From NCBI GenBank assembly GCA_019058445.1, contig JAHPZA010000006.1:448001-512000 (forward strand): a DNA stretch of 64,000 nt. The letters are read 5' to 3'. Shown one piece after another: positions 1 to 64,000 of this stretch (position 1 is its first letter; every line of letters begins with the position of its first letter). Below the pieces are notes generated by a model. The model was not told the DNA's origin, made no database searches, and saw only the letters and a program-made list of their open reading frames with translations. Origin of the DNA: Promethearchaeota archaeon (GTDB lineage: Archaea > Asgardarchaeota > Lokiarchaeia > Sigyniarchaeales > SOKP01). Position numbers and translations under genes: made by a program.

Positions 1-9092: not shown

Positions 9093-9130
9093 GTATGAAA
9101 AAATTAGAAGAAAGTATGAAAGTGCATTTT
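9093..9130 (-). promoter_or_regulatory. TCATAC direct-repeat element next to the cbiM TATA box
   Basis: Second copy of the 38-bp element at 1312-1349; followed within 3 nt by TTTATAAA on the minus strand. Confidence 0.6.
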
Positions 9131-9287
9131 TGAAAAAATAAATCTCGTATTTTCTGAAAGATAATTTAATTTTAAAGAAAATATGATTTGGTGATTAGGA
9201 TTATATTTTTTAAAATTACCATATTTTACTTAAAAATCTAACTTCTGAAAAATAATAGTTTTAAATACTTAAATTTCTATTATATTA

Positions 9288-10142
9288 TTGATTATGAGTG
9301 AAGAAAATTATGTTATGTATAAAGGGAAAAGTTATATCGTAATAAATTACAATCTTACCATCATTGAGGAAAGTTGCATAAAAAAGTATACACGATTAGA
9401 TTTGGATAACAAAGGAATTAAGAGTATTAGGGATATAAAGGGGCTTGATGGTCTCAGTAGCTTAGATATGTTATATCTATGAGGTAATGAGATAAAGGAG
9501 ATTGAAGGTCTTGATAATCTTCGAAATTTAAAGTGGTTAGATTTAACGAATAATCAAATCCGTGAAATTAAAGGTTTAGACAATCTTACTGAGCTAACTC
9601 ACTTGTATTTAGGGGGCAATCAAATTTCTGAAATTAAAGGTCTTGAAAAACTGGTAAATTTAAAACATCTAAGTCTCGAAGTTAATAAGATAGATGGAAT
9701 TCAAGGGCTTAATAAACTCAGAAAACTAATAACTTTATTTTTAGATGGCAATAAAATAACCGAGATTGAGGGATTAGAAAATCTAATGGAATTAAAGTTT
9801 TTAAGTCTAGAAAATAATAGGATCTCTGAAATTAAGGGGCTCGAGAGTATTACAAATTTGTTAGAGTTGAGACTAAATAATAATGAAATAACTAAATTTA
9901 AGGGCCTAAAAACACTAAAAAAATTAGGATGTCTAATTCTTAATAATAATAAAATTAATGAAATGGAGTTTCTGGATAATTTTGATAGACTTTTTGATTT
10001 AAGACTAGAAAATAATGAAATAACAGAAATAGAGGGATTAAATTTGCTAAAAAGCTTACAGGTTATAGTTATAGATGGCAATCCTATTCCTATGAGAACA
10101 TTAGGGGTTTTGAGAAATAATTATTCACTGAATCCTCTATAG
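9288..10142 (+). pseudogene. SDS22-like leucine-rich repeat protein interrupted by in-frame TGA (9480-9482)
   Basis: Frame continues through the stop: LYL*GNEIKEIEGLDNLRNLKWLDLTNNQIREIKGL, joining ORFs 9288..9482 and 9603..10142. Confidence 0.75.
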
Positions 10143-10177
10143 TTGATAATAAAATCTTAGATGATGTTAAATTATTG

Positions 10178-10480
10178 TTAAAATTTAAAATTCTCATAAG
10201 ATATTGTGATCTCGGTTCTAAAATCTATTCTAATTGCATCAGTATTTGGTACAAAATCTAATATTCTAAAATACATTATTCCACCTCGAGAATCGATTCT
10301 AAATACTTCTCCTTTTGTCAGTATTTTTCTTGAAGTTAAATTTATAATTAGACTTTTTAAGATTTCTTCTATATCTTCTTCAAATTTATTTGAGAGACCT
10401 CTATTTGATAATTTTATTAACAATATCTCTTCTAATGGCAAACCAAAAGTATTTAAGTTATCTAAATCAATTTTAAGCAA
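10178..10480 (-). CDS. Stand-alone CDC48 N-domain subdomain 2-like protein
   Basis: RKILTKGEVFRI...GGIMYFRILDFVPNTDAIRIDFRTEITI resembles the CDC48_2 pattern. Confidence 0.5.
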   Translation of the reverse strand: MLKIDLDNLNTFGLPLEEILLIKLSNRGLSNKFEEDIEEILKSLIINLTSRKILTKGEVFRIDSRGGIMYFRILDFVPNTDAIRIDFRTEITISYENFKF

Positions 10481-10631
10481 ATCTAAAAATTAATAGAATG
10501 TCCTAATTGTGCTTCTATGTGTCAAAAAAATATGGAAAAAATGCCCTATTTATAAAACTGGGTTAAGAACAATTACAAAATGAAATTTAGAGGATTAAAA
10601 TAACTGAAAGAGGAAAAGAAGTGAATATCCT

Positions 10632-11363
10632 ATGAAATTTTACGTCCATGAAGATGAAATCGAACCTGTAAAGATCACGGAAACTGATATAAATATTATG
10701 GCTTCTAAACATAAATGGAATGGATCTGGAACTAAAGGAGACCCGTATATAATAGGGTCAAGCAAAAGTCTTCCAAAATCACTAATGATTCAAAAATCTA
10801 ACCTGTATATTATTATAAAGGGTTGTAATTTGCATAAATTAATCTTAAAAAAAGCAGAAAATTATACGATTGAAGGTTGTGAGTTTAATAAACTTATTAT
10901 TACAAAATGTTCTAATCTTTCCATTGAGAATTCAAACATCAATCGCTATTTCTTTTTAACTAATAGTGCAAACAATATTATTCAGAATTGTACAATTGCT
11001 AATCTTAATTTGGCGCATAGTTTTGAGAATAACTTTAGAAATTGCACAATTTATGAGGGAGAGACAACGTCAAGCAGAGCCAATATTATTGAGGACAGTG
11101 AGCTTCCTAAGATTTTCCAAGACATGCTGGAGCACGGCGGATTAGAGAAAAAGTTATATCCATTTTCTATGCTTGTACTATGTGGAGTATTTTCGTTGGT
11201 TTTCTTTCAATACATGAGATATGTAGATGAGAATCCTACTTTAGCTCTTGGAGCGGGAATAGGCATGTTGGGATTAATATTTGCATTTATAATAGTGACA
11301 ATTGGATTTTGGGATGAGAAAAGAAAATTGAAAAACTATTCTCCTAATCAAATTAGAAATTAG
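10632..11363 (+). CDS. Beta-helix repeat protein with two C-terminal TM helices
   Basis: WNGSGTKGDPYII motif; Asn/Cys-rich IxNC repeats; hydrophobic C-terminal segments. Confidence 0.6.
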   Translation: MKFYVHEDEIEPVKITETDINIMASKHKWNGSGTKGDPYIIGSSKSLPKSLMIQKSNLYIIIKGCNLHKLILKKAENYTIEGCEFNKLIITKCSNLSIENSNINRYFFLTNSANNIIQNCTIANLNLAHSFENNFRNCTIYEGETTSSRANIIEDSELPKIFQDMLEHGGLEKKLYPFSMLVLCGVFSLVFFQYMRYVDENPTLALGAGIGMLGLIFAFIIVTIGFWDEKRKLKNYSPNQIRN

Positions 11364-11552
11364 AATGAAACAAAGGGATTGTCTAAATTATTATTATTGA
11401 AAAGGATATAACAGAAGTAAAATATATTTGAATTTTCATTTGATTTTCATTATATAATTTCAAATCAAAAAGAGTTAAATCTCATCTACCTAAATATCTT
11501 ATTATCTTTAAAATATTAAAGTGATGGAAAACCTTCAAATAGGGAGACAAAA

Positions 11553-12923
11553 TTGAAATTTGAACCAAAAATTGAATCCGTAAGCAAACATGAGGTTCCC
11601 AAATGGTTTCATGATGCAAAGTTTGGAATCTTTATCCATTGGGGCCTTTATTCCGTGCCTGCATATGCACCAATTGGGCTGCGATATCCGGATGACATTA
11701 CAAAAATTGGAATTGAAGAATATTTGAAAAGAAATCCTTATGCGGAGTGGTATTTAAATACTCTAAGAATCGCAGGGAATCCTACAGAAAAATATCATCA
11801 AGAACATTATGGTAAAGATTTTTCTTATGATGACTTTATTCCATTATTCAATGAGGCAATCAAAAAGTGGAAGCCTGATGGATGGGCTGATCTTTTTAAA
11901 AAAGCTGGAGCGAGATATGTTGTATTAGTGACTAAACATCATGATGGATTTGTTTTGTGGTCAAGTAAATACCTAAATCCAAAGAAGGGGAAATATCAGG
12001 CAAGTCGAGACATTGCTGGAGAGCTTACGAAAGCAGTAAAGGCTAATGGAATGAAAATGGGCTTTTATTATTCTGGAGGATTAGATTGGTCAGTAAATCC
12101 ATATCCCATTAGTGATGGGAAGAGTTTTATAACAAATGTAGTTTCAGACCCAGAATATATTAAGTACGCCAATAACCAATGGTATGAATTAATTGATAAA
12201 TATGAGCCGTTAATTTTATGGAATGATATTGCATATCCCCCAAATACAAATATTAATGAAATTTTTGCCTATTTTTATAACAAGTTTCCCGAAGGAGTAA
12301 TTAATGATAGGTGGAGGCAACCTCAAAAAGGAGGGACGAAATTTCACTATGATTTCACAACGCCAGAGTATAAGACCTTTAAGAAAGCCAAAAAGCAAAA
12401 ATGGGAACTTACGAGAGGGATCAGCAATTCATTCAGCTTTAATCAATTCGACAATGAAGAAACTTACTTAACCATAGAAGAGTTAGTGCATTTATTAATT
12501 GATGTAGTGAGTAAAAACGGAAATTTGCTGCTGAATGTTGGTCCTATGGCAGATGGAACAATACCTGAAGCACAAAAAAAATGTTTATTAGGTCTTGGAA
12601 AATGGTTAGGCGTAAATGGAGAAGCAATTTTCGGAACGCGACCCTGGGAACGTGCTGAAACTAAAACAAGTGATAATCTTGAAGTCAGATTCACTGAGAA
12701 ACAAGATGTTCTCTATCTCTTCTTATTAGGCAAGCCTCAAGAGAATCATATTACGATTAAAAATCTCAAAATCAATCCTAATTCAACTATAGAATTGCTC
12801 GGGAATAAAAATGAGATAACTTGGTCCCAAGAAAACGATGACTTAACGATTTTAATTCCAGAAGACGTAGAAGATGCTGTTGCATTAACATTCGCAAATA
12901 CACCCAAACCTAATTTATCTTAA
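11553..12923 (+). CDS. Alpha-L-fucosidase (GH29)
   Basis: WFHDAKFGIFIHWG, TKHHDGF, LWND nucleophile, VSKNGNLLLNVGP. Confidence 0.95.
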   Translation: MKFEPKIESVSKHEVPKWFHDAKFGIFIHWGLYSVPAYAPIGLRYPDDITKIGIEEYLKRNPYAEWYLNTLRIAGNPTEKYHQEHYGKDFSYDDFIPLFNEAIKKWKPDGWADLFKKAGARYVVLVTKHHDGFVLWSSKYLNPKKGKYQASRDIAGELTKAVKANGMKMGFYYSGGLDWSVNPYPISDGKSFITNVVSDPEYIKYANNQWYELIDKYEPLILWNDIAYPPNTNINEIFAYFYNKFPEGVINDRWRQPQKGGTKFHYDFTTPEYKTFKKAKKQKWELTRGISNSFSFNQFDNEETYLTIEELVHLLIDVVSKNGNLLLNVGPMADGTIPEAQKKCLLGLGKWLGVNGEAIFGTRPWERAETKTSDNLEVRFTEKQDVLYLFLLGKPQENHITIKNLKINPNSTIELLGNKNEITWSQENDDLTILIPEDVEDAVALTFANTPKPNLS

Positions 12924-13181
12924 TTTATGCGATGTTCAGTTAAAATCTGGATTTTGCATAATCTATACTTATATTGCTTAACCTTTTAAATTCTTTTTTG
13001 CAATATTGTTTGTTATTTTAAAACTATTCTGATAACTTTTTTTTCACGTAATTCATTACGATTTCTTTAAAGGAGTCGATATTATCTTTTCTCTTTTCGG
13101 TGAATACCTTCTTTTAGTCCCCCACTCTCAGAAACTCACATCCTCAATTCTGATCGTATTAGTGAATTTGAAACATTATTT

Positions 13182-13988
13182 TTAATTTTGTGCTTCAAAC
13201 ATCCCAGAAATACCAGTTATCTTAATTGGGCCATGGCTTTCTATTTTTTCTTTTAGAGAAATTCTAAGTTCGTTTATTTTTGATTGTAATAAAGAACTTT
13301 TGGAGTAATTTGAATATGATAAAAGATATTGAATTATTGGTTCTGCATTTGGAATTATTAGATTATTTCTAAAAGTATAAAGTTTAACCTTTTTGAAATG
13401 CTTAGAGAGAATTTTTGCACCGTTTTCAATTTCAAATCTACCTCTAAATGCCATGAAACCCTCTGTAAATTTATCAAAATCACCAAATAAATCTTTAAAT
13501 TCAATAAGATGATTTTTACTTAATGTGGAAGCATAAAATCGAGCATGTGGTTTCAATACTCTTAGAATCTCTTGTAAAACTTTATCAATATCAATACAGT
13601 GGTATAACATATGATTAGCAATAATTATGTCGAATTTATTTTCTGGATATGGGATTGAGTGAGCGTCAATTTTCTTAAAATCAATAAACATATTGACACA
13701 AGATAAAGATAACTTAGCTTCTTTAACCATCGCTTCTGAATTATCAGACAGTATTATTTGAGAATCAAGTGGTATCCTTTCTAAATTTTGTTTCCATAAT
13801 TCTCCAGGACCAGAACCTAATTCAAGAATAAGAGATTTATTAAAAAAGTGTATCTTATCAAAAATCCAATTTGCCCAGGAGGTTTTACTTGTACCAAACT
13901 CGTAAATTTGATATCGTGCTTTCAATTTTTCGGGAGTTTTATATTGAGTTTCAGTATATTCTTTAATAAATTCCTTATTATCCCTCAT
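13182..13988 (-). CDS. Class I SAM-dependent methyltransferase
   Basis: ILELGSGPG, FDIIIANHMLYH, RVLKP. Confidence 0.9.
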   Translation of the reverse strand: MRDNKEFIKEYTETQYKTPEKLKARYQIYEFGTSKTSWANWIFDKIHFFNKSLILELGSGPGELWKQNLERIPLDSQIILSDNSEAMVKEAKLSLSCVNMFIDFKKIDAHSIPYPENKFDIIIANHMLYHCIDIDKVLQEILRVLKPHARFYASTLSKNHLIEFKDLFGDFDKFTEGFMAFRGRFEIENGAKILSKHFKKVKLYTFRNNLIIPNAEPIIQYLLSYSNYSKSSLLQSKINELRISLKEKIESHGPIKITGISGMFEAQN

Positions 13989-14024
13989 AACTATGAATGT
14001 TTTTTTTAATTTAGGAAGATAAAA

Positions 14025-14465
14025 TTAAACTAAACCCTTTAAAGATTTCTTTATGATAAGATTAATTAATTTCTTGCTCAAATAACCATCTGCAATTGCG
14101 TTTGCGAAATCTAAACGATCAAAATATAAACGAAGCGATTTGACTTTATAATTTTCGTAAACTAAGACTTCCGCCCATTTTGATTTAACAATAGAACCAT
14201 CATGTAATTGAGCATTGACGATAAATTCTTCAAAAAAGATATCATTATCAACCATAATTACAACAGGCTTAAGGGTAAAACTTTTAACATAACTAAAGGT
14301 ATAATTCCACCATTTTTCGACTCCACTAATACCTTTTAAAGTCACTCCGATTAATTCAATCTCACAATCATCTGTAAAACAAGATTTAAAAAATTCTAAA
14401 TCTTTAGCTTCTAAGGCATTATCTAAATCCATCGCAACTTTTTTAATTTTTTCTGGATCTTGCAT
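14025..14465 (-). CDS. NTF2/SnoaL-like protein
   Basis: CFTDDC...LKGISGVEKWW...YENYKVKSLRLYFD. Confidence 0.8.
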   Translation of the reverse strand: MQDPEKIKKVAMDLDNALEAKDLEFFKSCFTDDCEIELIGVTLKGISGVEKWWNYTFSYVKSFTLKPVVIMVDNDIFFEEFIVNAQLHDGSIVKSKWAEVLVYENYKVKSLRLYFDRLDFANAIADGYLSKKLINLIIKKSLKGLV

Positions 14466-14641
14466 AATTCATATTTAGGCTGTTTTATTTTTTAAATTCT
14501 TTTATTAAAACATTCTATCTTCTTGAGCATGGAAAAATTCAACAGTGATTATTGCTAAGAAAAATTAAATAGAATCAAACTAAAATAATATTTATCCTAA
14601 AATATGAATTTCAATAAGAAATTTGTTTAAGTGATAAACTA

Positions 14642-16252
14642 ATGAGTAATGATATGAAAATAATTAAAGAACTGTCGAAATTAACTGGAAGAGATTTCAA
14701 AGATTTTGATTCGAAGTTTCTGGATAACAATCGAGATACTACTGATTATCGTTATGCTGTTCAAGGAGAAAATGTTATCTACATAGGTATGGATTTAATG
14801 AAATTAAATTTAACTGAAAAAGTATTAAAGGAAATTGAAATCTCTTTGAGCAAATTAAAAAATCTTAAGGGTTTAAGTATAGTTTATAACAAGAATAACG
14901 AAATTCCAGAATTTCTAAAGAATTTTAAGAATTTAGAATCTTTAAATCTGCAAAATAATAATTTAAAATCTTTACCAGAATGGTTGAAAGAGTTCAAGAA
15001 TTTAAGCTATTTAAATCTGAATTTTAACAATTTAGAGGTATTACCTGAATGGCTCGGAACTTTGGATAAATTAGAGATCCTTCAATTAACTAAAAACTGG
15101 CTTGAATGGAACAATCTTAACCTTAATATCTTAAAGAAAATATGTGAAAGAAATGGTAAAATAACGGCTCCAAGGTTACTAAGTTTCCAAGCACGTTATA
15201 ACCTACCAAACGAACAGATAGAAATTATCCGCGCACTTGAAAAAGATAATACTGAAAATGAAAAAGCAGGAAAACATGTCAATCCTATTAGCATGAAAAT
15301 TGAAGAAGGAAAAGTAGTCGAATGGAAATTATTTGAATATAACATTGACTCTTTACCTGAAAATTTCGGAATATTTACCAATTTAAGGACCTTGAATATT
15401 TCTCGCACTAATATACAAAACTTACCAGAATCTTTTGGAGAATTAAAAAAACTCGGGTATCTTAACTTGTCAGATAATAAACTAAAAGTTTTACCTGAAT
15501 CTTTTGTTAATTTGATCTCCATAAAGTATTTAGACCTAAGTAATAACCAGCTTACTGAAATACCTACACAATTATGGGCTCTTAAAGAACTCACGGATTT
15601 AAATTTAGATAACAATCCACTTAATCCAGAAGATATGACCGTTTCACAAAAGGTCCCAGATTTAATCCGAGAGCACTTAAGAAAGAAAGCAACTATAAAA
15701 GTTTTTATATCTCACGCTGTAGTAGATTTTGAGACTTATCATATTGGAGATCTTGTAAAATATTTAGAAAAACAAAAAGAAATTTCTGAAGTTTATTTTT
15801 GTGAAGAGGATCTTGCGGGAAATATTGACCAATGGATGTTGGATACTGTGCAGAAGTGCCAATTGATTCTTTTTATTGGAACCAATAAATCCGTGTTTAA
15901 TTCCGCAGATTGCGCAAATGAATTGCAACTGGCAGATAAATTCTCGATTCCAGTAATTCCGATAAAGGGTTATGATGTAAGTTGGCAGGATCTAGCGGAA
16001 AAAAATCTTTCACGTGAATTAGGCATAGAATTTGATAAAGATAACTTTGATGCATTTTGCGAAGATATATACAAATATATCGAGAATTTTAAACGCGAAA
16101 TCAATTTAATGGAAAAGGAAGGGCGACGCCTTGGAATAATCGACATTTATGAACGATTTCGCCTAATGTTAGACGAAAAATTGAGTGAAATATCCAGAAA
16201 AGTCGATATTTTAACTGAAAAAATTACTAATCTCGAAAAAAAAATTCAATAG
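14642..16252 (+). CDS. LRR + TIR-domain protein with C-terminal coiled coil
   Basis: Two LRR blocks (LxLxxNxLxxLP), then KVFISHA...CQLILFIGTNKS...CANEL...IPVIPI TIR motifs. Confidence 0.8.
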   Translation: MSNDMKIIKELSKLTGRDFKDFDSKFLDNNRDTTDYRYAVQGENVIYIGMDLMKLNLTEKVLKEIEISLSKLKNLKGLSIVYNKNNEIPEFLKNFKNLESLNLQNNNLKSLPEWLKEFKNLSYLNLNFNNLEVLPEWLGTLDKLEILQLTKNWLEWNNLNLNILKKICERNGKITAPRLLSFQARYNLPNEQIEIIRALEKDNTENEKAGKHVNPISMKIEEGKVVEWKLFEYNIDSLPENFGIFTNLRTLNISRTNIQNLPESFGELKKLGYLNLSDNKLKVLPESFVNLISIKYLDLSNNQLTEIPTQLWALKELTDLNLDNNPLNPEDMTVSQKVPDLIREHLRKKATIKVFISHAVVDFETYHIGDLVKYLEKQKEISEVYFCEEDLAGNIDQWMLDTVQKCQLILFIGTNKSVFNSADCANELQLADKFSIPVIPIKGYDVSWQDLAEKNLSRELGIEFDKDNFDAFCEDIYKYIENFKREINLMEKEGRRLGIIDIYERFRLMLDEKLSEISRKVDILTEKITNLEKKIQ

Positions 16253-16326
16253 GAGATCTAATTTTATTAAAAAGAGAATTAACTTTTATTTTTATTCTAT
16301 TTATATTTAAATAAATGTTTTATTTA

Positions 16327-17082
16327 TCATTCTGAAAGCTTTCTTTTTACATAATTAACTACAATACTTTTAAAATTATCAATGTAATTTTTGCCCTTTT
16401 CGGCGGATGCTTTCCTTTGATCCCCCACCACACCACTCTCACTAACTGCATTAAAGCCTTCTGCTCGAGATTTTTTTTGTACTCTCGGTGTCATAACTTT
16501 TGTATAGCCTTCCACAAACCGATCTTTTTTGACTAAATCCGGTGCATAATGAAGCATTATTGAAGCTTCCATATCGCCCGCATGTGAGCCAATTTCTCCT
16601 AATGTTAACCTGTATTTTTGGCCCATCTCTCTAATAGCAGGTAATATCTCTTGAGTATAATAATAAAAAATTTTTTTATCAGGATATTTTTCACACATTT
16701 TTGGGAGGATATCTTTTACGGGTTCTTCATTCCCACCATGCGAAATGAAAACAATAATGTTTTCAAACCCATGCCTTGCAAGGCTATCAATATAATCTTC
16801 AATAATTGCAGAAAGGGTTGATTTTCGTAATGAAATTGTTCCCGGGAAATTAAGATGATATTCTGAATAGCCAACAGAAATGGTTGGTGCCTGCAATGCA
16901 TTCCCTAATTCCAAGGCGAGTATATTCGCAAATTGGTCTGCTTGTAGGGCATCAGTTTTTTCAGGGAGGGAGGGACCATGTTGTTCAGTTGATCCGACTC
17001 CAAAAATAACAGTTTTGTATCCGTTTTCTATTTTTTCTTTTACATCCACCCAAGTTAACTCATCAATCCGAATTGAATCCAT
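16327..17082 (-). CDS. Creatininase family amidohydrolase
   Basis: GSTEQHG...TD, SHGGN, HAGDME. Confidence 0.9.
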   Translation of the reverse strand: MDSIRIDELTWVDVKEKIENGYKTVIFGVGSTEQHGPSLPEKTDALQADQFANILALELGNALQAPTISVGYSEYHLNFPGTISLRKSTLSAIIEDYIDSLARHGFENIIVFISHGGNEEPVKDILPKMCEKYPDKKIFYYYTQEILPAIREMGQKYRLTLGEIGSHAGDMEASIMLHYAPDLVKKDRFVEGYTKVMTPRVQKKSRAEGFNAVSESGVVGDQRKASAEKGKNYIDNFKSIVVNYVKRKLSE

Positions 17083-17199
17083 ATAGTTTTACCTTTTTTA
17101 TCTAATAATTTTGCAAGTTATTCAATACTTAAAGCCTTTTCAACCAAATAATTCTTTCAAATTCACAAATTTTTTTTGCTTTCCTAAAATTTCGTATAT

Positions 17200-18393
17200 A
17201 TGGAATTTGACCCAAAACAATTTGATAAAATTGTTGATAGGACTCAGACGTGGTCGGTGAAATGGGACCCCGATTACATGATTGAACGTTATAACCGTAC
17301 AGATCTCCTTCCTTTTAATCATGCTGAAATGGATTTTGAGTGTCCACCACCAGTCATAGAAGCGATAAAAGAAAGGGCAAATCATGGGATTTATGGATAT
17401 ACCCTCGTTAAATCAGAATATTATGATGAAATTATTAAATGGTTTAGGAGTAGGCATAATATTAAGTATTCCCGGGAGGATATAATATACAGCACGGGAG
17501 TTATTACTGCTTATAGGCAGGTCGTTGATTTTTTTACCAAGCCTAATGACAATATATTGTTGCTTACCCCAATATATAAACCTTTATCCTTAGCGGTCAA
17601 AGAATATCAGAGAAATTTGATAACTGTGCCTTTAACATTAGAAAATAACAAATATATAATCGATTTTGATTTACTTGAAAAAGCATTTGAAACTCAGCCA
17701 ATTAAATTGTTTTCAATATGTAATCCTCATAATCCGGTTGGGAGGGTGTGGACGGAAAAGGAATTAAAGCAAATCGGAGATCTTTGTCTTTCACATAATA
17801 CTTTAGTAGTCTCAGATGCGATTCATTGCGATCTCACAGCCAAGAACTATAAATATATTCCTTATGCTTCTATTTCTAATGAGCATGCAATGAATTCAAT
17901 AATCATCACATCAATGACGAAAACATTCAATTTATCTGGATTAAAAGTCGCTAATATCCATATCCAAAATCCAGAATTGCGAAAAGTATTTTTCAACATA
18001 TTAGATAAAAAATTCGCATACGCGCCAAGTGTTTTTGGTATAATTGCTTTAATAATAGCATATTCAAAATGCGGTCCTTGGGCAGATTTACTTACTGATT
18101 ATTTAGATGAGAATTACCAGTTTATGAAGGATTTTATTGAAAATCATAATTTAGATATCGATTTAATTCATCGGGAGGGTACACCAACTGCCTGGTTTGA
18201 TTTTCGCAGAGTACCTCTACCTTATGAAAAGGTTCATTTATTTTTAGTTCAAAAGGCCCGGTTGATAACTGTTGATGGCAGTTATTACACTGCTAATGGA
18301 GAAGGATTTCAGAGGTTGAGCATAGGATTTCCACGGAGCAGAATTCAATTAGCAATGGAGCGTATAAAGACCGCTCTTTTAGGATTATCATAA
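17200..18393 (+). CDS. PLP-dependent C-S lyase, MalY/PatB family
   Basis: SVKWD, AEMDF, CNPHNPVGRVW, SDAIHCD, KTFNLSG. Confidence 0.9.
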   Translation: MEFDPKQFDKIVDRTQTWSVKWDPDYMIERYNRTDLLPFNHAEMDFECPPPVIEAIKERANHGIYGYTLVKSEYYDEIIKWFRSRHNIKYSREDIIYSTGVITAYRQVVDFFTKPNDNILLLTPIYKPLSLAVKEYQRNLITVPLTLENNKYIIDFDLLEKAFETQPIKLFSICNPHNPVGRVWTEKELKQIGDLCLSHNTLVVSDAIHCDLTAKNYKYIPYASISNEHAMNSIIITSMTKTFNLSGLKVANIHIQNPELRKVFFNILDKKFAYAPSVFGIIALIIAYSKCGPWADLLTDYLDENYQFMKDFIENHNLDIDLIHREGTPTAWFDFRRVPLPYEKVHLFLVQKARLITVDGSYYTANGEGFQRLSIGFPRSRIQLAMERIKTALLGLS

Positions 18394-18505
18394 ATACAAT
18401 CCTATTATTTTTTTATTATAAAGTTGAAACTGAAGTTCTCTGATAATATAAAAATCTAAGTGAATTGGAAATAGCTTTATATAATTTTTAGATTAACTTA
18501 TTAGC

Positions 18506-19321
18506 ATGGGATTCAAAAATAAATTAAATGATTTTCATCAGTTAATAACTAATCCAAAAGTCGTTAAGCTTTCATGGATAGCAGCAACAATGACGTGGTT
18601 ATCTAGTGTAATAATAGCACTTTTGATAGCTCAATTAGATCCTGCTGGGCCCTCTTATGATCCTGCTGGATTTAATCCAGCTATTAATTATATAAGTGAT
18701 CTGGGAAACCAAGACTTAACTCCAATGCCAATTATCATTAATTGGGGAATGATGAATACAGCTTTATTAATGATTCCTCCGACGTTGTACATAAAGAAAA
18801 TCCTTATAGGAGATGATTCAAAATTATCGCGAAAACTACTAGCAAATTTAACAGTTGGTTGTATGTTAATAGGAATGGGAGGATTATTTTTTACAGGTGT
18901 AATTTCTGAAGATGTTGGAGAAGTTTGGGATAATCTCTTTCCAATTGGTGATTGGTATTGGTATCCATCATGGCATGACCTTGTCGCGGATTTTGCGTTT
19001 ACTTTTTTCTTGATCAGTGGAATTCTTGTGGCTTCACAATTTATAATTTTTCCAGATATCCTTGAGGAAAAGATTGGAATAGAACATTCAACAAGAGTGC
19101 GAATTTTATTTGTAATTAATACTTGGATTTTAATTCCAATATTCTATTATATGTTTTATACAGTGCCTTATCTGTGGTATACGGATCATTTTTGGACTTT
19201 TTTGCCATGGTGGCAATGGGCACCCGTATGGGAATGGTTATTGATGGCTTCCCAAACGGTTTATTTAACTTCAGTAACGCTACTGGCGGTAAAAAAAATA
19301 AATCGAGAGTTAGAAAAATAA
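18506..19321 (+). CDS. Membrane protein (DUF998/Frag1-like)
   Basis: NYISDLG motif; about 6 TM helices. Confidence 0.6.
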   Translation: MGFKNKLNDFHQLITNPKVVKLSWIAATMTWLSSVIIALLIAQLDPAGPSYDPAGFNPAINYISDLGNQDLTPMPIIINWGMMNTALLMIPPTLYIKKILIGDDSKLSRKLLANLTVGCMLIGMGGLFFTGVISEDVGEVWDNLFPIGDWYWYPSWHDLVADFAFTFFLISGILVASQFIIFPDILEEKIGIEHSTRVRILFVINTWILIPIFYYMFYTVPYLWYTDHFWTFLPWWQWAPVWEWLLMASQTVYLTSVTLLAVKKINRELEK

Positions 19322-19512
19322 ACTCATTGAAAATCTCAAAAATTAAATTTCTCTTTTTTTTCTTGTAGTACTTATAATTTTTTATTATTTTGAAGATGAA
19401 AATTAAATTTTTTAACAATTCATATCAAAAATTTTAAAATACTCATAAATGTATATAAGGCGAAAAAGCAATTTAATAATAGAATGAACATTCAATTAGG
19501 AGATGATTAAAT

Positions 19513-19797
19513 TTGGCTGAAAAACCTAAGATCGGATATAAAGTTATTGGAACCATAAAGAGTGTGAAAGGATTTTGCAATGCTGGACATAAAGAGGGAG
19601 ATCAAATGGAACTTAGCGGATATGAGACAGGTGGATTATGCGGTTTTTTTTATCATGATATTTTTCCATATATTATCATGCTCCAGTTTGGAGGATCATT
19701 TCCAGAAAAATGGGTTTCAGATCCCGATGTGGTAGAGCTAGAATGTATGGATAGGTTTAATGCGGTTAAAATAGCATTGCGAAGAATTAAAGAGTGA
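19513..19797 (+). CDS. Small Cys-containing protein (TIGR04076-like)
   Basis: KGFCNAGHKEGD...GLC...ECMD pattern. Confidence 0.7.
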   Translation: MAEKPKIGYKVIGTIKSVKGFCNAGHKEGDQMELSGYETGGLCGFFYHDIFPYIIMLQFGGSFPEKWVSDPDVVELECMDRFNAVKIALRRIKE

Positions 19798-19897
19798 GTT
19801 TAACAGAAAAAAAGTGATTTTAATAAATTTCAAATTCCTTTTTTCTTTATCTGCTTTGAAGATTTAATTAAATAAAAAAGAATCCCACGAGTTAAAA

Positions 19898-20482
19898 ATG
19901 ACAGATAATTTAGTTAAACTGAAGAAAATCATTACACTTGAAGCCTATAATGAGAATCCAGACACTTATCAACATCTTTTTGAAATTCAGCTTCCCCCTA
20001 AAAACATTAATCTATTTAAAGTCAGACACCATTTTGAAATGGGAACCCCTATGGTTGGCGATCTTGTTCTTGATTTAGAAAGTGAAAAAATGTTAGAGAT
20101 TCACCCCTTCCCAGAATGGGTGGTATTCCTTAAATCATCAACTAAAGTAAAAAGCAAACCATATTTGGTCGTCCCAAATTTTCCTAAATCATTAGTAAAG
20201 AAATTTTCAAGAAAATCTGTAGATGAGAGAATTGGACTAATTCAGAGCGAAATTGGTACTATTACAATAGACGATATAATTGCTTTTGAATATGATATTG
20301 GGATAAATATTTTAGTTCCAGCGTTTATACCTCATTTTTTTATTTCCTCAAAAATTAATAAGGATGCTGGAGAGGAACCACCGTATTTACAAGTATTTGA
20401 GCCAAATTTAGATGTTTTGACCAAAAATCTAAAAGTAAAAATGAGTTATTTCTTTAAACTACCATTTTCAGTTTATATTTAG
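19898..20482 (+). CDS. Hypothetical protein, possible cupin fold
   Basis: EIHPFPE...VPAFIPHFF resemble cupin metal motifs. Confidence 0.5.
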   Translation: MTDNLVKLKKIITLEAYNENPDTYQHLFEIQLPPKNINLFKVRHHFEMGTPMVGDLVLDLESEKMLEIHPFPEWVVFLKSSTKVKSKPYLVVPNFPKSLVKKFSRKSVDERIGLIQSEIGTITIDDIIAFEYDIGINILVPAFIPHFFISSKINKDAGEEPPYLQVFEPNLDVLTKNLKVKMSYFFKLPFSVYI

Positions 20483-20597
20483 AACTCTAATTGCAGTCTT
20501 TTTAAAGACATTAAGGAGTTACCATGTCTAATTTTGCAATAACTCAAATATAAAAATAATTACACTACTACATACTACACCAAATAGGGGATTTATT

Positions 20598-21053
20598 ATG
20601 CATCTCGTATTAACGTTTTTTCATAAGGTAAAAGGACCTGAAATCTTATTATCTTACCCCGAAATTGAATTAGAGGAAGATATAATTGAAAAGTTAATAC
20701 GATTTTTTGACTTAGATATTAATGAGACCTTTTTTGAAATAATTTTGATAAATAAAAAAAAAAGAATAATTAATCTATACTTCGAGGTTATCTCTGAATG
20801 GGCCCGTGGTAATAAAGAACTCGCTATGCTCTCATTGATTATGAAAGAAAAATACGAAAGTAGATTAATTTATACCTTCTTGGTTGATACTGTTCAAAAA
20901 ATCAGATCTAAAGAAAATATTTTTAAAGCTTTTTATAAAAATGATGATTTTCGCTATAATGATATAGAAATTGATTTAGGCTACGAAACAATTAAAAGAA
21001 TTCTATTCGATTGCTTAAATAATTTGATTGATAGATTGAATTCTAAAGTGTAA
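20598..21053 (+). CDS. Longin/uDENN-like protein (paralog of 6430..6942)
   Basis: LTFFHKVKGPEILLSYPE; shared FDLDI.E.FFEI and W.RG..E..MLS blocks. Confidence 0.55.
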   Translation: MHLVLTFFHKVKGPEILLSYPEIELEEDIIEKLIRFFDLDINETFFEIILINKKKRIINLYFEVISEWARGNKELAMLSLIMKEKYESRLIYTFLVDTVQKIRSKENIFKAFYKNDDFRYNDIEIDLGYETIKRILFDCLNNLIDRLNSKV

Positions 21054-21093
21054 TTTGAAAAAAATTTAGAAAGTTAGGTATGCTGTAATTCCC

Positions 21094-21873
21094 CTATATC
21101 TTATTAACGTAATTTAAAAATGCTTTAACAACCATATGAAATTTTGGATCAGGGACGACGGTAAGGTGATCTCTGCCTTGAATTTGGAAATGACAAGCAT
21201 TTGGCACTAATTTTGCAAATAAGGCTTTATCTCCGCGTATAAAATCATCAGAGCCAACAACAGTCAAAACAGGAACAGAAATTTTTTTTAGATTTTTCCG
21301 TATTTTTGCTTTCGAAGTAAACATAACGTCTGGCTGTTGGACATAGGCACTCATTACTGCCGCTAAAGCATTCAAGTTTGCACTCCTCGTTTCAGCAAAT
21401 TTGCGAAATTCCTGAGCAATACGATTTTTAATTTGGTCTACACTTTCCGCCTTAAGTGCCTTAACAATACCTTCATATATAAACGTAGTTGGTTCATCAC
21501 TCAAAGCAAATCCCCCTAGAATTGCACTTTTAACCCTTTTAGATTCATGTAAAAGCGCATTTAATGTAAGGCGTGAGCCCATCGAATAGCCGAAGAAATT
21601 AGCTTTTTCTACCGATAAATGGTCTAAAAGTTTTATCGCATCTTCCATCATTTTTAAACCATATTGGGTGGGATCCGTCGGTTTATCACTTTTTCCATGA
21701 CCACGACAATCCAACAATATCAAACGATTGGAATCCTTTAGAGTTTTTATCCAATTTGTTGCTCTCCAATTATCATCAATATTTGATGCGAATCCATGAA
21801 TCATGATTAAATCTGGACCAGTTCCCTCCATTTCATAATATATTTTAACACCTTCATTATCGAAGTACGGCAT
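21094..21873 (-). CDS. Alpha/beta hydrolase
   Basis: IHGF, DCRGHGKS, GYSMG nucleophile elbow, GSDD, DH. Confidence 0.9.
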   Translation of the reverse strand: MPYFDNEGVKIYYEMEGTGPDLIMIHGFASNIDDNWRATNWIKTLKDSNRLILLDCRGHGKSDKPTDPTQYGLKMMEDAIKLLDHLSVEKANFFGYSMGSRLTLNALLHESKRVKSAILGGFALSDEPTTFIYEGIVKALKAESVDQIKNRIAQEFRKFAETRSANLNALAAVMSAYVQQPDVMFTSKAKIRKNLKKISVPVLTVVGSDDFIRGDKALFAKLVPNACHFQIQGRDHLTVVPDPKFHMVVKAFLNYVNKI

Positions 21874-22159
21874 CTTTTATAATACCTATTTATTTTGATT
21901 TTGAAATATGAGATTTCATTAAATTTTAATTATCTTTGATAAATATAAAACTATTCAATAGATTAAATGAATCTATAAAGTACCTAAAATTAGTTTATAT
22001 TCAAAATAGCTCCTTCTTAGAACCATGATAGTTATTTAAAAATTTAAAAAAAAAATGCAGAAAACTTATGTTAACGCAGTCTCTAGGATTTAATTAAGAA
22101 TAAATACTTGAAAAAAATTATACTATTAAATAACTAAAAAAGATATCATTTAGTTTTTT

Positions 22160-23374
<1,215 letters not shown>

Positions 23375-23457
23375 TTAAAACCTATATTTAAATATAAATA
23401 AAAAAAAGATAATAATTTTATTGAACTATTAGTAGAAAAATCTTATTTTCTTACCTC

Positions 23458-23778
23458 TTATTCTGGGAATGGAGGATGTGGCACCAATAATTCCTGCTTT
23501 TGACTCTCAATTATATTATCAAGACTAGCGGAAAGTTTTTGGTATTCTGGATCTAAAAAGGCTTTTATTGCTATTTTTTCCATTTTTGCTAAACTCTCCC
23601 ATTGGTGTTCGATAATGATTGTATTTGTATCATAAGAGCCAGTTAAGCATCGATAACGTTTTTTAGGAGGATAACCCAATTTATTCTCGATTTCTGTGAA
23701 TTTTTTATCTATAGTTTCAAGTTCTTCCCATTTCCCATTATATATTTTTTGAATTAAACGTTGAATAATTATTACCAT
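23458..23778 (-). CDS. NIPSNAP-like/dimeric alpha-beta barrel protein
   Basis: TIIIEHQWESLAKME...DPEYQ pattern. Confidence 0.5.
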   Translation of the reverse strand: MVIIIQRLIQKIYNGKWEELETIDKKFTEIENKLGYPPKKRYRCLTGSYDTNTIIIEHQWESLAKMEKIAIKAFLDPEYQKLSASLDNIIESQKQELLVPHPPFPE

Positions 23779-23970
23779 TTAAATTTCACCTACTAAAAAT
23801 TGACTTTTTAGTAAATAATACTATGTAACTTGAATATATAAAAATGTCTTTTTAGCATTCTCTTTTTTGAGAATTCTTAAGATCGTGATAATTGGAAAGG
23901 TTCAGAAGAAAATATCATGAAAATATATTAACTCATCAGATCTAATATATTATATTACATCAAAGTAAAA

Positions 23971-24978
23971 GTGAGCTTGTTGGGTAAAATTGTATTTTCA
24001 AAGGCACCAGTGAGAATAAATGATATAGGGGGATGGACTGACACCTGGTTTTATAAAAATGGTGCTGTTTTTAACTTCGCAGTCGACCTTTATAGCCATG
24101 TACGTATTGAAGAAAATAAGACCAAAAGTATCAAAATTGTCTCAGAAAATCTGAATTTATCCACCGAAATTAAAAATTATAATAAAATTGAATATGATGG
24201 AACCTTAGATTTACTAAAAGCAGCAGTTAAAAGAATGGAAATAAAATCTGGATTAAGTATTTTCATTCGTGCAGAATCACCTCCTGGATGCGGTACTGGT
24301 ACAAGCGCAAGTGTAACAGTTGCATTAATTGCTGCCTTATCACGGTATCTTAACAAAAAAATGAGACCCTATCAAATAGCGGAATTAGCTCACAAATTAG
24401 AGACTGAAGAATTGCATTTGGAAAGTGGGGTCCAAGATCAATTCGCAGCAGCATATGGAGGAATTAATTTCATGGAAATTGACTATCCCTCAGTTAACAT
24501 TTCAAATATTAATGTCGATGAGAATAAAATTTGTAAATTAGAAAATCAATTGATTCTCGTGTATTTAAGTTCAAGGAGCTCAAGCAATATGCATAAAGCG
24601 GTTATTAATAATTACGAGAATGGCTTAAAAAGTACCTTAGATGCATTTGAGACCATAAAAAATTGTGCCTATGAAATGAGAAGAGCAATTCATTCAGCCG
24701 ATTTAAAAAAAATAGGAACAATTATGTATAGAAATTGGGAAGCCCAAAAACAACTACATCCTTTAATGGTTAATCCAATAATTGAAAAAACAGAAAGAGT
24801 CGCAAGAGAAAATGGTGCCATTGGTTTTAAATGTAATGGGGCGGGAGGAGGAGGATCTGTAACAATATTAGCTGAAGTAGGAAACGAAGACATCATAAAA
24901 AAAAAATTGAATGAAATTGGATTAAAAATCCTTCCCGCGAAATTAGATTTTAAAGGAGTACAAACGTGGGAAGCTTAA
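23971..24978 (+). CDS. GHMP sugar kinase (HddA/fucokinase-like)
   Basis: APVRINDIGGWTD, PPGCGTGTS, GVQDQ, GAGGGG. Confidence 0.85.
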   Translation: MSLLGKIVFSKAPVRINDIGGWTDTWFYKNGAVFNFAVDLYSHVRIEENKTKSIKIVSENLNLSTEIKNYNKIEYDGTLDLLKAAVKRMEIKSGLSIFIRAESPPGCGTGTSASVTVALIAALSRYLNKKMRPYQIAELAHKLETEELHLESGVQDQFAAAYGGINFMEIDYPSVNISNINVDENKICKLENQLILVYLSSRSSSNMHKAVINNYENGLKSTLDAFETIKNCAYEMRRAIHSADLKKIGTIMYRNWEAQKQLHPLMVNPIIEKTERVARENGAIGFKCNGAGGGGSVTILAEVGNEDIIKKKLNEIGLKILPAKLDFKGVQTWEA

Positions 24979-25112
24979 AAATCTCTTGTTATTAAAAAGA
25001 TTTAGAATGTAAAAATCTTACCATAATGATGATATTTTTTTATTGAATAGAATATATTTTATTTTATTAAAATCTAAAAAAGAGTATTCGAAAAAAAAAA
25101 GAGTAGGTCATA

Positions 25113-25937
25113 ATGTCACCAATAGATGTAAATTCAGTAGGACAAACAAGAGAGGGAACATTTAAGTATGATTGGAAAACATGTGCCTTGTATAATTTAG
25201 GAATTGGTGCACAAGCAGAAGATTTACCCTTTGTATATGAGAATGTACAAGGGGGCATGAAAGTGTTTCCAAGTTTCGCCACCATTGTAGCGGGGAGCGG
25301 ACTGCTTTTCCCAAAAGGAACTGATTTTGTTCGATTATTACATGGGGAGCAATTAATCCGTCTTTATGCACCTTTTAATCCAAAAGGAACAATAAAAACA
25401 AAAGGAGTTATAGAACATATATACGATAAAAGTAAAGCCGCTGTCATCCATACAAAAATATCTGGATATTCAAAAGATAAACAGATATTTGACACAATGT
25501 ATGTCTTTTTCGTTGGTGGGGCAGGTGGTTTCGGTGGAGACCCAGGACCAAAAACTGTGCCTATTGTTCCTCCCGATGGTGTAGAGCCAGATTTTAGCAT
25601 TTCTTATCAGACCGATAAAAATCAAGCAGCATTTTATAGATTAAATGGAGATTATAATCCACTACATATTGATCCGAAATTTGCTAAAATGGCTGGTCAA
25701 CCAAAACCAATTCTCCATGGTTTGTGTACTTACGGAATTGCTACACGTTCTATTGTATATGGACTATGTGATGGGGATGTTTCTCGCTTTAAAGAATTCA
25801 ATGCGAGATTTAAAGGAGTTGTATTTCCTGGAGAGACCCTTACGACTGAAGGTTGGAAAGATAACGGACGTTACATAATTCAAGTTCGAAAGGAAAACAC
25901 CGTAGTCCTAGGGAACGCTTATGCTATTGTAGAGTAA
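25113..25937 (+). CDS. MaoC-type (R)-specific enoyl-CoA hydratase 2
   Basis: YRLNGDYNPLHID...PILHGLCTYG hydratase-2 motif. Confidence 0.92.
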   Translation: MSPIDVNSVGQTREGTFKYDWKTCALYNLGIGAQAEDLPFVYENVQGGMKVFPSFATIVAGSGLLFPKGTDFVRLLHGEQLIRLYAPFNPKGTIKTKGVIEHIYDKSKAAVIHTKISGYSKDKQIFDTMYVFFVGGAGGFGGDPGPKTVPIVPPDGVEPDFSISYQTDKNQAAFYRLNGDYNPLHIDPKFAKMAGQPKPILHGLCTYGIATRSIVYGLCDGDVSRFKEFNARFKGVVFPGETLTTEGWKDNGRYIIQVRKENTVVLGNAYAIVE

Positions 25938-26025
25938 ATATTTTAAAATTAATCAAAATCTTTTTTATTTTTAATTTAATTTTCGTAATCCTTATTTGTA
26001 ATTAGGTTGAAATAAAATTACAATC

Positions 26026-27981
26026 ATGGAACTCTTTAAAGCCTTAAAAAAGATAATTAAAGACGAAAAGAACTTTTGTGAGAATTACATAAGAATTTCT
26101 CTATTATTAAACACATTAGTAATAATATTCTCTTCTATTTACGAATTAGGTTTTATGTTTTCTATTTACGGTCAAATTGTAGGGATTCTTTTCTTACTAA
26201 CTTTTTTCTCTAATTTAGGTTTGATTTATTTGAACGATAGATACATGAATAAATACATTAAAAAGATTCGAAAATTTCAACTATTGAATTATGGATATTT
26301 GATTACCGCTATAATTACAGTTATGACCTTGATGAGTTTGGGTTTAGGAAATGTAAAAAGACAGCCTTTTCAACCAGTCTACTACTTTCTATTTTGCTAT
26401 GCTTTTTATATTTCATATTTAGATTATCAACATTTCATAAAAATTGAAGGAGATAATACGAGGAGATCCACCCAAATGGAGCAAAACAGAAAAATTTTGA
26501 GACTTTTTGTAATTCTTTTCTTTCTTTTAATACCTTTTATTACAGGATTCTATCTTTTTAATCTATCATTAAGTGAAACTCAACAAAGTTCGAATTTAGT
26601 ACTTACAAATCTAGGACCCATCCTCTTTCTTGTAATTATCATATTTCTTCCAATAATTAGTTTGCTCCTTTTAAAATATAATTGGAAACAGCCTAATTTT
26701 TTATCAACGATCATTGGACTTTTAAAAGTACTTTTAATATCTCTATGTCTTATTACTTTTATTTTTGCTGGTACTTTTGCTTTTAATATGTTATCAAGTG
26801 GAGTACCCTTACATATAATCTTCTATTTGATTAATTTTATTCTTCCGGCTTTTTTCGCTTTACTCATTTTGATAATTCCAACAGTAACATTGCTGTTGCA
26901 TAAAACAATTCCACGGAGTTGGAAAAAAATTGGTAAGGCATTTACCATCGTTGGAATTTTTCTGACTGTTACTTTATCTCTTCCATTTATTACAGCACCT
27001 ATTACAATAATTGACGCAAATAATCAATTCGCTAAAGCATTTGGAAAGAATTGGAATAAATTTGATCCAGATGTGGAAGAAGAATTCTTAGATATGCCTT
27101 ATGTCTTAATTCAATCTTGGTTTGGAGAACCCAAACTTGATCCTGATTCATGGAAATTAGATGCTAAACACGTTTATAAAGAGACAGAAGATTATAGATT
27201 GAAATTTGATGTGTATTATCCTGGTAAAGTAGCAGCCCAACATATTGGAAAAAAAGCTACAATAATCTTTATCCACGGTGGAGGTTGGTCAAGGAGAGAA
27301 AGAGAAACTGGAGCGCCTTATCTTAGATATTTTGCGGCTCACGGTTATGTGTGTTTTACAATAGATTATAGATTATTAGAAGTTGATGGCTCTCCCGACA
27401 AAAGTTTTGTAGGTGATTATAATATTGAGCATATGATGAGGGATATAGCAAATTTTACCCAATATTTGGCAGTAAATGAGCAGAAAAAAGTGGTTCATGG
27501 AGCGGATTTAGATAATGTATTTCTTATAGGGCAGTCAGCTGGTGCTCACCTAGCAGCTGTTACCGGCTTTGGTTATAATGATGATGAGTGGGGGCTTGAC
27601 CAGCGATTAAAAATTAAAGGCATAGTTTTATTTTATCCTCCAAATGATGCTCGTCAGTTTTTTTATGGAAATGTTTTGTATGATGCGGGTATTAGCAAAT
27701 ATAAAACCCCAACTGAAGATCCCGATTTTTATGATTTATACACCCCAAGTAAACTAGTCGATAAAGATGATCCTACTTGTCTCATCTTCCAAGGCACATC
27801 AGATACTTACGTACCATATATAAATGCTGAACAGATAAAGAAAGCCTGTGAAAAAGAAGATGTAGATGTGATATTGGTAACAACCTATTTTCTTGGACAT
27901 GCTCATGACATCAGTGTTTTAGTTAAGACAATGGCGCTCTACTACATGGAGAGATTCTTCTATCTAATAAAAGAAGATTAA
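26026..27981 (+). CDS. Multi-TM membrane-anchored esterase/lipase
   Basis: About 9 N-terminal TM helices; HGGGW, GQSAG, D and H triad residues. Confidence 0.8.
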   Translation: MELFKALKKIIKDEKNFCENYIRISLLLNTLVIIFSSIYELGFMFSIYGQIVGILFLLTFFSNLGLIYLNDRYMNKYIKKIRKFQLLNYGYLITAIITVMTLMSLGLGNVKRQPFQPVYYFLFCYAFYISYLDYQHFIKIEGDNTRRSTQMEQNRKILRLFVILFFLLIPFITGFYLFNLSLSETQQSSNLVLTNLGPILFLVIIIFLPIISLLLLKYNWKQPNFLSTIIGLLKVLLISLCLITFIFAGTFAFNMLSSGVPLHIIFYLINFILPAFFALLILIIPTVTLLLHKTIPRSWKKIGKAFTIVGIFLTVTLSLPFITAPITIIDANNQFAKAFGKNWNKFDPDVEEEFLDMPYVLIQSWFGEPKLDPDSWKLDAKHVYKETEDYRLKFDVYYPGKVAAQHIGKKATIIFIHGGGWSRRERETGAPYLRYFAAHGYVCFTIDYRLLEVDGSPDKSFVGDYNIEHMMRDIANFTQYLAVNEQKKVVHGADLDNVFLIGQSAGAHLAAVTGFGYNDDEWGLDQRLKIKGIVLFYPPNDARQFFYGNVLYDAGISKYKTPTEDPDFYDLYTPSKLVDKDDPTCLIFQGTSDTYVPYINAEQIKKACEKEDVDVILVTTYFLGHAHDISVLVKTMALYYMERFFYLIKED

Positions 27982-28201
27982 AGTTCATTTATCACACAAT
28001 TTCATTCTAAACTACTTAGGGTAATTCTTTAAATCTAGGGATTACTTTCATCAGAATCAGACTTAGAACTTTATTTTATAAAAGAAAATAATTTAAATGA
28101 TTCTAATATTATTATTTTACAATTGAGTATTACTACACATTTTAATGACATACCAACTGAAATAGTTCAAAAACCTTACATAACTTAGGAGAAATAGCAA
28201 T

Positions 28202-29005
28202 TTGGAGTCAATTTTACCTTTTAGGCACGAAGATGAAAAAACTGTTTTGAATAGTATCCATCCTGTAGTCAGATTGGGGTTACCCTTTATTTTTGTAGTT
28301 CCGTTTCTTCTTGTTGAAAATCTTTTTTTAATTTATAGCTATATCTTGCTAACATTAATTTTTATTATAATCACCCGCTTAAATCTCTCAAGGATTTTGA
28401 AAAGATTAAAAAATGTCATTCCTTTTATCCTGGTAATCACTATTTTTTTACCATTGTATTTAGGAGAGACAATCCTTTTTCAGATTAATATCGGAATATC
28501 AATAAATATCTATGAAGAAGGAATATATAGAGCTTTTTTCCTTTTTATGAGAATATTCGCTGCTACATTTATCTTTATGTCGTTTTTCTCTTCTTTAACA
28601 TATTCAGAATTTATTGAGGCACTTACTTCATTAAAATTACCGGCGTTTTTCGTTGGGAGTTTCATAATAATGCTGCATTACATTCCAATCATTGCAACTT
28701 CAAATAAAAAGATATTGGAGGCTCAAGAACTGCGGGGAAAGAAAATAACAAATTATTGGCAAAGACTGAAAGTACACGCGTTTATTATGGGAAAAAGTTT
28801 AGTAGCAAATATGGAACGTAGTGAACATTTATATGAAAGTCTGAAAATGAGGGGTTTTTCTGGTGAACTGACCTTTGCGCCCAAGAAAATTAGAGTCTAT
28901 GATTTCATAATTCTTTTGGTCTTTATACTCATTAGTGTGTATTTATTTTATTTTTTAAATTTAGAAAATATTTATGCGGAGGTTTTCAAATTATTTTTGC
29001 TGTAG
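28202..29005 (+). CDS. cbiQ: ECF transporter T component CbiQ/NikQ
   Basis: AQELRG and SLKMRGF Arg motifs; TM helices. Confidence 0.88.
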   Translation: MESILPFRHEDEKTVLNSIHPVVRLGLPFIFVVPFLLVENLFLIYSYILLTLIFIIITRLNLSRILKRLKNVIPFILVITIFLPLYLGETILFQINIGISINIYEEGIYRAFFLFMRIFAATFIFMSFFSSLTYSEFIEALTSLKLPAFFVGSFIIMLHYIPIIATSNKKILEAQELRGKKITNYWQRLKVHAFIMGKSLVANMERSEHLYESLKMRGFSGELTFAPKKIRVYDFIILLVFILISVYLFYFLNLENIYAEVFKLFLL

Positions 29006-29769
29006 AAGTAAAAAATTTAAATTTTCAATATAATTCTAAGTTTAGTATTCAGGATTTATCAATGAGAATTGAAGAGAACTCTAAATATGCTTTAACCGGA
29101 AATAACGGGGCTGGTAAGACCACGTTATTAAGATTATTGGTAGGTTTATTACGACCAAAATCTGGTACAATTAAAATCTTTGATAAAGCTCTTACCAGAA
29201 AAAAGAAAGATTTATGGCAAATCAGACAAAATATTGGATTTTTATTCCAAAATCCAGATGATCAACTTTTTGCTCCAACTATAGAAGAAGATGTGAGCTT
29301 TGGAGCACGAAATTTAAAACTTGAACCAGAAGAGGTTAAAAGACGCGTTAAATGGGCATTAGAAGCAGTAGATTTAGTAGATTTTAAGGATTTTTCACCC
29401 TTTAATCTATCATGGGGCCAAAAAAAAAGAGCATGCTTGGCAGGATTGCTTGTGATGAAGCCAAAATTATTGATATTGGACGAACCCTTCGCAAATCTTG
29501 ATTTTAAATCAATCATTAACCATCTTGCTATAATAGAAAGATTACGGAAAGAAGAAAATATGACAATTTTATTTACTTCACATAATTTGTTCTTTGTAGA
29601 GCACTGGGCTGATGAGATGCTAGTCTTAAATGAAGGAAGAGGAATTTTTGAGGGACATCCTAGAGAGGGATTGAACCTTCCTAATATTAGAGAAATTATG
29701 GGATCTTACGACGAGATTAGAGATTTAATTCAAAATCACAATTCTAACCAAAAACAATTGATATTTTAA
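28990..29769 (+). CDS. cbiO: ECF ABC ATPase CbiO/NikO (probable ATT start upstream of ATG 29062)
   Basis: GNNGAGKT, FQNPDDQLF, LSWGQ, LDEP; in-frame IIFAVEVKNLNFQY N-terminus after GGAGGT SD. Confidence 0.88.
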   Translation: MIFAVEVKNLNFQYNSKFSIQDLSMRIEENSKYALTGNNGAGKTTLLRLLVGLLRPKSGTIKIFDKALTRKKKDLWQIRQNIGFLFQNPDDQLFAPTIEEDVSFGARNLKLEPEEVKRRVKWALEAVDLVDFKDFSPFNLSWGQKKRACLAGLLVMKPKLLILDEPFANLDFKSIINHLAIIERLRKEENMTILFTSHNLFFVEHWADEMLVLNEGRGIFEGHPREGLNLPNIREIMGSYDEIRDLIQNHNSNQKQLIF

Positions 29770-29870
29770 ATAAAAAGGTTTTACCAGTACTATAAATCTT
29801 AAATTTTATTTTTTTAATTGCTTAAATAAAACCACAAAATTTTTTACTTTCAATTTCTATAATCATTCTT

Positions 29871-30180
29871 GGGAAAGCGATGATGGAATAACTGCGCTTC
29901 GAGGGCACATATGATCGAAGATGAGTATGTGTGCAAAACGGCGCAAACATCCAGAGTTTAATAATCAGTAAGTAAAAAACTGCAAGCAAAATGGGCTCTT
30001 AACTAAGCGATGATAGGTATCAATGCGATGAAGTGGAAGCCAGTTACCCAGATTGCAGATATGATTATGCCCCATAAAGGCATGAAATTAACGCCTAACA
30101 CGAGAGAACTTATTCGATTTTAAGGGAAAATCCTTAAAATGAGAAGTAAGAGTTAGTGCTTTAGGCAACAATAATGCTGA
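29871..30180 (+). ncRNA. Candidate ~310-nt structured ncRNA with C/D-box-like motifs
   Basis: GC-enriched intergenic island with several nested helices; 5' AUGAUGG, 3' CUGA followed by a T8 tract; no ORF. Confidence 0.6.
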
Positions 30181-30204
30181 ATTTTTTTTAAAAAGAAATA
30201 ATTT

Positions 30205-30675
30205 TTAGAAACCAATTGAGTCTGGACTAAATAATTCTTTTAATTCATCGCTGATGGCTTCTTGATCGCTACTTTTTAGGTAACTTTCTAACACAGATGC
30301 AATTTTTGGTGCCCATTTTTTTATGAGAGCACGTACAAAGCCAATTTGAACATTTAGATCAGTCGCTAAACATAATACACCTTTTCCAGTTTTCACAGAA
30401 AAAATTAATCCCTTATCATATTCTGTAATTTGAGTTTTTATGTTTCCATATCCTAAAATAAGCCCTTGTTCTTCTCCAGCTGTAAAAACAGCTCCACCAA
30501 TGGCTCCAATTTTTTCAACAGAAATATCTTTGTTCCCAGAGAAGCTAAATTTAGATTGACTTAAAATAGTGAGGCCTGTATCATCGATAATAATCGCATG
30601 TTTTAATCCTGCGGTACTATTAATTATATTAGTAAGGATTTTCTTTAAAATGGCCTCGTCCTGAGAATAACTCAA
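30205..30675 (-). CDS. Roadblock/LC7 (MglB/LAMTOR-like) protein
   Basis: AIIIDDTGLTI...IGAIGGAVF...ITEYDKGLIF...NVQIGFV. Confidence 0.85.
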   Translation of the reverse strand: MSYSQDEAILKKILTNIINSTAGLKHAIIIDDTGLTILSQSKFSFSGNKDISVEKIGAIGGAVFTAGEEQGLILGYGNIKTQITEYDKGLIFSVKTGKGVLCLATDLNVQIGFVRALIKKWAPKIASVLESYLKSSDQEAISDELKELFSPDSIGF

Positions 30676-30912
30676 AATTACGTCAACCTTCTTAATGCTT
30701 TTCTCTTTTCTATTTTATTATGGAGAGTAATTTATATTTATTGTTTCTATAACTTATAACTTATTTATTTAAACCTAACTCTAAAATGTAGCCTAATTAA
30801 TTCCTAAATAATATAAATAAAATTTAGTATATAAATATCGATTAATCTCCCTTTTATTCTTCTGAACATCGCGAAATAATTTTAATGGTTTTTTCCTGCA
30901 TATCTATATGCG

Positions 30913-31248
30913 CTAAAATAGACCTTGAGTTTCAATAAGCTTCTTTAATTTTTTGAAGCATATAATATTTCTATAAGACTTTTCCAGTAATAACATTAGT
31001 TTTATTTCTTTTGATTTATCCAAATCTCTTTTCACCTTAAGATACCCGTTCTCTTCTATAAAGTCTCGCTTATTTGAAATTGCTGATAATGCCAATATAT
31101 TTTCTTGAATATGAAAACCTTGAGGAATTTTTGAAGCTATCATAAATCCATGGCGATCGCATAGTATTCCAGCAATAAAATTTGGAAACATTTGCTTAAT
31201 TTCAGACAGAAAATAGTTAACATCCGATTGATTAATTAATTTTTCCAA
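30913..31248 (-). CDS. Roadblock-like protein
   Basis: AGILCDRHGFMIASKIP. Confidence 0.6.
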   Translation of the reverse strand: MEKLINQSDVNYFLSEIKQMFPNFIAGILCDRHGFMIASKIPQGFHIQENILALSAISNKRDFIEENGYLKVKRDLDKSKEIKLMLLLEKSYRNIICFKKLKKLIETQGLF

Positions 31249-31370
31249 TAAACTTTCACTTAACCCATTAATTTTTTAATTAATAGGTAAAAATTAGAAA
31301 AACAAATCTTAAAATGGTATAATATGAAGATAACATGAAAAGAATCGAAAAGATAATGAGGTGTAAATAT

Positions 31371-31964
31371 TTAGTCATGATAGCTATATCGTTGTTCTTT
31401 CCAAGGATCAGCTTTATTTGAGTATCCTCCTCTCTCCCAATAGCCGAGTCTATCTTCCTTGAGGAATGTAATTTTGATAACCCATTTGGCTGATTTATAA
31501 AAATATAATTCTGGAATGATTGGTCTAACTGGACCTCCATGTTTATCATTAATTGGTTCTCCCTCATATGAAAGGGCTAACAAAGCATTATCTGTGTTTA
31601 ACCGTTCTATCGGAACTGTCGTTGTAAAACCATCATCCGCACATAGAAATTCCACAAATTTAGCGCTATCTTTAGGCTTTACTAAGTTGAATAATTTTTT
31701 AAATGAAATACCGCTCCAATTTGTATCAAATTTACTCCAAGAGGTGACACAATGGATATCTGCTATAATTTGTTTATCTTGGAGTTGATTCAATTCAGCT
31801 AGCGAAAATTTCATAGTTTTTTCAACCTCACCCTCCACTTCCAATAAATAGCTCTCTCTGTCAACAGACGGAATCCTTCCCTTTTGAAGCACTGGAAAAC
31901 GCTCCGTTAGATGTTGACCCGGGGGAAGTCTAGAATTCTCTTTATTAGCATCATTTTCATTCAT
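31371..31964 (-). CDS. Sulfite-oxidase-like molybdopterin-binding oxidoreductase
   Basis: RLPPGQ, DIHCVTSWS, HGGPVR, YFYKSAKW, GYWERGGY. Confidence 0.92.
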   Translation of the reverse strand: MNENDANKENSRLPPGQHLTERFPVLQKGRIPSVDRESYLLEVEGEVEKTMKFSLAELNQLQDKQIIADIHCVTSWSKFDTNWSGISFKKLFNLVKPKDSAKFVEFLCADDGFTTTVPIERLNTDNALLALSYEGEPINDKHGGPVRPIIPELYFYKSAKWVIKITFLKEDRLGYWERGGYSNKADPWKEQRYSYHD

Positions 31965-32043
31965 GATAATCTATATCCCAATTTAGTATTTATAAGTTTT
32001 TAACAAATTTTTAAAAAAATTGAAAATAGTAAAAATTTTCAAG

Positions 32044-33294
32044 TTAATCCTCTTTTTCTTGAGATTCATCAGCTGCGCTAAAAAATGTTGATTTTGGCAT
32101 ATCTGAAATCGTTTGTTGTTTTTCAATTTTTCTGTAAATCCCTTTTTGAATTACATATTTCATGATCTCATCTGTGCCACCTCCAATGCGTAAAAGTCGA
32201 ACATCTCTCAAACATCTTTCTACAGGATATTTATTTGTGTACCCTATGCCTCCTAAACATTGAAGCGCATCATCGCATATTTTATTGGCCGCTTGACAAG
32301 CAAACAACTTTGCCATTGCAGCAAAATGTCCATCTTCAATATTTTTTACTGATCTTTCAACAAGGGCTTTACCCGCTTCATAATATGTCACCATTTCAGC
32401 AATTTTAAAACTAATCCCCTCAAATTCAGAAATGGGTCTTTTAAATTGAACTCTCTCTTGTGTATATTGAATGGCTATTTCCAATGCTCTTTTAGCAACA
32501 CCTAAAGCCTGGGCAGATAAAATAGCCCTTTCAGGTCCTAAGAAATTTTGTAAACCCGCTATTGCTGCAGTTTTCCCTAATCTTTTTTCACCAGGCTCTT
32601 CTTTAATTTCTTTATAAAAAAGCGCATTTTCCTTAGGAACCCTCACATCATTAAATTTCATATGCCCTAAATGTAATCCATGAAGTCCCATTAAATTATA
32701 TTCTTCAATAACCTCAAATCCGTCCCAATCGGATTGTACAATAAACCCTCCGTTTCTTGCATAGACAATAAGAATATCTGCGACACTTCCATTAACTATA
32801 AACCTCTTTTCACCATTTATAATGTATTGTTCATTGGCAGCATCGTATTTCGCAAATGTTTTCATTCTTGATAAGTCACTTCCCGCCTCGGGCTCAGTGA
32901 AACAAAAGCACCCTATCTTTTCTCCTTTAACAATTGGACTAATATAATGTTTTAATGGTCTAGTTTTCCCGAACGTCCTTATTAAAGTAGAGGGATATGT
33001 GCTTGAAAGACGGCTCATATCAACTGCAAGACTGTAATAACACACCTGTTCCGAAAATAATAACTCTTGCATATATGAACCGCCTAGCCCTCCAAAACGC
33101 TTTGGAAAAGAGATACCGATTAATCCATTTTTTCCCATAGGTCTAATCACATCCCAGATATCCATTTTACCTTGTTCTATATCATCTATATATGGCCCTA
33201 AGTTATTTTTAAGATAGTCGTCAATTTCTGCCTTCCAATTTAATTCTTCTTCTGTTAAATCTGAAAATATGCTCTCCATTTTAATATTCAACAA
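32044..33294 (-). CDS. Acyl-CoA dehydrogenase
   Basis: FTEPEAGSD, NGEKRFI, RVQF, QCLGGIGY, RIGGGTDEI. Confidence 0.93.
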   Translation of the reverse strand: MLNIKMESIFSDLTEEELNWKAEIDDYLKNNLGPYIDDIEQGKMDIWDVIRPMGKNGLIGISFPKRFGGLGGSYMQELLFSEQVCYYSLAVDMSRLSSTYPSTLIRTFGKTRPLKHYISPIVKGEKIGCFCFTEPEAGSDLSRMKTFAKYDAANEQYIINGEKRFIVNGSVADILIVYARNGGFIVQSDWDGFEVIEEYNLMGLHGLHLGHMKFNDVRVPKENALFYKEIKEEPGEKRLGKTAAIAGLQNFLGPERAILSAQALGVAKRALEIAIQYTQERVQFKRPISEFEGISFKIAEMVTYYEAGKALVERSVKNIEDGHFAAMAKLFACQAANKICDDALQCLGGIGYTNKYPVERCLRDVRLLRIGGGTDEIMKYVIQKGIYRKIEKQQTISDMPKSTFFSAADESQEKED

Positions 33295-33520
33295 ATGTTT
33301 TATTTTATTTCTATATCTTATTCTAAACTGCTATGTATAAAAGTTTTTTTAACCATCCTTGAATTGAGTTATAAAATCGGTTTAATGTTATTTTAAATAG
33401 TTAATTTTTAAGTCTATTAACGGAGCAAATAATTAATTTACTTTCCAAAAATTTTATTCTTATTATAATTTTTCAAAATTAAATTAATTGTAAATTTTAA
33501 TTCTTAACTAAAATCATGAG

Positions 33521-34813
33521 ATGGATATATTGGTTGGTAAGAAAGGAGAAGTACAATGTATAAATGATGAGATATTAGATAAGTTATCACTAAAAAATCG
33601 TAATAAATTCTTGATTAATAACCTAATTAGTATTCTTAAACCAGAACATTTTAATTTTCTTAAGCAAGCTCAAAAATTCTATGAAAGATTTGAGAAGAAA
33701 AACAATATTACTCATAAAGAGGATTATTATGATTGGATTCCCGAGATTGGGAAAGAAGGTTTGGTTAGTCGAGTAAATAAATTTGATGAATTGGGATTGA
33801 ATTTCAAACCTTTTGGCATTACAGCAGAATTCATGAGAATTCTTGCTACTGATTTTTTTGATCCCCAATTGGCAATGGGTATGGGAGCTTCTGTTCTTGT
33901 AATAAATCCGTTAATGTTACACCATGAAGGAATTGATATTCGGCTCCGAGCACTTAAAGAATTAGTTATGGGGGAGAAAGTAGGTTGTTGTTGTATTACA
34001 GAGCCAGAAAGAGGTTCTGATGCGGTTCATATGCTAACGACGTGTAATGAACAAACAGATGGTAGTTTTCTAATTAATGGGCAAAAAATTTATCAAACAA
34101 ATGGTCCGAAAGCTCATTGGGCCATCATTTATGCATGTACAGAAGAAAATAACGGAAATACAATGGGTCAATTCTTAGTAGATACTTCTTGGGAGGGATG
34201 GAATGCTGAAAGAGTAATTATCCCTTGGACACCAAGAATGTTCATTGGCAAAGAAACATTTACTAATTTAAAAGTGCCTAATGAGTGCATACTAGGCCCA
34301 CCCGGTCAAGGGAGAGAACACCTTTTTGAGGGATTAAATTTAGAAAGACTGGGTATTGTTGCCTTAAATATAGCAGAAGCATGGAATGCGATAACTCACG
34401 CTATTATTTATTGTAATATGAGGAAGCAATTTGATCTAGAGATTCTGAAATATCAAGGAGTAGGGTTTCCTTTGGCTGATTTATGGGCTCAAACAATGAA
34501 TCTTACGTTAGCGTTTTTACATATTTCTGAACTTATTGATCAGAAAATGGAACAATTTGGCAGAACTCTTCCAAAACAATTTAATTTAGCATTAGTTGCA
34601 AATGCATCTCAACTCAAATCCCAAAGTGCCAAATTAAGTGAACGTGTATGTTATGAATGTGTCAACTTAATGGGGGGCGCTGGAGCATGTGATAATACCC
34701 TTATGCAGGATTTGTTAGGGATCTCACGGATACAGGAAATGGGCGGTGGAACACGACAAATTCAACAGTATATCATGAGCCTAGCCTTAAGACAATTATT
34801 TAAAATGATTTAA
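33521..34813 (+). CDS. Acyl-CoA dehydrogenase
   Basis: ITEPERGSD, NGQKIYQTN, RKQF, LMGGAG, GGGTRQI. Confidence 0.9.
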   Translation: MDILVGKKGEVQCINDEILDKLSLKNRNKFLINNLISILKPEHFNFLKQAQKFYERFEKKNNITHKEDYYDWIPEIGKEGLVSRVNKFDELGLNFKPFGITAEFMRILATDFFDPQLAMGMGASVLVINPLMLHHEGIDIRLRALKELVMGEKVGCCCITEPERGSDAVHMLTTCNEQTDGSFLINGQKIYQTNGPKAHWAIIYACTEENNGNTMGQFLVDTSWEGWNAERVIIPWTPRMFIGKETFTNLKVPNECILGPPGQGREHLFEGLNLERLGIVALNIAEAWNAITHAIIYCNMRKQFDLEILKYQGVGFPLADLWAQTMNLTLAFLHISELIDQKMEQFGRTLPKQFNLALVANASQLKSQSAKLSERVCYECVNLMGGAGACDNTLMQDLLGISRIQEMGGGTRQIQQYIMSLALRQLFKMI

Positions 34814-35025
34814 AAAAGAGAAAAGTAAGATAAATTAAATTTTAATTATTTTTTTTTTAAAGATATACCCAGATTTAGATTTTCTAAAATTACTCTTTTG
34901 TGAATTTTACTATAATAAGTAGACTTTTCTATTTAAAGGTAAAAATTATTCTTTCTTTTTCTTTTCTTTAAATAATTGAATTTTTTTGCAAAAAAAAATA
35001 AGATTAATTTGCATTATTTCTCTTT

Positions 35026-36009
35026 TTATTTATTGTTCCTTTTATCTTTTTGAGAGATTCCCAAGCTCAGATTCTCGATTAACTCTGTGTACCGATTCCG
35101 AATCGTGACCTCTGTCACCTGCGAGATTTTAGCTATTTTTCTCTGTGTTCTACGCTCTTTGCATAAGATAGATGCGGCATAGATTGATGCGGCACAAACC
35201 CCTGTAGGACCCCTTCCAGAGGTTAAACCTCTTTGTTCTGCCATTTTAATTATTTTTTTAGATACTTGCTGGCATTTTTGAGATAAATCCAATTCACTAA
35301 TAAAACGAGTAAGAAAATCAACCGGTTTGGTCGGATTTAAATTTAATCTTAATTCTTTAGAAATAAAGCGAAAGGAGCGTCCGATTTCCTTTTTATCGAC
35401 CCGGGCAACTTCAGCTATTTCATTTAACGTTCGAGGAACTTTATACATTCTACACGCAGCATAAAGGCTAGCTGCTGCGACACCTTCAATACTTCGTCCA
35501 CGAATAAGATGAGCTTCTACAGCATCTCGATATATCTTTGCAGAACACTCACGTAGATTTTTCTGTAAATCTAGGTTGGAAGCCATTCGATCCAATTCAG
35601 ATAAAGCAAAAGTCAAATTCCTTTCAGTCGCGTCTGATACTCTTATTCGACTTTGCCATTTTCTTAATCTGTATATCTGAGCTCGTAATTTTGCAGGAAT
35701 TTCTTTACCAAAAATATCGCGATTTTTCCAGTCAATCATTGTTGAGAGACCTTTGTCGTGAATCATATAAGTCATTGGTGCTCCCGTTCTTGTACGTTTC
35801 TTTTTTTGGTCTGCATCAAACGCACGCCATTCAGGGCCTTGGTCAATATAGCGTTCTGATGCAATTAATCCACAATTTTCGCATACAAATAGGCCTCTAT
35901 TCTCATCAAAAGAAATTGAATGTCCACACTCATTACAGCTATCACCTGCACTAAAAGAATCTTTATTTATTTCATCGAGGGTTATCTTTACATTATTCCA
36001 ACTTGAAAT
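35026..36009 (-). CDS. tfb: Transcription initiation factor IIB (probable ATT start at 36009)
   Basis: In-frame upstream Zn ribbon CNEC...CENC and GPEWRAF B-reader; cyclin repeats [20 protein letters not shown]. Confidence 0.93.
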
Positions 36010-36056
36010 AATTTACACCTTTAATTTGCTTTTTTTAAAAATTTTGAGAACTCTTG

Positions 36057-36302
36057 TCAGACTTTTACAAAAAGTTCATTATATGGGCTAAATTCTTTAT
36101 TCGGCAGAGTTTTAATGGAAATAAATGGTAAAGTTATTGGTCCAAATATTTCTTTAATATACCCTATTTCCTCATAATTCATATTAAAAACAGGTTTACG
36201 GTAAATTTTTTCAAAGTTTCTATTCCATTGTTTCACTCTAAATATTTGATGCTTTTTAGATTTCCCTATGTAGAATAGACTTAGTTTAACCCAACTTTTC
36301 AA
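36057..36302 (-). CDS. gar1: H/ACA RNP protein Gar1/Naf1-like
   Basis: IGYIKEIFGPITLPF motif; conserved position upstream of tfb. Confidence 0.7.
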   Translation of the reverse strand: MKSWVKLSLFYIGKSKKHQIFRVKQWNRNFEKIYRKPVFNMNYEEIGYIKEIFGPITLPFISIKTLPNKEFSPYNELFVKV

Positions 36303-36556
36303 TATTTTACCATCTTTGGCAATTGAAATATAAACTAAAATAATTGATCTTTGCTATTTAAAGTTAATTAATTTTAGCTTATAACTTATTTAATTCCTAC
36401 AAAAAAGTAGAGTCGATTTTTGGCAACATTATATGGTTTTTTGTCAAAATTTATTAGTATCGAAAGAAAAAACATGACTTTTTTATTCCAAAGTACTTAA
36501 ATATTTACAAATTTTCACAGAAATAATCTTGTTTTGGATCAAAAAAATTTGTGAAT

Positions 36557-37660
36557 TCAATGATAATTTCTTTGCATATCGTATTTTATTTTACAATCGC
36601 AATCTACTTCCTTATAATCTCTCAATTTATGTATATCTTGATTTAAAACGAAGTCTTTCAGCAATTGTATCATTTTGTCATCACATTTTAAGCAGTTATG
36701 AATTCCTCTTTTAGTACCCGCTCCTGAGGGGTCAGAGACTATTCTAATATTTGTGAGATCTTCTTGTTTGATTGCTTTTTTTAGGCACTTGAATAGGGAG
36801 TAGAACCACGGTGGTCGATATCTATTTTGATACCACAGATATTCTGCTAATGAACCTTTTTGAATATTTAGAGGATTTATTGAAATAGAATTTACTTTTA
36901 AATTTATTAAAGATGTAATTGAATCTATGCAATCATCGATAGCTCCCTGTTCATTAAGAAAAGGAGGTTTAAATAACAAATAAGCTTTCACGCCTATATC
37001 ATATTCTCTACATAAATCAACAGCTTTAAGAAACTTTTCATACATTAAGCCTTTATTAATATAATTATTTCTTATATAATCATTAGTTGTTTCAAGTCCA
37101 ATTCCAATTTCAATATATTTATTCTTAAGATTGTTTTTAAGGATTGATAGCTGGTCTGCGGTTAGATATTCAACTCTAGACTCAATTACAAACTCTTTAA
37201 TGTTTTTAATTTCAGCAATTTTCCGATAAATATGCATGCGAACAGTTATGTCAAGCTCTGAATCATCAAAGAAGCTACCTGAGTTGAAAATTTTAAGTAT
37301 ATAATTATTTTGTGGATCTTTTATTTCATTTTGTTTTCTTTCTAAAGCATAATCAAATTGCTTGATAAGGTACTGTGAGGGTACTTCTTTAATATTAGCA
37401 TCTTGAATGTATCCGCACATGGAACACCCTCCATAATTACCTAAAGCCCAGCTACATCCCTTGGTCCTTAATATTATCGTAAATTCTTTGCCTATTTCAT
37501 CTATAAGCCTATCAGTTTTGGTCCAGAAACTTACGGGTTTTTCTAATTGCTCATTTGTAAGTTCTCGTTTTTTTCTTAATGCCTTTTTCCTTAATGAAGA
37601 GATAAAATCTCCCAATGGATTCTGATGATTTTCATTTGACACTTTCATAGACTGTAGCAA
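36557..37660 (-). CDS. Archaeosine biosynthesis radical SAM protein RaSEA
   Basis: RTKGCSWA...GCSMCGY, KIFNSGSF, IGLET, YRPPW, RGIHNC; coupled to arcS. Confidence 0.88.
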   Translation of the reverse strand: MLQSMKVSNENHQNPLGDFISSLRKKALRKKRELTNEQLEKPVSFWTKTDRLIDEIGKEFTIILRTKGCSWALGNYGGCSMCGYIQDANIKEVPSQYLIKQFDYALERKQNEIKDPQNNYILKIFNSGSFFDDSELDITVRMHIYRKIAEIKNIKEFVIESRVEYLTADQLSILKNNLKNKYIEIGIGLETTNDYIRNNYINKGLMYEKFLKAVDLCREYDIGVKAYLLFKPPFLNEQGAIDDCIDSITSLINLKVNSISINPLNIQKGSLAEYLWYQNRYRPPWFYSLFKCLKKAIKQEDLTNIRIVSDPSGAGTKRGIHNCLKCDDKMIQLLKDFVLNQDIHKLRDYKEVDCDCKIKYDMQRNYH

Positions 37661-39710
37661 CTCGACCTGTTTCTGTATTTTTTATAACATGAGATCCTAC
37701 TATAACATGTCCCATTCCAATAATTTCTTTTTTATCTTCATCAAGAATTATCACATTATCATAAGGCATTAGGTTTCGACTAAAATCTAATATTCCTGGT
37801 CGAAACAATGTATTTCCACTCATTTTTTTACCATTAAATATAATGAATTTTTCTAGTTCTGAAAAGGGTTTCAAAATATAGGCACCTTTTATTGTAAGAT
37901 CAATTTGCCCCGTGCTATAATTGAAAAACCCTAAAGAATTATTATTTTTTGTATCTATTATTTCAATTCGAGTATGAGATTTACCTTTTCTTATTTTAAT
38001 ACCGGGTTTAATGATTTTGCTTCCTGAGCCTTGCCCATATTGATAATCTAAAATTTTAATAAATTTGCGATCCCAGGTTTTTGATACATAAAATTCTTTA
38101 GAGATTTGACCAATAGGGTTAAAATCCTTTATTTTAGTATCAATTAGAGATTTTAATGATTCCAAAGATTCTTTAGTAGTTAAATTATGAGTGATGCTGC
38201 TAAAGTAAAAATGATGATTTAGTTGTTTTTGCGCTCTTTTAATAATTTCGAGATATGCTTCATTGAGATGGCATATTATAGGAATGTTATGATTGAATTT
38301 TTCAAGTAATTTAACAAGCATCTCGGCAGAAATATTTAATTCTTCTTCACTCCATTCTCCCGTAACTGAAATATCATATGAATTAGCAGGGTATATATTT
38401 TCAAGTTGTCTTGGAATTGCACCCAATGGAGAAGTTAGAATTATTTCTTGGAAATCAGGGAATTCGGGATATTTTCTTAAAATACTTAAATATTTTTTAT
38501 GGGATTTGGATTCGGAATATGGCTTTCCTGCTGAACAAGGAAATAATATGATCAATCTTGTTTGATGTTCCGGTTCGAAAGTTTCTATAACTCTTTCTCG
38601 AAATTCTTGGAAATCTGGTCTGTGGTATGATAATGCTCCAAGACAATTTACTTTTTTGTTCTTTTGAGTGATGGGGGTTTCATATTTAATTAGATTAAAA
38701 TAGTCTCTATCCAAGATTCTTAGCATAGAGATAATATTAGTATCATCTAAAGAGGATTTTTCAACAAAAGCCCGAAAGTCCTCATAATTTAGATATTGTA
38801 TGATTTTGTTCATATATGTTTTCGCTGAAATTAAGTTATGAAGACTTAAGCAGTATATTTTTTCTGAGGAATATTTTTCTTTTAGTAAATGTTTCAATTT
38901 TCCTCTACAAGCTCGACATGAGCATGGTAAATATTTAATTTTATATATCGGCAATAAATATTCTATAGCATTATAGAAGTTTTCTGAGGATAAATACAAA
39001 AGGTAAGAGCTATCAATTAAATCAATACCTAAATAAACTAGTATGGGATACATATTTGGGATAATTCTGCCTGATGCGACTATAATGATACTGTTATCTA
39101 ATTCTTGCTTAATCCTTAAAATTAAGTCTAGTATTTTCCTAAAATTGGAAATATTATCAAAAATATCAGCTAAGTTCAAAATCTTAATATTTTGATTCCT
39201 ATTGATTAGTTTAAAATAGAGATCAGATAATTCTACAAAGTCAAAGATTTTAATTGTTAACCCAAAACTAAGGTCAGCATTTTTTTTAAGAATATTTTCT
39301 GCATTCTTTAAGTAATTTTCAATTTCTCTGTTTGCAAAATTCTTGTTTATTACAGTAGTTGGTATTTCAAAGGGGATAATAGCGAAGATACCATTCTCAA
39401 TAAGAATTCTTTTATTTCTTAATAAGACTTCTTTAAACTTTTCCAGAGTACCATAGCTAGTGTATATGATGCTCGAAGACTGGAAATTTTTTTTTAGAGC
39501 TTCATTTTTCAATATTTCCTCTCTTGAAATTTTAAATAAAACATGGTCTTGGAATTCACTAATGAAGTCAATATGATTCATTAAAATACTATTCAATGGA
39601 ATAATGATATTTGGAGTATAGATATATTTCTTATCTTTTTCCGAGCCTAAAATCCTCCCACTACGAGCTAATCCTACCTGTGAATTTAAAACTTCAAAAA
39701 AAAAAGTCAT
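37632..39710 (-). CDS. arcS: Archaeosine synthase ArcS (TGT-like + DUF5591 + PUA)
   Basis: PCSAGKPYSESKSH, TSPLGAIPRQLE..YP...YDISVTGEW; C-terminal PUA. Confidence 0.88.
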   Translation of the reverse strand: MTFFFEVLNSQVGLARSGRILGSEKDKKYIYTPNIIIPLNSILMNHIDFISEFQDHVLFKISREEILKNEALKKNFQSSSIIYTSYGTLEKFKEVLLRNKRILIENGIFAIIPFEIPTTVINKNFANREIENYLKNAENILKKNADLSFGLTIKIFDFVELSDLYFKLINRNQNIKILNLADIFDNISNFRKILDLILRIKQELDNSIIIVASGRIIPNMYPILVYLGIDLIDSSYLLYLSSENFYNAIEYLLPIYKIKYLPCSCRACRGKLKHLLKEKYSSEKIYCLSLHNLISAKTYMNKIIQYLNYEDFRAFVEKSSLDDTNIISMLRILDRDYFNLIKYETPITQKNKKVNCLGALSYHRPDFQEFRERVIETFEPEHQTRLIILFPCSAGKPYSESKSHKKYLSILRKYPEFPDFQEIILTSPLGAIPRQLENIYPANSYDISVTGEWSEEELNISAEMLVKLLEKFNHNIPIICHLNEAYLEIIKRAQKQLNHHFYFSSITHNLTTKESLESLKSLIDTKIKDFNPIGQISKEFYVSKTWDRKFIKILDYQYGQGSGSKIIKPGIKIRKGKSHTRIEIIDTKNNNSLGFFNYSTGQIDLTIKGAYILKPFSELEKFIIFNGKKMSGNTLFRPGILDFSRNLMPYDNVIILDEDKKEIIGMGHVIVGSHVIKNTETGRVATVYESVK

Positions 39711-39771
39711 TATTCTACTATGGAAATTAAAAAACTATAATCTTTTACTAAATATAGTTTATCCTATTTAA

Positions 39772-41703
39772 TTAATCTGCTTCCGTTAGTAAAATAATAA
39801 AATTACTTCCTTTCGAGTGATCTCCTTCAATTCTATCTTCAACCCAGATCTCTCCTTCATATGTTTCAATAATTTTCTTAACTAAAGATAAACCTAACCC
39901 CAAACCACTAATACTCTTATCTTTATTATATGCTCTTAAAAATATTTCTTCTTTACGAGCATCTTCTATCCCTATCCCGTTATCCGTAAATTCTATTCTT
40001 ATGTGATTAGTATCGCCCATTTGTTCTTGAGAAACTTTAATATGAATCTGGATTGTGGGATTATCGTTATATTTTACAGCATTAATTAACAAATTCTCAA
40101 ATACATCAGCTAAAAGCTCATTGGCAAAAACATCTATAATGTTCTTAAAAGTGTCGATCTTTATACTTAGATTGCCTTTTTGAATCCAGTTATGTATGAA
40201 ACTTATTGATTTTTTTAAAATTTCGTATAACTCTATTTTTTTCAATGGATTTTCAGATTCCTCAATTTGAGATAATTTTTGTATGTTATCTACTAATTTC
40301 GCTCCTCTTAAAATTTGTTCCTTAATTATGGTACTGATTTCTTTTAATTCATCCGTTTTTTCTGGCACTTCCAAAAACATATTAATAAGATCGTTTGCAG
40401 AACCGATGTTTTGAAGGATATTTCCTATGTCATGTGAGAAAATATCTTTAAAAAAGTTTGCTCGATTATAAGATTCGCGATACTTTTTCTCTGATTCTTT
40501 TAATTTTTGTTCTGCAAATTTTCTATCTGTGATTTCTTTTAACATTACCTGAATTAACGTTTTATCTTCAATTGTCAATAATGAAAGGTAAGCGTTTATC
40601 CAAACTATAGTACCGTCTTCCCTAAAAAGTGTAAATTCAAATGAATCTATAGTTTCTCCATTAATGAGGGCCTGTAAAATATTTCTAAAAAAAGGTACTT
40701 TTTTTTTATTATATTGCCCAATCCAATCAAAAATATTATCCCCTAATATCTGTTCTTTCACCTGTGAGTGGAATCTTATTCTCGCAGTTTCATTGAGATC
40801 TACGATGTTTCCTTCGAAATCTAATAGATAAATTGCTAAAGGAGAGTTGTCAAATAAATGCCGATATTTTTTTTCTGAATCTTCCAATGCTTTTTTTGCA
40901 AGGACTCTTTCCGTAATATCTTCGTAAGTTCCTAATAATCCGACTACCTCTCCTTGAGAATTATGCAGTGGAATTTTATTTGTGTCAACCCAAGCTTCCT
41001 TACCATCGGCTTGTAATTGGGGTTCAATAATATGATACTCTGGTTTATTAGATTCCATCACAAGGCGATCTATTTCAAAAAACGATTCTGCCTGTGATTT
41101 TTCCCAAGCTAAATCGTAATCTGTTTTTCCAATAATATTGTTAGGATCACCCACTCCCGCGACTCTCGCAAAATTTCTGTTGCAACCTAAAAATACTGAA
41201 TTAATATCTTTCCAAAAAATAAATTGAGGTATATTATCAAGAACAATTTGAAACATTTGTTTACTTTCAATTAATTCAGCTTTGGCTATATTTTCTTCAG
41301 TTATATCTTTTATAACTACAACTACGAATTTTGGCTTTCCTTGCTCATCTTTAATTAGAGTCGCGCTTAACTTTCCATATAAAAAAGTACCGTCATCCCT
41401 CTTAAATTTATAGGTGGCTCCTCTTAGAGTTCCTTCATTTAAAGCCGTTTCATAATCTTTTCGCACCATTTCAAGATGTTCTGGAGCTACATATTCAAAA
41501 CCACTTTTACCTATTATATCCTCTTTTTTAACATGAGTTCCTAGTAATTTTAGAGTGCTGTCTGAAATATTAATAATCTTTCCTTCGGTATCTAACATTA
41601 ATAGTATATCTGGGAATGTGCTGAATAAAGTATCATAAAACACCTCTTTTATCTCATATGATTTTTTTTCTAATTCAGAATCATTCTCAGGTTTATCTCG
41701 CAT
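39772..41703 (-). CDS. Multi-PAS sensor histidine kinase
   Basis: Three PAS/PAC domains; FSHDIGN H-box; [20 protein letters not shown]. Confidence 0.93.
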
Positions 41704-42053
41704 TAATGAATTTCTCCTGAAAAAATATTAAACTAAAAACCATGATCTAATTTTAATACAATTATTCTAACAAAAATAACGTAATGGAATCTATATTTAT
41801 ATGTTTGGTAGTAGTAAAGTTATTCATGATTAGTTTAAGAGAGTTGCTATCTTATTAGTTTCATCAATTTCCGTTCAAATTGACTAATTTTTTTTCGATT
41901 TGATTATCCTTATTGAAATTTCTCTAAAAATATTAGAATAATCCATCATATTTCATTTCCAATAAAGAATATTGTTGTAAATATTGAAATAAAATAATTA
42001 AATCAACACTTTTACTGTGAAAAAAATTACTGAAAGCTAAATTTTTCTCACTT

Positions 42054-43040
42054 TTAAAAAATTATAAAATTTGTAAATGGTTTGAGCTCATCCAGTACAA
42101 AATTAGTAAATGTGTCTTCTACATCCTCTTCATAAAAAAGATCTCTTATGAAACTACCATAGCCTTCAATTCTTTTAACTCTTACAATGGCAAATAGGCC
42201 ATATTGTGTTCCAATTCTAAATAAATCCGTTATTTCATCCTTTTCTTCAAGTTTTCTTGCTAAAAGATCATATTTCGATGGATCTTTAGGCTTAATTCGA
42301 ACAATAAATTTTCCCTTAAAACCTAATTTTTTTGGACAAAAATTAATCGAATAATTTAAAATCACATTATTCTTTTCAAGTTTTTTAATCTTATTATGAA
42401 CTGTTGGCTGGGAAATCCCTTCTTTATAGTGTTTTAGTGCAATACTTTTATACTCTTCATTGATTATATGTTTTATTTCATAGGTGGAGATGGACTTTAT
42501 TCCCTGTCTTTCCTGCAATATTTTTAAAATTAATTCGTCGATCTTATCCAACTCAAATTGCTTATTAATTTCTGAATTTTCTAATTTAACTCCGTTGGTT
42601 TTAAACACTTTTATTGTGTCAATTATCTGATATTTTTTAAAATATGAATGGGCCATAATTTTGTCTATTAAGTTTAGTGTCTGATAATAATCATCTGAAG
42701 ATTTAAAAACAAAAAGTGCAATTAAAGAAAATTCTCCGAAAATTCCGTCCAGCATCTTTAACTGGGGTAATTTTAGTAGTTCTTCAACTAATTTGGGCTC
42801 TTTTGGATTTGTTTTAATTTCAAGCATTACAAATTTCAAATTATTTGGATGGATATTTGGATTTATATTGATTGTAAAATTTCTAATTATTTGTTGATCT
42901 TTCAAATTATTTAGCTTATTTTGTATTGTTTGTCGAGATATACCTAAAGCTTGAGAATTCTTTGATATATTAAATTTGATTTTAGTATTTAACTGTTTTA
43001 CAAGAATTAGATTATTTGCTCTTTCTTTATGATTACTCAT
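42054..43040 (-). CDS. Tandem Lrp/AsnC family transcriptional regulator
   Basis: Two HTH-RAM units (LGISRQTIQNKL; ISQPTVHNKIKKL). Confidence 0.85.
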   Translation of the reverse strand: MSNHKERANNLILVKQLNTKIKFNISKNSQALGISRQTIQNKLNNLKDQQIIRNFTININPNIHPNNLKFVMLEIKTNPKEPKLVEELLKLPQLKMLDGIFGEFSLIALFVFKSSDDYYQTLNLIDKIMAHSYFKKYQIIDTIKVFKTNGVKLENSEINKQFELDKIDELILKILQERQGIKSISTYEIKHIINEEYKSIALKHYKEGISQPTVHNKIKKLEKNNVILNYSINFCPKKLGFKGKFIVRIKPKDPSKYDLLARKLEEKDEITDLFRIGTQYGLFAIVRVKRIEGYGSFIRDLFYEEDVEDTFTNFVLDELKPFTNFIIF

Positions 43041-43192
43041 TTTCGAATAATTTTATGTATTTACTATATTTATTAATTATTTGTTAAATATAAGAATTTG
43101 TTTCTCAGCAGTTAATCATAAATATGTTTAAATTTGAATCAAAATTAAATGACATAAAATAATGACAAATTTATTAAAAAAGTGATCAGAAA

Positions 43193-44461
43193 ATGGTAAA
43201 TTATAAGATTGCTGATGAATCGTTAGCGGAAAAGGGTAAAGAAGCATTATATATTGCTGAAAATAAGATGCCGGTCACAGCTAAGGTTATACGTGAAAGA
43301 TTTTCTAAGGAAAAACCTTTAAAGGGTATTACAATAGCAGGTTGCTTACATGTAACCAAAGAAACAGGAAACTTAGCCAGAACATTGAAGGCGGGAGGAG
43401 CTGAAGTATATCTCTGTGGCAGTAATCCCCTTTCTACTCAAGATGATGTAACAGCAGCTTTGGTCCAAGAAGGAATAAATATATTCGCATGGCACGGAAA
43501 TACGGATGAAGAATTTTATTGGTGTATACGTCAATGTTTAAAGGCCAAACCAAACATTTTAATTGATGATGGTGCAGATATGATTGTAACTGCTCACAAA
43601 GAATTTCCTGAATTGATTGAGAGTGGGACCATCCTTGCTTGTCAAGAAGAGACTACCACAGGTGTAAAGCGATTCAAGGCTATGGATAAGCAAGGTGTCT
43701 TGAAAGTTCCCTTATTTCCAGTAAATGATGCCCGATGCAAGAATCAATTTGATAATGAATTAGGTACTGGTCAGGGTGTTGTTTCAGCTATTTTTGGTAT
43801 GCATGTTTTATTTGCAGGAAAGAAAGTGGTCATTGCGGGTTATGGACACTGTAGTTCCGGAATGGCATTACGGGCACGTGGTTTAGGGGCTAATGTAATC
43901 GTGACTGAAGTTGATCCAATTAAGGCACTTCAAGCTGTTTTTGCGGGTTATACAATCAAACCAATAAAAGAAACATTAGAAGAAGCTGATATCATTTTAA
44001 CCGCCACCGGATGCAAGCACGTCATCCCTCCTAAAAATGAAGTATTTGATAAACTCAAGGATGGCATTATACTCGGTAATTTGGGACATTTTGATATTGA
44101 AATCCCAACTAAGGAGTTATATGAGTACGCCAAAGAAATTAAACCTATCCGAAGTGATGTGGAAGAACTGTTAATGCCAAATGGCAAGAAAATTTATTTA
44201 TTGGCTAAGGGTAGATTAGCTAACTTAGTATTGTCTGAGGGGCACCCAAGTGAGGTTATGGATATGTCATTTGGTCTTCAATCTTTAATGTCCGAATATA
44301 TAGTCAAAAATAAGGACAAACTAAAACCAGGAATGATTGATGTACCTGTTGATATTGACGATCAAGTTGGATTGCTTAAACTTCAATCAATGGGTGTTGA
44401 AATTGATAAATTGACTGAGGAGCAATATAATTACATCCACGGCTACGAAGAAGGCACATAA
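43193..44461 (+). CDS. ahcY: S-adenosylhomocysteine hydrolase
   Basis: CLHVTKET, SNPLSTQD, DDGAD, EETTTG, GHFDIEI, GHPSEVMDMSF. Confidence 0.96.
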   Translation: MVNYKIADESLAEKGKEALYIAENKMPVTAKVIRERFSKEKPLKGITIAGCLHVTKETGNLARTLKAGGAEVYLCGSNPLSTQDDVTAALVQEGINIFAWHGNTDEEFYWCIRQCLKAKPNILIDDGADMIVTAHKEFPELIESGTILACQEETTTGVKRFKAMDKQGVLKVPLFPVNDARCKNQFDNELGTGQGVVSAIFGMHVLFAGKKVVIAGYGHCSSGMALRARGLGANVIVTEVDPIKALQAVFAGYTIKPIKETLEEADIILTATGCKHVIPPKNEVFDKLKDGIILGNLGHFDIEIPTKELYEYAKEIKPIRSDVEELLMPNGKKIYLLAKGRLANLVLSEGHPSEVMDMSFGLQSLMSEYIVKNKDKLKPGMIDVPVDIDDQVGLLKLQSMGVEIDKLTEEQYNYIHGYEEGT

Positions 44462-44505
44462 ATAAACTAAATATTCTTAATTTTTTTCATATTTCATTTA
44501 ATATC

Positions 44506-44853
44506 ATGATAATTAAAATGGATTCTTTAAAACCTATAGATTTTTTCGGATTAATGATATATGATTTTACAGCTGGATTTGAATCGAAATCCTCTTTTGC
44601 TGTTGTCCAAGTGCCACCCAATTCTAAGCATAAAGAAGCTTGGTCTACACGCTCAGATAAATTTTACTATGTAATTAATGGAGAAATTCAATTTATCTTA
44701 GAAAACAAGGAGTTTACATTATCTAAGGATGATTTTTTGGTCGTTTTAAAGGGACAACATTTTTCCTATAAAAATGTTCAAAAGAGTGGTGCTACCCTAA
44801 TTCTTATTCATACACCATCTTTTGATATTAATTCCGAAAGATTTAAAGATTAG
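44506..44853 (+). CDS. Cupin domain protein
   Basis: FYYVINGEI...GQHFSYKN. Confidence 0.8.
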   Translation: MIIKMDSLKPIDFFGLMIYDFTAGFESKSSFAVVQVPPNSKHKEAWSTRSDKFYYVINGEIQFILENKEFTLSKDDFLVVLKGQHFSYKNVQKSGATLILIHTPSFDINSERFKD

Positions 44854-44910
44854 TTTTAAATAAAATCGAGTTATAGTAACATTAATTAATATATTTGGAG
44901 TGTTAATTTA

Positions 44911-45786
44911 ATGGACAAAAAAGAAAAGCGAACTTCACTTATTCTAATAATACTATATTTTCTCTTCCTTAGTATATTGTTTCTCATTATAGTCTTCTTT
45001 CAAAATCCGGAGTATGCTAATTCTATTGTACCGATTTCGGGTTTACCCCAATCAACTCATTATGCGGTTTTTCTTTTTACATTGCCCTATGGCTTAGCAT
45101 TATTATTTGTTTTTATATTTCCAATTATCTTTATTCCCATATTCGTAAAGTTAAAAAACTTAATTTTTAGAAACTTTGAAAACGGTTATGTTAATGTTAA
45201 TCTTGAAAAGCCTACGATAAATTTCAAGCAATACGTAAAACGATCTATTTATGTTGCCCTATTAGCCATCGGCTTGTTAGCTACATTTTCTACATTTTTA
45301 AATTTTAATCAATTTGTATCTGAACGCCAATTAGAATATCTTCAAGAGAAGGGCATACCTGTTCAGTATTCGTCAGATGGATTTTTAGCGGTTTTATTTA
45401 TTTTCTTTCCATTCGTCATTGGGTTGTGGTCTATTAGTTGGGTAATGGAAGATCTAGGTTTTATTCATTATAAACTTCCCGAAGAGAAAACAAATGTCTT
45501 GTTCGAAATCGAGCCAATGCATCTAAAATATACTCAGATCCTTAAGGGTTATGCAGGAATCTCAGCAATCATTTATTATGTAGCAGTTCTTATTTTTTAT
45601 ATAATGAATCCAGGAAAGGGAACTATAACGGATTTAGTTTTTATGTTTATGGCAATCCCCCTATGGATAATAATGAGTTTTCCTTTTTACTTTGTATATA
45701 GGATGATTTTGTTAAAGCGTCTAAAATTTCTACGAAAGGAGATGCCTGAATGTCGAACTATTACTAAATCGGAATTCGAAATCTAA
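44911..45786 (+). CDS. Hypothetical membrane protein
   Basis: About 6 TM helices; 291-aa ORF. Confidence 0.6.
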   Translation: MDKKEKRTSLILIILYFLFLSILFLIIVFFQNPEYANSIVPISGLPQSTHYAVFLFTLPYGLALLFVFIFPIIFIPIFVKLKNLIFRNFENGYVNVNLEKPTINFKQYVKRSIYVALLAIGLLATFSTFLNFNQFVSERQLEYLQEKGIPVQYSSDGFLAVLFIFFPFVIGLWSISWVMEDLGFIHYKLPEEKTNVLFEIEPMHLKYTQILKGYAGISAIIYYVAVLIFYIMNPGKGTITDLVFMFMAIPLWIIMSFPFYFVYRMILLKRLKFLRKEMPECRTITKSEFEI

Positions 45787-45921
45787 ATATCTTTTTAATT
45801 TCTTTCCGATTTGCTTTTTATTTTTTATATTTTTTTTACTTTAACTAAGACTGATATATTTGAAAGCTGAAAAATCATAAAAGTTGAGAAAAAAAAAATA
45901 ATCTAGTTTATCATTATAGGA

Positions 45922-46521
45922 CTAAAGTTTTATAGCAAGAAAGCTGCGGAAATATCCAAAAAGAAACTTTTTTATTTCTAATATTTTAAATCCTAATTGC
46001 TCCATCTCAGTTTCAAGTTCATCAAACTCAAATTGATGATGTGGTTCTTCAATAAGGAGCACACCATTTGGTTTGAGAACCCGATAAACTTCTTTTAATG
46101 CATTTTGCCAATCTGTGATATGATGAATTACACCAAATATGAAAACACCATCAATACTTTCACTGGATTCATTGATATTGCGAATATCCCCTTCAAAAAA
46201 ATTAATATTAAGGTTTTTTTTTTCATTTCTCATTTTTGCTAGTTCAATCTGCTCAGGCATATAATCGAATGCTATTAAACGTCTTGGAGTAAAATTTTCA
46301 TTGATAAGCTGAGAGCTGTATCCAGATCCACACCCTGCATCGATTATTACTTTTTTATTTAGATTAATATTTTGTGATCTCAGCATGTTTCGGAAATATC
46401 GAAATTCAAATTTTTTTTGAACTAATCTCCTGATTGCATTATTCATTGCTTTGAACTCCATAGATCCAAGACGCATACTATTTCCGGTATTATTTTGAAA
46501 GACTAATTTTTCTTGAGACAC
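45922..46521 (-). CDS. Class I SAM-dependent methyltransferase
   Basis: IDAGCGSG, VIHH, RVLKPNG. Confidence 0.9.
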   Translation of the reverse strand: MSQEKLVFQNNTGNSMRLGSMEFKAMNNAIRRLVQKKFEFRYFRNMLRSQNINLNKKVIIDAGCGSGYSSQLINENFTPRRLIAFDYMPEQIELAKMRNEKKNLNINFFEGDIRNINESSESIDGVFIFGVIHHITDWQNALKEVYRVLKPNGVLLIEEPHHQFEFDELETEMEQLGFKILEIKKFLFGYFRSFLAIKL

Positions 46522-46689
46522 TTTTATTTCAACTCCTAGAGAATATTATAATTTTTTTTAATTCTCGAAATGCTTCACAGATTCCGACATTCCGACAATA
46601 ATATTATTAAAAAATAATTCTGTAAATATAAATGTTTTTGTGTCTAAGACAGATCGACATATTTATATTCTTATAATTATTATAATTAA

Positions 46690-47637
46690 TTGAATATGAG
46701 TACAGAAACTGAAAACGAAACTAAAATTCAAATTCTTGAAAGAATGGGATTAAATAAAACAGATTCCCAGGTTTACCTTGTTCTAATGAAGTTCGGACTT
46801 GAGGGTACGGTTGTGTATAATTTAATTCATAAATTACAAAAAAAAATAAAACGTACCACTCTTTACTCAGTCTTGAAAAAACTATCTGCTCTTGGAGCAA
46901 TTGAGATCTTAGAAGACAGATCTTCACCACGTAATGCGAAAAAATACCGTGTGATATCACCAAAAACTTTTTTTTCAAATTTCATTAAACAAAAAAAGAA
47001 AGAATTAAGGGAACTTGAAACAATGAAAGCTATATTTGACAATGAATTAGAGAGTATCTATCATCATGGATTTGATTATCAGAACCTAAATTTAGATGAA
47101 AATATAAAGCCATATATTGATTTTCTTCATGAAAAAGGATGGAAAATTAAACTCTATACAAAAGAAGAAAGAGTCCCTGTATTTAATTATTCAGTCTATG
47201 AGTGTAATCTAGAACCCCCAGATACTGTTTTATATAAAGATATATACTTCCATCTATTTATTTTTGATTATAATATCGCAGAAGATACTAATGGTCTGCA
47301 ATTCACAATGAGGTATATAAAAAATCAGAGTAAAGAATTTATCAGAATATACGGAAATATTAGTAAGTTTACTTTAAAGGATATAACTTATTCTTACGCA
47401 GAAAAAGAATTTCCTGGTTATGTTATAAAAATCCATTCTGAAAATTTAAGAAATCATGAATGGTTCTCAAAGTTACTTGATTTTTTACAAATTGAAAAAC
47501 AGCATGATATCCCTCGCGAAATCGAAATAGGCATAGGTGTAATAATACCCATAAAAAACAAAATATTCTATATTTGGGCAGAATCGAAGAGATTTATAGA
47601 TGAAATTATGGAAATTATTATAAATAAGAATTATTGA
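46690..47637 (+). CDS. TrmB-like wHTH transcriptional regulator
   Basis: LERMGLNKTDSQVYLVL...RTTLYSVLKKL...KKYRVISP. Confidence 0.7.
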   Translation: MNMSTETENETKIQILERMGLNKTDSQVYLVLMKFGLEGTVVYNLIHKLQKKIKRTTLYSVLKKLSALGAIEILEDRSSPRNAKKYRVISPKTFFSNFIKQKKKELRELETMKAIFDNELESIYHHGFDYQNLNLDENIKPYIDFLHEKGWKIKLYTKEERVPVFNYSVYECNLEPPDTVLYKDIYFHLFIFDYNIAEDTNGLQFTMRYIKNQSKEFIRIYGNISKFTLKDITYSYAEKEFPGYVIKIHSENLRNHEWFSKLLDFLQIEKQHDIPREIEIGIGVIIPIKNKIFYIWAESKRFIDEIMEIIINKNY

Positions 47638-47828
47638 GAGTAAAGCATCTACGATAGTAGCTCTCCGGATGTTCAGGAGGTTTTCCGGATACTTATTCAA
47701 TATGATCGGTTACGGTTTTAAACTATATTATTTATAATATAAAAAATAAAAATTCGATTTGGTTAAGTTTGGCTAACTTTAAAGAATAAAATGTCATTTT
47801 TATTTTCTTTTTTATTCCTACCAAATCA

Positions 47829-48314
47829 TTATTTATTAATTCTTCTTAAAACTTCAAGAATTTCTTCATTTTCAGGAATATCATGCATATTTTTTCCATA
47901 GTAAGCATATTGTATTATGCCTTTTTTGTCAACCACTAATAAACCCGGCATTCGACCCAATTTAATTAATTTAATTTCTTGATTTAACAGTTTTGGAACT
48001 TCCTTGGTTTCATCATAAAACACTGGATATTTTCGGGTATATTTTTCTTCCATTTTCTTAGCATTTTTTTCATTATCAGCCATGATCGGGTACAGGTATC
48101 CATCCAACTCCTCAAATTTTTCAAGATCTTTTCGTAGTCTCGCGGCATGCCATCTGCAATATGGTCAACTAATCCCTCTAAATAAGATGATAATAATGTT
48201 TTTTTTATCCTCAAGTTCTCTGATGTTGACGATTTCTCCTCTTGAATTTGGCAATTCAAATTCTTGAATTTTTGTACCAACTAATTGAAATTTATCCTTA
48301 ATTTGATTCACCAT
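47829..48314 (-). CDS. Peroxiredoxin-like (AhpC/TSA, PrxL) selenoprotein with UxxC motif
   Basis: ATG 48314: MVNQIKDKFQLVGTKIQEFELPNSRGE...LFRGIS-U(TGA 48165-48167)-PYCRWH, in frame with ORF 47829..48107 (GRMPGLLVVDKKGII). Confidence 0.85.
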
Positions 48315-48467
48315 TTCTATATTGTAAGGTGTTGGTTTATAGGAAATCTTTTGGTTTTAAATAATTTTCATTTATAACTCAAAAATGAGATATTCTCTCC
48401 TAAATCAAAATTCTAAAAGTAGTAATTAAAAAATCTAAAGGAAATAAAATTGTGGGAGGTGTTTTTT

Positions 48468-49508
48468 TCATTTGGGATATAAGATCTCTTGAGCACTCGC
48501 ATTATCATATATTGCACGTGCAAGCCTTCTTAATCCCTCTAATCCTATTGGTTCTTCGATAAGCTTATCAGATTGCCAGATTTTAGTGTGTTGAAATTCA
48601 TTCTCAATATCTTTCAAATATTTTTGCTGTAGAGAGCGGACCTTTCCGCAAAAGTCGCACGTTTTAGCATGATCTTCGGGAATTAACATATTGATATGAA
48701 CACCATCAAGATTTACATATTTCTCTGTTAAATCCCGAGCTCTTTTTATTTCTTCGAAACTTGGTTTTTCAGCAATAGTTACGAGTCGAAGTGAACCAAC
48801 ATTATGTATCAATTCGCTAATTCTTTCACCTCTCTCTTCAAGTTCCGTTAACATCTTTACTAGCTCTTCGCCTAAGCCCTCTTGATTAGAGGTAGGTTCA
48901 AAAGGATGCATTACTTTTTTAAACATTTTGGAAACCCCCTGAAGGGATCCTCTTACGGAATTGTAAAAATTGAGAGAGTATTTTAATACCACTTTAACGG
49001 TATCTTCTGGCACATCAAACAGAGCAACCATATTTCCTGTTGGAGGGAAATCAGCTACAATCATATCAAAGTCAATTTCTTCGTCACCTTTTCTATAAAT
49101 TGTATCTTCAGCATCCAAAATTTTCTGAAAAAACATGGCATTTTTAAGAGCTAAAGGAATAGAATCTGCTGTAAACGTAGTGTCAATGAAATCTTTAATC
49201 TGTGGAATTAATCCTACAATTGGCATTTTTTTAAGGAGTTTCTTCATTTTTGCCGCAAAAACTTTCGTATATTCTTCGGCATATGCATCCGGGTCAGGTT
49301 CAACACCCCAGAGATTATTTGTAATTGGTGTTAACTTGCCTCCAATTTCAGTATTAAACATATCTGACAAATTATGTGCTATATCAAATGAAATAAGAAG
49401 GATCTTTTTATCAGGCAATAAATCTGATAACGCAACAGCAGTTGCCGCACTTATAGATGACTTACCGACACCACCTTTGCCTCCAAGTATCAGTATCCTT
49501 TCAATCAT
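48468..49508 (-). CDS. ArsA/GET3-family ATPase (single domain)
   Basis: GKGGVGKSS, DIAHNL, DFPPTG, CDFC motif, EPIGLEGL. Confidence 0.88.
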   Translation of the reverse strand: MIERILILGGKGGVGKSSISAATAVALSDLLPDKKILLISFDIAHNLSDMFNTEIGGKLTPITNNLWGVEPDPDAYAEEYTKVFAAKMKKLLKKMPIVGLIPQIKDFIDTTFTADSIPLALKNAMFFQKILDAEDTIYRKGDEEIDFDMIVADFPPTGNMVALFDVPEDTVKVVLKYSLNFYNSVRGSLQGVSKMFKKVMHPFEPTSNQEGLGEELVKMLTELEERGERISELIHNVGSLRLVTIAEKPSFEEIKRARDLTEKYVNLDGVHINMLIPEDHAKTCDFCGKVRSLQQKYLKDIENEFQHTKIWQSDKLIEEPIGLEGLRRLARAIYDNASAQEILYPK

Positions 49509-49926
49509 ATTAAAACGGTTATTAACGTATTTTTCAAACTAATTGAATATGAAATAAAAATCAGAATAGAATAAAAAACTGATTATTTTAGCAAAGCTTA
49601 TAGATTACCAAGATATCTAAAAATCTTTTCCTCAGTTTCTTTTCTCATCAGTAGAATTAATATCCGGAAAAAAAACCAGTTTCCCGGAAACCATGGAATT
49701 TCCCTCTTTCCTAAAATAAAAATAAAATCTTCCAATATCAGTATTTAATTTATATTTAACGCGGGGCTTCTTACTATTTGTTAAGAGCTTATCTATGAGA
49801 ATTTTATTCCAATAGCGACTCATATCAATTCTTAAACTCAACCCTTTAAAAAATGAGGATCTTATAGTGATAATATGAGGAATAGTAAAAAAAAAGAATT
49901 ATGACATAAACATAAAATTTTATCGT

Positions 49927-51390
49927 TTAACGGCCAAGTTTAAGCAGGCTTTCTTTAATCGATTCCGCTTTATCTGGAGTAATATCAAAGAGCTTCCAGA
50001 ATATAATTCCTGTAATTAAGCATAATATCGATAGAGCTCCAGTAATCTGGAATAATAAACCGAATTTTGCCAAATCTGTGTTTCCGGTGCCGAGAGCGGG
50101 GTTATAACCAAAGGTGATAGTTATAAGAAGTAAAATTATTATTTGGATTCCCGAACTAATTGATCTAATCACACCATTAACTGAATTATATTGTGCTTCT
50201 TCGCGCGTTCCATGTTTCAATATGGAATCATCAAGTGCTTGTAGTCTAAATACAGACCTAGCTGCGTTTTGTATACCAACACCTCCACCCGCCAAAAAGG
50301 CACATAGAGAAAACATCCAGATATTTGTGGTTAGCATCGCTAAGAAAAAGAATACACAGGAAATTACTATTCCAATAAGAAAGGTGTTTTTAGATCCCTT
50401 CCTTTTCAGAATCCAATAAGCAATGACTCCAAAAAGAAACATCCCCAAGATTATACCCAGCTGTGGAAATATTGAAACTGAAATATCTTCACCTAAACCA
50501 TGTATTATCCAGAGATCGATGCCAACAATCCAAACTCTATTTAATATTGCCCATTGTAAGCTGGTTATCATAAAGGCAACCCAATTTTTATCCGAGAGTG
50601 CTCTTTTTACCACCTGAAGAAAAGGTGGTCTTTCTATTTTCTCATCAAGTTCTGCTCGAAAAGTTCGCATTTCTTTTGGTTCCCAAAAACCATACATCTT
50701 TATTGGGAGTCCTATCGAATATATTAATGCTACAATTAAGGCCATATAGAAAAATGCATTTGGATTGGCTACCTTTCCTTGTGCATCAAAAGCATTAAAA
50801 TAGCTTAACAATAGAGGTATCATCAATATTGCGAGGATTAACCCAATTAAATTCGCACCAAACGCTTCTAATAATGCCATACGCCGTCGAGTTTCCTGAT
50901 CTCGAAACATATCATTCTTGGTTGCCCATTCATTCATTTCTTGGAAAGTTGTAAACACATCAAAAATGGATAACGTTAAGGCAATCCAAATTACCACAAA
51001 AATAGTCATATCTGGGTCTGCCAACCCACCACCTGGTTTTAATTCCCAAGGAATAAACATTAGGATTAAAAAAATCACCATTCCAACATCCCCAATCAAA
51101 ATTAATACCCATCTCTTCCCAAATCTTTTGGTAAACCTGGTAGTTTCATCAGAAATCCGAGCTTCAATTGGATCATTCACTATATCAATAATAGTAAAAG
51201 TTAAAACAAAAATGGTTACTAAGATAATATCTAACTGAAGCACGACCAGCGCATATAGTTGAATCCTTGACATCGCTGTAAATATCATAAACCAAATTAT
51301 CATCCCAACACTCATAGCCACTAATTTCTTTAAGGGAGGAATATTATATTGTCTATCTAATCCAGTTGGTTCTAATTTTGAATCACTCAT
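49927..51390 (-). CDS. MFS transporter (GPH/MelB-like)
   Basis: DIVNDP...SD.T.RF...GKR; about 12 TM helices. Confidence 0.85.
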   Translation of the reverse strand: MSDSKLEPTGLDRQYNIPPLKKLVAMSVGMIIWFMIFTAMSRIQLYALVVLQLDIILVTIFVLTFTIIDIVNDPIEARISDETTRFTKRFGKRWVLILIGDVGMVIFLILMFIPWELKPGGGLADPDMTIFVVIWIALTLSIFDVFTTFQEMNEWATKNDMFRDQETRRRMALLEAFGANLIGLILAILMIPLLLSYFNAFDAQGKVANPNAFFYMALIVALIYSIGLPIKMYGFWEPKEMRTFRAELDEKIERPPFLQVVKRALSDKNWVAFMITSLQWAILNRVWIVGIDLWIIHGLGEDISVSIFPQLGIILGMFLFGVIAYWILKRKGSKNTFLIGIVISCVFFFLAMLTTNIWMFSLCAFLAGGGVGIQNAARSVFRLQALDDSILKHGTREEAQYNSVNGVIRSISSGIQIIILLLITITFGYNPALGTGNTDLAKFGLLFQITGALSILCLITGIIFWKLFDITPDKAESIKESLLKLGR

Positions 51391-51509
51391 CTAAATTTAC
51401 TCTAATTTTTAATTTCAAGTTTTATATTTAGTTTACATATTAAGAGGCAATGTTAAAAAAGAAATTTGTTAATAAAGAATATAAAGATTTAGTTTTTACT
51501 AAACGCTTT

Positions 51510-53150
51510 TTATTGTTTTTTTCTGAATTTCTCTAATACTCTTATCCTCTTCTCGTAAGTATTCTCATTCCCAAAATTATCTTTAATTTTAAAGCTTACT
51601 CTATAACTCCCTGGTTTTCTAAATGTTCGAACCATTATAATACGATCGCTGGTCATGCCGTCTGAGAAATCCCATTCAAAAGATAATATGATCCCTTCGG
51701 GACTTAATAAAACTGCCGGAACAAATATTGCAAGATCGCCAGCGGTTAAAACTTCAGGTACAACATAAAAAGTGGCAGAAGGAGATGCAATTCCGTCTTT
51801 CTTAGTAATGAATTGTGATATATCAGTTAATTTACCGTCAGCATTCTTGATTTCTTCACTTGGAGTGGTTTGGATTTTATCAATTATCTCTACATGAGCT
51901 TTAGTTGAGCGTTCAAGCTGGTTAGGGGTGATTATTTCAATTTTATCTAGAGTTGTATGATATAAAATAGGTTTTCCAATTATTAAAATTGATGGAACAT
52001 CTTTTACAACGAAAGGTGGTAAGTCTGCTACAGGAAATGCACGTGCTGAAACATACACCGCGGGCAATAAATTATATTTCATCACAGCATTTAACGTATA
52101 AGAAAGTAGAGGTTGGTTTTCAGTAACAAATAAGCCTCTTCTTTCATCAAGCCTGGTAGGGACGACACCTTCATTTACTTCGTTATAATATCCGTGGCAC
52201 CCAAATCCATCTAACAAGATGTATGTTGTTATTTTCTCTAGCATATCTTCATGCTTTTCTACGAATAACTTTGATCCAACAGACCCGCATTCATGGCCAG
52301 TCCAGCCAACGAAAAGCATCGTTTTTTCACGTTTCTCAAAGGGAACTTTAGCATAAAGCTTTGCTAATATAATTAAACCCGCGTTAGCTGCAGCATTATC
52401 TAAGGCCCCAGCAAAAGTAGAGTCTGTATGTGTCCCGATTAGGATAATATCATCGGTTTTTCCAGGTAGCGCTCCAATAATAGTATTACTGGTTGCAGGA
52501 CCTCTATTTGAAATTTCAACAAATCTCACAAAAAGTTTTTTGTGAAAACGGGTACATAATTGCTTTAAATATTCACCATTAGGATTACTAATTGAAAGTG
52601 TAGGGAGAATGCTCTCTAAAGTAGGTATAATATAAGAAATACTATCTAATGGGGATCCATTGGTACAGATCACTGCTAATGCTCCTTTTTTTTTTGCCAT
52701 TCCAATCGTATTAAATAATCGTTCATGATGAGTAGGAAAGAAATTAAGAATCATTTTACCTTCTATTAAGGCAATTTTATCTTTCACATCAACTTGGTTA
52801 AAATCACTTTTAGTGCCATATCCTACATATACAACTTCTGCGGTAATACCCTCTGGAGAAGTAGATCCACTAAACCACGCTGGAAAAGTTTCTATGATTT
52901 GATCTTCTGAAACACCAGGAGTTTCATCAGCAATTATCTTAAGCTCGTGTTTTTCAGACCACCATCTAGTAAAATCAATTTTTTCAAATTGTACATCCTC
53001 TAATCCAACCTGTCTCAATTTATCGTAAATATATTTTTCTGCTTTATCTGCAGGCGGGGTACCAGACCGTCGAAACCCAAAATTACATAAATCTTTAACA
53101 ATTTGTAGCATTTCTTCCCCATCGACTTCAATTTTCTTTTGGTTTTCCAT
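51510..53150 (-). CDS. M28 peptidase with PA domain and C-terminal PKD domain
   Basis: VYVGYG PA domain; GTHTDS, GALDNAA, GHECG, YHT; WDFSDG PKD motif. Confidence 0.85.
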   Translation of the reverse strand: MENQKKIEVDGEEMLQIVKDLCNFGFRRSGTPPADKAEKYIYDKLRQVGLEDVQFEKIDFTRWWSEKHELKIIADETPGVSEDQIIETFPAWFSGSTSPEGITAEVVYVGYGTKSDFNQVDVKDKIALIEGKMILNFFPTHHERLFNTIGMAKKKGALAVICTNGSPLDSISYIIPTLESILPTLSISNPNGEYLKQLCTRFHKKLFVRFVEISNRGPATSNTIIGALPGKTDDIILIGTHTDSTFAGALDNAAANAGLIILAKLYAKVPFEKREKTMLFVGWTGHECGSVGSKLFVEKHEDMLEKITTYILLDGFGCHGYYNEVNEGVVPTRLDERRGLFVTENQPLLSYTLNAVMKYNLLPAVYVSARAFPVADLPPFVVKDVPSILIIGKPILYHTTLDKIEIITPNQLERSTKAHVEIIDKIQTTPSEEIKNADGKLTDISQFITKKDGIASPSATFYVVPEVLTAGDLAIFVPAVLLSPEGIILSFEWDFSDGMTSDRIIMVRTFRKPGSYRVSFKIKDNFGNENTYEKRIRVLEKFRKKQ

Positions 53151-53645
53151 ATAATTTCACACTTTCTAATAATTTTTGTTAAGTTTATGAAATAATTAAT
53201 TGATATTAATTTCTTATTTTATGGTAATCGAAAAGAATATATGTTTTTTGTTCTATTATAATATTATTACAATCATTATTATCAAAAGTAATAATCAAAA
53301 AATAAATCAGAATTATTAATCATACATAGAAATTAGAATTATAATCAATTCAAATAGAAAATAATCATCAATTAAAAAAATTCACAAAATTAGTTAATTA
53401 GGTAAAGAGATTTAAAAAGAAAATCATAAATATACTTTAAATTTATTATTTAGATAAATTACTACATCATAGTTATTATTTCAATAATATAATTAAATTC
53501 ATTACATAATTTCAACATTTTAAGCGAACTTATCTAATAATTTTTTAAGATGAGATTATAATTCGAATTTTAAAGCTAAGATAATCATTCTGATTTTTTT
53601 TGTAATAAGAATAGAAAACTAAAGTATAAATTAAATAAAAAGGAA

Positions 53646-54827
53646 GTGATAAAGATTACAAATCAAACTGATTTTACTACAAAATATATAATTGAAGCAA
53701 AATTTGCCATAAAAGGTGTAGTTGAGAAGTCAGATATTGTGGGGGCGATTTTTGGACAAACAGAAGGGCTTCTTTTGGATCTTGATTTAAGAGATCTTCA
53801 AAAATCCGGTCGAATTGGAAGGATAGAAGTTGAAAATGAATCAAAAGAAGGAATCTCTGGGGGTGTCATTAAGATTCCCTCCTCTTTAACGAGGAAAGAA
53901 ACCGCGTTATTAGCTGCTACGATTGAAACTGTTTCTCGAGTAGGACCTTGTGAAGCGGAAATCAAATTAATTGAAATAAGCGATGTAAGGGAAACTAAAA
54001 GAAAGCAAATAATTTCTCGAGCTGCAGAATTATTAAAAGAATGGGATACAAAATCATTAGAATCAAGTGAAATAGAAGAAAAGATCGATACAGACATTAA
54101 AATTGGAGAAATAATTACTTGGGGACCAGACAATCTTCCTGCGGGTCCTGAAATAGATGAGAGCAAGGATCTTATTATTGTAGAAGGACGGGCTGATGTG
54201 TTAAATTTATTAAGAATTGGTATTAAAAATACAGTAGCAGTTCAAGGAACTCAGGTGCCAAAATCAATAATCAATTTAATTGAAAAAAAAGCTAGTGTAA
54301 CAGCTTTTTTAGACGGTGACAGAGGTGGAACCATAATTTTAAATGAATTACTTCAAGTTGCAAAACTAGATTACATAGCCCGAGCTCCTGAAGGGTATGA
54401 AGTAGAAGAACTGACACGAAAACAAATGATAAAAGCATTACAAAACAAAAAATCTGTAGCAGAATTGAAAGATTCAGACAAGTCTATAGAAGCAAAAGAA
54501 ATTGAGTCAAAGGTAAAAATGCTAAACAAAATGCTAAAAAAATTTAAAGTTAAAGATACAACTAAAATTGTGGAGGCAATAAATACCATACAAAGTGGTC
54601 AGAGTATAGGCTTTGATAAAAAACTTAATAAAACTTTTGAAATGCCAGTTGGAGAATTATTCGAAAAAATTCGCGATCATAAAGACACCAAATTTTTAGT
54701 TATTGATGGAATTCTTACTAATCGTTTGCTTTCCATTTCAATTAATATGAAAATTCAATTTATTTCCTGTAAAAACAAGGAAGAAAATTTAAAGATACCT
54801 GACCAAATCACAGTTTATTTCTTTTAA
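53646..54827 (+). CDS. dnaG: Archaeal DnaG (TOPRIM, exosome-associated)
   Basis: GVVEKSDIVGAIFGQTEG, VEGRADV, DGDRGG. Confidence 0.95.
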   Translation: MIKITNQTDFTTKYIIEAKFAIKGVVEKSDIVGAIFGQTEGLLLDLDLRDLQKSGRIGRIEVENESKEGISGGVIKIPSSLTRKETALLAATIETVSRVGPCEAEIKLIEISDVRETKRKQIISRAAELLKEWDTKSLESSEIEEKIDTDIKIGEIITWGPDNLPAGPEIDESKDLIIVEGRADVLNLLRIGIKNTVAVQGTQVPKSIINLIEKKASVTAFLDGDRGGTIILNELLQVAKLDYIARAPEGYEVEELTRKQMIKALQNKKSVAELKDSDKSIEAKEIESKVKMLNKMLKKFKVKDTTKIVEAINTIQSGQSIGFDKKLNKTFEMPVGELFEKIRDHKDTKFLVIDGILTNRLLSISINMKIQFISCKNKEENLKIPDQITVYFF

Positions 54828-54842
54828 AAACTGGTATTTTTA

Positions 54843-55262
54843 TTAATTTCTTTTAACTTCAATATTTAAAGAAATTCCATGATTTAACACATGTGTTATT
54901 GGGCAGTATTCTTGAATACTCTGATAACATAAATCAAATTTCTCATTTGGTATGTCTTCTTTTAAATCTATTAAGATTTCGATGTTAATTTGGACTAATC
55001 TTAACCTATCATTAGGATTAATATGTTGAATTTTCCCATTGACAATTATTTTAAGCTTTTCAAATAAAATTTTGTGTTTTTGTAAACAATAAACGAATGT
55101 ATTTCCAATACAACTGCCAGTTCCAATTAAAAAATATTCAATAGGGCTTGGAGCCAAATTAGTACCATAGAAAGATGATGGCTCATCTATATGAATTTCA
55201 GTGAAATGTCGGGCAGATGCGATAAAATGCATTTTTTCTGAATAATTTAAAGTAACTTTCAT
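54843..55262 (-). CDS. OsmC/Ohr family protein
   Basis: APSPIEYFLIGTGSC...YCPI. Confidence 0.85.
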   Translation of the reverse strand: MKVTLNYSEKMHFIASARHFTEIHIDEPSSFYGTNLAPSPIEYFLIGTGSCIGNTFVYCLQKHKILFEKLKIIVNGKIQHINPNDRLRLVQINIEILIDLKEDIPNEKFDLCYQSIQEYCPITHVLNHGISLNIEVKRN

Positions 55263-55323
55263 AATATTTCCTCTAATTATGAAAATTTAGAATAAGAGAA
55301 TATTTTATTTTAAAAGAATAAAA

Positions 55324-55569
55324 CTATTGTCCTAGTGGAAGTGCAACGGAGAAAATCAATTGAATTATATATGAAAGAACACCTAAAACTACCAAACCAA
55401 TCCCACATATTTTAAATACTAGCCAATACTCTTTTCGGTCGGGTTTATTTGCTATTTTTAATATACGCTTGGAATTTTTAAGAAAAGCCATAAGGCGCAC
55501 ATATATGCTTTCCTTTTTTTTCTGTTGGTATTTAGAGTACTTCTCGTATTTTGGATATTTAGTTGACAT
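55324..55569 (-). CDS. secE: Protein translocase SecE/Sec61-gamma
   Basis: RILKIANKPDRKEY plus one TM helix; follows ftsY. Confidence 0.9.
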   Translation of the reverse strand: MSTKYPKYEKYSKYQQKKKESIYVRLMAFLKNSKRILKIANKPDRKEYWLVFKICGIGLVVLGVLSYIIQLIFSVALPLGQ

Positions 55570-55644
55570 GCTAATCTCTTAAATTCATGTTCTTTAAAAA
55601 ATTTAACTATAAAACAGAACTAACAATGGATTTAAAGTCTGGAA

Positions 55645-56556
55645 TTAATCTATGTCTAAAATGTTTGAAATGAATTGATCACGATCAAAAGGTAGCAAAT
55701 CATCGTAATCTTGTCCTACTCCGATAAATATGATAGGTTTACTTGTTTCATGCGAAATTGATAGAGCTGCCCCTCCTTTCGCATCAGCATCAAGCTTTGT
55801 CAAAATATTTGCATCTATTCCGACATGTTTTTTAAATTCTTTTGCTTGAAATAATGCGTCATTTCCAGCAAGACTATCACCAACGAACATTATTAAATCT
55901 GGCTGAGCAACCCTTACTATTTTTTGCATCTCAATCATTAGATTTTTGTCAGTTACTTGTCTGCCAGCGGTATCTATTAGAACAACATTAATGCCTTTTG
56001 CTTTGGCATGTTCTATAGCATCGAAGCATACACTGGCAGGATCAGATTTATATTCATGTTTGATAACTCTAATATTAACATTACTCATATGATATGATAA
56101 TTGTTCAATTGCACCTGCTCTAAATGTATCAGCCGCTGCTGCGACAGAAGTAATTTTATTTTTGTTTAAATAGTGAGCTATTTTTGCCATTGTAGTAGTT
56201 TTGCCTGTTCCATTTACTCCCAAAAAAACAATGACATAAGGTGAATTCTCTGCATTTTTCTTTTTAATCTCTGTTAGTAAATTAATCTCTTTATCTGGTG
56301 TTAATATATCAGTAATAATTTCTTCTAGCGTATCAAATAATATATTTTTAGTTGATGATAATCTCCCTATTTGTTCTCCTTTAAATGAATTAATTAAATT
56401 TTGACAAATCTCATCTGCTGTATCCATCGCTACATCATTACTTAAAAGAAGAAGCTTTAAATCTTGGATAGAATCCTCTAATTTCTTCTCAGTTAATGTT
56501 TTATTGATAAAATTAGAGAAAGCAGATTTTAGCTTATCTAACATTTGTTTATTCAC
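55645..56556 (-). CDS. ftsY: SRP receptor FtsY
   Basis: GVNGTGKTTT, DTFRAGA, DTAGR, TKLDADAKGG. Confidence 0.96.
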   Translation of the reverse strand: MNKQMLDKLKSAFSNFINKTLTEKKLEDSIQDLKLLLLSNDVAMDTADEICQNLINSFKGEQIGRLSSTKNILFDTLEEIITDILTPDKEINLLTEIKKKNAENSPYVIVFLGVNGTGKTTTMAKIAHYLNKNKITSVAAAADTFRAGAIEQLSYHMSNVNIRVIKHEYKSDPASVCFDAIEHAKAKGINVVLIDTAGRQVTDKNLMIEMQKIVRVAQPDLIMFVGDSLAGNDALFQAKEFKKHVGIDANILTKLDADAKGGAALSISHETSKPIIFIGVGQDYDDLLPFDRDQFISNILDID

Positions 56557-56613
56557 AGAAAGCGAAATAATTTAATATTGAATTTATAAAATTGGACCAT
56601 TATATAGAAGGTT

Positions 56614-57027
56614 TTATTGTGTTGGCATATTTCTTTGAAATTGTTGTGACATCGATTGAAGATTAACATCTAAGTTTTGGATTTGGGTTCTTAAGAAATT
56701 AATTTGTTCATTGTGTTGGGTGATAATTTTATCAAGAAATTCCATAGAACTGTCTAAATCTTTTTCAATTGCTGTATCCTGGTTTATATATAAGATTATT
56801 TTTTGAGGATCTTTTATCCTTGCTTTTACATTAGCTAAACCTCCAATAGGAACTAAGATTTCCTCGTTTTCTTCAACAGTTTTTAAATTCTCTAATGTAT
56901 TTTTAGTATTCATAATATTTCCTAAAGATGCATTTAAAAGATCCAATTGACCTACGAACATATCGCGTTGGTCTTTTAAATATTTAAATCTATATACTAA
57001 TTCTTGTGCATTTTGATTAGTTTCCAT
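56614..57027 (-). CDS. pfdA: Prefoldin alpha subunit
   Basis: Coiled coils flanking EILVPIGG hairpin; conserved operon position. Confidence 0.9.
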   Translation of the reverse strand: METNQNAQELVYRFKYLKDQRDMFVGQLDLLNASLGNIMNTKNTLENLKTVEENEEILVPIGGLANVKARIKDPQKIILYINQDTAIEKDLDSSMEFLDKIITQHNEQINFLRTQIQNLDVNLQSMSQQFQRNMPTQ

Positions 57028-57052
57028 AATTCTTTTCCTACATATGTTTATT

Positions 57053-57283
57053 TTATAGAGATAAATCTCTTATTAGATAATCTTGACATTCCTCACTAGA
57101 AATTTCTTTAATTTCTTGGATTTTTATTTGTCGCCTAAGAAGTCCGATGCTAGTGATCTGAGATAATGCTTTTTCTAATGCATCTTCTTGTTTTAATGCA
57201 CGAATTTCTTTTCGAAATAAATATTTCTTATGGTTTTTCATGTATGTACCTTGAATCCGAAATATTTTAATCTCCGATGACAT
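57053..57283 (-). CDS. rplX: 50S ribosomal protein LX (L18ae/eL20)
   Basis: KIFRIQG...FRKEIRA...RRQIKI; operon position. Confidence 0.88.
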   Translation of the reverse strand: MSSEIKIFRIQGTYMKNHKKYLFRKEIRALKQEDALEKALSQITSIGLLRRQIKIQEIKEISSEECQDYLIRDLSL

Positions 57284-57435
57284 TTTTTTTCAAATCAAGT
57301 AATTCTAAGGTTATAAAAATAGTAATTGTTCAACTAAATTTTGCATTTTAAATTAATTTTTCCATTTTATTTTAACAAAAAGTAGAGTTTTAACCTTTCA
57401 TTAAACTAGTATCGATTTTAGTGTGTATTTGAAAA

Positions 57436-58107
57436 TCATAACCTCAAAACATTGGTGAGCCTCATCATTTCTGGTCCTGTACTTGCTTCTCCAAAAACTC
57501 CACTAGTATCATTCACAATTGCTCCAGCACTTAAATAAGGAATACCTCGATTAATGGTGGATACATCGGTCTCATCAACATTTAAAATTGATGTAATTTG
57601 CTCAATTTCATCCTCAGTAGTAAGAGGGTGTACCACACATCCATTATTATTTGCTAGTGCAATAGAACCTGGAAGATAGGAATCAGCAAATTCATATACT
57701 GAAACCTCAACATTTAAAATGTCCTCTATCTTTTTTAATTCGTTTTTTAACAGTGAGCTTATAATCGCTCCTTTATCATTGCAAAGAATTAAATTTCCAA
57801 AAGCATTGTCAATTGATTTAAGAACACCTACTCTTACTGGATCACCTAAATATGTCTTTAATTTATCTAACTCCTCATCTTTCATTATACTAGGGACAAT
57901 AATTCCATATTTATTCGATGCGGTGTAAACTCCTATGAGATTTGAATTATTTATCGTTATGGGATATAAAGGTTCATTAAACACTGATTTTAGTTTGTTT
58001 AGTAAAGGTTTGAGAATTAATCTTGGATATAAAATAAAGGAATTATTTGCAGCTAAGTAAATCCCTATTAAACTTCCACCAAAAATTTGAGATTTTAAAA
58101 TAGTCAA
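57436..58107 (-). CDS. eif6: Translation initiation factor 6 (aIF6)
   Basis: GNLILCNDKGA, NNNGCVVHP, STINRG, TGPE. Confidence 0.95.
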   Translation of the reverse strand: MTILKSQIFGGSLIGIYLAANNSFILYPRLILKPLLNKLKSVFNEPLYPITINNSNLIGVYTASNKYGIIVPSIMKDEELDKLKTYLGDPVRVGVLKSIDNAFGNLILCNDKGAIISSLLKNELKKIEDILNVEVSVYEFADSYLPGSIALANNNGCVVHPLTTEDEIEQITSILNVDETDVSTINRGIPYLSAGAIVNDTSGVFGEASTGPEMMRLTNVLRL

Positions 58108-58176
58108 TGATTAAAATTTCACCAAAAGTGCCTTTAAAGTTTGAAATTGTCCTCCAAAAAACATTAAAATAAATAA

Positions 58177-58653
58177 TTATGCTAAATAGATAACTACTAA
58201 GCCGTCAATGTTTTTAGTAGCTCTTACTTTTAATTTTCTTGGAGGTTTTTTGATCCCCTTCTCCCAGATTTTTTCATTTACTTCTTGGGAAATGATTAAA
58301 GATTCAGGTTTAAAGTGGCGCTCCATATATTCTCTGAGAAATCTAATCGACTTTTTAGCCCATTTATTTCGAGGCCCTTTTCTTGCTTTTCCTAAAGGAA
58401 TAATATAAATACGCTCATCAATAATTTCCTCTGTAGGAGCTTCTTCGACTTCAGCTTCTTCAATTTCTTCAACTTCCTCTTCGAAAATTTCGCTAATTTC
58501 TTCTTCTTCAGAGATCTCATCTAAGCTAAACTCTTCGATTTCTTCAATCTCTTCTTCAACTTGCTCTTCTACTTCACTTTCTTGTTCTTCGACTCCTTCT
58601 AACTCCGATTCTAAATCGTCTAAACTAATTTCTTTACTTTTTTTTTTTGCCAT
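58177..58653 (-). CDS. rpl31e: 50S ribosomal protein L31e with acidic N-terminal extension
   Basis: ERIYIIPL...VNEKIWEKGIKKPPRKLKVR; about 75-aa Glu-rich N-terminus. Confidence 0.92.
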   Translation of the reverse strand: MAKKKSKEISLDDLESELEGVEEQESEVEEQVEEEIEEIEEFSLDEISEEEEISEIFEEEVEEIEEAEVEEAPTEEIIDERIYIIPLGKARKGPRNKWAKKSIRFLREYMERHFKPESLIISQEVNEKIWEKGIKKPPRKLKVRATKNIDGLVVIYLA

Positions 58654-58689
58654 TAACTATCAATTCAGTATAATTTTTATAAATAGATA

Positions 58690-58851
58690 TTAATCTCTTT
58701 TTAAACGCCTGTTCCTCCATTCTCGTCGAGTATAAGGGCTTTCTCTCACCTTTCCCCCGGTTCTCAAGATAATCCAGCTTGGAATTGATTTACTTTGGTT
58801 GAACTTTTTAGCCCTTCTTAATTTTGAAGGAAGATCTTTATTTCTAGCCAT
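58690..58851 (-). CDS. rpl39e: 50S ribosomal protein L39e (below the ORF-track cutoff)
   Basis: MARNKDLPSKLRRAKKFNQSKSIPSWIILRTGGKVRESPYTRREWRNRRLKRD* (53 aa). Confidence 0.93.
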   Translation of the reverse strand: MARNKDLPSKLRRAKKFNQSKSIPSWIILRTGGKVRESPYTRREWRNRRLKRD

Positions 58852-58877
58852 ATTTTCTCATCTTTTGTATAAATACT

Positions 58878-59210
58878 TCAAAAATTTTTGATTTTAAACT
58901 CCTTTTTATTACCAGCTATTTGTTCCAACAGCTTTTTAAATGCCGCATCCGATAATTGCCCTCTTAATCGCCCTGATTGAGCTAATTGGATTAATTGTAT
59001 TTCGATTTGTTCAGCAAACTGGGGTTTAACCATTCGAATATTTTCTAATCTCTGACGACCTTCTTGCGAAAGAATCTTCCGCATTATTTGATATTTTTGA
59101 GCTTCAAATTCTTTTTGTTGTGCTTCTGCTATTCCTTGCTGTGCAGCCTGTTGTTGCAATTGTGCAAGTTTTCTTTTTCTTAACTCTTCTAATTCTTCTT
59201 CATCACTCAA
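58878..59210 (-). CDS. PDCD5-like DNA-binding protein
   Basis: ELEELRKRKLAQL...ILSQEGRQRLENIRMVKP. Confidence 0.92.
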   Translation of the reverse strand: MSDEEELEELRKRKLAQLQQQAAQQGIAEAQQKEFEAQKYQIMRKILSQEGRQRLENIRMVKPQFAEQIEIQLIQLAQSGRLRGQLSDAAFKKLLEQIAGNKKEFKIKNF

Positions 59211-59249
59211 AATTAATCACATCAGAGGTTTTTTTCAAATAATTACATT

Positions 59250-59669
59250 TTATTTTCTTAAAATTGAATACGCTGTCCGTTCCAAAAAACTTTTTCCCTC
59301 AGAAGTGAGCTTCCTCCCTTCTTTCTCAGTTTTTGTAATTAATTTAGCATTTTCTAATTGTTGTAATGCAACTCTGACAATTTTTCCACTTCCTTTTGCG
59401 CTATGATTTAATCCAGAACCTCTTCGATTTCTTCCCCCATAAAACTTCCGTAATCGATTCACACCAATCGGAGCAAACTTATTTACTTTTCTTAACAATG
59501 AAGCACATCTTATATACCAAAAATTTTCAGAATCGAGGGGTGCTAATTCTTTAAAAAATGCGGTCTTCCAAAACTCACTTCCTTGAGGAGGTTTTATTTC
59601 AGGATATTCTTTTAACTTTTCGGCCACTGTTTTAATTAAGGTTCCAGGTTCAACGACATATATCGACAT
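59250..59669 (-). CDS. rps19e: 30S ribosomal protein S19e
   Basis: WYIRCASLLRK...YGGR...GSGKIVRVALQQLE. Confidence 0.95.
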   Translation of the reverse strand: MSIYVVEPGTLIKTVAEKLKEYPEIKPPQGSEFWKTAFFKELAPLDSENFWYIRCASLLRKVNKFAPIGVNRLRKFYGGRNRRGSGLNHSAKGSGKIVRVALQQLENAKLITKTEKEGRKLTSEGKSFLERTAYSILRK

Positions 59670-59790
59670 GCTAATATCTTTAATTCAATAGTTCTTTAAT
59701 TTAATTATTATATTGAAATAATATGAAACAATACTTTTAATTTTAAAAGTAAGGATAAATTAAAAATTTTGGTATTTTACTATTCTAGAT

Positions 59791-60063
59791 ATGGTTTATC
59801 AAAAAAAATTTAAGGAAGTATTGCTATCGCAGCCTCATTGTACATTAGGGAAGCGAGGAATTACAGACGAGTTCATAACTCACGTAAATCAGTTATTAAA
59901 GAAATATAAAATTGTAAAAATTAAAGCATTAAAATCTATTGCTAATAAAAATAATATAAGGGATATTGCAAGCGAGATCTCAAATTTAACGAATTCACAT
60001 CTATTAGATGTAAGAGGAAAAATATTTATTATTTCTAAAAATCCTATTAAGAGACAAAATTAA
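59791..60063 (+). CDS. YhbY/CRM RNA-binding protein
   Basis: LGKRGIT...IVKIK...DVRGK. Confidence 0.85.
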   Translation: MVYQKKFKEVLLSQPHCTLGKRGITDEFITHVNQLLKKYKIVKIKALKSIANKNNIRDIASEISNLTNSHLLDVRGKIFIISKNPIKRQN

Positions 60064-60067
60064 AAAA

Positions 60068-60388
60068 ATGGCCCCTAAAAATATCATTAAAAGTATTGCT
60101 CAATCTCGTATGAAATTTTTACTGGAAAGGGCTCATGAAATTTTTCCCGAGAATAAAGAATTAGCAAATAGGTATGTATTTTTAGCAAGAAGATATGCTC
60201 AAAGAGCAAAAATTCAAATTCCTCCAATGTGGAAAAAAAGAATATGTCATAAATGCAAGAAATTTCTTTATCCTGGTATTAATTGTCAAATAAGAATGCA
60301 ATCTCGAAAAGGGAAAGGATCGCATGTTTCTATAACTTGTTTCGAGTGCAATAAAATAACCCGATATTATATCAAGACAAAATCTTAG
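60068..60388 (+). CDS. rnp4: RNase P protein Rpp21
   Basis: IAQSRM...RYV...KRICHKC...PG...ITCFEC. Confidence 0.92.
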   Translation: MAPKNIIKSIAQSRMKFLLERAHEIFPENKELANRYVFLARRYAQRAKIQIPPMWKKRICHKCKKFLYPGINCQIRMQSRKGKGSHVSITCFECNKITRYYIKTKS

Positions 60389-60403
60389 CAACAGTGATAA
60401 ATA

Positions 60404-61078
60404 ATGCCTCTAATATTGATTTTAGTTGATTGTGGTTTAGAGTTGATTCCAAACCAAATTAGAAATCATCCCGCTATAAAAAAGAATATAAATAATAAAT
60501 TATATTCTTCTCAACTTTTAGATAATGCGATTCATCATTCTGCGATGAAAAAACTAAAAAATTTTGAAAAGAGAGGACGACCAGATATAGCTCATTTATG
60601 CATACTTAATGCTCTAGGCTCTCCTTTAAATAAAAGTGGTAATCTTAATTTATTCATTCATACTGCGAATAATAAAATTTTTAATATTAAGCCTGAAATT
60701 AGAATGAATAGGAATTTTAATAGGTTTAAAGGATTAATGGCAAAATTGTTAATAGATGGACAAATTAAATTAAAGGCCAACTCATCTATAATCCCGTTTC
60801 ACGGCAATTTGAAAGATCTTACAAATAATTTTAGAGGGGCTGAGATCCAATTGTTTTCAAGCAAGGGCAAGTTAGTAAAAGATTATCGAAATTTATTTTC
60901 CCCTGATATATCTAAAAACTACATTGTAATTATCGGAGGTTTTCAGAAAGGTCCTTTTTCAAATGAAGTTCTAAAATTATCGAATAATATGATTTCCATA
61001 TCTAAGAATTCATTACATGCTAATATAGTAGTAAGCAGAATTATTACTTTTTACGAATTAATTCAAAAAATAATTTAA
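60404..61078 (+). CDS. nep1: 16S rRNA pseudouridine methyltransferase Nep1/Emg1
   Basis: RGRPDIAH, SPLNKSG, RFKGLM, IGGFQKG. Confidence 0.92.
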   Translation: MPLILILVDCGLELIPNQIRNHPAIKKNINNKLYSSQLLDNAIHHSAMKKLKNFEKRGRPDIAHLCILNALGSPLNKSGNLNLFIHTANNKIFNIKPEIRMNRNFNRFKGLMAKLLIDGQIKLKANSSIIPFHGNLKDLTNNFRGAEIQLFSSKGKLVKDYRNLFSPDISKNYIVIIGGFQKGPFSNEVLKLSNNMISISKNSLHANIVVSRIITFYELIQKII

Positions 61079-61133
61079 AAAAAGTTAAAAGAAATCAATG
61101 ACTTGAATAATCACTGATTTTAAAAATATAAAA

Positions 61134-61235
61134 GCGCTCTTAGTATAGTGGTTAGAATCTCGGGTTTCCAACCCGAGGACCCGGGAGAGTTCTCCAAATC
61201 GGAGTTATCCGGGACTTCAATTCCCGGAGGGCGCA
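61134..61235 (+). tRNA. tRNA-Gly(TCC) with 30-nt non-canonical intron (61186-61215) at position 53/54
   Basis: Acceptor GCGCTCT/AGGGCGC, anticodon arm TCGGG-TTTCCAA-CCCGA; T arm CCGGG|TTCAATT-CCCGG is restored on removing the intron; BHB motif. Confidence 0.93.
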
Positions 61236-61693
61236 TTTTTATATATAGTAAAATTTTTTGAAGATTCATTTTTTTAAACAATTTATTAATATTTGCAAAC
61301 AAAAAAGTATAAATAGTAATTCTTTCATATTTTTTCCAGAAAAAAACTCTCTAATAAATAAAGCTTCATCAACCATTATTGCTTTCATCCAACTTTTAGA
61401 GTTTTTTTTTCTTCACCTTATCTTTATCAATCAATAATGTGTTTGAATTTTGAAATAACTATATATTTTATAATGAAAAAGAATTAAGTTCATGAAATTT
61501 TTATAAATATGAAAAAAAGCCCGTGCATTTTGCTTTCATCCTAAAAACCAACTTTTCACACGGGCGTTTTTTCACCTAAAATTAATACTAATTACTTTTA
61601 TTGATTAAAAATAAAAAATTAGATTACCCTTAGTGATTATATTCAATAAAACACAAATTTTTTTATCAAATTTAATATAATCCTCATTAAATA

Positions 61694-62830
61694 ATGGTAA
61701 AATACGTAGAAAAAGAATTTAAAACCGCAATTAACAAGTTAAAATTTCCGGATTCGTGGTTTTGGGCACGATACACTATAAATCCTTATTCTGGCTGTGA
61801 ACACGCGTGTATTTATTGTGATGCTAGAAGCCAGCGCTATTATTTAGACGATTTTGAAAATGAAGTGATAATTAAGACTAATATCGATAAGAAACTAGAG
61901 CTTAGGATTAAACGGGCAAAGAAACTATTGCCTGATGTAGTGGGAGCAGGAGGTGTAAATGATGCATACCAATCGTGTGAAAAAAAGGTCGGTAATACCC
62001 GTAAAATATTACAAGTTTTATCGAAATATCAATATCCTGTCAATATTGCTACGAAATCAAATTTAATTATGAGAGATATTGATCTTTTTGAAAAAATCGC
62101 GAAAAAAACATGGTGCACTATAGGATTCTCTATTACTACAATTGATGAGGATATGGCCCAATTTTTAGAACCTTTCTCTTCGAGCCCTATTGAGCGATTG
62201 GAGGCGCTAAAAACTATTAAAAGTGAAGCCCCTAACGTTCAAGTAGGCACTTATTTCATGCCAATTATTCCTTTTTTGGAAGATAGTGAGGAAAATTTGA
62301 AAGAAGTAATTAAAAAGTCTAAGAATGCAGGAGCCGATTTCATCCTTTTCTCTCCAGGATTGACGCTGAGAGATGTACAAGCACAATATTTCATTAACAA
62401 ACTTAAGGATAGTAAATACAAAAATATAGTTAAACCTTTATTACATCTGTATAAGGGTCAAACTTATCCTCCCGCTGATTATGCTCGAAAAATTCACAAA
62501 ATTTTATCAAGTTATTGTGATAATTATAAAATACCTATTAGGATAAAAAGATGGATCCCCTCGGATTATCGGAAATGGAATTACAAAATTTCAGAAGTTT
62601 TATTAAATGAAGAGTATATCGACAGAGTTAACTTCGGTAAATCTAATAAAAATTTAATGTGGGCAGGTTTAAATATAAATAACTTGGAAGAATCAATTTT
62701 AGAGGTCTATAAAAGAGGAGATCTATTGAAATTAAAGAATTTTAATATGAATATCGTGAAATTCATTAAACCATTTTTAGATAGAAGTAAAAATTTAGAA
62801 CTAAAAACAGGATTGGATAAGTTTCTATGA
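61694..62830 (+). CDS. Radical SAM protein, spore-photoproduct-lyase-like family
   Basis: INPYSGCEHACIYCDAR, NDAYQ, ATKS, MPIIP. Confidence 0.88.
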   Translation: MVKYVEKEFKTAINKLKFPDSWFWARYTINPYSGCEHACIYCDARSQRYYLDDFENEVIIKTNIDKKLELRIKRAKKLLPDVVGAGGVNDAYQSCEKKVGNTRKILQVLSKYQYPVNIATKSNLIMRDIDLFEKIAKKTWCTIGFSITTIDEDMAQFLEPFSSSPIERLEALKTIKSEAPNVQVGTYFMPIIPFLEDSEENLKEVIKKSKNAGADFILFSPGLTLRDVQAQYFINKLKDSKYKNIVKPLLHLYKGQTYPPADYARKIHKILSSYCDNYKIPIRIKRWIPSDYRKWNYKISEVLLNEEYIDRVNFGKSNKNLMWAGLNINNLEESILEVYKRGDLLKLKNFNMNIVKFIKPFLDRSKNLELKTGLDKFL

Positions 62831-62920
62831 TTAGGAAAATAATAAGTGAAATTAAATCTAAATTAGAAGAAAATAAACACATTTACGTAAAGATAAGAGA
62901 ATAAAAATATTAAAATCGGA

Positions 62921-63766
62921 GTGATTATGTCTAAAACCAAAGTTTATGTGATAAAGCGACAACCTAAAGAAACAAATCAAGAGGTTGTGCTTAGAACACT
63001 TAAAATGATATCAGTAAAGAACTATATTACTAATTCTGAGAATTCAATATTAATTAATCCAAACTGGGTGACTTCAGATCACTCGAGTACAGGCAATGTG
63101 ACATCGACCGATACTCTTGAAGGGATCGTCGTGTATTTAATTGAAGAGGCAAAAATAGTGCCGGAAAAAGTGATAGTAGCTGATGGGGGAAGTTATTCAA
63201 CTGATAAAACTATGAAAATAAACAACGTGTTCAAATTAGAACAATATGGCGTAAAAGTCGACAATTTAAACGATGATAAAATGATAAATGATATAAAAAT
63301 TCCTAATCATTTTGCCTTAAATTCCGTGAATATTGCTAAAACAGCTATGGATGCGTCCTGCATTATTTCTGTACCCTCTTTAAAAACCCATAATATGGCA
63401 AGAACCACACTCTCCATTAAAAATATGATGGGCACTATTTCACCGAAAGGAATTATGCATTCCAATCTTCATCAGAAAATTGCAGATTTAATATCAATTC
63501 TTCGTTCAAAAATGAAATTTCAACTAATTGATGGAATTATTGGCTCAAGAGGTTCAGAATTAGGCGGGAAACCCGTACAAATGGATTTAATTATTGCAGG
63601 AGTAGATCCGGTAGCTGTTGACAGAGTTGGAAGTGAAATTATTGGGTATAGTATAGAGAAAGTAAAATATCTCAAATTTTGTGAAAAAAAAGGGTTAGGG
63701 ACAGCAAATTTAGAGCATATTGAAGTAATTGGAAATTCCATTGAAGAGGTTTTTCATAAATTCTAA
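62921..63766 (+). CDS. DUF362 domain protein
   Basis: LINPN, SLKTH...TLSIKNMMG, DPVAVD. Confidence 0.85.
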   Translation: MIMSKTKVYVIKRQPKETNQEVVLRTLKMISVKNYITNSENSILINPNWVTSDHSSTGNVTSTDTLEGIVVYLIEEAKIVPEKVIVADGGSYSTDKTMKINNVFKLEQYGVKVDNLNDDKMINDIKIPNHFALNSVNIAKTAMDASCIISVPSLKTHNMARTTLSIKNMMGTISPKGIMHSNLHQKIADLISILRSKMKFQLIDGIIGSRGSELGGKPVQMDLIIAGVDPVAVDRVGSEIIGYSIEKVKYLKFCEKKGLGTANLEHIEVIGNSIEEVFHKF

Positions 63767-63886
63767 TGCCACTTTAAATAATCTTATCCTTTTAGAAATA
63801 TTTAAATTATTTCAACATGCTACTCAATAAAGGTTACCATTGACTAGTCTAATTATTTAAAAGGTTATATTCTTTAAAAAAAGGAA

Positions 63887-64000
63887 GTGGGATTTATAGA
63901 AAGTATTAAAATAGATGATAAAGTCTATCCGGTTTTACTGCGCTTGTTAAAAAACAAAACAGGAATCAATTTTGAATATTATCGAAAGAATTTTATTGAG
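63887..64000 (+). CDS. Probable CheR-type methyltransferase N-terminus (partial)
   Basis: GTG start; ...LLKNKTGINFEYYRKNFIE runs off the window and resembles the CheR N-terminal domain. Confidence 0.55.
   Translation, partial: MGFIESIKIDDKVYPVLLRLLKNKTGINFEYYRKNFIE

Follow-up and report, generated by a model that had tools for sequence, protein, structure and literature searches.

A conserved Asgard archaeal RNA gene that probably encodes a three-module box H/ACA guide sRNA of unusual architecture

The window, i.e., the whole 64,000-nt stretch of Promethearchaeota DNA analysed here, contains a single-copy structured RNA gene on its + strand (29870-30177) that is conserved across Asgard archaea. 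It is very probable that this gene encodes one stable RNA of ~308 nt (nt 1 = 29870), namely a box H/ACA guide sRNA with three modules and an unusual architecture. Each module would offer L7Ae a K-turn or K-loop in its upper stem and the PUA domain of Cbf5 an ANA box, and Cbf5-Nop10-Gar1-L7Ae would assemble on every module. The pocket strands would pair with 23S rRNA on both sides of a uridine, which Cbf5 would convert to pseudouridine, while a fourth, C/D-like K-turn at the 5' end and the closing helices P0, P2, and P3 would unite the modules as one particle. The initial annotation had described an unannotated multi-helix RNA of ~310 nt, rich in K-turns of the L7Ae type and of a guide class; this observation is confirmed by a covarying fold at a locus that matches no Rfam family, and its interpretation is partly supported.

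The gene occurs once in the source genome, and its strand follows from the G-U pairs in the helices. In the alignment of homologues, the conserved region starts at UGGGAAA and ends at AUGC. The locus is intergenic, flanked by an ABC-ATPase ORF on the + strand (29062-29769) and an ORF on the - strand (30205-30675), and it is indeed the ORF-free, GC-enriched island that had been noticed: the GC content is 0.35-0.41 vs about 0.25-0.33 in the flanks, and apart from a mechanical 55-aa frame on the - strand, no ORF overlaps it. An A/T-rich, TATA-like box (29836-29847, + strand) precedes the first conserved G by ~29 nt, and a (C)TTTATAA-like block is kept at equal distance in 23 homologues, which suggests a promoter function. 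Downstream, CTGA is followed, after an intervening A, by a T8 run (30182-30189, + strand); T-rich runs are found 3' of the RNA in many homologues, and the run is likely to act as an archaeal terminator. In RNA libraries of three studies, 29884-30177 is represented by contigs with word depths up to about 580, one of which has an adapter-joined end at 30177. Modules 1 and 2 are bridged by the contigs 29884-30043 and 29889-30100, and modules 2 and 3 by the contig 29954-30104. RNA-library contigs are absent from 29700-29875 and 30184-30350, a gap given no weight as evidence, and a DNA run covers 29700-30167 and 30228-30350. The supposed ~308-nt transcript is real and expressed, on the basis of assembled metatranscriptome contigs in which DNA carry-over is possible.

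A match to a known family, which would have spoken against the earlier reading, was looked for in Rfam. The gathering scan of the whole window matched a tRNA alone and no family at the RNA locus; the permissive scan of 29700-30300 (E up to 10) returned only chance matches (CRISPR-DR33, Afu_254, and Yar_1), with no C/D or U3 family among them. The RNA is, as had been proposed, neither RNase P RNA nor SRP RNA: the RNase P RNA of the source genome is found on another contig (127.5 bits), and SRP RNA, considered because the source genome has no Archaea_SRP match, is present elsewhere in relatives carrying this RNA. An Asgard archaeal H/ACA guide RNA was found neither in the literature search nor in Rfam.

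Homologues were found by BLAST in 22/24 genomes of the source genome's own family (f1), and a module 3 covariance model matched 92 of the 101 sampled f1 genomes as well as f2 and f4, two other families of the same order. A model of the 5' K-turn (K-turn 1) plus module 1 matched 49 of the 151 genomes sampled across the phylum, 24 of these matches falling outside f1, in six further families; when representative loci were retrieved and searched, the module 3 model matched downstream at the same loci. This count excludes motif matches in MAGs titled Hod-, Thor-, Odin-, or Hermodarchaeota, the scores of which resemble those of f1. These covariance models locate the gene phylum-wide, and may thereby improve the annotation of MAGs in which the conserved intergenic island is now blank.

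Folding of the single sequence is only modestly better than that of shuffles (z = -2.8). In the alignment, a 68-pair structure has standard pairs in 94.4% of cells vs 33-40% when the partners are slid, and double changes at 28 pairs vs 10-12 in the slid controls; none of 500 shuffles reached the observed pairing values. Model-fitted alignments at the phylum level are 93.8% and 91.3% paired vs 32-54% in controls. The fold consists of three hairpins (H1-H3, i.e., modules 1-3), the 5' C/D-like K-turn, and the helices P0, P2, and P3 that close the modules. In every hairpin, an internal loop separates the lower stem from an upper stem containing a K-turn or K-loop, and an ANA/ACA box is present. 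Tandem G-A motifs are kept in all four K-turns/K-loops. A "mid stem" of module 2 suggested by RNAalifold (GGCU/AGCC) is not kept beyond some families and was discarded.

Module 1 (H1, 29893-29949, + strand) has a lower stem at 29893-29897/29941-29945 and an upper stem at 29905-29911/29926-29932, which are the previously listed pairings GCGC/GCGC and GCACATAT/ATGTGTGC, respectively, both supported by covariation. Its pocket comprises the 5' guide UUCGAGG (29898-29904) and the 3' guide GCAAAACG (29933-29940), and the hairpin is completed by a K-loop (29912-29925) and an ACA (29947-29949). CGAGG and GCA, adjoining a covarying closing pair, are invariant in 46/46 sequences, UGA...AUGA is found in the K-loop in 38-44 of 46, and in 43 of 55 the G of GCA lies 14 nt from the ANA; in some genomes, the 3' arm is GCA alone (3 bp). 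Module 2 (H2, 29980-30061, + strand) has its lower stem at 29980-29985/30053-30058 (the covariation-supported CTGCAA/TTGCAG), the 5' guide AUGGGC at 29991-29996, and the 3' guide UACCCAGA at 30045-30052. Its upper region contains K-turn 2 (AA, 30005-30006; GAU-GA, 30027-30031; (A/G)A opposite AUGA among homologues) and an apical hairpin. The ANA (30059-30061) is AUA in the source genome and ACA in most others. Covariation is seen in the lower stem, NC stem, C-stem, and apical hairpin, and at least 34 sequences, drawn from several families, have NACCC(AG) starting 14 nt before the ANA.

Module 3 (H3, 30093-30170, + strand) is built from a lower stem at 30093-30101/30156-30166 with a CU bulge (the covariation-supported GCCTAA/TTAGGC), an upper stem at 30109-30114/30145-30150, a loop with the 5' strand GAGAGAA (30102-30108) and the 3' strand (A)GUUA (30151-30155), K-turn 3 (GA, 30116-30117; AAU-GA, 30138-30142; (G/A)A opposite AUGA), and an ACA at 30168-30170. 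The stems covary both within f1 and across the phylum, and GAGAG..GUUA is nearly invariant phylum-wide. The distance from GUUA to ACA is 16 nt in 35 sequences and 14 nt in 5-7, and a 10-nt insert in five genomes places GUUA 26 nt from the ACA. The earlier pairing TTTTAAGG/CCTTAAAA does form the apical stem of H3; it is AU-rich and variable, and stands outside the counted structure. Of the other proposed pairings, TAACT/AGTTA is not kept in relatives, and a local hairpin ATGCCC/GGGCAT competes with the better supported long-range helices P0 (GGG/CCC) and P3 (GGCAU/AUGCC).

The RNA is assigned to the H/ACA and not the C/D class because in each hairpin a pocket is combined with a K-turn or K-loop and is separated from an ANA box by 14-16 nt. 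All three hairpins show a lower stem, a large internal loop, and an upper stem, and every stem covaries; a K-turn or K-loop, a putative L7Ae site, lies above each pocket. ACA or AUA directly follows all three lower stems in most sequences, except that some f2 modules have AAA or no box and one f4 module has GCA. The published archaeal ruler is 14-15 nt between the ANA and the target uridine or the top of the 3' guide (PMC2377435), and 17-19 nt is tolerated when an ACA is present (PMC7075261). The distance is 14 nt in H1 and H2 and 14-16 nt in H3, and 16-17 nt falls in the range that was active in PMC7075261. The upper stems depart from what is known: in P. abyssi assays, stems of 5-6 bp were active and those of 7 bp inactive (PMC2377435), whereas in H1 there are 7 pairs, Watson-Crick or G-U, and an additional U-G beside the G-A pairs. 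As its upper stem and ANA distance (7 + 14) equal 6 + 15, one may compensate for the other. The upper stems of H2 and H3 are irregular, with 1-5 variable nt separating the conserved 3' guide from the upper stem, and the 5' arm of H2 contains a conserved mismatch.

In the comparison with host rRNA that had been proposed as a check, the modules show two-arm complementarity to 23S rRNA (E. coli numbering) around unpaired UN, with uridines 2496 and U2586 flanked by modules 1 and 2 and, less surely, helix 69 by module 3. The predicted target of module 1 is position 2496, the first U of UU-CCUCGAUG. Its best 23S match, UUGC-UU-CCUCGA, gives 4 + 6 = 10 Watson-Crick pairs around UU and ranks top in f1 and f2; the score in f1 is reached by 14.5% of shuffled rRNA, and that in f2, where the guide lengthens the match to 13 pairs, by 0.5% of shuffles. 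The site corresponds to psi2865 of yeast 25S rRNA, which is guided by snR46 (table in PMC8307265), at an E. coli-yeast offset of 369 that was constant when checked vs Um2921, Gm2922, psi2923, and m5C2870. By spacing, it is also psi2588 of P. abyssi, guided by motif 1 of Pab40/Pf7 (PMC2377435).

For module 2, the predicted target is U2586, the third U of CUGGGUUUAG. AACCCAG of H2 is complementary to CUGGGUU, which occurs a single time in 23S plus 16S rRNA. By hand alignment, CUGGGUU is followed by an unpaired UA and then by GACCGU, 5/6 positions of which are matched by A(C/U)GGNC, giving 6-7 pairs plus 5/6. The same third U is psi2605 of H. volcanii, made by SL1 of sR-h45, on the 3' side of which two A's pair with the first two U's (PMC7075261). 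In the sister family f2, the module 2 pocket is altered and its best match is the A loop (U2554); 13% of shuffled rRNA attain the H2 target score in f2. The A-loop target is canonical only in f2; in f1 it needs an unpaired UNN and an ANA distance of 17-18 nt, and is regarded there as a secondary possibility only. Module 3 is predicted, with less certainty, to target U1915 and perhaps U1917, both held by the helix 69 loop (UAACUAUAA). GUUA plus GAGAG of H3 are complementary to UAAC-UAUAA-CUCUC of helix 69, flanking UAUAA with 4 + 5 pairs, an arm pairing that is not significant alone (49.5% of shuffled rRNA reach the same score). The arrangement resembles the unpaired UNUN of sR-h45 SL2 (PMC7075261) and Pab40 motif 3 (PMC2377435). 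The 23S target sequences are identical across 30 genomes; f4 has no assembled 23S.

Other targets were considered and rejected. For H3, UAGC-UG-GUUCUC in 23S rRNA (~805) requires opening of the closing C-G pair, and the invariant GUUA ignores the variation of this target (UAGC, UUGC, UGGC). The 9-nt match of CAGUACCCA to 16S UGGGUACUG is followed by AG, not UN, and chance matches of this length are common. An 11-nt match of AUGGGCUCUUA to 23S helix 89 holds across genera with G-U pairs; its second arm has no match, and stretches of at least 8 nt number 53 observed vs 42 expected from shuffled RNA. Lenient scans allowing one mismatch were uninformative, and a search of 23 tRNAs and RNase P RNA yielded no target for H3.

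The source genome encodes the corresponding protein set, with Cbf5 (82 bits), Nop10 (53 bits), and two L7Ae-family genes (82 and 49 bits) above the Pfam cut-offs, and Gar1 represented by a Gar1-like ORF whose match of 25.6 bits lies below the cut-off of 29.3. The RNA could instead be an L7Ae-binding scaffold or rRNA-folding chaperone that holds the peptidyl-transferase region of pre-23S rRNA and guides no pseudouridylation, which is considered improbable. Eukaryotic precedent for such a role is given by snR30/U17, or by the processing function of snR10. A plain guide requires less than four K-turns plus closing helices, spacers separate the upper stem from the 3' arms in H2 and H3, and there is additional complementarity of AUGGGCUCUU to 23S helix 89. 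Moreover, the conservation of the H3 loop GAGAGAAC/GUUA exceeds the need of a 9-bp guide, and by hand reading this loop can be drawn as a K-turn-like CAC-GAG(A)-GA-AC / GU-UA-GUG. However, three distinct invariant 3' elements keep the 14-nt ANA spacing by which a U is positioned in the Cbf5 active site, a ruler needless for a chaperone, and guide RNAs of other archaea or eukaryotes are known to direct pseudouridylation at two of the uridines flanked here (PMC2377435, PMC7075261, and PMC8307265).

The modules of this guide are linked by elements outside the hairpins. K-turn 1 is formed by a bulged strand (29875-29887, + strand; C-stem AAGC, bulge GAU, G-A at 29882-29883, NC stem GGA) and a non-bulged strand (29950-29959, + strand; UCC, A-G-A with the D-like CAGA at 29952-29955, GUUU). 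Its UGA is kept in 44/46 sequences and its YNGA in about 42/46, and the C-stem and NC stem covary, with compensatory changes in both. P0 pairs GGG (29871-29873, + strand) with CCC (30071-30073), closing a three-way junction whose other arms are the C-stem of K-turn 1 and P2; it is invariant within f1 and, by hand reading, longer in other families (GCGGG/CCCGC, UGGGG/CCCCA, CGGGA/UCCCG). P2, which encloses module 2, pairs UAAUC (29962-29966, + strand) with GAUUA (30063-30067), shows compensatory changes in two genomes, and takes the forms AAGCUG/CGGCUU and UUUUC/GAAAA in other families. P3 encloses module 3 by pairing GCAUGA (30080-30085, + strand) with the 3' tail UAAUGC (30172-30177). It shows correlated insertions and the compensatory variants GCAUAGAC/GUCUAUGC, GCACAU/AUGUGC, GGUGCCA/UGGCACC, and GAGCGCC/GGCGCUC, and both its strands are lost jointly in three genomes. 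Every ANA box is situated inside an internal loop that an additional helix closes off, an arrangement that is undescribed in the cited H/ACA literature and that might hinder Cbf5 binding.

These linking helices also bear on whether the transcript is a precursor that is cut to three separate single-hairpin H/ACA sRNAs, a quite improbable reading for which a polycistronic RNA had been suggested earlier. Three guide modules are indeed carried on one RNA, as self-contained hairpin-ANA units in tandem, and the units are separable, since the RNA of family f28 lacks the middle one (module 2). Nevertheless, P0, P2, P3, and the three-way junction pair the sequences of different units and covary, RNA-library contigs span units 1-2 and 2-3, and the known archaeal H/ACA sRNAs with two or three motifs act as single molecules (PMC2377435 and PMC7075261).

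A long, U3-like C/D-box RNA working with fibrillarin and Nop5 is highly improbable: despite a C-like AUGAUGG near the 5' end and, in the source genome and close relatives, CUGA near the 3' end, the C-like box pairs with the internal YNGA (29952-29955) instead of forming a terminal C/D K-turn, CUGA is absent from most homologues, an RNA contig stops at its first letter, no C/D or U3 family of Rfam matches at E up to 10, and the alignment shows neither a C'/D' pair nor 12-nt spacers or guides, nor an antisense element whose end lies 5 nt upstream of a D box. The motifs on which the initial annotation had based this class are exactly where it placed them, i.e., AAGCGATGAT at 29875 and 30005, ATGCGATGAA at 30023, ATGATTA at 30061, and CTGA at 30177-30180. 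The "C-box-like" repeats at 29875 and 30023 are the bulged strands of K-turn 1 and K-turn 2; the one at 30005, whose GATGAT is not conserved, comprises only the non-bulged strand and C-stem of K-turn 2. ATGATTA corresponds to the ANA box together with the 3' strand of P2, and the terminal CTGA, taken for a D box, probably lies beyond the mature 3' end.

The 5' C/D-like K-turn that abuts the first ACA, the three-way junction, and the closing helices are all kept across Asgard families. They form the basis of a more far-reaching and rather unlikely reading, put forward tentatively, of a pre-organised single particle with three Cbf5 sets and four L7Ae copies, which would modify helix 69 and two peptidyl-transferase sites concertedly in 50S assembly. 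The third module may in that case be a structural, K-turn-like L7Ae site and not a guide. If true, this would be an integrated H/ACA architecture undescribed in other archaea or eukaryotes. For the three-module H/ACA guide itself, a testable prediction arises for the closest archaeal relatives of eukaryotes, namely that the 23S equivalents of 2496, 2586, and perhaps 1915/1917 are pseudouridylated, sites that would be common to haloarchaea, Pyrococcus, yeast, or human. Departures from the described archaeal layout, namely the fourth K-turn and the ANA-enclosing helices, bear on how multi-module H/ACA particles are organised. Should the target predictions fail, a conserved, abundant Asgard RNA with four K-turns would still need explanation.

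Among known systems, the Pyrococcus RNA Pab40/Pf7 (PMC2377435) likewise contains three hairpin-ANA motifs, each with a K-turn or K-loop, and follows the 14-15 nt ANA-to-target ruler; its motif 1 guides what is, by spacing, the predicted module 1 position, and its motif 3 guides a helix 69 pseudouridine in the predicted module 3 region. In contrast, no similarity between the two RNAs was detected by sequence or Rfam model. The Asgard RNA is ~100 nt longer, its module 2 has another predicted target, its upper stem is 7 bp vs 5-6 bp, and its hairpins are supplemented by a fourth K-turn, a three-way junction, and helices closing after each ANA. The sR-h45 RNA of Haloferax volcanii (PMC7075261) shares two targets in the same order along the RNA: SL1 makes psi2605 at the third U of UUU after CUGGG, the arrangement of module 2, and SL2 leaves a UNUN unpaired to form the two pseudouridines of helix 69, the mode proposed for module 3. 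It differs in having two modules instead of three, the cited papers report neither a 5' K-turn nor closing helices for it, and its activity was shown experimentally whereas that of the Asgard RNA is predicted.

Yeast snR46 and snR10 guide 25S psi2865 and psi2923 (PMC8307265), i.e., the module 1 site and the A-loop site that is the best match of module 2 in f2. The likeness is one of target positions, and RNA homology is not claimed; the yeast RNAs are separate eukaryotic two-hairpin H-box/ACA RNAs without K-turns, to which Nhp2 binds differently. With archaeal C/D-box sRNAs and eukaryotic U3, finally, the Asgard RNA shares an L7Ae-type K-turn made from a UGA-containing box and an NGA box, but the partner box in the Asgard RNA is internal and not terminal, and D'/C' boxes, methylation guides, and the U3 boxes A, B, and C are features of those RNAs that it does not have.

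The ~308-nt RNA encoded at ~29870-30177 (+), which the initial annotation had read as a long C/D-type RNA or a polycistronic precursor, is very likely an H/ACA guide sRNA with three modules, in class and mechanism together. Its gene lies between an ABC-ATPase gene (29062-29769, +) and a gene on the opposite strand (30205-30675, -), in a GC-rich island (0.35-0.41 vs 0.25-0.33 in the surroundings) that had been recognized from the sequence. The five short motifs read within 29871-30180 are all present where they had been placed, and CTGA at 30177-30180 is indeed followed by an A and a T8 tract. The 156-aa product of the downstream gene weakly matches Roadblock/LC7 and MAPKK1_Int (longin/roadblock fold), both below the cut-offs. 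The RNA was said to be unannotated and to lack RNase P and SRP signatures, and this agrees with the searches: no Rfam family matched at gathering scores or at E values up to 10, the RNase P RNA of the genome (127.5 bits) is located on another contig, and in relatives carrying the same RNA the SRP RNA maps elsewhere. The window's own assembly yielded no SRP RNA match. Single-sequence folding beat shuffles only modestly (z = -2.8, + strand), and therefore the case for an RNA rests on comparative data.

The gene is single copy in the source genome, and of 24 genomes sampled from the same family, 22 have a homologue with 71-91% identity. The conserved block runs from UGGGAAA (29870) to AUGC (30177), and a conserved TATA-like box lies ~29 nt upstream of it. 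With a covariance model built on the 3' hairpin, the gene was retrieved from 92 of 101 sampled genomes of this family (f1), and weak matches appeared in two further families of the order, at whose loci a 5' domain model matched ~200 nt upstream of the 3' match. Across a phylum sample of 151 genomes, the 5' model matched 49 genomes, its 24 matches outside f1 being spread over six further families, and in the representative loci that were searched, the 3' model matched downstream at the same locus. By NCBI title, nearly all exact-motif matches were Promethearchaeota MAGs. Neither model matched genus g14 of family f2 (genomes G025, G028 and G032, one of them a single contig), in which the RNA was either lost or diverged past the reach of the models. 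In a homologue from family f28 (L200, genome G229), modules 1 and 3 are present and module 2 is absent.

In a 68-pair secondary structure model, standard pairs fill 94.4% of cells, vs 33-40% with partners slid, and two-sided changes occur at 28 pairs, vs 10-12 in the slid controls; none of 500 shuffles attained the observed values. Phylum-wide alignments, which were fitted to the model and are biased towards it, gave 93.8% and 91.3% paired vs 32-54%. The many G-U pairs in the helices establish the plus strand as the RNA strand. On this strand, helix P0 (GGG 29871-29873 with CCC 30071-30073), the C-stem of a 5' C/D-like K-turn (K-turn 1; 29875-29878 with 29956-29959) and helix P2 (29962-29966 with 30063-30067) form a modeled three-way junction. 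K-turn 1 continues with a GAU bulge, G-A 29882-29883 facing G-A 29954-29955, and an NC stem (29885-29887 with 29950-29952). The hairpins of modules 1 to 3, namely H1, H2 and H3, occupy 29893-29945, 29980-30058 and 30093-30166, respectively. Closing helix P3 (30080-30085 with 30172-30177) is supported by correlated insertions, several compensatory variants and three genomes in which the two strands are missing together. For the H2 upper stem two registers can be drawn, with 1-5 spacer nt between this stem and the 3' guide.

Each hairpin consists of a lower stem, a large internal loop and an upper stem with a tandem G-A end, with an ANA box directly 3' of the lower stem. The upper end is a K-loop in H1 (UGA...AUGA) and a K-turn in H2 and H3 (AUGA on the bulged strand), and these motifs are kept in 38-44 of 46 sequences. 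This layout of hairpin, pocket, K-turn and ANA box defines the archaeal H/ACA motif, and known sRNAs carry 1, 2 or 3 such motifs (PMC2377435). Genes for Cbf5, Nop10 and two L7Ae-family proteins are present in the genome, together with a single Gar1 candidate, an 81-aa ORF (36057-36302, -) located 5.9 kb downstream of the RNA gene, in which the Gar1/Naf1 RNA-binding domain scores 25.6 bits vs a Pfam cut-off of 29.3.

In our judgement, no single argument for guide function is stronger than the fixed distance of three different 3' elements to the ANA box. Target uridines lie 14-15 nt from ANA in P. abyssi (PMC2377435), and distances of up to 17 nt without ACA and of 19 nt with ACA are active in H. 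volcanii (PMC7075261). Here, the distance is 14 nt from the start of GCA in H1 (43 of 55 sequences), 14 nt from NACCC(AG) in H2 (at least 34 sequences, five families), and 16 nt from GUUA in H3 (35 sequences; 14 nt in 5-7). The H3 distance of 26 nt in five same-genus genomes (L005-L009) stems from a 10-nt UGUUUCGGCU-like insert in the lower stem, between GUUAGUG and UUAGGC, which resembles a local duplication and could inactivate or change module 3 in this clade.

H1 probably targets the 23S uridine at E. coli position 2496. Its CGAGG and GCA elements are invariant in 46/46 sequences, directly adjoin a covarying closing pair (G-U, A-U, G-C, C-G, U-A), and form 10 Watson-Crick pairs with UUGC-UU-CCUCGA, the top canonical match in both f1 and f2. 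The f2 guide GUAUCGAGG lengthens the duplex to 13 pairs, and its score is equalled by only 0.5% of shuffled rRNAs; for the f1 match the share is 14.5%. A constant offset of 369 at m5C2870, Um2921, Gm2922 and psi2923 identifies this position with yeast psi2865, which is guided by snR46 (table, PMC8307265). The spacing of P. abyssi psi2549/psi2588/psi2603 (39 and 15 nt) equals that of yeast psi2826/psi2865/psi2880; psi2588, the target of motif 1 in the three-motif sRNA Pab40/Pf7, would therefore be the same site (inference from PMC2377435).

For H2, the 3' element AACCCAG (UACCCAGA in the source genome) has its complement in CUGGGUU, a sequence found a single time in 23S and 16S together, where UA and GACCGU follow it in 23S; by hand alignment, 5/6 positions of GACCGU match the 5' element conserved as A(C/U)GGNC (AUGGGC in the source genome). 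This pairing points to E. coli U2586, the third U of UUU, as a reasonably likely target. The same U in H. volcanii, psi2605, is made by sR-h45 SL1, in which two A's of the 3' side pair with the first two U's (PMC7075261). The f2 pocket is different (UGGGCG / CAGC), and its best match, at E. coli U2554 (yeast psi2923/snR10), is to the A loop (GCUG-UA-CGCCCA).

The H3 elements GUUA and GAGAG, close to invariant across the phylum, bracket UAUAA in the loop of helix 69 (UAAC-UAUAA-CUCUC), an arrangement similar to Pab40 motif 3 and to sR-h45 SL2, whose unpaired UNUN serves both helix 69 pseudouridines (PMC7075261). Under the relaxed rules that this match needs, its score is equalled by half of the shuffled rRNAs, and a K-turn-like drawing of the H3 loop is also possible; from sequence matching, helix 69 would be a plausible target, at about even chance.

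RNA-library contigs from three studies cover 29884-30177 with word depths up to ~580 and connect H1 with H2 and H2 with H3; one of them stops, adapter-joined, at 30177, the final base of P3 and the opening base of the CUGA in the initial annotation. Since strand and true ends are not readable from these contigs and such libraries can contain DNA, they serve only as supporting evidence for expression.

At a contig end of the source assembly (C1, ~201000-205438, -; L104, L117) lies a partial 23S gene, its 3' part, with PTC, A-loop and sarcin-ricin motifs; an Rfam LSU search of this genome gave no match and no 16S was found in the assembly. In two genomes of one genus (L039 of G006 and L038 of G002), 23S domain V carries large insertions within the peptidyl-transferase region, which could represent introns in the rRNA or expansion segments: one of ~190-200 nt between CGUCGUGAG and ACAGGUCGG, absent from other genera and from the partial 23S of the source genome, and a shorter one after CCUAUCCUGGGAG. 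The tRNA gene at 61134-61235 (+; Rfam tRNA, 39.4 bits) probably contains an intron because its 102 nt exceed plain tRNA length. A '16S' fragment of relative G011 (L046, contig C106) reads bacterial (ACUCCUACGGGAGGCAGCAGUGGGGAAU), and that contig is probably a contaminant in the MAG.

Compared with described H/ACA sRNAs, the architecture is unusual because it has a fourth K-turn, located outside the hairpins, a closing helix after every ANA box, spacers in H2 and H3, ANA boxes that are degenerate in the f2 homologues, and an H1 upper stem of 7 bp vs 5-6 bp in the P. abyssi assays.
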